From assembly GCA_963704755.1 (NCBI GenBank), contig OY969938.1, forward strand, positions 4,500,001 through 4,532,000: a DNA stretch of 32,000 nucleotides, read 5' to 3'. Positions 1 through 32,000 of this stretch are shown here, piece after piece. The position numbers were made by a program, and so were the translations under genes. Position 1 is the first letter of the stretch. Every line of letters begins with the position of its first letter. The notes under the pieces are model-generated. The model was not told the origin of the DNA and searched no databases. It saw nothing but the letters and a program-made list of their open reading frames with translations. Source of the DNA: an uncultured Chloroflexia bacterium. Lineage in GTDB: Bacteria; Chloroflexota; Anaerolineae; Anaerolineales; Anaerolineaceae.

Positions 1-454
1 CCTGGCTGTCCGCCAGGGTGGACAGGCTGGCGTGTACCGCCGACTGGATTGTTTGGGCATTGCCGTTGGTCTGGTCGAGGATCAGTTGCAGCGGCTCGGG
101 CGAGGCGGTCGCCAGGGCGTCGCTATAGCCGGCCGGGATGATCAGGATGGCGGCCAGGTTCTGTTCTTTGACCTGCGCTTCCAGGTCCGCCTGGGGTTGG
201 GCCTGTACATCCTGGAAGGCAAAGGTTGGGTTGGCCGCCAGGCTGGAGCGCAGCGCGGAGGTGATGGGCGTATCGCCGTCCTGGTTCAACCAGCCGATCG
301 AGATCGAGGCAGGCTGGTCGGATGAGCTGCCGGCTTTGAGCGCAAAGCCCATAAAGGCGGTGAACAGGGCCGGCATAAGGATGAAAAAGATCAAGGATTT
401 GCGATCGCGGATGATTTGCGACAGGTCTTTTAAGGTAAGGGTGAGGATGCGCAT
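1..454 (-). CDS. ABC-2 type transporter permease, second permease of the operon; C-terminal part runs off the window
   Basis: Absent from the ORF track because there is no stop in the window. My reverse-strand translation from the ATG (complement of 452-454) reads MRILTLTLKDLSQIIRDRKSLIFFILMPALFTAFMGFALK... This is paralogous to the N-terminus of the upstream permease (MKIFNIALKDLIQSSRSL...). GGAG lies 6 nt upstream, and there is an 18-nt gap after the upstream stop. Confidence 0.75.
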   Translation of the reverse strand, partial: MRILTLTLKDLSQIIRDRKSLIFFILMPALFTAFMGFALKAGSSSDQPASISIGWLNQDGDTPITSALRSSLAANPTFAFQDVQAQPQADLEAQVKEQNLAAILIIPAGYSDALATASPEPLQLILDQTNGNAQTIQSAVHASLSTLADSQ

Positions 455-472
455 GGCAAACTCCATTTGGAT

Positions 473-1714
473 TTAGTAAGCAGTACTGTTGCGCCGTTGA
501 AAGCGCAGCAGCCCACCGGCGAAGAAGCCGGCTCCGAGCAAGCCCAGAACGGCGATAGTCGGCAGGATGGTCGCCAGGCTGGCGCCATCCAGCGCTTGCG
601 AAAAGGCGCGCATGGCCCAGCCCTGGGGAGTAAAGAGCGCCACGATTGTGAAGGCGGCCGGCAGGTTGGAGATGACCGCGGTGAACAGGCCGCCCATCAT
701 GCCCATGACACTGAGGATCCCGCCGGTGATGGCGCCGGCCTGGCGGGCGTTATTGGCAAAAGTGAGCAGGAAGACCCCGAAGCCGGTCGAGGCGAGGGAC
801 AGGCCGAACACGGCGACACCCAGGTTGAGCGGGTTGCCCCATTCGATGTGGAAGAGCAGATGCGAAGCCACCAGCAAGACCAGCGATTGGATCAAAATGG
901 TCAGCCAGACGGCCAGGAATTTACCGGCCAGGATGGTCTTGCGGCTGGTAGGCGTAGTCAACAGCCGCGGCAAGGTCTGCTGCTCTTCTTCACGCAGGAT
1001 CGACAGCGCGCCGTTGGCGCCGCTGAAGAAGACGAAGAAGATCATCATCCCGGCCATCATTTTGGGCAGGATCAGGGCCAGTGGGGATGCATCCTGAGCG
1101 GTGGCCGAAACGTCGACCGTCTCCAAATAGGGGCTGTTGTCCGCTTGCAGGCCGCTGACCAGGTCCGTATGGCTCTGGATATATTCACCCAGCAAGGCCG
1201 GGGGAGCCGATGGCCCGGCCAGCTCGCTGAGGATGGCCGTGCCGTCCAAGGTATGCAGATATTGATCGACCAATGCGTCGAACACTTGCAGGCCAGTGCC
1301 GGCGGCCGCGTCGTGCAGCAGGGTCAGCGAAGCGCTGGACTGCTCAGCGTAGAAAGCCTGGGTGAAACCGGCGGGGATAATCAAGGCTGCGGAAGCTTTT
1401 TGATCGCTAACAGCCTGGCGCGCACTTTGTTCGTCGGTCACGGTCTCCACTTTCAGCCAGGCCGGTACCTGGTCCGATATGAGATAACTTTGCAGTTGGT
1501 CCCCCAGTGCTGGCGAGCCGGCGGTACCCTGGTCTAGATTGGCGACGACTACCGGAAAATCGGTCAGGGTCATTTCGCCGCTCTTGGCGGTTCCGCCGAA
1601 GGCCAGCCCCACCAGCCCGGTGATGAGCAGCGGGGCAACGATCATCATGCCCACTGCGACCAGGCTGCGAGAAGATTGGATGAGATCTTTGAGTGCGATA
1701 TTGAAAATTTTCAT
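473..1714 (-). CDS. ABC-2 type transporter permease
   Basis: 413-aa ORF with an N-terminal TM segment, a large extracytoplasmic loop and a C-terminal cluster of about 5 hydrophobic helices, typical of the ABC-2 family. It lies directly downstream of the ATPase gene. The plus-strand ORFs overlapping it are antisense shadows. Confidence 0.85.
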   Translation of the reverse strand: MKIFNIALKDLIQSSRSLVAVGMMIVAPLLITGLVGLAFGGTAKSGEMTLTDFPVVVANLDQGTAGSPALGDQLQSYLISDQVPAWLKVETVTDEQSARQAVSDQKASAALIIPAGFTQAFYAEQSSASLTLLHDAAAGTGLQVFDALVDQYLHTLDGTAILSELAGPSAPPALLGEYIQSHTDLVSGLQADNSPYLETVDVSATAQDASPLALILPKMMAGMMIFFVFFSGANGALSILREEEQQTLPRLLTTPTSRKTILAGKFLAVWLTILIQSLVLLVASHLLFHIEWGNPLNLGVAVFGLSLASTGFGVFLLTFANNARQAGAITGGILSVMGMMGGLFTAVISNLPAAFTIVALFTPQGWAMRAFSQALDGASLATILPTIAVLGLLGAGFFAGGLLRFQRRNSTAY

Positions 1715-1730
1715 GGCACACTTTTCCTGT

Positions 1731-2678
1731 TCAGTCGCGCAGCGCTTTGCCGGTCAGGTGCAAAAACACAGTTTCGAGGTTAGGCTCGACCACGTTCATG
1801 CCGGTGATGCGTGCGTTCAAGCGGCCGGCGGTTTCGAAGAGAGCCGGCAGAACCTGGTTGCTGTCGGGGGTCAGGATGCTGATGGTTCCGTCGGTTCGGT
1901 CGGCTTTGGTCACCCCTGGGATAGTCTTCCAGGCGCTCAGTACTTCCTCTTTGTTGGCGTTGATGGTCAGATCGATGCGGGTGTTTTCACCGACCAGGCG
2001 GATCAGTTCGGTATGGTTGCCCTGGGCAATGATTTTGCCGTTGTCCATAATCGCGATCCGGTCAGATAGTTCGGCGGCTTCTTCCATGTAATGGGTGGTG
2101 TACAGTACGCTGACGCCTTGATCGTGCAGCTCCTTGATCCAGTCCAGGATGTGCCGGCGGCTCTGCGGATCGATACCGACCGTGGGCTCGTCCAGGATGA
2201 TTACCCGCGGGTTGTGCAGCAAGGCCGCGGCGATATTCAGGCGGCGTTTCATCCCGCCCGAGAAAGTGCCCACCTTACCATTCTGTCGCTCGGTCAACTC
2301 GATCCGTTCCAGGGCGGACTTAACCCGGCTTTTCAACTCACCCCCGCGCAAGCCGAACATTTGCCCCCAGAAAACCAGGTTTTCCTGGGCCGAAAGATCG
2401 GGATACAGGGCGATATCTTGCGGAACGACACCCAGGTTCTGCCGGGCAGCCTGCGGATCGCTGCGAATGGAGTGCCCGAGAATACTGGCATCACCCTGGT
2501 CGGCCTTGATCAGGCCGCTGATCATGGAAATTGTGGTGCTCTTTCCGGCGCCATTCGGCCCTAACAGGCTGAAGGTCTCACCGGACTGGATGGCGAAGTC
2601 GACGCCATCGACGGCCTTGAGACTGCCAAACGACTTGTGTAAATCAATGATTTGAACGGTAGTTTCTTTACTCATCAC
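1731..2678 (-). CDS. ABC transporter ATP-binding protein (ABC-2/DrrA-like)
   Basis: Walker A GPNGAGKST, signature FSGGMKRRL, Walker B VIILDEPTVGID, H-loop YTTHYMEE. GAGG lies 5 nt upstream of the ATG. Confidence 0.95.
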   Translation of the reverse strand: MMSKETTVQIIDLHKSFGSLKAVDGVDFAIQSGETFSLLGPNGAGKSTTISMISGLIKADQGDASILGHSIRSDPQAARQNLGVVPQDIALYPDLSAQENLVFWGQMFGLRGGELKSRVKSALERIELTERQNGKVGTFSGGMKRRLNIAAALLHNPRVIILDEPTVGIDPQSRRHILDWIKELHDQGVSVLYTTHYMEEAAELSDRIAIMDNGKIIAQGNHTELIRLVGENTRIDLTINANKEEVLSAWKTIPGVTKADRTDGTISILTPDSNQVLPALFETAGRLNARITGMNVVEPNLETVFLHLTGKALRD

Positions 2679-2682
2679 GCCC

Positions 2683-2859
2683 TCAAGCTTTTTGAAATTG
2701 CAAAATGGCCAGGCAGAAAATTGCGATGGCCAATAATGTGATCGAAGTTTCCGGCTCGGCCGCGCCGAGAATATTCAAGAGAATAACGGCGACTGACATG
2801 GCGAAAGCAATTGCCTTGAAGATCAACTGGCCGATATTTTTATCTAAAACAGCTTTCAT
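2683..2859 (-). CDS. small two-helix membrane protein (58 aa), first gene of the ABC operon
   Basis: Internal ATG (complement of 2857-2859) of the 79-aa track ORF, preceded by GGGAGGA with a 7-nt spacer. Sequence MKAVLDKNIGQLIFKAIAFAMSVAVILLNILGAAEPETSITLLAIAIFCLAILQFQKA has two hydrophobic helices. It ends 4 nt before the ATPase start. No family recognised. Confidence 0.5.
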   Translation of the reverse strand: MKAVLDKNIGQLIFKAIAFAMSVAVILLNILGAAEPETSITLLAIAIFCLAILQFQKA

Positions 2860-2940
2860 GGATTTATCCTCCCAAAGATTTTCAACTATGAACAGTATAG
2901 GTAAGCGGCTGCTGGTCTCCATCGTGCAAAGGGGAAACGG

Positions 2941-2978
2941 GCATTGTACTTAAGGACAATATGCTTTCGGACAATGTC
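2941..2978. promoter_or_regulatory. candidate response-regulator operator: three ACAAT-core repeats in the divergent ABC / kinase intergenic region
   Basis: GGACAATATG (2954-2963) and GGACAATGTC (2969-2978) are direct repeats 15 bp apart. GCATTGT (2941-2947) is an inverted copy. Location fits autoregulation, but there is no binding data. Confidence 0.25.
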
Positions 2979-3010
2979 AAAAAGGGGAGGACAGGTATAA
3001 TTTAAACAAG

Positions 3011-4288
3011 ATGGAAAATAAACAGGTCAAACGAACCAGCGTTTTTCAAAAAATCCGCACCAACTTGTCGTTGGCCAGCGCCAACGACCGGGCAACCTTC
3101 TCGTTTTTCTATTTCCTGGTTGTGATTCTGACGGGCATTGCAGTTTGGTCGATGATTGCTTCCCCCAAGCTAAAGCAGCCCGTTTATTGGGTGCCCTTCG
3201 TTATCCTGAACCTGGTCCACCTGGTGCTGCACTGGTCGATCATCGGGTTTCAATATAAGCCATCCCAGTACATTGTTTACATTGTTGGCCAAGGTGCACT
3301 GGTATTCGCCATCTGTGGTTTGAGTGGGATGCCATACATCAGCTATGGGCTGTTTATGGCTTTGATCGGTGAAGCGATGGGGATGTTCAGCACCACTTCG
3401 CGGAAGACCGTGGCAGTGTTGTTCTACCTGGTGCTGTCGCTGCTGACGTACTACGTCTTTATGCCGGAAACGGATTTGTTAGGCTGGCTTTTGCCGTTCG
3501 TGCCCATGACCTTGTTTGTGATCATTTACGTGAACCTGTATCTCAAGCAGATCGGTGCCCGCATGCAGGCCCAAAAACTTAGCCGCGAGCTGGAGCAGGC
3601 CAACCGGCAGTTATCGGACTATGCCGCCCAGATCGAGCAGTTGACCCTGAACGCCGAACGCCAGCGGATTGCCCGGGAGCTGCACGATTCGCTTTCAGCG
3701 GGGCTGGCCGGGACCATTTTGCAGCTTGAGGCAGCCGATACCTACCTGACGGCCGGAAATACCGAACGCGCTCAAGTGATCGTTAACCACACCATGGAAC
3801 GCGCCCGCTCGGCTCTGGCAGACGCACGCCGGATGATCGACCAGTTACGCTCGGGCAACCGCCTGGGGATCGACCTGTATGATTATTGCCAGAAAGAGGC
3901 CCGGCGGCTGCGCGAATCCGTCGGGATCAATTGCACCCTGGAAATGGATGAGGATTTGGAAATCCCCGAAGAATTAGCCGAAGCGCTTTATCGTATTGTG
4001 GGTGAGGGCATCAGCAATATCGAGCGGCACTCCAAGGCGAAAAACTGCCAGGTGCGAATTAAAGAAAACAAGGGCCAGCTGCTGATCGAGATCGAAGATG
4101 ACGGGGTGGGTTTCGATCCGGCGGTCAAGGTGGGCGAACAGGGCCACTATGGGCTGGTGGGGATCAAAGAACGGGCCCGGTTCGCGCATGGACAGGCTGA
4201 GATTCACAGCCTGGCTGGAAAAGGGAGCTTCCTGCGTATAGTCATTCCAATCCAACCGGCCAGACTCGAATCAAAGGGGGCGCACTGA
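3011..4288 (+). CDS. sensor histidine kinase, HisKA_3 (NarX/LiaS-like) family, intramembrane-sensing architecture
   Basis: About 170 aa of consecutive hydrophobic segments with no large external loop, then a coiled coil. H-box ERQRIARELHDSLSAGL, N-box ISNIERHS, G-boxes EDDGVGFD and GLVGIKER. The stop abuts the regulator start (TGAATG). Confidence 0.9.
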   Translation: MENKQVKRTSVFQKIRTNLSLASANDRATFSFFYFLVVILTGIAVWSMIASPKLKQPVYWVPFVILNLVHLVLHWSIIGFQYKPSQYIVYIVGQGALVFAICGLSGMPYISYGLFMALIGEAMGMFSTTSRKTVAVLFYLVLSLLTYYVFMPETDLLGWLLPFVPMTLFVIIYVNLYLKQIGARMQAQKLSRELEQANRQLSDYAAQIEQLTLNAERQRIARELHDSLSAGLAGTILQLEAADTYLTAGNTERAQVIVNHTMERARSALADARRMIDQLRSGNRLGIDLYDYCQKEARRLRESVGINCTLEMDEDLEIPEELAEALYRIVGEGISNIERHSKAKNCQVRIKENKGQLLIEIEDDGVGFDPAVKVGEQGHYGLVGIKERARFAHGQAEIHSLAGKGSFLRIVIPIQPARLESKGAH

Positions 4289-4975
4289 ATGAGCCAATCG
4301 ATCCGCATTTTGATTTGTGATGACCACCAGATCGTCCGCGAAGGTCTGCGGCTGATTTTAGAGACGGTGGCGGACTTCGAAGTGGTTGGTGAGGCGGTCG
4401 ATGGGGGCGAGGCCCTGGTGATGTCGGCTGAAACCCATCCGGATGTGGTTCTGATGGACCTGCGCATGCCCGGCATGGACGGATTGACTGCCCTGGAGCG
4501 ACTGCACGAGACTGACCCGCTCGTAGCGGTAGTGATCCTGACCACTTATAATGAGGACGAGTTGATGCTGCGCGGCCTGCAATTAGGCGCACGCGGCTAC
4601 CTGCTCAAAGATACCGGCCGGCAGGCTCTGTTCAATTCGATCCGGGCGGCGGCGCACGGGGAGACCCTGCTCAAACCGGAGTTTCTGGCGCGCATGCTGG
4701 TCCCACGCGAGACGGCTCCTGTCCAAAAACCACCGGCGGCCAGTCTGCCGGCTGACCCGAACGGCTGCCTGACCGAACGCGAAATGGAAGTGCTGGTCGC
4801 CGCGGCGCGGGGGGAGCGTAGTAAAGAGATCGCGCTGAATTTGAGCATCAGCGAGCGCACGGTCAAGGCCCACCTGGCCAGCATTTATAACAAATTGGGG
4901 GTCGATTCGCGCGCTGCAGCAATTGCCGTGGCGGCGCAAAGGGGCTGGCTGGGAACAGATCCCCAGCAGTTATAA
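4289..4975 (+). CDS. response regulator, NarL/LuxR (FixJ) family
   Basis: Receiver motifs ILICDDHQIVREGL and DVVLMDLRMPGMDG. C-terminal LuxR-type HTH LTEREMEVLVAAARGERSKEIALNLSISERTVKAHLASIYNKLGV. Confidence 0.95.
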   Translation: MSQSIRILICDDHQIVREGLRLILETVADFEVVGEAVDGGEALVMSAETHPDVVLMDLRMPGMDGLTALERLHETDPLVAVVILTTYNEDELMLRGLQLGARGYLLKDTGRQALFNSIRAAAHGETLLKPEFLARMLVPRETAPVQKPPAASLPADPNGCLTEREMEVLVAAARGERSKEIALNLSISERTVKAHLASIYNKLGVDSRAAAIAVAAQRGWLGTDPQQL

Positions 4976-5098
4976 TTTAATGTGAGTTCGGGATAAAAGA
5001 AAAGAGAGGTAATTTGAGTATGTTTTTATTTGTGGCTGCGCAGCCGCCACGAATAAAAACATACTCAAAAACTCTCATCTCGAACTGACGTTAATTTA
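4973..5098. repeat. hairpin repeat H1 inside a ~126-bp imperfect foldback
   Basis: Core: 5013-5030 TTTGAGTATGTTTTTATT pairs perfectly with 5052-5069. The inner 5031-5039/5043-5051 adds 7 pairs plus one G-T and one mismatch, with loop GCA. Outer inverted repeats: GAGAG 5004-5008 / CTCTC 5072-5076, and TAATTTAATGTGAGTTCG 4973-4990 versus the reverse complement of 5081-5098 (15/18). Confidence 0.9.
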
Positions 5099-5117
5099 TT
5101 AATGATATTGCTCTGGT

Positions 5118-5146
5118 TTGAATGTAGGGTAAATTTGCTGTACTAT
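5118..5146 (+). promoter_or_regulatory. sigma70-like promoter for the antitoxin-like gene
   Basis: TTGAAT (5118-5123), 17-nt spacer, TACTAT (5141-5146). It sits 19 nt upstream of the ATG, with AGGAGAG in between. Confidence 0.45.
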
Positions 5147-5165
5147 ATACGGCAGGAGAGCTGTT

Positions 5166-5414
5166 ATGGAAAAAGCCAGGCTGACCGTTCAAGTTCCACG
5201 TGACCTTTTGGAGAATGCCAAACGTTACGCGGCTCAAAACAACACCACCCTCACTGAACTAATCAGTGCCTACCTTCAACGCATCCCAGCCCAGCGTTCG
5301 TTAGAAAATGCCCCCATCGTGCGCCGATTAAGCGGCATCTTATCCCCTGAGATAGGTGTACAGGAGTACAAAAACCACCTTGAAGAAAAAAATCGGGTGC
5401 CTATCCGAAAATAG
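5166..5414 (+). CDS. ribbon-helix-helix (CopG/VapB-like) antitoxin-like protein with no adjacent toxin gene
   Basis: 82 aa. N-terminus ARLTVQVPRDLLENAKRYAAQNNTTLTELISAYLQRI fits a strand-helix-helix pattern. The C-terminal tail PIVRRLSGIL...EYKNHLEEK resembles tails of PIN-associated antitoxins as I recall them. AGGAGAG lies 5 nt upstream. Confidence 0.55.
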   Translation: MEKARLTVQVPRDLLENAKRYAAQNNTTLTELISAYLQRIPAQRSLENAPIVRRLSGILSPEIGVQEYKNHLEEKNRVPIRK

Positions 5415-5457
5415 TTTTGGTTGATTGTTTGTAACCGTTCAGCCTGATGGGTATAAA

Positions 5458-5511
5458 CCCGAATTTGAGGTGCATGCATGGGCGAAGCCATGCATACACC
5501 TCAAATTCGGG
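5458..5511. repeat. hairpin repeat H2
   Basis: 5458-5481 CCCGAATTTGAGGTGCATGCATGG pairs with 5488-5511. This gives 24 bp with one C-A mismatch (5473/5496) and loop GCGAAG. It is followed by ACCTTTT. Confidence 0.9.
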
Positions 5512-5562
5512 ACCTTTTAACCCGGGCCAGAGTTGTTACGAATTATAGGTATATGAGGAATT

Positions 5563-6228
5563 ATGGACAGAGAACTTTGGACCGCAGTGGACCGGTACCT
5601 CAAAGAATATCTGACTCCACCGGACCCGGCGCTGGAAAATGCCTTGCAGACCTCTGCCAGGGCCGCTTTCCCGGCCATTCAGGTAACCCCCACCCAGGGC
5701 AAGCTTTTGTATGTGCTGGCGAAGTCGATCCAGGCCCGCTCGATCCTCGAGATTGGCACATTGGGCGGCTACAGTACAATCTGGTTGGCGCGCGCATTGC
5801 AGCCGGGCGGCAGGCTGATCAGTCTGGAAGCTGACCCGGAACATGCCCGGGTAGCCCGCGGCAACCTGGAAGTGGCCGGTTTATCGGCTCAGGTAGAAAT
5901 CCGCCTGGGGAAAGGGCTGGAGAGCCTGCCCAAACTGGCCGAGGAGACCAGCGAACCATTTGACCTGGTGTTCATCGACGCGGATAAGGTGAATACCACG
6001 GCCTATTTCGAATGGGCAGTGAAACTGACCCGGCCGGGCGGGCTGATCCTGGTCGATAACGTCATCCGGCAAGGCAAGCTCATCGACGCGGCCAGCGACG
6101 ATCCTAATGTGCTGGGTATGCGCCGTTTTTTGGAGCACCTCGGCCGCGAAAAGCGGGTCAGCGCGACCGTGGTCCAGACCGTAGGTGAAAAAGATTACGA
6201 CGGGTTTGCGATCGCAGTTGTGAGTTAA
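5563..6228 (+). CDS. class I SAM-dependent O-methyltransferase (caffeoyl-CoA OMT / YrrM-like)
   Basis: SAM-binding LEIGTLGGYSTIWLA, ISLEAD, FDLVFIDADK, LILVDNV. GAGG lies 4 nt upstream of the ATG. Confidence 0.9.
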   Translation: MDRELWTAVDRYLKEYLTPPDPALENALQTSARAAFPAIQVTPTQGKLLYVLAKSIQARSILEIGTLGGYSTIWLARALQPGGRLISLEADPEHARVARGNLEVAGLSAQVEIRLGKGLESLPKLAEETSEPFDLVFIDADKVNTTAYFEWAVKLTRPGGLILVDNVIRQGKLIDAASDDPNVLGMRRFLEHLGREKRVSATVVQTVGEKDYDGFAIAVVS

Positions 6229-6328
6229 ATCCAGTCCGGAAATGAAGGCTGGCCGACCGAAAGCAAGATTTTCACCGATAGCCTTCTGTTTCATTGGAAA
6301 ATAGTGGCTATTCGGGTTGTTTAGACTT

Positions 6329-6390
6329 AAGGAGTGTTTTCATTATTTCGCGTGCTTAGCACGCGAAATAATGAAAACACTCCTTTTTTT
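6329..6390 (+). terminator. hairpin repeat H3, acting as an intrinsic terminator after the O-methyltransferase gene
   Basis: 27-bp perfect stem 6329-6355 / 6359-6385 (AAGGAGTGTTTTCATTATTTCGCGTGC), loop TTA. It is followed by TTTTT (6386-6390) and sits between convergent genes. Confidence 0.7.
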
Positions 6391-6515
6391 AAATCGCCGA
6401 GTAGTTGCAAAAAATTGGCTCAAAACAACCCTGAGTTCTGGCGGCCTTGACACGGGCAATTTCGCTGTGGACCGGCAGGAAAACAACCGGTGAGTTTGAA
6501 TGAAATAAGGGCGTA

Positions 6516-8063
6516 TCAAATCTCCCCTAGGATGTCCTCGACCGTATTCTTGGCCCAGTATACGGTCTGCCCCTGGCGCGATAATCTGCGGATGCCATCC
6601 AGGTGGTTGCCCAAGGTGATGATAGCGGGCTCTTCAGCCAGCTCGCCCGACTGGCTGCCCACCTGCCCAAGTCCCACACCTGCCAGCAGCCCGTTGCAAA
6701 GGCAGCGTTTCCCCTCGGTGTTGAAGGGTAAGCCGCGCTTGCTGATAAAATCGTCGATGGGCGAGGCCGGGCAGCGTTGGAACAGTTGGCGCGATCCATC
6801 CGCATCAGGTTTGCTCAACCCGCGCTGTTTCAGGAATCCAAGATCACAAATTTTGCGGCGGTCGGCGTAGACCGATTGGTCCGCCAGGGTACCTTCGAGT
6901 TGTACCACCTTGAACGGGAACCCGGTTGGAGAATAGAGCGAGGTCTGCACCAGGGCTGCATCGCTGGCTCCCTTTTTTAATTCCTTGAAAATCGCGCTGC
7001 GATAAACCGGGCTCAGTCCCAATTCCTCTGCCAGGGCAAATATGGAGCCGGCCTGCACGCCGGCGGCTCCGGCGTCGAGCGCTTTTTGTAACCCGGCGCG
7101 GCTGCCGTAACCGCCAGCCAGCCAGAAGGGCAGCCCTTCCTTTCGAATGGCAGCAAGGTCGGGCTCGTCCAACTCACTATACTGTGGCTGCCCCAGGTCG
7201 TCCTTTTTCATGGGGCCCTGGGGGGCCGCATTATGACCGCCGGCAGTATGGTGCTCGATGATAAAGCCATCCGGCGGCTGGTTCGGGCTTTGGGCAAGAG
7301 CTTTGACCAATCCCTCCAGCGAAACAATTGCCAGAAAAGCCGGGCATTTGAGCGGCTTTTGGGCCAGCTTGCCTGCCGCGATCTGGTGCGGATCGAAAAA
7401 CAGGTTAAAGGTCTCGCCCGAGTCGCGATATAAAACAGATAACTCACTGGTCACAGGTTGGTGCTGTGCCAGTTGGGAACAAAGACCGGGTAAACCCTCA
7501 GGATTGCCGGCGCCTACCACGATTCCATCTACCCCGGCCAGCATTGCGCCATACATGGCGAAAATCAAGGGAAGTTCAACTTTTTTCAAGAAATTGATAA
7601 AAATATTGCCCGGGTGGCCTTCTTTGGCCAGCCAAACCTCGGCGAAGCCGGTAACAATCAATAGTTCAGCCAGGTCTTCATCCAGTGTGAAGTTGATCGG
7701 GTCTGCATCTTTGACCGGAGCAGGGAAGGAACGGGTGCCATCCTGTGTACGCAGGGTCTGGGTTGGCCCATACTTGAAGCGGTTTGCCGGTGATTTACCG
7801 CCGGCGATGAAATAGCGCTCACAAATCTTTTTGCCGATATCGACGCCAAATTGTGCATCAAAAGCGGCATATGCACGGCGCAAGTGTCCGCCGGGATCGC
7901 CAAGTTGGAGGAGGCGTACGTGCACCACATCCAGGGCTGTACCTGAAATCGTTCCTGCGGTGATGCCTGGCTTTTCCATCGCAACCGCTTTTGCCAGGCG
8001 CCAGTTGGAAACGTAAACCCCCATACCACCCTGAATGAGTTTGATGTCCTGCAAGAATGTCAT
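6516..8063 (-). CDS. NMO (nitronate monooxygenase / 2-nitropropane dioxygenase, FabK-like) family flavoprotein
   Basis: N-terminal GGMGVYVSNWRLAKAV, then IIEHHTAGGHN and GAAGVQAGS, typical of the NMO TIM-barrel family. I start at M49 of the track ORF (complement of 8061-8063) because GGAG lies 6 nt upstream. The longer ORF would be translated through hairpin H4. Confidence 0.8.
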   Translation of the reverse strand: MTFLQDIKLIQGGMGVYVSNWRLAKAVAMEKPGITAGTISGTALDVVHVRLLQLGDPGGHLRRAYAAFDAQFGVDIGKKICERYFIAGGKSPANRFKYGPTQTLRTQDGTRSFPAPVKDADPINFTLDEDLAELLIVTGFAEVWLAKEGHPGNIFINFLKKVELPLIFAMYGAMLAGVDGIVVGAGNPEGLPGLCSQLAQHQPVTSELSVLYRDSGETFNLFFDPHQIAAGKLAQKPLKCPAFLAIVSLEGLVKALAQSPNQPPDGFIIEHHTAGGHNAAPQGPMKKDDLGQPQYSELDEPDLAAIRKEGLPFWLAGGYGSRAGLQKALDAGAAGVQAGSIFALAEELGLSPVYRSAIFKELKKGASDAALVQTSLYSPTGFPFKVVQLEGTLADQSVYADRRKICDLGFLKQRGLSKPDADGSRQLFQRCPASPIDDFISKRGLPFNTEGKRCLCNGLLAGVGLGQVGSQSGELAEEPAIITLGNHLDGIRRLSRQGQTVYWAKNTVEDILGEI

Positions 8064-8082
8064 ATTTTGCTCCATAGCGCAA

Positions 8083-8112
8083 TTATTAAAGTGTCTAACA
8101 CCAAGCTGGCAA
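8083..8112 (-). promoter_or_regulatory. possible promoter of the NMO-family gene
   Basis: On the minus strand: TTGCCA (8107-8112), 18 nt, TAATAA (8083-8088). This would give a very short leader carrying the GGAG. Confidence 0.3.
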
Positions 8113-8159
8113 CCAGGGTGTGGAGGTAATGAGGGTCTTTGAAATTTGTCGTAAAGAAT

Positions 8160-8214
8160 CCTATATTTGGGAGTGTGCGTGCGGAGGAGCCGCACGCACA
8201 CTCCCAAATATAGG
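8160..8214. repeat. hairpin repeat H4
   Basis: 25-bp perfect stem 8160-8184 CCTATATTTGGGAGTGTGCGTGCGG / 8190-8214, loop AGGAG. There is no T-tract on either strand. Confidence 0.9.
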
Positions 8215-8305
8215 CCCTCGCCGCAGCGATTCCCATTGAGCCGGTAATTATGAGCGAGCTGAAGACGCCAGTTTTTATCAAAATAGAGAATTGCTTTGGA
8301 ATCGT

Positions 8306-8371
8306 AAAAAAATAGGGGTATTTTATTGTTTTTCGCGTGCGAAGCACGCGAAAAACAATAAAATACCCCTA
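8306..8371 (-). terminator. hairpin repeat H5, acting as the intrinsic terminator of cysS
   Basis: 28-bp perfect stem 8313-8340 TAGGGGTATTTTATTGTTTTTCGCGTGC / 8344-8371, loop GAA. A7 at 8306-8312 gives T7 immediately 3' of the stem on the minus strand. It lies 64 nt downstream of the cysS stop. Confidence 0.75.
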
Positions 8372-8434
8372 AATTCCGAGTTGGCCGGGTTAGTAACTAG
8401 AAAAATAGTTGTGTGGTGAGACGCGAAAATTGTT

Positions 8435-9817
8435 CTACGCTTTCGCTTTCACTTTCGGCCCCTCGGGCGTGTCCATCACCTCGAAACCGGCTTCGCCGAT
8501 TTGGGTGCGCAGGGCGTCGGCGTCCTGCCAACGTTTTTCTTTGCGGGCAGCCTGGCGCTGTTCGACCAGTTCCAGTACATCCGTGGGGATGATTTCTTCC
8601 TTGGGCTGCCAGTTGGCCAGGTCGAACCCCAGGACTTTATCGAATTCGAGCAGGGTGGCTTTCTTGACTTCGGCCGGGAGAGCCGAATGGACCAGCTCCC
8701 AGGTTGTGGCCACCGCGCGGGGCATGTTGAGGTCGTCGTTGATGCACTCGCTGAATTTTTCGATGAATTCCGGATCGACCTGGCCGGGTTGGCCCCAGTC
8801 GTAGGCGGCGATGCGCAAGCGGTCCAGGGATTTGGCGGCCGCATCCAGGCTGTCCCAACTGAAATTCAGCTTCTGGCGGTAAATCGCGCTCAAGCAGAAC
8901 ATACGATATGCCAGGGGGTCGTAACCGTTGTCGATCAGGGTCTGCACGCGCAGGAATTCACCGGAGGACTTGGACATGCGGTTGTTTTCGTCCACCTGCA
9001 GGAAATAGCCGTGCAGCCAGAAGTTGGCCAGGCGGGTATTGTAGCAGGCCTCGGTCTGGGCAATCTCGTTGGTGTGATGCACGGTGATGTGGTCCTCGCC
9101 GCCGCAGTGGATATCGAAGAACGAGCCCAGGTATTTGGCCGACATGGCCGAACACTCGATGTGCCAGCCGGGGAACCCAATCCCCCAGGGGCTGTCCCAT
9201 TCCATCTGGCGCTTCTGGTCGGTCGGGCTGAACTTCCACAAGGCAAAGTCGGTTGAATTGTGCTTTTCGCCCATGTCTATGCGCGCGCCGGCCTGCAGGC
9301 CCTCGATGTCCAGCCGGCCCAAATAGCCGTAACTGGGCAGTTTGGCCGTGTCGAAGTAAATGCCATCCGAAGTGCGATAAGTGTAGCCATTTTTCTCGAT
9401 GCACTGCACAAAGGCGATTTGTTCTTGAATGTGGTCGGTGGCTTTACACCAGATGGTCGGCTCGATGATGTTCAAACGGGCCAAATCGTTGCGGAATTCC
9501 TGGGTGTAAAAGGCAGCAATTTCCCAGGCAGACTTGCCGGTCCGGCGCGAGCCGGCCTCCATTTTATCCTCTCCGGTATCGGCGTCCGAAACCAGGTGGC
9601 CCACGTCGGTGATGTTCATCACGTGCTTGACCTGGTACCCGTTGAAGGCCAGCGTGCGGCGCAAGATATCCTCGAAGATGTAGGTGCGCAGGTTGCCGAT
9701 GTGGGCGTAGTTGTACACGGTTGGCCCACAGGTGTACAGGCCGACTTCGGGTGCGTGCAACGGTTCGAACGCTCGCAAAGAGCGCGTGTAGGTATCGTAA
9801 AGGGTTAATGGCGACAT
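8435..9817 (-). CDS. cysS: cysteine--tRNA ligase
   Basis: 460 aa. Class I signatures HIGN ([12 protein letters not shown]) and KMSKS ([10 protein letters not shown]). AGGAGAAGG lies 5 nt upstream of the ATG. Confidence 0.97.
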
Positions 9818-9883
9818 TTTTGCCTTCTCCTAAGATTCGCCGGGCAAAAAAATCCCGGTAGGTTAACTAATTTTACACGATAA

Positions 9884-10242
9884 GAGTGAGGGAAGAAGAG
9901 AAAAGAGAATGGAGATTAGTTTATAAGGCAACGAGGGAATAAGAAAATGAGGGGTGAGGCAGCAGTTACATTGAGAATGTCAAACGAATTGTGTAAATGG
10001 ATTGCACACTAAAAACCCATTCGATTGGTCAAAGCGATCGGCCCGGTCTCCAGACCGAGGCCGCTCTTCCTGGCCGGCCAATAAGAGCGGCCTCGGTCTG
10101 GAGACCGGGCCGATCCACTTTAGGGCAAAGCGCTGGCTTACCGCGAAACCCTCTTCGCCTCATCAACTTGTTGCCTAATCGAACTCGGTGCCCAATCGAC
10201 TAATTTCTAATCTCTATTCTCTAATCTCTCTCTTCCTCCGCC
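9884..10242. repeat. ~360-bp nested imperfect foldback surrounding the 80-bp palindrome
   Basis: Collinear inverted matches: GAGAATGGAGATTAG 9905-9919 versus rc of 10207-10221 (14/15); AGGCAACGAG 9926-9935 versus rc of 10167-10176 (9/10); ATGAGGGGTGAGG 9947-9959 versus rc of 10150-10163 (ATGAGGCGAAGAGG). These surround the perfect core at 10036-10115. Confidence 0.7.
10036..10115. repeat. GC-rich 80-bp near-perfect palindrome
   Basis: 33-nt arms GATCGGCCCGGTCTCCAGACCGAGGCCGCTCTT (10036-10068) and the exact reverse complement (10083-10115). The 14-nt centre CCTGGCCGGCCAAT contains the self-complementary TGGCCGGCCA. Confidence 0.95.
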
Positions 10243-11645
10243 TTAAAGCTAAAATATTGCTCGAAATCGACATCCCAGCCCTGGGGGTGAAATTCACCGC
10301 TGGCTTTATCCTGAAGGTAGTTTCCATTATATTGGCCGCCGACGATGGCCTGCAGGGCTTCGACCAGCCGGTCCACATCGGAGCAGGTGTTGTACAGTCC
10401 AAAGGAAATCCGCACCATTCCGGGCACCTGGCGGCGATCATTTTCGAGGATAGCCTCGCGCACGTAGGTGGCCGACCGGGGGTCGATGCCCATCAGTTGT
10501 AACAGGTAGGGGTGGGCGCAAAAACAGCCGTTGCGCACCCCAATGCCGAACTCGTGGCCTAATATGGCCGCCACCAGGAAATGAGACATGCCCTGGATAT
10601 TGATCGGCACGACGCCCAGGCGGCTGGCTGCCTGGGAGGGGTCCCGATCGCCGTAAATCTCGATCTGGGGGATGCGGTTCAGCTTTTCCAAAGTGTAGGC
10701 GGTCAGTTCAGCTTCGTGGGCGGCTACCTGCGGCATGCCAATAGCTTGCAGTTGGGCCACCGCCGCGGCCATGGCAATCGCACCGACCGTATTCGGGCTG
10801 CCGGCCTCTTCACGTTCAGGCGGTTCGGACCATTCGACCCGCTCAAGGGTGACGATCTCCACCTGGCCGCCGCCACGCATATCCGGTTCGCCTTGCTCGA
10901 AGGTCGCCCGCCGTCCCACCAGGGCGCCGCTGCCGAAGGGCGCGTACATTTTGTGCGCCGAGAGCGACACATAATCGAAGTGGTCCGGTGCGGCCGGATC
11001 CCCCATTACGACTTGCCGGTGAGGGGCCAGTTGCGCGCAGTCTACCATGACCTCGGCCCCGACGGCGTGAGCCTTTTCGGCCAGCCTGTGGGCGGGGTTG
11101 ATATAACCGGTGACGTTGCTGGCCCCGCTGATGGAAATCAAAGCCAGGTGGTCTTTGTACTGGGCCAGTTTGCGGTCAAAGTCGGCTTCGTCCAGGCGTC
11201 CATCCGCCAGGACCTGGACATGAACCACTTTACCGGCGGCTGCCCGCCAGGGAAGGTCGTTGGAGTGGTGTTCCATCGAGGTGACCAGGACCACGTTTCG
11301 TTCGCGGGTAAAAGGAAAGCGCCGGGCCAATTTGTTGATCGCTTCGGTAGTGTTTTTGCCAAAAATGCAAACATGTTCGCGCGGATCAGCCCCGACGAAG
11401 TTCAAGATTTCTTCACGGGCTTTTTCATAGGCATAAGTGGCCAACTGGCTTTTGAACCCCGTACCGCGGTGCACGCTGGAATAGAACTCCAGGAAATTGT
11501 CAACTGTATCCCGGACATGTTTCAGCGCCGGCGTCGAGGCAGCGTTGTCCAGGTTTACATAGGGGGTTGTGCTTCCATCTAAAAGCGGTACTTCTTCCTC
11601 TAACCCGACGAATAATGAGCGAAATGTGGTTTCTGTCCTGTCCAT
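10221..11645 (-). CDS. class V aminotransferase-fold PLP enzyme (cysteine desulfurase / selenocysteine lyase-like)
   Basis: PLP-lysine motif SLSAHKMYAPFGSGAL. Cys loop GVRNGCFCAHPY resembles the SufS/CsdA active-site loop. Start moved to M26 of the track ORF (complement of 11643-11645), which is preceded by GAGGAG. Confidence 0.85.
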   Translation of the reverse strand: MDRTETTFRSLFVGLEEEVPLLDGSTTPYVNLDNAASTPALKHVRDTVDNFLEFYSSVHRGTGFKSQLATYAYEKAREEILNFVGADPREHVCIFGKNTTEAINKLARRFPFTRERNVVLVTSMEHHSNDLPWRAAAGKVVHVQVLADGRLDEADFDRKLAQYKDHLALISISGASNVTGYINPAHRLAEKAHAVGAEVMVDCAQLAPHRQVVMGDPAAPDHFDYVSLSAHKMYAPFGSGALVGRRATFEQGEPDMRGGGQVEIVTLERVEWSEPPEREEAGSPNTVGAIAMAAAVAQLQAIGMPQVAAHEAELTAYTLEKLNRIPQIEIYGDRDPSQAASRLGVVPINIQGMSHFLVAAILGHEFGIGVRNGCFCAHPYLLQLMGIDPRSATYVREAILENDRRQVPGMVRISFGLYNTCSDVDRLVEALQAIVGGQYNGNYLQDKASGEFHPQGWDVDFEQYFSFKAEEERD

Positions 11646-11753
11646 GATCTCCTCTGAAAAGTAATTTTGGTAATGATGCGGCATTAAACGCCTATCGAAT
11701 AATCCGGATGGGGTTACCATTCTTCGTTGTGGTCGATGCCCCTGAATTTAAAG

Positions 11754-11782
11754 TGTCAGCGGGAGCTTTGCCCCCGCTGACA
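11754..11782. other. 10-bp stem-loop upstream of the aminotransferase gene
   Basis: TGTCAGCGGG (11754-11763) pairs with CCCGCTGACA (11773-11782), with a 9-nt loop. No T-tract; function unknown. Confidence 0.4.
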
Positions 11783-12023
11783 ACATTATCGAGGTTCTCA
11801 CCCCAAATATACCCGATCTTGTGCTGAAAAACGTCACTTAAAATGCGATAAATATGTGACATTAAAAAATCGGCCAGATTCCGGCCGGGAAATTGTCCCA
11901 TTTAATCAAGAGGCACTAAATACGGCGGGTATTGCTTAATGATCCCCTACATATTGGGGAATTTTTTCGCGTCGGGGCAGTGTGGAAGCGGGTTTAATTC
12001 TTAAATCAATTTGTAAATAATAC

Positions 12024-12052
12024 TTGCAAAACCTCCTCAAATCAGCTATACT
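12024..12052 (+). promoter_or_regulatory. dcw cluster promoter (Pmra-like)
   Basis: TTGCAA (12024-12029), exactly 17 nt, TATACT (12047-12052). It is directly followed by the GTGGN repeats. Confidence 0.6.
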
Positions 12053-12087
12053 GTGGGAGAAAGTGGAGAAAAGTGGGAGAAAGTGGT
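12053..12087 (+). promoter_or_regulatory. MraZ operator: four direct GTGGN repeats with 10-bp phasing
   Basis: GTGGG 12053-12057, GTGGA 12063-12067, GTGGG 12073-12077, GTGGT 12083-12087, each separated by an A/G-rich 5-mer (AGAAA/GAAAA). This matches the repeat-plus-5-nt-spacer layout known for MraZ binding upstream of mraZ. Confidence 0.65.
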
Positions 12088-12088
12088 T

Positions 12089-12114
12089 GGAACGCCGGTT
12101 GGGCCCGGCGTTCC
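12089..12114 (+). other. 10-bp GC-rich stem-loop in the mraZ 5' leader
   Basis: GGAACGCCGG (12089-12098) pairs with CCGGCGTTCC (12105-12114), loop TTGGGC. No T-tract. It lies 6 nt before the AAGGGAG ribosome-binding site. Confidence 0.5.
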
Positions 12115-12138
12115 GCCGTTAAGGGAGTTGTAGAACTT

Positions 12139-12573
12139 ATGTTCCTCGGTCAATTTGAGCACACCATCGATGATAAAGGCCGAATGACTATCCCGTCTCG
12201 TTATCGTGAGATGATCGATGGCGGTGCTTATATTACACGAGGATTCGACCAGAACCTGATGGTATTGACAACAGCCTCCTTTGACGGAATTTCGGAATCG
12301 ATCCGCACCACCAGCGTAACCGATGCGGATGCCCGGGCGCTCAAACGCTGGATTTTTTCAAACGCCAGTTGGGTTGAGGTGGACAAAGCCGGCCGGATTT
12401 TGATCCCGCAATGGCTGCGGTCCAGCGCCTCACTGGAAAGTAACGCTGTAGTTGTAGGAGCAGGGGAATACTTTGAGATTTGGGCGCCAGAGCAGTGGAA
12501 CCGCCAGGTCGAGGAAACCCAGGACACTGACACAACTACCCGACGTTTTTCCTCGTTTAATATTCCACTTTAG
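12139..12573 (+). CDS. mraZ: transcriptional regulator MraZ
   Basis: MFLGQFEHTIDDKGRMTIPSRYR plus a second DKAGRILIPQWLR repeat (two SpoVT/AbrB-like halves). Start moved to the ATG at 12139 (M23 of the track ORF), downstream of AAGGGAG. Confidence 0.93.
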   Translation: MFLGQFEHTIDDKGRMTIPSRYREMIDGGAYITRGFDQNLMVLTTASFDGISESIRTTSVTDADARALKRWIFSNASWVEVDKAGRILIPQWLRSSASLESNAVVVGAGEYFEIWAPEQWNRQVEETQDTDTTTRRFSSFNIPL

Positions 12574-13521
12574 ATGAATACCCCTACGGAAAACCGCGAG
12601 GAATATCCGCACCAACCTGTACTTTACCATGAAATTATACACGCTTTGATGCCACAAAGCCCAGGAAGGTACATCGACGCCACGGTTGGCGCCGGAGGAC
12701 ACGCCTGGGGAATACTTGAACAAAGTGCGCCGGACGGTCAATTATTGGCACTGGATCGTGACCCACAGGCGTTGGCATTGGCAAGCCGGCGTCTTTTTGA
12801 ATATCAACAGCGGGTCACTTTTGTTCATACTTCCTACACTCACCTGGGCGAAGAGCTTCAAAAACTGGGTTGGCCTGAAGTTCAAGGGATTGTTTTTGAC
12901 CTGGGGGTTTCTTCTATGCAGATTGATACCGCAATACGTGGTTTCTCATTCCTGGCTGAAGGACCTTTGGACATGCGCTTCGATCCCGATCAAAAGGAAA
13001 GCGCGGCCGACCTGGTGAATCACTTACCGGAGCAGGATCTGGCGAACCTGATCTGGCGCTACGGCGAGGAACGCTACAGTCGGCGAATTGCGCGGGCCAT
13101 TTGCCTGGCCAGGCCACTGGAGACGACCACTGAACTGGCCGAGGTAATTCGTAGAGCGGTAGGTGGCCAACGGGAACGCATCCATCCGGCGACCCGGACC
13201 TTCCAGGCGCTGCGCATCGCAGTCAACCAGGAGCTGATGTCCATCGAACAGGCTTTGCCTCAGGCAGTAGATGCATTGGCCGGCGGCGGCCGGCTGGCGG
13301 TCATTTCCTTCCACTCTATGGAGGACCGGATTGTCAAGCAGTTTTTCCGCCGGGAAAGCCGTGATTGTATCTGCCCACCGGAACAGCCGGTATGCACCTG
13401 CGGGCACAAAGCGTCTCTGCGAGAAATTACCCGGAAGCCAGTCCTTCCGGGGGCAGAAGAAATCGAGTCGAACTCACGCTCGCGCAGCGCGCGAATGAGG
13501 GTGGCTGAAAAATTAGCATAA
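12574..13521 (+). CDS. rsmH: 16S rRNA (cytosine1402-N4)-methyltransferase
   Basis: [42 protein letters not shown]. The ATG immediately follows the mraZ stop. Confidence 0.95.
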
Positions 13522-13592
13522 CTGGCACAGATTGTGCACGCCTTCGAATGATAAACATACCTTAACCGTTTCTTGGAGTTGAGAGAACAGCA

Positions 13593-14060
13593 ATGAACCA
13601 ACGCATTATTCAGGCATATCGTCAAGCACCCTGGCGTGTACAACTCCAGTGGATTGGCATTTTCCTGTTGGTGCTGGTGGTTGGGATGGTGGTAGCCGGG
13701 GTTTACCTCAACGTAACCGCCCAGGCGACATCCGCCGGAACGAGCATTCATGACCTTGAAATTGAACGCGAAAACCTGCACATCAGCATTGCCGATTCGC
13801 GGACACAGTTGGCGCACTTGAATTCCTCTGTGTTGATGTCTGTACGCGCGGACGCCATGGGTTACAAGCAAGCGACCCAGGCTGATATTGTATATTTACC
13901 CGTACCCGATTATCCCGGACGACAGGTGGTGTTGTTGGCCCCGCCGCCGGCTTCTCAGGCCGAAACAAATAGCCTGATCAAGCCGGCCTACAAAGAATCA
14001 CTTTGGGAATGGTTCTACCAGGGCGCCTTCAACCTTTCCTTGAGCGGAGGCCAGAAGTGA
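13593..14060 (+). CDS. ftsL: FtsL-like cell division protein (single N-terminal TM helix plus coiled coil)
   Basis: Position between rsmH and ftsI. TM segment WIGIFLLVLVVGMVVAGVYL is followed by the heptad-like region IHDLEIERENLHISIADSRTQLAHL. Sequence similarity cannot be verified without a search. Confidence 0.55.
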   Translation: MNQRIIQAYRQAPWRVQLQWIGIFLLVLVVGMVVAGVYLNVTAQATSAGTSIHDLEIERENLHISIADSRTQLAHLNSSVLMSVRADAMGYKQATQADIVYLPVPDYPGRQVVLLAPPPASQAETNSLIKPAYKESLWEWFYQGAFNLSLSGGQK

Positions 14061-15862
14061 ACGCAAGTGGAGCCGGAAGGCTGCGTTTATTAGGTAGTGT
14101 TTTTATGGGGGTTTCTCTGTTGATTCTGGGTCAGATGATCCGCATCCAGCATAATCCGCGTGCGCTGGATATGAGCCAATACCTGGCCGAGACCTCCAAC
14201 CAGCAGGTCCGCGAGATCACCCCCGAACGCGGCAATATTTACGACACCTGGGGTAACCTGTTGGCGGGAAATGAGGAGGTTTACGAGGTGGGTATCGCCC
14301 CCTCGCAGATCGTCAACCCGGAAGTTGTTGCCCAGGATTTATCCAGTGTGCTTAACCTGGATTATAATACCGTGCTTAATATCGCAAAATCCTATACCGA
14401 AACCGGTAAAGATAATTATCAGGTTGTAAAAGACTTTGTGCCCGCCGATCAAATTGCTGTTTTGGAGCAAAAATCCTCCGATTACGACAACGCGCCCGCT
14501 CCCAAAAAAGGGCTTGCGCCTTCATTAAATGGCGTCCACTGGGTTGCGCATCTCATTCGCCGTTATCCTGAAAATGATCTGGCCTCGAATGTGCTCGGTT
14601 TTTATAACTATCTCGATCGCCAGACCAGCCATGGTATGTTCGGACTGGAAGAACAGTACGACAACTTGCTTTCGGGTACCAAGGAGCAGGTCGTGCTGCC
14701 GATGAACCCCTCCGAGGTGCAGACACTCCCGGATGTTCCACCAGGCGCCAGCCTGGTGCTTTCGCTTGACCGGGATGTCCAGGCGGCCATGGAAGATATT
14801 ATCGAAAAAGCAGTGGCCGACAACAAAGCCCAGTCCGGTACGTTGATCGTGGAAAACCCCAAGACAGGTGATATTATCGCCATGGCCACTACCCCGGAAT
14901 TCAACCCGAACGAGTACTGGCGCTACGACGAAATTTTCCCGGCCGGAAGCTACTTCGACCGTGCGATCAGCCAATTATACGAGCCTGGTTCGGTGTTCAA
15001 AGTGCTGACGATGGCAGCCGCACTGGATGCGGGCGCCGTGACCCCGGATACCACATTCGTCGATACCGGCGCAATCGAGGTGGGCGGCATCTGGATCTAC
15101 AACTGGGACCGCGGCGCCTGGGGCCCCCAGGACATGACCGGTTGTATGCAGCACTCTCTGAACGTCTGCCTGGCCTGGGTTGCCGAACAATTAGGCCCAA
15201 CCCAGTTTTATAATTACATACAAAACTTTGGCATCGGCCACTCGACCGGTATCGACCTGGCCGGCGAACAGGTCTATCCGCTCAGCCTGCCCGGCGATTC
15301 GAATTGGTACCCGGTCAACCTGGGCACCAACGCTTTTGGCCAGGGCGTGGCGGCCACCCCCCTGCAAATGATCACCGCCATCTCGGCGGTTGCCAATGAT
15401 GGTAAGATGATGGCACCCCACCTGGTGAAATCCTACATCCAGGATGGGAAGCAGTATGATGTTTATCCACGCGAGGTCCGCCAGGTGGTGACTCCGCAAA
15501 CGGCTCACACCCTGACGAATATGCTGGCCAATTCTCTGGAGAACGAAGCCTCTTCGGCCCTGGTCGATGGGTACCGCCTGGCCGGCAAGACCGGCACCGG
15601 CGAAATCCCTGGGCCGGACGGTTACGATAGTACCCTCACCAACGCCTCCTTCGTAGGTTGGGGGCCGGTGGATGATCCACAGTTTGTGGTCTATATCTGG
15701 CTGGAAAAACCAGAGAATTCTCCCTGGGGCTCGGTAGTCGCGGCCCCGGTCTTCCACGACGCTGTCCAAAAACTGGTCGTACTGATGCATTTGCCCCCAG
15801 ACTCGGTCCGGCAACAATACGGCGAAGCCAGTATCACACCAACACCAACAGCTACCCCTTGA
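14057..15862 (+). CDS. ftsI: penicillin-binding protein, class B transpeptidase (FtsI/PBP3-like)
   Basis: SxxK (GSVFKV), SxN (HSLNV), KTGT. I prefer the GTG at 14057 (GTGA overlap with the ftsL stop, GGAGG 6 nt upstream) over the TTG at 14003 in the track. Confidence 0.9.
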   Translation: MNASGAGRLRLLGSVFMGVSLLILGQMIRIQHNPRALDMSQYLAETSNQQVREITPERGNIYDTWGNLLAGNEEVYEVGIAPSQIVNPEVVAQDLSSVLNLDYNTVLNIAKSYTETGKDNYQVVKDFVPADQIAVLEQKSSDYDNAPAPKKGLAPSLNGVHWVAHLIRRYPENDLASNVLGFYNYLDRQTSHGMFGLEEQYDNLLSGTKEQVVLPMNPSEVQTLPDVPPGASLVLSLDRDVQAAMEDIIEKAVADNKAQSGTLIVENPKTGDIIAMATTPEFNPNEYWRYDEIFPAGSYFDRAISQLYEPGSVFKVLTMAAALDAGAVTPDTTFVDTGAIEVGGIWIYNWDRGAWGPQDMTGCMQHSLNVCLAWVAEQLGPTQFYNYIQNFGIGHSTGIDLAGEQVYPLSLPGDSNWYPVNLGTNAFGQGVAATPLQMITAISAVANDGKMMAPHLVKSYIQDGKQYDVYPREVRQVVTPQTAHTLTNMLANSLENEASSALVDGYRLAGKTGTGEIPGPDGYDSTLTNASFVGWGPVDDPQFVVYIWLEKPENSPWGSVVAAPVFHDAVQKLVVLMHLPPDSVRQQYGEASITPTPTATP

Positions 15863-15869
15863 GGTCCTT

Positions 15870-17291
15870 TTGCTCACTTTTGCCGACGTTCTAGAAGCCT
15901 TAACAGGCACCCGCCCCGAAGCCGCCTCGCTGTTCATCAGTGAGGCTGCCATCGATTCGCGTCAGGTCATCCCGGCCGGGATGTTCGTGGCGCTGCGAGG
16001 CGAAAAGACGGACGGGCACCAATTCGTCGGTCAGGCTTTCGAGCGCGGCGCCCAGATCGCGTTGGTGGAACGCGAACCGGACGTGCGCTGCCCGGTCATC
16101 GATTTACGGGGTGGAACGATCTCCTCGGACATGACCATCCCTATCCCGCCGTTTTGTTTGCGGGTGGACGACAGCCTCAAAGCGCTGCAAACCATTGCTG
16201 CCTATTGGCGACGGCATCACAACCTGCGGGTGATCGGTGTGACCGGTTCGGTGGGTAAATCCACCACCAAAGAGCTGGTGGCAGAAGTCTTAGGCCAGCG
16301 GTACCGTGTGCTGAAGAACCTGGGTAACCTGAACAACGAAATCGGATTACCCCTGACTCTGCTGCGGCTCAGCCCGGGTCACCAGGTAGCGGTTCTAGAG
16401 ATGGGTTTCTACGTGCCTGGTGAAATTGCATTCTTGTGTGATATCGCCCGGCCGCAAGTCGGTGTGGTCACCAATATCGGCACGGTACATGCCGAACGAG
16501 CCGGCTCGCAAGAGACGATCGCAGCCGGAAAATCCGAACTGGTCCAGGCTTTGCCGGCAGCTCCGGATGGCGTGGCTATCTTGAATTACGACGACCCATA
16601 TGTAATTGCTATGGCGGATAAGACGCGCGCGCACGTGTTCACCTACGGGCTGGACCCACAGGCGGACCTGTGGGCGGACGATATCGAGGGCATGGGCCTG
16701 AAAGGGATCCGCTTCCGCATTCACTTCCGCAAAGAAACGCTCAACCTGCGGGTTCCGATGATCGGCCGCCATTCGGTCCACACCGTTTTGCGGGCAACCG
16801 CGGTCGGGTTGGTGGAGGGGCTGGCCTGGCAGGAGATCATCAACGGATTGCAGCACAGCCGCTCGCAGTTGCGCATGGTGGCCGTCCATACCGAGAACGG
16901 TGCACTGATCCTGGACGATTCGTACAACGCTTCACCGGAATCGACGATGGCAGCGCTGAATTTACTGGAGGAAATGGACGGGCGCAAGATCGCCGTCCTG
17001 GGTGACATGCTGGAGTTGGGACAATACGAAAAACAAGGTCATAACCTGGTGGGCGTTCGCGCTGCTGAGGTAGCCGATCGCTTGATCACGGTGGGCGCCC
17101 TGGGAAAACAGATTGGCGAAGCTGCCAGGAACGCCGGGCTTTCATCTCGCAAAATTTTCGAAGTTGACGATGCCGTCCAGGCCACTGAAGTTTTACACGA
17201 CCTGCTTCAAGATGGCGATGTAGCCCTGGTGAAGGGTTCGCATGGGTTACGCATGGACCGGATCGTGGCGGCCCTGGAGGTACAGGAATGA
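15870..17291 (+). CDS. murF: UDP-N-acetylmuramoyl-tripeptide--D-alanyl-D-alanine ligase
   Basis: GVTGSVGKSTTKE P-loop. DDSYNASPES motif is typical of MurF rather than MurE (no DNPR). TTG start with GAGG 5 nt upstream. Confidence 0.88.
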   Translation: MLTFADVLEALTGTRPEAASLFISEAAIDSRQVIPAGMFVALRGEKTDGHQFVGQAFERGAQIALVEREPDVRCPVIDLRGGTISSDMTIPIPPFCLRVDDSLKALQTIAAYWRRHHNLRVIGVTGSVGKSTTKELVAEVLGQRYRVLKNLGNLNNEIGLPLTLLRLSPGHQVAVLEMGFYVPGEIAFLCDIARPQVGVVTNIGTVHAERAGSQETIAAGKSELVQALPAAPDGVAILNYDDPYVIAMADKTRAHVFTYGLDPQADLWADDIEGMGLKGIRFRIHFRKETLNLRVPMIGRHSVHTVLRATAVGLVEGLAWQEIINGLQHSRSQLRMVAVHTENGALILDDSYNASPESTMAALNLLEEMDGRKIAVLGDMLELGQYEKQGHNLVGVRAAEVADRLITVGALGKQIGEAARNAGLSSRKIFEVDDAVQATEVLHDLLQDGDVALVKGSHGLRMDRIVAALEVQE

Positions 17292-18280
17292 AAGAGACAT
17301 CCCTGGCGTTGGCTCTGAGTGGTTTGAGCTTTATGCTGGCCATTATTTGGGGGTCGCCCCTGCTGCGCATCCTGCGTCACTTGCGCATGGGCAAAATCAT
17401 CCGCGTGGACGGGCCTGAACGGCATTTCACCAAGATGGGCACGCCCACCATGGGTGGTGTGATGATCATCGTACCGGTGGCGCTGTTGACGGTGATGCTG
17501 AACGCAGCGTCATTGCTGGGTGTGTCGGTGTTGGGCCGCTCGGTGCTGCTGCCGCTGCTGGTTCTGTTCGCTTACGCTTTGCTGGGCGCGGTGGACGATT
17601 GGGAAGGGATCCGCGGACCCCGGCGTGGATTGGGAATGCCGGCCCGGACCAAGTTTATCGTCCAACTGGTCCTTGCGCTGCTGATTGCCTTTGCCTTGAA
17701 ATATCTATTGGGTGTGCCAGAAATGTACTGGCCGGGTTTCGACCAGCCCATTTCACTGGGCAACCTGTACATCCCGATCGCCGCTTTTATCATCGTGGGC
17801 ATGTCCAACGCGGTCAACCTGACCGATGGGCTGGATGGCTTGGCCGGACTGATCTCGGCGACGGCTTTTGCCGCTTATGGCGGGGTGGCTTTACTGCAAG
17901 GGCAGGTTTTCCTGGCTCGCTTCTGTTTTACCCTGGTTGGTGCGATTTTCGGATTTTTGTGGTTCAACGTCCACCCGGCCGAACTGATTATGGGTGACAC
18001 CGGGGCGCTTTCGTTAGGCGCCACTTTAGGTGTGGTGGCCTTGATGAGCGGCCAATGGCTGCTTTTACCGATCATTGCGATTATCCCGGTCAGCGAAGCC
18101 TTGAGCGACATTATTCAAGTGGGCTATTTCAAGCTGACCAAAGGGAAACGGGTTTTTCGGATGGCGCCGCTGCACCACCATTTCGAGTTGGGTGGCTGGA
18201 GCGAGACGCAGGTCGTCCAACGCTTCTGGCTGGTTGGACTGTTATTCGCCATGCTGGGCGTTGCATTGGCAATGGTGTAG
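17288..18280 (+). CDS. mraY: phospho-N-acetylmuramoyl-pentapeptide transferase
   Basis: GTPTMGGV, NAVNLTDGLDGLA, MGDTGALSLG, APLHHHFE. ATGA overlap with the murF stop. Confidence 0.96.
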   Translation: MKETSLALALSGLSFMLAIIWGSPLLRILRHLRMGKIIRVDGPERHFTKMGTPTMGGVMIIVPVALLTVMLNAASLLGVSVLGRSVLLPLLVLFAYALLGAVDDWEGIRGPRRGLGMPARTKFIVQLVLALLIAFALKYLLGVPEMYWPGFDQPISLGNLYIPIAAFIIVGMSNAVNLTDGLDGLAGLISATAFAAYGGVALLQGQVFLARFCFTLVGAIFGFLWFNVHPAELIMGDTGALSLGATLGVVALMSGQWLLLPIIAIIPVSEALSDIIQVGYFKLTKGKRVFRMAPLHHHFELGGWSETQVVQRFWLVGLLFAMLGVALAMV

Positions 18281-18282
18281 CT

Positions 18283-19663
18283 ATGAATTGGAGCGGTAAG
18301 CGGATTCTCATCATCGGCGCGGCCCGTCAGGGGTTGGCCTTAACGCGTTACCTGGCCGGCCAGGGCGCGCAGGTCACGCTTAACGACCGGCGGGATGAGG
18401 AAACTCTGGCGCCGGTGCGCCGGTCGCTGAGCGGCCTGGAGGTACGTTGGGTGCTGGGCAGCCATCCGCTCGAACTGCTCCAGGGGACCGACCTGGTGTG
18501 CGTGTCCGGCGGCGTGCCGTTGGAGCTGCCCCTGCTGGCCGAAGCCGCACGCCGGGGTATCCCGATTTCGAACGATACCGAAATTTTTATGCAGGCTGTG
18601 CCGGCCCGGGTGATCGGGATTACCGGTTCGGCCGGTAAAACAACCACCACTTCGCTGGCCGGCCGTATGGCCCAGGCGGTGGTCGCCGGCTCACGTAAAG
18701 TATGGGTGGGCGGCAATATCGGTAATCCGCTGGTGGACAGCCTGGATGAAATCAAGCCGGACGATCTGGTTATCCTGGAACTTTCCAGCTTTCAGTTGGA
18801 GCAGGTGAACTCGCTCTCCCCAGGTTGCTGCGGTGCTCAATATCACCCCCAACCACCTGGACCGGCATGGCACCCTGGCGGCTTACACGGCGGCGAAAGC
18901 GCACATCCTTGATTTCCAGGACCGGGATGGGATTGCGATCCTCAACCGGGATGACCCGGGCTCGTGGGGATTGCGTGACCACGTCCGAGGGGGTTTATTT
19001 AGTTTCGGGATGGAACGGCCGGATGGCGATTTCATGGGCACCTACCAGGCCGATGAACGCCTTTTCTGGAAGGCCGGCAAAGACGATTACGAGATCCTGG
19101 CCCGCGAAGACATTCTGCTGCGCGGAGATCATAACGTAATGAATGTATTGGCCGCGGCGGCGATTGTACTGGCGGCCGGTTTGCCGGCTCGAGCTGTACC
19201 CGCTGGGGTGAAAGATTTCGGCGGTGTGGCCCACCGGCTGGAGTTTGTCCGTAACTGGAAGGGCGCGGCCTGGTACAACGATTCGATCGCGACCGCACCG
19301 GAACGGACCAGCGCGGCCGTACACGCTTTCGATGAGCCGATTGTGCTGCTGTTGGGCGGCCACGATAAGAACCTGCCCTGGGAAGACCTGGCCGAATTGA
19401 TCCATCGCCGGGTTGACCACGTGGTCGTTTTCGGCGAAGCAGCCGAAATCATCCTGCGGGCTCTCGGACCGGTCGAAGAAGATCGCCGGCCGTTTTCGAT
19501 CACGCATTGCGCCGGCCTTGAGCAAGCCGTTCAGGCAGCCGCCGGCCTGGTCGAGCCCGGAGATGTGGTCCTGCTCTCACCGGGCGGTTCCAGTTTTGAT
19601 GAATTTAACGATTTCGAGGCAAGAGGGGAGGCGTTTCGCTTATGGGTGAACAGACTGTCGTAA
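18283..19663 (+). pseudogene. murD: UDP-N-acetylmuramoylalanine--D-glutamate ligase, interrupted by a +1 frameshift at the CCCC run 18818-18821
   Basis: The N-terminal part (MNWSGKRILIIGAARQGLA..., GITGSAGKTTTT, ELSSFQLEQVN) is in frame 1. The C-terminal part (QVAAVLNITPNHLDRHG... to 19663) is in frame 2, which is closed by a TGA at 18806-18808. Total length is 1381 nt, one base more than a multiple of 3. Confidence 0.85.
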
Positions 19664-20893
19664 ATCCGCGTTATTCGTCCGCTCGGGCACAAGCCAGCCC
19701 GCGCCCGCTGCGCCTGGGAATCGACGTTCCCCTGGTGCTTTCGGTCGCCTTTTTGCTGGGATTTGGCCTGTTGATGGTCTATTCGGCAAGCTGGCAGCCG
19801 TCTATGATGCTGGATAAGCCGACCGATTATTATTTTGTCAATCAATTGCGCTGGGCCGGAATAGGACTGCTGGTCGCCGCCTTTTTCATGTATGTGGATT
19901 ACCATCGCTGGCGAAAACTGGTCGTGATCATGATGGTGCTGATGCTGGCGCTGTTGGTCGTGGTGCTGATATTTGGTGAAGTACGCTATGACTTCACGCC
20001 GGACTCTGTTCAATGGATCCGTGCAGCCTTCCGAGTTGGCCAAGGTCGCGGTGATTGTGTACCTGGCCTTCTGGTTGTATGCCAAGCGAGAGAATATCAA
20101 CAAAATCAGTATCGGGCTGGTACCGATGATTACCATTTTGGGTGTGACATCCGGTTTAATTATGCTGCAGCCGGACTTGAGCGCCACAATTACAATTTTG
20201 GCCCTGGGGGGTTTAATGTTTTTCCTGGCCGGGGTCGATTTACGCCAGATCGTGTTGATTCTGGTTGCGGTGGCCCTGTTGGGCGGGTTGTTCCTGGCCG
20301 TTTCCAAGACCGGCCAGGTGCGTATGGTCCAATATATCCAGGGGCTGCAAGACCCGGTCAATGCTTCTTATCACATCAAGCGTTCGATCGAATTGATCAT
20401 CAATGGAGGAATATTTGGGGTTGGCATCGGCAAAGGCACGGCCAAGTTCGGCCTGCCGGTTTCACACACCGATTCGATCTTTGCCGTCATTGCGGAAGAG
20501 ACCGGCCTGATTGGGTCGGTAGGGGTCATTATCGCTTTCATGGTCTTCATGTGGCGTGGAATCACCATCGCCAACCGCGCACCGGACCTGGTCGGTAAAT
20601 TGTTGGCCGCCGGGCTGACGCTGTGGATCATCATGGAGGCGCTGCTGAATATGGGTGTGATGGTCAGTATCTTCCCCTTTGCCGGAAATGCGCTGCCATT
20701 CATCAGCGCAGGCGGCTCGAACCTGACCATGACTATGGCCGCGGTTGGTTTGATTCTTTCGGTTGCCAGGGTATCGAATCGCGAAAAATTCGAACAGGAA
20801 GGAAAATCAATCGGTGCGGTTGTTAATTTGCGCCGGGGGAACGGGCGGCGGCGTGTATCCCGCGCTAACCGTTCTTCAGGCATTAGGTCATGA
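19642..20893 (+). pseudogene. ftsW: SEDS-family peptidoglycan glycosyltransferase FtsW, interrupted by a +1 frameshift between 19970 and about 20025
   Basis: The N-terminal ~110 aa (LLMVYSAS..., frame 1) stop looking membrane-like after LIFGEVRY. The rest (…RRTLFNGSVQPSELAKVAVIVYLAFWL ... PFISAGGSN) is in frame 2, which is closed by a TGA at 19967-19969. Total length is 1252 nt, one base more than a multiple of 3. Confidence 0.8.
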
Positions 20894-21932
20894 TGCTGAC
20901 CCGGTCCTCTGGGTTGGCGGGGAGAATGGTATGGAAGCTGAGCTAGTCAGCCGCCAGAACATCCCTTACACCGGTATTCCTGCGGCAGGAGTGCACGGCG
21001 TGGGTTTGCGTTCTTTACCGGGCAATATCATGCGCCTGGTACGGGGACTGGCTGCTTCCCGGCGGATCTTGCAGGATTTCTCCCCTGACGTGATGCTGTT
21101 CACCGGCGGGTATGTGGCTGTGCCGATGGCTTTGATGGGTATTCGCACCCGGAGCCTGCTTTACGTTCCGGATATCGAGCCTGGGCTGGCTCTGAAGACC
21201 CTGGCGCGCTTTTCCGACCGGATTGCGGTGACGACGGGTGTCTCGCGGCGGTATTTCTCACAGCGCCGAGAAGTGGTGGAAACCGGTTATCCCACCCGGG
21301 CCGACCTGGCCCTGTGGACACGCTCACGCGGGCGCCAGGCCCTGGGATTGCAGGAGGATTTGCCGGTCCTGCTGGTGTTCGGCGGCAGTAAAGGCGCACG
21401 CTCGATTAACCGGGCGGTGATGGCCATTTTGCCCGGTCTGCTGGCGAAGATTCAGGTGGTACACATCAGCGGCCAATTGGATTGGGAGGAAGTCAAGGCC
21501 TGCCAGGCAACCCTGCCCGCTGAAATTGCCGGTCGCTATTTCCCGTATCCATACCTGCACGAAGAAATTGGGGCAGCCTTTGCCGCGGCTGACCTGGCGG
21601 TCTGCCGGGCGGGCGCCTCGACTTTGGGTGAGCTGCCCTTATTTGGCTTGCCGGCTATCCTGGTGCCTTATCCTTACGCCTGGCGCTACCAGAAAGTCAA
21701 CGCCCAATTCCTGGTCGACCATGGGGCAGCTAAATTGATCCGTGACCAGAATTTAGTGGAGGAATTGGCCCCAACGATCTCCACTATTCTTACGGACCCG
21801 GTCGCGCTGCGCCAGATGAGCGCCGCCATGAGGGGGCTTTCCCGGCCGCGGGCGGCCGAGGAAATCGCCAACCTGCTGCGTGAACTGGCCGGGCCGGCTC
21901 CTGCCGGCGGAAAAGCGAGGGTGACCGCATGA
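20814..21932 (+). CDS. murG: undecaprenyldiphospho-muramoylpentapeptide beta-N-acetylglucosaminyltransferase
   Basis: N-terminal VRLLICAGGTGGGVYPALTV glycine loop, C-terminal CRAGASTLGEL. GTG at 20814 chosen as start (AGGAAGGA upstream); the ATG at 20763 in the track adds an unlikely extension. Confidence 0.88.
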   Translation: MRLLICAGGTGGGVYPALTVLQALGHDADPVLWVGGENGMEAELVSRQNIPYTGIPAAGVHGVGLRSLPGNIMRLVRGLAASRRILQDFSPDVMLFTGGYVAVPMALMGIRTRSLLYVPDIEPGLALKTLARFSDRIAVTTGVSRRYFSQRREVVETGYPTRADLALWTRSRGRQALGLQEDLPVLLVFGGSKGARSINRAVMAILPGLLAKIQVVHISGQLDWEEVKACQATLPAEIAGRYFPYPYLHEEIGAAFAAADLAVCRAGASTLGELPLFGLPAILVPYPYAWRYQKVNAQFLVDHGAAKLIRDQNLVEELAPTISTILTDPVALRQMSAAMRGLSRPRAAEEIANLLRELAGPAPAGGKARVTA

Positions 21933-22468
21933 TCAGCATCGGTGTCGTTTTCTGGATGATGGTCATCCTGTTCGCCTTGATCGGCGGGATGCGTGGTTGG
22001 GCCCGCGAAATCCTGGTTTCATTCGCGGTCATCCTGGCGATCTTTATCCTGACCGTGCTGGAAGTATTTGTGCCCTTTGTGCGCGATACACTGCCGAAAA
22101 CATCGCCGACCTCCCTGTTCTGGCTGAAGGGCCTGATTCTGGCGGCGCTGGTGTTCTTTGGCTACCAGACTCCCAACTTCCCGCGCCTGGCCCAAAGCGG
22201 GCGTTTCGCCCGTGAGCGGCTGCAAGATATATTGTTGGGCTTTTTCCTGGGTGCGATCAACGGTTACCTGGTCTGGGGCACCTTATGGTTCTATATGAAC
22301 GAGGCCAGTTATCCCTTTGCCATCGTTTCGCCTCCGGACCCGGCTACGGCAGCCGGGCAGGCCGCCCTGCGGCTGATGCCCTTCCTGGCGCCGCACTGGT
22401 TGACCACCCCGGTGATTTATTTTGCGGTGGCAGTCGCTTTTGTCTTTGTTATGGTGGTATTTATTTGA
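21929..22468 (+). CDS. CvpA (colicin V production protein) family membrane protein
   Basis: 179 aa, about 4 TM helices. N-terminus MMVILFALIGGMRGWAREILVSFAVILAIFIL matches the CvpA-family pattern as I recall it. ATGA overlap with murG and TGATG overlap with murC. Confidence 0.6.
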   Translation: MISIGVVFWMMVILFALIGGMRGWAREILVSFAVILAIFILTVLEVFVPFVRDTLPKTSPTSLFWLKGLILAALVFFGYQTPNFPRLAQSGRFARERLQDILLGFFLGAINGYLVWGTLWFYMNEASYPFAIVSPPDPATAAGQAALRLMPFLAPHWLTTPVIYFAVAVAFVFVMVVFI

Positions 22469-23850
22469 TGAAACGCATTCATATGATCGGCATCGGTGGG
22501 ACCGGCCTCTCGGCCATTGCCACGCTCCTGGTCGAGCGCGGTTATACGGTCACGGGTTCGGATCGCACGCTATCACCCCTGGCGCGCCAGTTGGCCAGCC
22601 GGGGCGTGGAAGTGTATGCCGGTCATGACCCGGCCAACGTAAAGGGCGCCGACCTGGTTATTCGCTCATCGGCGGTCAAAGACGACAACCCCGAGGTGGT
22701 CGCGGCCAGAAACGCCGGTATTTCTGTGGTCAAGCGCCAGGAATTCCTGGGCGAACTGATGCAGGATGCCTTTGGCATCGCCGTGGCCGGAACGCATGGC
22801 AAGACCACCACCACGGCCATGTTGGCCTGGGCCCTCCATGTCCTCGGTGAAGATCCTTCCTACATTATTGGCGGGGTATCCAAAGACCTGGGCGGAAACG
22901 CCCATTCCGGGCAGGGCCGTTATTTTGTCATCGAGGCGGACGAGTACGATTACATGTTCCTGGGCTTGAACCCGCGCCTGATTGTGATTACGACAGTCGA
23001 ACACGACCACCCGGACATTTTCAATACCCCCGAGATCTATTTCAAGGCGTTCAACCAGTTTGTCCACCGCTTGAGCCAGGATGGCAGCCTGTTGGTCTGC
23101 GCGGACGACCCCGGTGCGGTGCGCGTTGGGCAAGAATCCGGGCGGGATTATTTCAGCTACGGTTTACATTCACCGGCAGATTATTCAGCGATCAACTTGC
23201 GCCCGAATGAGGTGGGCGGATACAGTTTCGAGGCGGTCTGTAGCCAGGACCACGCGAAAACCGTGCTGGCTTCGCTCGAGCTGCAGGTACCCGGTCGCCA
23301 TAATGCATCCAACGCGCTGGCGGCGCTGGCGGTTATTCACCGGCTGGGACTGCCCGTGAAGGAAGCCTGCGCGGCGCTCAACCACTTCAGCGGCACCGGC
23401 CGGCGTTTCGACGTGATCGGCGAAGCCGGCGGGGTGACGGTGATCGATGATTACGCCCACCATCCCACCGAAATTCGCGCCACGCTAGAGGCAGCCCGCA
23501 GCCGCTATCCGCAGGGGCGCATCTGGGTGGTCTGGCAGCCGCACACCTATTCGCGTACCCTGGCCTTGATGGACCAATTCGTCCAGGCTTTTGCGCTGGC
23601 CGATCGGGTGCTGGTGACCGAGGTCTACGCCGCCCGCGAGCGGGACGAGACCTTTTCGGCGAAGGACCTGGCCGCCAGGATCGAACACCCGGCCGTGCGT
23701 TTCTCGGCATCGCTGGCTGAAACGTCCGGCTACTTGCTGGGCCAACTGAAGGCGGGGGATGTTTTGCTGGTCCTTTCGGCCGGGGATGCGGACCAGGTCA
23801 GTGCAGCCGTTCTGAGCGGTTTGCAGGATAAGGAGCAGCAAAATGACTGA
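22468..23850 (+). CDS. murC: UDP-N-acetylmuramate--L-alanine ligase
   Basis: MKRIHMIGIGGTGLSAIA, AVAGTHGKTTTTAM, DDYAHHPTEI. Start at the ATG at 22468 (M62 of the track ORF). Confidence 0.94.
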   Translation: MKRIHMIGIGGTGLSAIATLLVERGYTVTGSDRTLSPLARQLASRGVEVYAGHDPANVKGADLVIRSSAVKDDNPEVVAARNAGISVVKRQEFLGELMQDAFGIAVAGTHGKTTTTAMLAWALHVLGEDPSYIIGGVSKDLGGNAHSGQGRYFVIEADEYDYMFLGLNPRLIVITTVEHDHPDIFNTPEIYFKAFNQFVHRLSQDGSLLVCADDPGAVRVGQESGRDYFSYGLHSPADYSAINLRPNEVGGYSFEAVCSQDHAKTVLASLELQVPGRHNASNALAALAVIHRLGLPVKEACAALNHFSGTGRRFDVIGEAGGVTVIDDYAHHPTEIRATLEAARSRYPQGRIWVVWQPHTYSRTLALMDQFVQAFALADRVLVTEVYAARERDETFSAKDLAARIEHPAVRFSASLAETSGYLLGQLKAGDVLLVLSAGDADQVSAAVLSGLQDKEQQND

Positions 23851-24040
23851 AAAGAACGCGACCTTCAACGCTCCTCAACGAAAAGTAACCCGGCGGCGTA
23901 AATCGCTGCCAGACGGAAACGGAAAGCCGGGCGAGACGAACTCGAACAAAGCGGATCTGCGTTTCGAACAGCAAAAACCCGAAGATCCGCAGCGCAGCGA
24001 AGTTATTTACCGCCTGATCGAAGTCATTAAATCACTCTAG
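23843..24040 (+). CDS. hypothetical small hydrophilic protein (65 aa) between murC and murB
   Basis: AGGAG (23831-23835) lies 7 nt upstream of the ATG. The ORF overlaps the murC stop by 8 nt, fills the whole murC-murB gap and ends 8 nt before murB. It has a basic/charged N-terminal part and a C-terminal amphipathic EVIYRLIEVIKSL. No family recognised. Confidence 0.45.
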   Translation: MTEKNATFNAPQRKVTRRRKSLPDGNGKPGETNSNKADLRFEQQKPEDPQRSEVIYRLIEVIKSL

Positions 24041-24048
24041 AAAGAAGA

Positions 24049-24978
24049 ATGGACACGCTTACCTTGCAATCTCTTCCTTTATTCCGCGAACTGTTCGGCG
24101 ACAGCCTGCAGGAAAACGTCTCCCTGGCCAACTATACGGCCGCCAGGGTGGGCGGGCCTGCCGATGTTCTGCTGATCGTCCATTCAGCAGCGGAATTGGA
24201 GGACGCCGTGGTGAGGCTGTGGGCCAACCAGGTTCCTTTCCTCATCCTGGGAAGCGGGGCAAACATGCTGGTCAGCGACAAGGGCGTCCGCGGGGTGGTG
24301 ATCCTCAACCGCGCCACGAAAATCCAGTTCGATGTGCAAAATGAGCAGGTAACGGTTCTGGCCGAATCTGGAGCGAATTTTGGCCTGGTCGCCCGCCAGG
24401 CAGCCGCCAAAGGCTATTCCGGGTTGGAGTGGGCTTCGACCATACCGGGCACGGTCGGCGGAGCAGTCTATGGAAACGCTGGCGCCCACGGCGGCGACAT
24501 GGCCGGTTCATTGATCCTGGCAAATATCTTGCATCGAACTATCCATCAAAAGGAGTGGTCGAGCCAGGATTTGGGGTACAGCTACCGCAGCAGCGTCCTG
24601 AAACGCGACCCACGAAGCGCTGTCATCCTGTCAGCCAAAATGAGCCTGGTTCAGGCCAACCCCGATGCGGTCAAGTCCAAGATGGAAGAATTCAGTACCT
24701 ACCGAAAACAAACCCAGCCGCCAGGAGCGAGCCTGGGGTCGATGTTTAAAAATCCTCCCGGAGATCACGCCGGCCGCTTGATCGAAAGCAGCGGGTTGAA
24801 AGGGATCCGGGTGGGAGGTGTGGAGGTCAGCCGCAAACATGGCAACTTCTTTGTTAACGATGACCGGGCAACCGCCCGCGATTACCGTGATTTAATCGAG
24901 CTGGTCCGGCGGACCGTTGCGGAGAAGCAGGGCATCCACCTGGAATTAGAGATTGAACTTATCGGTGAGTGGGATTAG
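24049..24978 (+). CDS. murB: UDP-N-acetylenolpyruvoylglucosamine reductase
   Basis: FAD-binding N-terminus ANYTAARVGGPADVLL, ILGSGANMLV, GSMFKNP, and GNFFVN near the C-terminus. Confidence 0.94.
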   Translation: MDTLTLQSLPLFRELFGDSLQENVSLANYTAARVGGPADVLLIVHSAAELEDAVVRLWANQVPFLILGSGANMLVSDKGVRGVVILNRATKIQFDVQNEQVTVLAESGANFGLVARQAAAKGYSGLEWASTIPGTVGGAVYGNAGAHGGDMAGSLILANILHRTIHQKEWSSQDLGYSYRSSVLKRDPRSAVILSAKMSLVQANPDAVKSKMEEFSTYRKQTQPPGASLGSMFKNPPGDHAGRLIESSGLKGIRVGGVEVSRKHGNFFVNDDRATARDYRDLIELVRRTVAEKQGIHLELEIELIGEWD

Positions 24979-25009
24979 CCACTTTCAAAGGGAAGGAAAG
25001 GAACCTCGT

Positions 25010-26122
25010 ATGTCACAAAAGATACGGATTGGCGTAATTTTCGGCGGACGGTCTGGAGAGCATGAAGTATCCCTCCAGTCCAGCCGTTCGATTCTGGCCA
25101 ATCTCAGCCCAGAAAAATACGAAGTTACTGAAATTGGGATCAGCAAACAAGGCGCCTGGTATGCTGGTGAAGGTACCCTGGAAGCCATGTTAATAGGTAA
25201 AACGCGCGGCCTGACGCCGGTGCTGCTGCGCCCGGAACCGGGCCATAACTGCCTGTATGCCATTCGGGAGGATCGCCTGGAAGAATTTGCCCACCTGGAT
25301 GTGGTTTTCCCGGTGCTGCACGGCACGTTTGGCGAAGATGGGACCATGCAGGGGCTGTTCGAGCTGGTCGGAATTGCGTATGTAGGGGCGGGTGTGTTGG
25401 GCTCGTCAGTCGGCATGGACAAGGACCTGTTCAAAGTGATCATGCAGGCCTGCGGCATTCCGGTGCTGAAATCCCGTCTGATCACCCGCCGGGCGATCGA
25501 AAGCCATATCGACAGTGTTATCCAGGAAATGGAAGGGATCAGCCCTTACCCGATCTTCACCAAACCGGCCAACCTGGGTTCGTCGGTGGGTATAACCAAG
25601 TGCCGCTCGCGGGCCGACCTGTATGAAGGCCTGCTGGAAGCGGCCCGGTTCGACCGGCGGATTTTGGTGGAGCAGGGCATTGACGCCCCGCGTGAGATCG
25701 AAGTCAGTGTATTAGGCAATGGCGATGATGTCGAGGTTGCCATACCTGGGGAAATCGTCCCTGGGGACGACTTCTATTCCTACTCGGCAAAATATAGCTC
25801 GGACAGTTCTTACCCGGTCATTCCGGCTGAACTGCCTGGGGAACTGATCGCGTCGATCCGCCAGATGGCCGCAAAAGCATATATGGCGATCGATTGTGCC
25901 GGGCTGGCCCGGGTAGATTTTCTGCTCGATCGGCAAACCAACGAAGTCTTCATCAGCGAGATCAACACATTACCCGGTTTTACTCGTATCAGTATGTATC
26001 CTAAAATGTGGGAAGCCAGCGGACTGCCTTACCCGAAGCTGATCGACCGGCTAGTCGAGCTGGCCCTGCAGCGCCATGAGGAACGGGAACATACTGAATT
26101 CAGCTATAGGAGGGGCGAATGA
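25010..26122 (+). CDS. ddl: D-alanine--D-alanine ligase
   Basis: IGVIFGGRSGEHEVS, FPVLHGTFGEDGT, SSVGI, EINTLPGFT. Start at the ATG at 25010 (M20 of the track ORF), downstream of GGAAGGAAAGGA. Confidence 0.94.
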   Translation: MSQKIRIGVIFGGRSGEHEVSLQSSRSILANLSPEKYEVTEIGISKQGAWYAGEGTLEAMLIGKTRGLTPVLLRPEPGHNCLYAIREDRLEEFAHLDVVFPVLHGTFGEDGTMQGLFELVGIAYVGAGVLGSSVGMDKDLFKVIMQACGIPVLKSRLITRRAIESHIDSVIQEMEGISPYPIFTKPANLGSSVGITKCRSRADLYEGLLEAARFDRRILVEQGIDAPREIEVSVLGNGDDVEVAIPGEIVPGDDFYSYSAKYSSDSSYPVIPAELPGELIASIRQMAAKAYMAIDCAGLARVDFLLDRQTNEVFISEINTLPGFTRISMYPKMWEASGLPYPKLIDRLVELALQRHEEREHTEFSYRRGE

Positions 26123-27171
26123 GAGCCACGAATACCGCATCTACGCCCAGCCGGGCTGATCTGCTCCGCGAACGGCGGGCCCAACAGAGCCATACGAAGA
26201 GCAGCTACACCCGCAAGCCATCCAGCCGGGCAGTGAAGAGCCAGCCGGTGACGGTGCGCAGCTACCATGCCAGCGCAGCCGTTCCACTGAACCGGCCCAA
26301 GACCAACCGGGTGCGCAAGCAGTTTTATTACACCCTGGGCGCTTCGGGTGCCGAGCTGCGCTTGCCGGCCATGCCGCTGGTCGACCTCGGTCCCCGGCTG
26401 GTTTCAGGAGCCCTGTTTCTCCTGACCGCAGTGGCCATTTACATCCTGGCCTTTAGCAGCCGGTTCCAGGTGGGCACTTACCCGGTCACCGGCTTGCAGC
26501 GGGTGGACCACAGCGCCGTGGAAGCCGTGTTGAAGCTGGAAGGATCGCAAATTATCCTGCTCGATCCGCAGACCGTGGTGCATGAACTGAACGCGGCCTT
26601 CCCTGAATTGACCAATATCGCCCTCCACGTCGGGTTCCCGGCCAAACTTGCGATCAGCGTAACCGAACTCCAACCTGTGTTGTCCTGGAAAGTCGGTGAT
26701 ACGGATTACTGGCTGGATAAAGACGGCATCATCCTGCCCCCGCGCGGACAGGTGGATAACCTGGAGGAAGTCGCCTCACCGGATCTGCCTCCCCTGGTCG
26801 CGATCGCCGGTGACACCCCGGCCGCTTCCGGCGACACAACCGCCGTCACCGCCGCCACCACCACCGCTGCGGATAGCTCAACGACAACCCCAACGACCTA
26901 TTGGGGGCGCCAGGTAGACCCGCAATTCATGAACGCAATAATTAGCCTGCCAAAAATAATTCCCCAACAAACCAATTTGGTCTATAATTCTCAAAATGGT
27001 TTGGGTTGGAAAGACCCAGGCGGTTGGGACGTCTATATCGGCAGGGATTTGACCAACATCGATCAAAAGCTGGCGATTTACCAAACGATCATTGATGGGT
27101 TACAGAAGCAGGGGATTACCCCCACTCAGATGGTCAGCCTGGCATACATTGACGCACCGTATTACAAATAG
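26119..27171 (+). CDS. ftsQ: cell division protein FtsQ/DivIB (POTRA domain)
   Basis: Basic N-terminal tail, a single TM (LVSGALFLLTAVAIYILAF), a POTRA-like segment (VTGLQRVDHSAVEAVLKL...) and a Thr/Ala-rich linker. Sits between ddl and ftsA with an ATGA overlap with ddl. Confidence 0.8.
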   Translation: MRATNTASTPSRADLLRERRAQQSHTKSSYTRKPSSRAVKSQPVTVRSYHASAAVPLNRPKTNRVRKQFYYTLGASGAELRLPAMPLVDLGPRLVSGALFLLTAVAIYILAFSSRFQVGTYPVTGLQRVDHSAVEAVLKLEGSQIILLDPQTVVHELNAAFPELTNIALHVGFPAKLAISVTELQPVLSWKVGDTDYWLDKDGIILPPRGQVDNLEEVASPDLPPLVAIAGDTPAASGDTTAVTAATTTAADSSTTTPTTYWGRQVDPQFMNAIISLPKIIPQQTNLVYNSQNGLGWKDPGGWDVYIGRDLTNIDQKLAIYQTIIDGLQKQGITPTQMVSLAYIDAPYYK

Positions 27172-27182
27172 TGGAGCAGGTT

Positions 27183-28424
27183 ATGGACGAACCAATCGTA
27201 GTAGGAATCGACATAGGCACAACCAAAGTATGTACTTTGGTGGCCCGCGTGGAGGGGGAACGCAGCATGCGGATCCTGGGTGTAGGCATCGAGCCTTCGC
27301 AAGGTATTCGCAAGGGAAACATTGTCGATCTCGCGGCTGCTTCCACTTCTATCGCGCGTTCTATCGAGAAAGCCCAACGAACGTCGGGCTTCGAGATTAC
27401 TTCAGCGTTGGTCAGCCTGGCCGGAGCCCACGTCGAATCGGTCAACAGCCGCGGCGTGGTTGGGATCTCCGGCGGGGTGATCGACGAGGTTGACGTCTCC
27501 CGCGCCCTGGAGGCCGCCCAGGCGGTGGCCATTCCGCACAACCGCCAGATCATTCACGTTATCCAACGCAGTTTCATCGTGGATGGGCAAGACGGGATCC
27601 GCACGCCCATTGGGATGCACGGCTACCGGCTGGAAGTGGAAGCGCACATCATCACCGCGGCCCAATCGACCGTGGAGAACTTGCGCGAATGCGTCCAGGC
27701 GGCCGGTGTGCAGGTGACCCAGTTTGTGTTGAACCCGTTGGCTTCGGCCGAAGTGGTGTTGACCGAAACCGAGCGCCAGATGGGTGTGATCGTGTGCGAT
27801 ATCGGCGGGGGGACGACCGACCTGGCGATATACATCGATGGCGACATCTGGCATACCATGGTGTTGGCGGTAGGCGGCAACCACGTGACCTCGGACATCG
27901 CTCACGGGCTGCGCTTGCCGATCGACCAGGCCGAGATCATCAAGCGCCAACATGGCTATTCGATCGAGGAAAGCATCCAGGAAGACGAGATCATCACGGT
28001 CAAATCGTTCGGCGCCGAGGCGCCGCTGCAGATCAGCCGGCGCGACCTGGCCCATATCATCGAGGCGCGGGTGGAAGAGATCTTCCTGCTGGTGCTGCAA
28101 GAGATCAAGCGCTCTGGCTACGATGGCCTGCTGCCGGCCGGGATGGTGCTGACCGGGGGATCGAGCCTGCTGCCGGGGATGCGCGAACTGGCCAGTTCGG
28201 TGCTGGGCCTTCCGGTGCGCGTAGCCAAACCGGAAAATATGATCGGGCTGACCGATCAACTCCACTCGCCGGCCTTTTCGACCAGCGTGGGGCTTTTGTA
28301 TTGGGCATTATTGATGAGCGAAAACGAGATTTCCCGTGGACGCCGGCCGTTCTCCATTTTGCCCAAAGGAAATCTTCTTGATTCGGACAGGCTGCGCAGT
28401 TTCTTGCGGCGTCTGCTTCCTTAA
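27183..28424 (+). CDS. ftsA: cell division protein FtsA
   Basis: Actin-fold motifs [37 protein letters not shown] at 27183 preferred (GGAG 6 nt upstream) over the GTG at 27171. Confidence 0.92.
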
Positions 28425-28498
28425 CGTTTTTTATTGAAATTATCGCGACTCATCTATCTCATCAACCCATAAGACAGGTTATAGCGGAGGAATTAAAG

Positions 28499-29653
28499 AT
28501 GGATATGCTAACTTCTTCTCAAGCCAAATCCTTTGCCCGCATCAAAGTTATTGGTGTGGGTGGTGGAGGATGTAATGCCGTCAACCGCATGATTGACGAA
28601 GGTCTGGGCGGCATCGAGTTCATTACAGTCAACACAGACGCTCAGGCGCTCTTGCTCTCCAAAGCTTCGGTCCGGGTGCGAATCGGCGACAAATCGACCC
28701 GCGGGCTGGGCGCCGGCGGCAACCCCGATATGGGCCGCAAAGCGGCCGAGGAATCCGCCGAGGAACTGTATGAAGTGCTCAAGGGCTCGGACATGGTCTT
28801 TGTGACCGCCGGCCTGGGCGGCGGCACCGGCACCGGCGCAGCTCCAATCGTGGCCCAGATTGCCAAAGAGGTCGGCGCGCTGACCATTGGCGTGGTCACC
28901 CGGCCGTTCACCTTCGAGGGTTCACGGCGGATGCAGTCGGCTGAATCCGGCATTTCCAAACTCAAAGAGCACGCCGATACGCTGATCGTCATTCCAAACG
29001 ACCGCCTGCTGCAAATTGTGGACAAGCGGGTCAGCCTGCAAGAGGCCTTTCGCACGGCGGACGACGTTCTGCGCCAGGGTATCCAGGGTATTTCGGAACT
29101 GATCACCGTGCCCGGTTTGATCAACCTGGACTTCGCCGACGTGCGCGCGATCATGTCCGAAGGCGGGGCCGCCTTGATGGCGGTTGGTTACGCCAGCGGC
29201 GAGGACCGCGCCCGGGTAGCCGCTGAAATGGCCATTTCCAGCCAACTGCTGGACATCACCATCGATGGCGCCCACGGTATTTTATTCAACGTCACCGGCG
29301 GCAACGGCATGACCTTGTTCGAGGTCAACCAGGCGGCGGCGATCATCAAGGAAACGGCCAGCCCGGATGTCAACCTGATCTTTGGTGCGGTGATCGACCC
29401 CAATATGGGCGAAGACATCCGCATCACGGTCATCGCGACCGGTTTCGACCGGGCCAGCAGCGTACGAATCCCTTTAGCGGAACAGCGCCCCGCCCCGAAG
29501 AAAGACGAAACTTATTCTTTCCCGGCGAGCAGCCAAAGCAACAGGGCTGAGCGGCCAGCGCCCGCTTCCTCGCCGACCGAATTTCAACCGACGGTCATCA
29601 ATACCAACGACCTGGACATTCCGGCTTTTCTGCGTAACCGTTCCCAACGATAA
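28499..29653 (+). CDS. ftsZ: cell division protein FtsZ
   Basis: [13 protein letters not shown], tubulin signature [13 protein letters not shown]-terminal peptide DIPAFLR. GGAGGA lies upstream. Confidence 0.98.
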
Positions 29654-29664
29654 AAATTTATTCG

Positions 29665-29696
29665 ATGGCATCCCGAGCAATCGGGATGCCATTTTA
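29665..29696 (+). terminator. intrinsic terminator of the dcw cluster
   Basis: 12-bp stem ATGGCATCCCGA (29665-29676) / TCGGGATGCCAT (29681-29692), GCAA tetraloop, then TTTT. It lies 12 nt after the ftsZ stop. Confidence 0.8.
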
Positions 29697-30162
29697 GATC
29701 GTTGGCAGTTTCTATCCGCTGAATTTGTTTATTGCTGGCGCAGGCCAGTTCTGGTCCGGCGGACCGGGGTTGAACCACGCCTGTTCCTGGCTTGTTGCCT
29801 GGGATGGAAGAAATTTTTATTGGTAGGCTAAGAACCTGTCTTGAGGAAGCCCTCTGGCGAAGTCGCGCGCCGGAGGGCTTCCGGGTTAATTGGGGGTGAT
29901 TCGGGCCATTTTTTTCGCCAATGGGGAGGCCGAATGACCAGAATTCTTTTAACATTTTAATAATTATTTTGGAAGCAAATTTCTTCGCCAAAAAATTAAA
30001 ATCCATCCCTGGGAAAACGCAAACCAAACTCAATTTATGACCACATCTGGGGATGGTTTTCGACGATTTAGCCGGCTGTTTGAGGATGCGAATAATGCTA
30101 TTTTTCACATAAAACATATGTTCTACGAGAATAATTTTAAGGTTAGATTCCGTTACCGGCTA

Positions 30163-30191
30163 TTGCAATGGCCGATCAGTTGTGCTAGAAT
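30163..30191 (+). promoter_or_regulatory. sigma70-like promoter of the nrdR-nrdJ operon
   Basis: TTGCAA (30163-30168), 17 nt, TAGAAT (30186-30191). The -35 hexamer is the same as in the dcw promoter. Confidence 0.5.
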
Positions 30192-30195
30192 CATA

Positions 30196-30245
30196 ACCGT
30201 AAATATACGGTATATATATCCACATACCCCCACCTATGGGGGTAT
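30196..30245 (+). promoter_or_regulatory. two palindromes just downstream of the -10, candidate NrdR boxes
   Basis: ACCGTAAATATACGGT (30196-30211) and ATACCCCCA-CCTA-TGGGGGTAT (30224-30245). Centres are 31 bp apart, so 16-mers are separated by 15 bp. There is only a partial match to the AT-rich-centre NrdR box consensus. Confidence 0.3.
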
Positions 30246-30287
30246 ATTTGACCAAAGTAGAAAACTCAATTAGCAAGGAATTAAATA

Positions 30288-30318
30288 AAGGGATTAAGGG
30301 CAAGTCGATTAATCCCTT
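30288..30318 (+). other. 10-bp stem-loop in the nrdR leader
   Basis: AAGGGATTAA (30288-30297) pairs with TTAATCCCTT (30309-30318), with an 11-nt loop. Confidence 0.4.
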
Positions 30319-30373
30319 CTCGTTTCCGGCTAATCCGATCGTCGAACAAAATACTTGACCAGGGAGGAAGATC

Positions 30374-30823
30374 TTGCGTTGCCCTTATTGCCACAATGAA
30401 CAATCCAGGGTGATTGATACGACTCACGATGCAAGGGGAGGCGTAAGACGCCGCCGCGAATGTGAAAAGTGTAAGCAGCGTTTTTCGACTTACGAGCGGC
30501 CGATTTTGGCCACACCGCTGGTCGTAAAGCGCGATGGTACCCGCGAAGAGTTTGACCGGGAGAAGCTGATGCGCGGCATCCGCATCGCCTGCGCCAAACG
30601 GCCCGTCTCAGCGGCCGAGATCGACCGGCTGGTCGGTGAGATCGAATTGTCGCTGCAGCAAATGGGCCGGGCCGAAGTGTCTTCCCGTGTGATCGGCGAC
30701 ATGGTCATCGCCGGGTTGAAGGACCTGGATCTGCTGGCGTATATTCGCTATGCCATTGTTTATTTGCACTTGAACGATTTACATGCAATCCGCAAAGAAA
30801 TCGACCGGTTATTAGAAGTTTAA
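30374..30823 (+). CDS. nrdR: transcriptional repressor NrdR
   Basis: Zinc ribbon MRCPYCHN...CEKCKQRF followed by an ATP-cone ([20 protein letters not shown]). TTG start with GGGAGG upstream. Confidence 0.94.
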
Positions 30824-30834
30824 GGAGTGATGAG

Positions 30835-32000
30835 ATGGTAACAAAAGCAAAACAATCTAAAAATGGTTTACTTCCCTTGCCGCGCAAGCCTGGAGATTTA
30901 CCATCCATCGATTTAACCGATAACGCCCGCCAGGTGCTCGAACGGCGTTACGTTCGCCGTGGGCAAAACGGCGAACCGGCCGAGAATGTGGACGAGATGT
31001 TCTGGCGGGTGGCCTATAATGTGGCTAAAGTTGAGGAGCTGTGGAGCGGCGACGTGGACCAGCGCGCCCGGGATTACTACACGCTTCTCACCTCGAAGAA
31101 GTTCTTCCCCAATTCACCGACCTTTACCGGGGCCGGCACGCCCCTGGGCCAGTTGGCAGCTTGCTTTGTGCTGCCGATCACCGATGATATGGGCCGGGAT
31201 TCGGCCGGCATTTTCCAGACGCTGCGCGACGCGGCCCTGATCCAGCAGACCGGCGGCGGCAATGGTTTTTCCTTTTCGCGCCTGCGCCCCAAGGGCAGCC
31301 TGGTCAGCTCGTCGGCCGGGCAGGCCACCGGGCCGGTAGGCTTTTTACGCGTGTACGATAACGCCTTTGGCGAGGTCGCCCAGGGCGGCACCCGCCGGGG
31401 CGCGAACATGGCCGTGCTGCGGGTAGATCACCCGGATGTGGAAGAGTTCATCACCTGCAAGACCGACGAGAACCAGATCACCAATTTCAATATCTCGGTC
31501 GGCATCACCGACGCTTTTATGCAGGCGGTCGAAAACGACCAGGACTGGGACCTGCGCTTCCCGGACGTCCATTCGCCGCTCTACCGCCAGATCGGCGGGA
31601 CGCTCGAGCAGATGGAGCAGGCCGGGGTGCCGATTATCACCTTCAGGACGGTGCGCGCCCGCGATCTGTTCGAAAAAATCGTCACCCAGGCCCACCATAA
31701 CGGCGAACCGGGCATGCTGTTCCTGGACGCGGCCAACCGCTCCAACCCGGTGCCGCAGATGTACCAGTTGGAAGCCACCAACCCGTGCGGCGAGCAGTGG
31801 CTTGGGCCTTACGAGAACTGCTGCCTGGGCTCGGTCAACCTGGCCCAACACCTCGGCCCGGATGGTCAGGTGGATTGGGAGGGCCTGCGCCAGAGCGTGC
31901 AGTTGGCCACCTGCTTTTTGGACGACGTGGTGGAAGCCAACGCCTACGTTCCGGCCGTGCCGCAGCTTTCCGAAGCGGCTCACCGCGCGCGGCGGATTGG
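30835..32000 (+). CDS. nrdJ: adenosylcobalamin-dependent (class II) ribonucleotide reductase, N-terminal 388 codons; continues past the window
   Basis: Absent from the ORF track (no stop in the window). My translation from the ATG at 30835 (AGGAG 7 nt upstream) reads MVTKAKQS...LERRYVRRG...[13 protein letters not shown]...ACFVLP...[15 protein letters not shown]...[11 protein letters not shown]...EPGMLFLD...TNPCGEQ. These are hallmarks of RNR, including the active-site NPCGE. Confidence 0.92.

Follow-up and report, generated by a model that had tools for sequence, protein, structure and literature searches.

In the chromosome of an uncultured Anaerolineae bacterium, the stretch between a two-component system and the genes around cysS contains a series of unusually long hairpins at gene boundaries, raising the question of what kind of element these are and how their arms stay so nearly perfect. 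We analyzed the hairpins of this 4.87-Mb chromosome within a window of 32 kb (32,000 nucleotides) and compared them with those of collinear and related loci.

Long hairpins and the genes they bracket

Six long, near-perfect hairpins occupy five consecutive intergenic regions of the window (Table 1). Elsewhere in the window hairpins reach only 12–15 bp, and a scan of the window bore out the earlier statement that nothing comparable occurs inside the dcw cluster. Hairpins of at least 12 bp number 7, as compared with ~0.6 per window in Markov-simulated windows. The coordinates and anatomy given for H1–H5 in the original prediction stood up to re-measurement, and all six hairpins fold far more stably than shuffled sequences (z = -8 to -13; for H1, -39.5 kcal/mol and z = -11). 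The sixth hairpin, P6, had been missed and is larger than H1–H5; its 13-mer match to cysS is a chance one.

Table 1. Long hairpins of the window and the two genes bracketed by them.
Feature	Positions	Strand	Description
H1	5013..5069		27-nt arms, 2 mismatches, loop GCA; alternatively 24 bp + 9-nt apex
DUF6364 (antitoxin-like) gene	5166..5414	+	Pfam PF19891, E=1.8e-16; flanked by H1 and H2
H2	5458..5511	+	24 bp, one C.A mismatch; 44 nt past DUF6364 stop; weak tail ACCTTTTAA
H3 + T7	6329..6392	+	hairpin 6329–6385, 27–28 bp perfect, then TTTTTTT; -45 kcal/mol
NMO-like flavin oxidoreductase gene	6516..8063	-	Pfam NMO; H3 on 3' side, H4 on 5' side
H4	8160..8214	-	25 bp perfect; -53.8 kcal/mol; weak minus-strand tail ATTCTTTAC
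H5 + T7	8306..8375	-	hairpin 8313–8371, 28 bp perfect; T7 on minus strand; -47.7 kcal/mol
P6	10036..10115	-	GC-rich palindrome, 40-nt arms, 2 mismatches, loop-free; -87 kcal/mol, z = -13

With the exception of H4, which comes after H5, every long hairpin lies 38–131 nt past a stop codon. H1 is 38 nt past the stop codon of the response-regulator (RR) gene and 5' of the inserted DUF6364 gene; H3 is located between the convergent O-methyltransferase (OMT, plus strand) and NMO (minus strand) genes; and H5 is 64 nt past the cysS stop codon. H4 falls between H5, 99 nt further upstream, and the NMO start, 97 nt further downstream. P6 lies between the aminotransferase gene and cysS, 106 nt past the stop codon of the former and 219 nt upstream of the latter. 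Inspection of the tails confirmed that T-tracts are confined to H3 (plus strand) and H5 (minus strand); H2 and H4 have weak U-tracts, and H1 and P6 have none. Two of the hairpins form perfect cores within decayed outer inverted repeats, namely H1 (outer arms 4972–4994 and 5077–5099, 19/23 matching, p=0.001) and H3 (6314–6325 and 6420–6431, 11/12 matching, p=0.01).

The hairpins bracket two lineage-specific insertions, because the closest collinear relative, L228 (cysS 86% identical in amino acids), lacks the DUF6364 gene and, at this locus, the NMO gene. The RR and OMT genes of L228 are separated by 20 bp where the window has H1-DUF6364-H2, and its OMT and cysS genes are 80 bp apart where the window has H3-NMO-H4-H5, as expected from the idea that hairpins delimit accessory genes. 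The DUF6364 gene, for which no partner toxin gene was found, is also missing from collinear L225 (RR-OMT gap, 96 bp). NMO is widely conserved in Anaerolineae; its homologues elsewhere (contexts L100–L104) have different neighbors and are hairpin-free.

Relatives carry hairpins at corresponding positions. In L228, the OMT/cysS spacer contains a 23-bp perfect hairpin with TGTTTATTTC, and the aminotransferase/cysS spacer a different long imperfect palindrome (12974–13040, -45 kcal/mol). The 3' side of cysS has terminators with a 9-bp stem and T in three relatives (L006, L015, and L016) and a 19–22-bp hairpin of the family described below in L007. In L230, L231, and L225, a hairpin lies on the 3' side of the RR gene.

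A dispersed hairpin family

Arm similarity was tested pairwise against composition-preserving shuffles. All five of H1–H5 had been considered clearly related, which was true of H3 and H5 (z = 5.7–5.8, p≤0.001), with TTTCGCGTGC common to both, and probably of H2 and H4 (z = 3.5, p=0.007), whose resemblance had been singled out. H1 is marginal (p=0.04 with H3, p=0.08 with H5) and a singleton in clustering at z≥3; of its proposed likenesses, that to H5 is marginal and that to H2 not significant. The remaining window pairs, including H3 and H4, showed no significant arm similarity in this test, and the arms of P6 are unrelated in sequence to those of H1–H5. The motif GRGTRT occurs in 4 of the 5 window arms, as against 1 of 92 background hairpins.

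Further copies, whose existence had been anticipated, were found in four related genomes through a covariance model (R1) and arm clustering. The family consensus consists of a 5' arm with GGRGTRT, a T-run, and a GCGYGC apex, followed by a 3' arm that is its exact complement and usually by a T-rich tail; stems are 17–28 bp and located at non-orthologous gene ends. R1 matches 12 elements in the window, L007, L228, L230, and L231, and has zero matches in ~85 other loci. It also detects elements outside its training set (H4, L231 9403, and L228 14641). Judged by their sequences, the window members of the family are at least H3 (57.7 bits) and H5 (59.2 bits), with H4 assigned by the covariance model only (29.5 bits, E~1e-3). 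Arm clustering places 10 members from five genomes (the window and four relatives) in one group, with H3 similar to copies in L231 (L231c, z = 5.9) and L230 (L230a, z = 4.5). Stretches of 10–17 nt are identical between copies: AAGGAGTGTTTT in H3 and L231c (at L231 9403), and the apex CGCGTGC-GAA-GCACGCG in H5 and L230a (L230 1020–1062).

Long perfect stems are typical of one Anaerolineae subclade, in which long hairpins have a density of 1.9–2.9 per 10 kb versus 0.38. About half of these belong to the one dispersed family, and about half are unique sequences at similar positions. The family has a patchy distribution, being absent from L225 (ftsZ 95% identical in amino acids), L100, and L102–104, and also follows housekeeping genes (cysS and alr). 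Searches of JGI metagenomes did not reveal its apex pattern as a family, and viral contigs yielded a single look-alike (L191) in a contig of unrelated composition. Such a specific consensus at non-orthologous sites, in genomes whose core proteins are 72–86% identical, exceeds the needs of a generic terminator and suggests that the copies spread actively or that a partner recognizes their sequence.

Mirrored changes in the arms

The original prediction held that every change in one arm is mirrored in the other. Between any two hairpins without common origin this would hold trivially, but it is meaningful for H3 versus H5 and for the cross-genome family. H3 and H5 have seven arm differences, including four transversions and one indel, and all are mirrored. 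In 20 hairpins, 440 of 447 stem pairs are Watson-Crick and 6 wobble-type. Two-sided changes occur in 13 of 18 pairs of the cross-genome family, with 69 two-sided and 5 one-sided cells, counts that take in both strands of each palindrome in an alignment fitted to the model. Because wobble pairs are nearly absent and indels and transversions are mirrored, copying of arms at the DNA level, as in the arm homogenization proposed earlier, is favored over RNA-level compensation alone. These data indicate that the arms are held identical by a DNA-level process.

One arm would serve as the template for the other, probably by intramolecular template switching or through hairpin-templated repair. Homogenization and expansion of inverted-repeat arms through template switching have been reported (PMC8604942 and PMC13100816). 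Such quasipalindrome mutagenesis (see also PMC5453318) would account for the mirrored substitutions and indels and for perfect cores lying within outer repeats that have decayed, and it could create a second arm from single-copy sequence (as for H2 versus L225). It is a mutational mechanism rather than a class of element, and on its own would leave the shared consensus and the placement at gene ends unexplained.

Proposed transcription-unit boundaries and alternative explanations

We consider it somewhat better than an even chance (roughly 0.55) that the hairpins represent a dispersed, lineage-specific family of long-stem intrinsic terminators or insulators in which a DNA-level process keeps the two arms identical. 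They would act as transcription-unit boundary elements of the intrinsic-terminator type, with stems of 24–28 bp (40 bp in one case). A transcribed hairpin would halt RNA polymerase, block 3' exonucleases, or both. Since both strands carry the perfect palindrome, transcription arriving from either direction could be affected in this way. The newly juxtaposed DUF6364 and NMO genes would thereby be insulated from their neighbors. H3 and H5 have by sequence the canonical hairpin-plus-T7 form, with the T7 oriented like the upstream gene; both were called by a terminator scan, and H5 is a predicted canonical terminator for cysS. The original prediction had downplayed this reading, contrary to the form of H3 and H5 and to the terminators and long hairpins at the same positions in relatives. 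Most family members in relatives lie 10–150 nt past stop codons and have T-rich tails. Sense tails are richer in T than antisense tails, although the difference is modest (4.5 versus 3.5 per 10 nt, p=0.04, 11 unidirectional cases from five genomes). Counting against a terminator role are the missing U-tracts of H1 and P6, the weak ones of H2 and H4, and three long hairpins of the clade (L228 8490, L228 14638, and L230 8627) in divergent spacers that contain no annotated gene end.

Intrinsic terminators typically have stems of 7–9 bp, and the 15-bp stem of TerR of plasmid pLS20, which has a GC/AU/GC organization with GAGUGC at the bottom and confers resistance to antitermination, has been termed extraordinarily long (PMC10325885). 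The window hairpins share with these terminators a location shortly past a stop codon, a U-tract (at H3 and H5), short loops, and possible use between convergent genes; with TerR they share the layout of a GC-rich bottom (GAGUGY), AU-rich middle, and GC-rich top. Unlike them, the window stems reach 24–28 bp (40 bp in P6), several lack a U-tract, wobble pairs are almost absent, and a single consensus recurs in many of the hairpins from gene to gene and genome to genome. This last property has a parallel in uptake sequences. Inverted DUS/USS pairs serve as terminators in Neisseria and Haemophilus, and their arms carry one conserved DNA word, and therefore have perfect Watson-Crick symmetry and form a sequence family. 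DUS/USS words are, however, strongly over-represented genome-wide, genes included, whereas the arm motifs here occur only at chance level outside hairpins.

The conserved consensus at non-orthologous sites in five genomes and the patchy distribution would also be expected of selfish mobile palindromes of the REP/MITE type, whose spread depends on a dedicated enzyme or on snap-back replication and whose terminator activity, if any, is incidental. This is a tentative alternative, at perhaps one chance in five. Presence and absence in alignable spacers favor it (the ABC/HK spacer of L228 has a ~118-nt hairpin-bearing block, with GAAC at both junctions, that the window lacks), as do some copies in divergent spacers and the fact that copies are individually perfect yet mutually different. 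However, H1–H5 lack consistent target-site duplications, about half of the long hairpins in the clade have unique sequences yet occupy comparable positions, and the apex pattern recurs neither as a metagenomic family nor, beyond one look-alike, in viral contigs. The Pfam-scanned ORFs of the window, a set with a minority of the dcw-cluster ORFs, include no transposase, RAYT, or integrase, and none is listed for L228, L230, and L231 in their Pfam tables. REP/BIME elements and REPINs with RAYT are likewise extragenic palindromes mostly downstream of genes, in patchy, lineage-specific dispersed families with proposed terminator or mRNA-stabilizer roles, but have imperfect stems of 5–13 bp, often with G.T pairs, and an unpaired GTAG/CGTC tag (PMC3733652). 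The family stems are perfect, tagless, and 17–28 bp long, 2–4 times REP length, and we rejected a REP/RAYT identity. We also rejected integron attC sites marking gene cassettes, an idea invited by small accessory genes each flanked by palindromes and by an orphan antitoxin-like gene, typical cassette cargo. It is effectively refuted: RYYYAAC/GTTRRRY boxes are absent from all ends, stems are perfect and without extrahelical bases, the Pfam-scanned window ORFs include no integrase, genes lie in both orientations, NMO is widely conserved, and the same family follows cysS and alr.

Independent, ordinary terminators that converged on a favorable stem design (GC at the bottom and top, AU between them) are an unlikely source of the resemblance. 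TerR, an unrelated terminator from a B. subtilis plasmid, does have the three-part layout and GAGUGC-type bottom, the look-alike L191 is in a viral contig of unrelated composition, and half of the long hairpins are singletons. Against convergence stand the identical 10–17-mers, arm similarities of z = 4–6, a motif found in 1 of 92 background hairpins, and stems 2–3 times beyond any functional need in the literature. A role as small-RNA precursors, or as double-stranded RNA elements for RNase III-type processing or for stability, is quite improbable. RNase III substrates have a minimum of roughly 20 bp, which the perfect 24–28-bp stems exceed, and the sole Rfam similarities, all sub-threshold, are to generic long-hairpin precursors; but no Rfam family was found at threshold, and RNA-level function alone does not predict wobble avoidance. 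Only slightly less improbable are scars of fold-back (snap-back) synthesis at broken ends during DUF6364 and NMO insertion, later tolerated or co-opted. Scars leave unexplained why the consensus recurs in hairpins of other genomes at unrelated sites, why hairpins lie at the cysS end (H5 and L007), and why T7 tails are oriented with upstream genes. They would fit the bracketing of exactly the two inserted genes, the large rearrangement breakpoint in the OMT 3' spacer seen via L225, and the outer left arm of H1, which overlaps the RR stop codon and has its copy facing the DUF6364 insert. They would also fit H2, whose outer 14 nt (ACCTCAAATTCGGG) are single and unpaired in L225 (1259–1272), at the corresponding site 5' of OMT (blastn E=2e-4 locally, 0.056 in 1.48 Mb), the OMT-proximal arm matching the ancestral single-copy sequence and the DUF6364-proximal arm being its inverted copy.

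Long hairpins in consecutive intergenic regions

The five intergenic hairpins H1 to H5 are real and, on a base-level check, lie exactly where the original prediction placed them; a larger sixth palindrome (P6), found by a whole-window scan, had been overlooked. These six elements fill five consecutive intergenic regions (4976-10220). Gene order in the window is HisKA_3 kinase (HK), LuxR-type response regulator (RR), DUF6364, O-methyltransferase (OMT), NMO-like flavin oxidoreductase (NMO, minus strand), cysS (minus), class-V aminotransferase (minus), mraZ, and the dcw cluster to ftsZ. The closest relatives of cysS are from Anaerolineae (80% in Bellilinea caldifistulae). Distances to the preceding stop codon (of RR, DUF6364, OMT or NMO, cysS, and the aminotransferase) are 38-131 nt, except that H4 instead follows H5. 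H1 to H5 have folding energies of -39 to -54 kcal/mol (z of -8 to -13 against dinucleotide shuffles). The window holds seven hairpins of at least 12 bp, as compared with ~0.6 per Markov-simulated window, and its seven remaining gaps of more than 100 bp contain nothing beyond ordinary 12- and 15-bp hairpins (29665-29692 and 29845-29882).

Coordinates of hairpins and other sequence features (L-numbers are loci or contigs of relatives)
Feature	Location	Description
H1	window 5013-5069	27-nt arms, two mismatches
H2	window 5458-5511	24 bp, one C.A mismatch
H3	window 6329-6385	28 bp, perfect
H4	window 8160-8214	25 bp, perfect
H5	window 8313-8371	28 bp, perfect
P6	window 10036-10115	40-nt arms, two mismatches; -87 kcal/mol
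Shine-Dalgarno-like arm sites	window 6329-6340, 8174-8189, 5464-5473; L231 9403-9415; L230 1020-1030	
Look-alike hairpin	L191 473-510	18 bp, perfect
28-nt direct repeat	window 2617-2644, 9971-9998	89% identical
Tandem array	window 10157-10229	17-nt x2.6 and 7-nt x4.3 (CTAATCT)
Rearranged segments	L225 1-3283; window 3719-6223 and 28857-29882	
mraZ upstream region	window 12019-12114; L228 14768-14870; cf. L007 9333-9358	nearly identical in window and L228
ftsZ-downstream hairpin	window 29822-29882; L225 2146-2206	15 bp, one G.U on ftsZ-sense strand
nrdR-upstream hairpin	window 30222-30247	small
Arrays of ~7-nt units	L044 4215-4274	
Arrays of ~7-nt units	L051 16186-16240, 16899-16964	
Arrays of ~7-nt units	L058 13177-13224	
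Arrays of ~7-nt units	L059 11375-11427, 15065-15125, 20773-20814	
Arrays of ~7-nt units	L016 7269-7314	

Relatedness of the arms was assessed by composition-preserving shuffles. The claim that all five hairpins are clearly related held for H3 and H5 (z=5.7) and probably for H2 and H4 (z=3.5, p=0.007), but support for H1 is borderline (p=0.04 and 0.08), and the five are not one homogeneous family; P6 showed no relation to any of them. H3 on the plus strand can be aligned with H5 on the minus strand, including the loop (TTA/TTC) and the T7 that follows, and their flanks are unrelated. Their arms differ by two transitions, four transversions, and one indel, and each of these seven differences is mirrored. 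GRGTRT occurs near the stem base in four of the five window arms, as against one of 92 hairpins of at least 12 bp in 1.43 Mb of relatives. MAFFT applied to H1 to H5 alone did not bring the arms into register, and nhmmer with an H3/H5 profile matched only H3 and H5 themselves. A 13-mer common to P6 and cysS was rejected as meaningful, being within chance.

The DUF6364 (antitoxin-like) gene at 5166-5414 is solitary, with no toxin partner, and is separated from OMT by only 148 bp, with H2 inside. A tandem array overlaps the stop codon of the aminotransferase. Two minus-strand genes, those for the ABC ATPase and cysS, each have a copy of the direct repeat (TTGAGA.TG.CAAACGA.TTGTGTAAAT) at the 5' end or close to it, and the repeat may be a common promoter or operator; its first copy is inside the listed ABC ATPase ORF (1731-2678).

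Related hairpins and gene content in other genomes

The decisive evidence comes from relatives, to which a search with RR homologues added three informative loci. L230, a 2.75-Mb contig, has four perfect hairpins of 20-25 bp and one of 17 bp with a single mismatch within 20 kb. One of these (GTGGAGTGTTTTGCGCGTGC-gaa-...), located after a cytochrome gene, consists of the base of H3 joined to the exact apex of H5; another (GTGGGGTATTTTGGGCGGGC) follows alr, and an H4-like hairpin follows RR. The arm in L231 (AAGGAGTGTTTTTTCGTGC) equals that of H3 less about 8 nt, and L007 carries a 19-22 bp family member directly after cysS, which is the position of H5.

A covariance model (R1) built from nine members detected 12 elements across the window, L007, L228, L230, and L231, three of which were outside the training set (H4, L231 9403, and L228 14641); about 85 other loci gave no match below E=0.1. 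Clustering of arms at z of at least 3 placed 10 members from five genomes in one group and paired H2 with H4, leaving eight singletons, H1 and P6 among them. The density of long hairpins is 1.9-2.9 per 10 kb in family-bearing genomes versus 0.38 elsewhere. Two things therefore coexist, namely long perfect intergenic hairpins throughout the clade and one dispersed family, which, judged from sequence, accounts for about half of the very long ones. The core of the original prediction was right: there is a hairpin family whose changes are mirrored, it brackets accessory genes, and further copies exist elsewhere. No long hairpins were found in Bellilinea-level genomes or with the closest NMO homologues, and our literature searches found no account of hairpins like these from Anaerolineae or Chloroflexi. 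Metagenomes scanned with the H3/H5 apex yielded 19 short palindromes, all unrelated, and a scan of viral contigs with a degenerate H3/H4/H5 pattern returned chiefly one-strand chance matches and a single look-alike. The latter (GGGTGTTTTTGGCGTGCG-ct-CGCACGCCAAAAACACCC) is laid out like the family and precedes a HigA-like HTH gene in an apparently unrelated IMG/VR contig (L191, GC 0.44); convergence or horizontal spread is possible.

The 5' arm base of the family is Shine-Dalgarno-like (AAGGAGTG / CACTCCTT, GAGGTG), as is the H4 loop (AGGAG), and the 3' arm with its tail (ACACUCCUUUUUU) resembles the anti-Shine-Dalgarno 3' end of 16S rRNA. More distant Anaerolineae have a different kind of intergenic repeat, in which long hairpins are formed from inverted arrays of ~7-nt units (GAGATTG, CGTAATC, GGTCATC, GTGAGGC).

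Between the ABC transporter and the dcw cluster, L228 (605-kb contig) and the window are collinear (protein identity 86% for cysS and 74% for RR), and L228 lacks DUF6364 and NMO. Its RR-OMT gap is 20 bp where the window has H1-DUF6364-H2, and its OMT-cysS gap is 80 bp where the window has H3-NMO-H4-H5. DUF6364 is absent from L225 as well (RR 82%, ftsZ 95%). There, a single unpaired ACCTCAAATTCGGG, the outer 14 nt of both H2 arms, lies upstream of OMT and adjoins an ordinary 6-bp terminator; a half-site search with the remaining arms in 1.48 Mb of relatives left this as the only positionally meaningful match. L228 has hairpins of its own, including a perfect 23-bp one in the OMT/cysS spacer, a ~27-bp stem flanked by A5/T5, and another followed by T7. 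A perfect 19-bp hairpin of family layout in the ABC/HK spacer lies in a block of ~118 nt missing from the window's otherwise alignable spacer; GAAC occurs at both sides of this indel, and deletion microhomology is an equally possible source.

We considered whether the 23-bp hairpin in L228 is an ancestral terminator split by insertion of NMO, and dropped the idea because its similarity to the H5 and H3 arms is not significant (p=0.04-0.9). The hairpins do not travel with NMO or OMT, since the closest homologues of these genes (83% and 70%, respectively) have no flanking hairpins. OMT is convergent with ftsZ in L225, and NMO/cysS occupy that place in the window and L228. This implies that a large segment was inverted or rearranged, one of the breakpoints being in the spacer 3' of OMT, now the site of H3.

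Proposed terminators or insulators, and known element classes

Nearly all of the long hairpins lie 10-150 nt after stop codons. The window elements likewise form stable hairpins shortly 3' of a stop in the sense of the gene, as expected of terminators, with the six folds at -39 to -87 kcal/mol. H3 (plus strand) and H5 (minus strand), each a hairpin followed by T7, have the textbook form of a terminator and are oriented with OMT and cysS, respectively. Tails at H2 (ACCTTTTAA) and H4 (ATTCTTTAC) are weak, and H1 and P6 have no U-tract. Where genes converge, the hairpin between them is flanked by a T-rich tail on either side; among 11 unidirectional cases, T is more frequent in sense than in antisense tails (4.5 versus 3.5, p=0.04). 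The same functional positions in relatives hold ordinary terminators or unrelated long hairpins. At 15 bp, the stem of TerR, the terminator of B. subtilis plasmid pLS20, has been called extraordinarily long, stems of 7-9 bp being the norm, and it makes TerR resistant to antitermination (PMC10325885). The three-part stem of the window elements, with a GC-rich bottom (GAGUGY), an AU middle, and a GC top, matches that of TerR. From their position, the T7 tails, the sense-tail bias, the terminators of relatives, and the TerR-like layout, we infer that the window elements are very strong, largely orientation-independent terminators or insulators at transcription-unit boundaries. Insulation would also operate at the boundaries made by the gain of DUF6364 and NMO. 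Real caveats to this reading are the lack of a U-tract at H1 and P6 and the location of three clade members in divergent spacers. The original prediction nevertheless gave terminators less weight than they deserve.

The REP/MITE-like and cassette roles also proposed there fared less well. The dispersed-family behavior of the hairpins resembles that of REPs, but no GTAG/CTAC or CGTC/GACG tag abuts H1 to H5 or P6, and stems of 24-28 bp, perfect or with one or two mismatches, are far too long for REPs, which have imperfect stems of 5-13 bp (PMC3733652); for these reasons the hairpins are not REP/RAYT elements. REPs number tens to thousands per genome, with copies on both sides of a cognate RAYT gene; no Y1 transposase turned up in Pfam scans of window ORFs or in the gene tables of L228, L230, and L231. 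Nor are the hairpins MITEs, as the ends of H1 to H5 have no consistent direct repeats that would represent target-site duplications. Integron attC sites were rejected because R boxes (RYYYAAC ... GTTRRRY) are absent from every hairpin end, extrahelical bases are lacking, and no integrase domain occurs in the 20 window ORFs scanned, a set that covers a minority of the dcw-cluster ORFs. Genes in the window also occur in both orientations, unlike those of a co-oriented cassette array. Pairs of uptake sequences (DUS/USS-like) were rejected as well, because GRGTRT, GGAGTGT, GTGTTTT, and CGCGTGC are at Markov expectation outside the hairpins in the window, L228, L231, and L007; the sole excess is a mildly high GRGTRT in L230. 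Rfam gave no match at gathering thresholds and only sub-threshold matches to generic long hairpins (miRNA precursors). The long-stem intrinsic terminator is the closest working analogy.

If the hairpins are terminators or insulators, transcription units in a mostly uncultured and poorly studied class end in hairpins two to three times longer than any terminators described elsewhere, many of them derived from one sequence family, and the covariance model is ready for annotating operon ends in MAGs of Anaerolineae. Inserted genes in these genomes would be bracketed by hairpins, which bears on the insulation of newly acquired genes. Synthetic biology would gain candidate terminators that are very strong and orientation-independent, and the hairpins would be a natural test bed for how perfect bacterial DNA palindromes are made and kept symmetric (template switching versus selection).

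Arm symmetry and neighboring sequences

Across 20 hairpins, 440 of 447 stem pairs are Watson-Crick; only six are of G.T type (on either strand), which is not above other mismatches. G.U pairs are tolerated in REP elements and RNA-selected stems (PMC3733652), but not in these stems. In the model alignment, 13 of 18 pairs have changes on both sides, two-sided cells outnumber one-sided ones by 69 to 5, and 93% of cells are paired versus 73% in shuffles and 35-61% in slid controls, in a count that takes in both strands of each palindrome and an alignment fitted to the model. Mirrored indels separate H3 from H5 (1 nt) and from the hairpins of L231 and L230 1020-1062 (about 8 nt), and transversions are mirrored too. 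The second H2 arm is missing in L225. Around the perfect cores formed by H1 and H3 lie outer inverted repeats that have decayed (p=0.001 and 0.01, respectively).

Two reports (PMC8604942, PMC13100816) describe template switching as homogenizing and extending inverted repeats. All of these observations fit a process in which template switching or hairpin-templated repair copies one arm onto its partner; selection could also play a part if both strands are functional. A more far-reaching reading, which we consider unlikely, is that these are a previously undescribed class of self-symmetrizing palindromic elements in Anaerolineae. Such foldbacks would be formed or repaired by snap-back or template-switch copying of one arm from its partner, would arise or insert at gene-gain junctions, would spread without a RAYT-type transposase, and would be used by the host as orientation-independent terminators or insulators.

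The region upstream of mraZ contains GTGG(G/A)AGA repeats at 10-nt phase, which probably form the MraZ operator, and after them a 10-bp hairpin that is conserved (GGAACGCCGG-ttgggc-CCGGCGTTCC); the first-ATG start of mraZ at 12073 is probably too early. The ftsZ-downstream hairpin lies ~170-190 nt 3' of ftsZ in both the window and L225 and, with ~25 nt of flank, is 82% identical between them; it is a conserved element, 3'UTR- or small-RNA-like, and has no Rfam match. The small hairpin (ACATACCCCCA-ccta-TGGGGGTATAT) that precedes nrdR (30374-30823) by about 125 nt holds the H5 word GGGGTAT with the arm order reversed.
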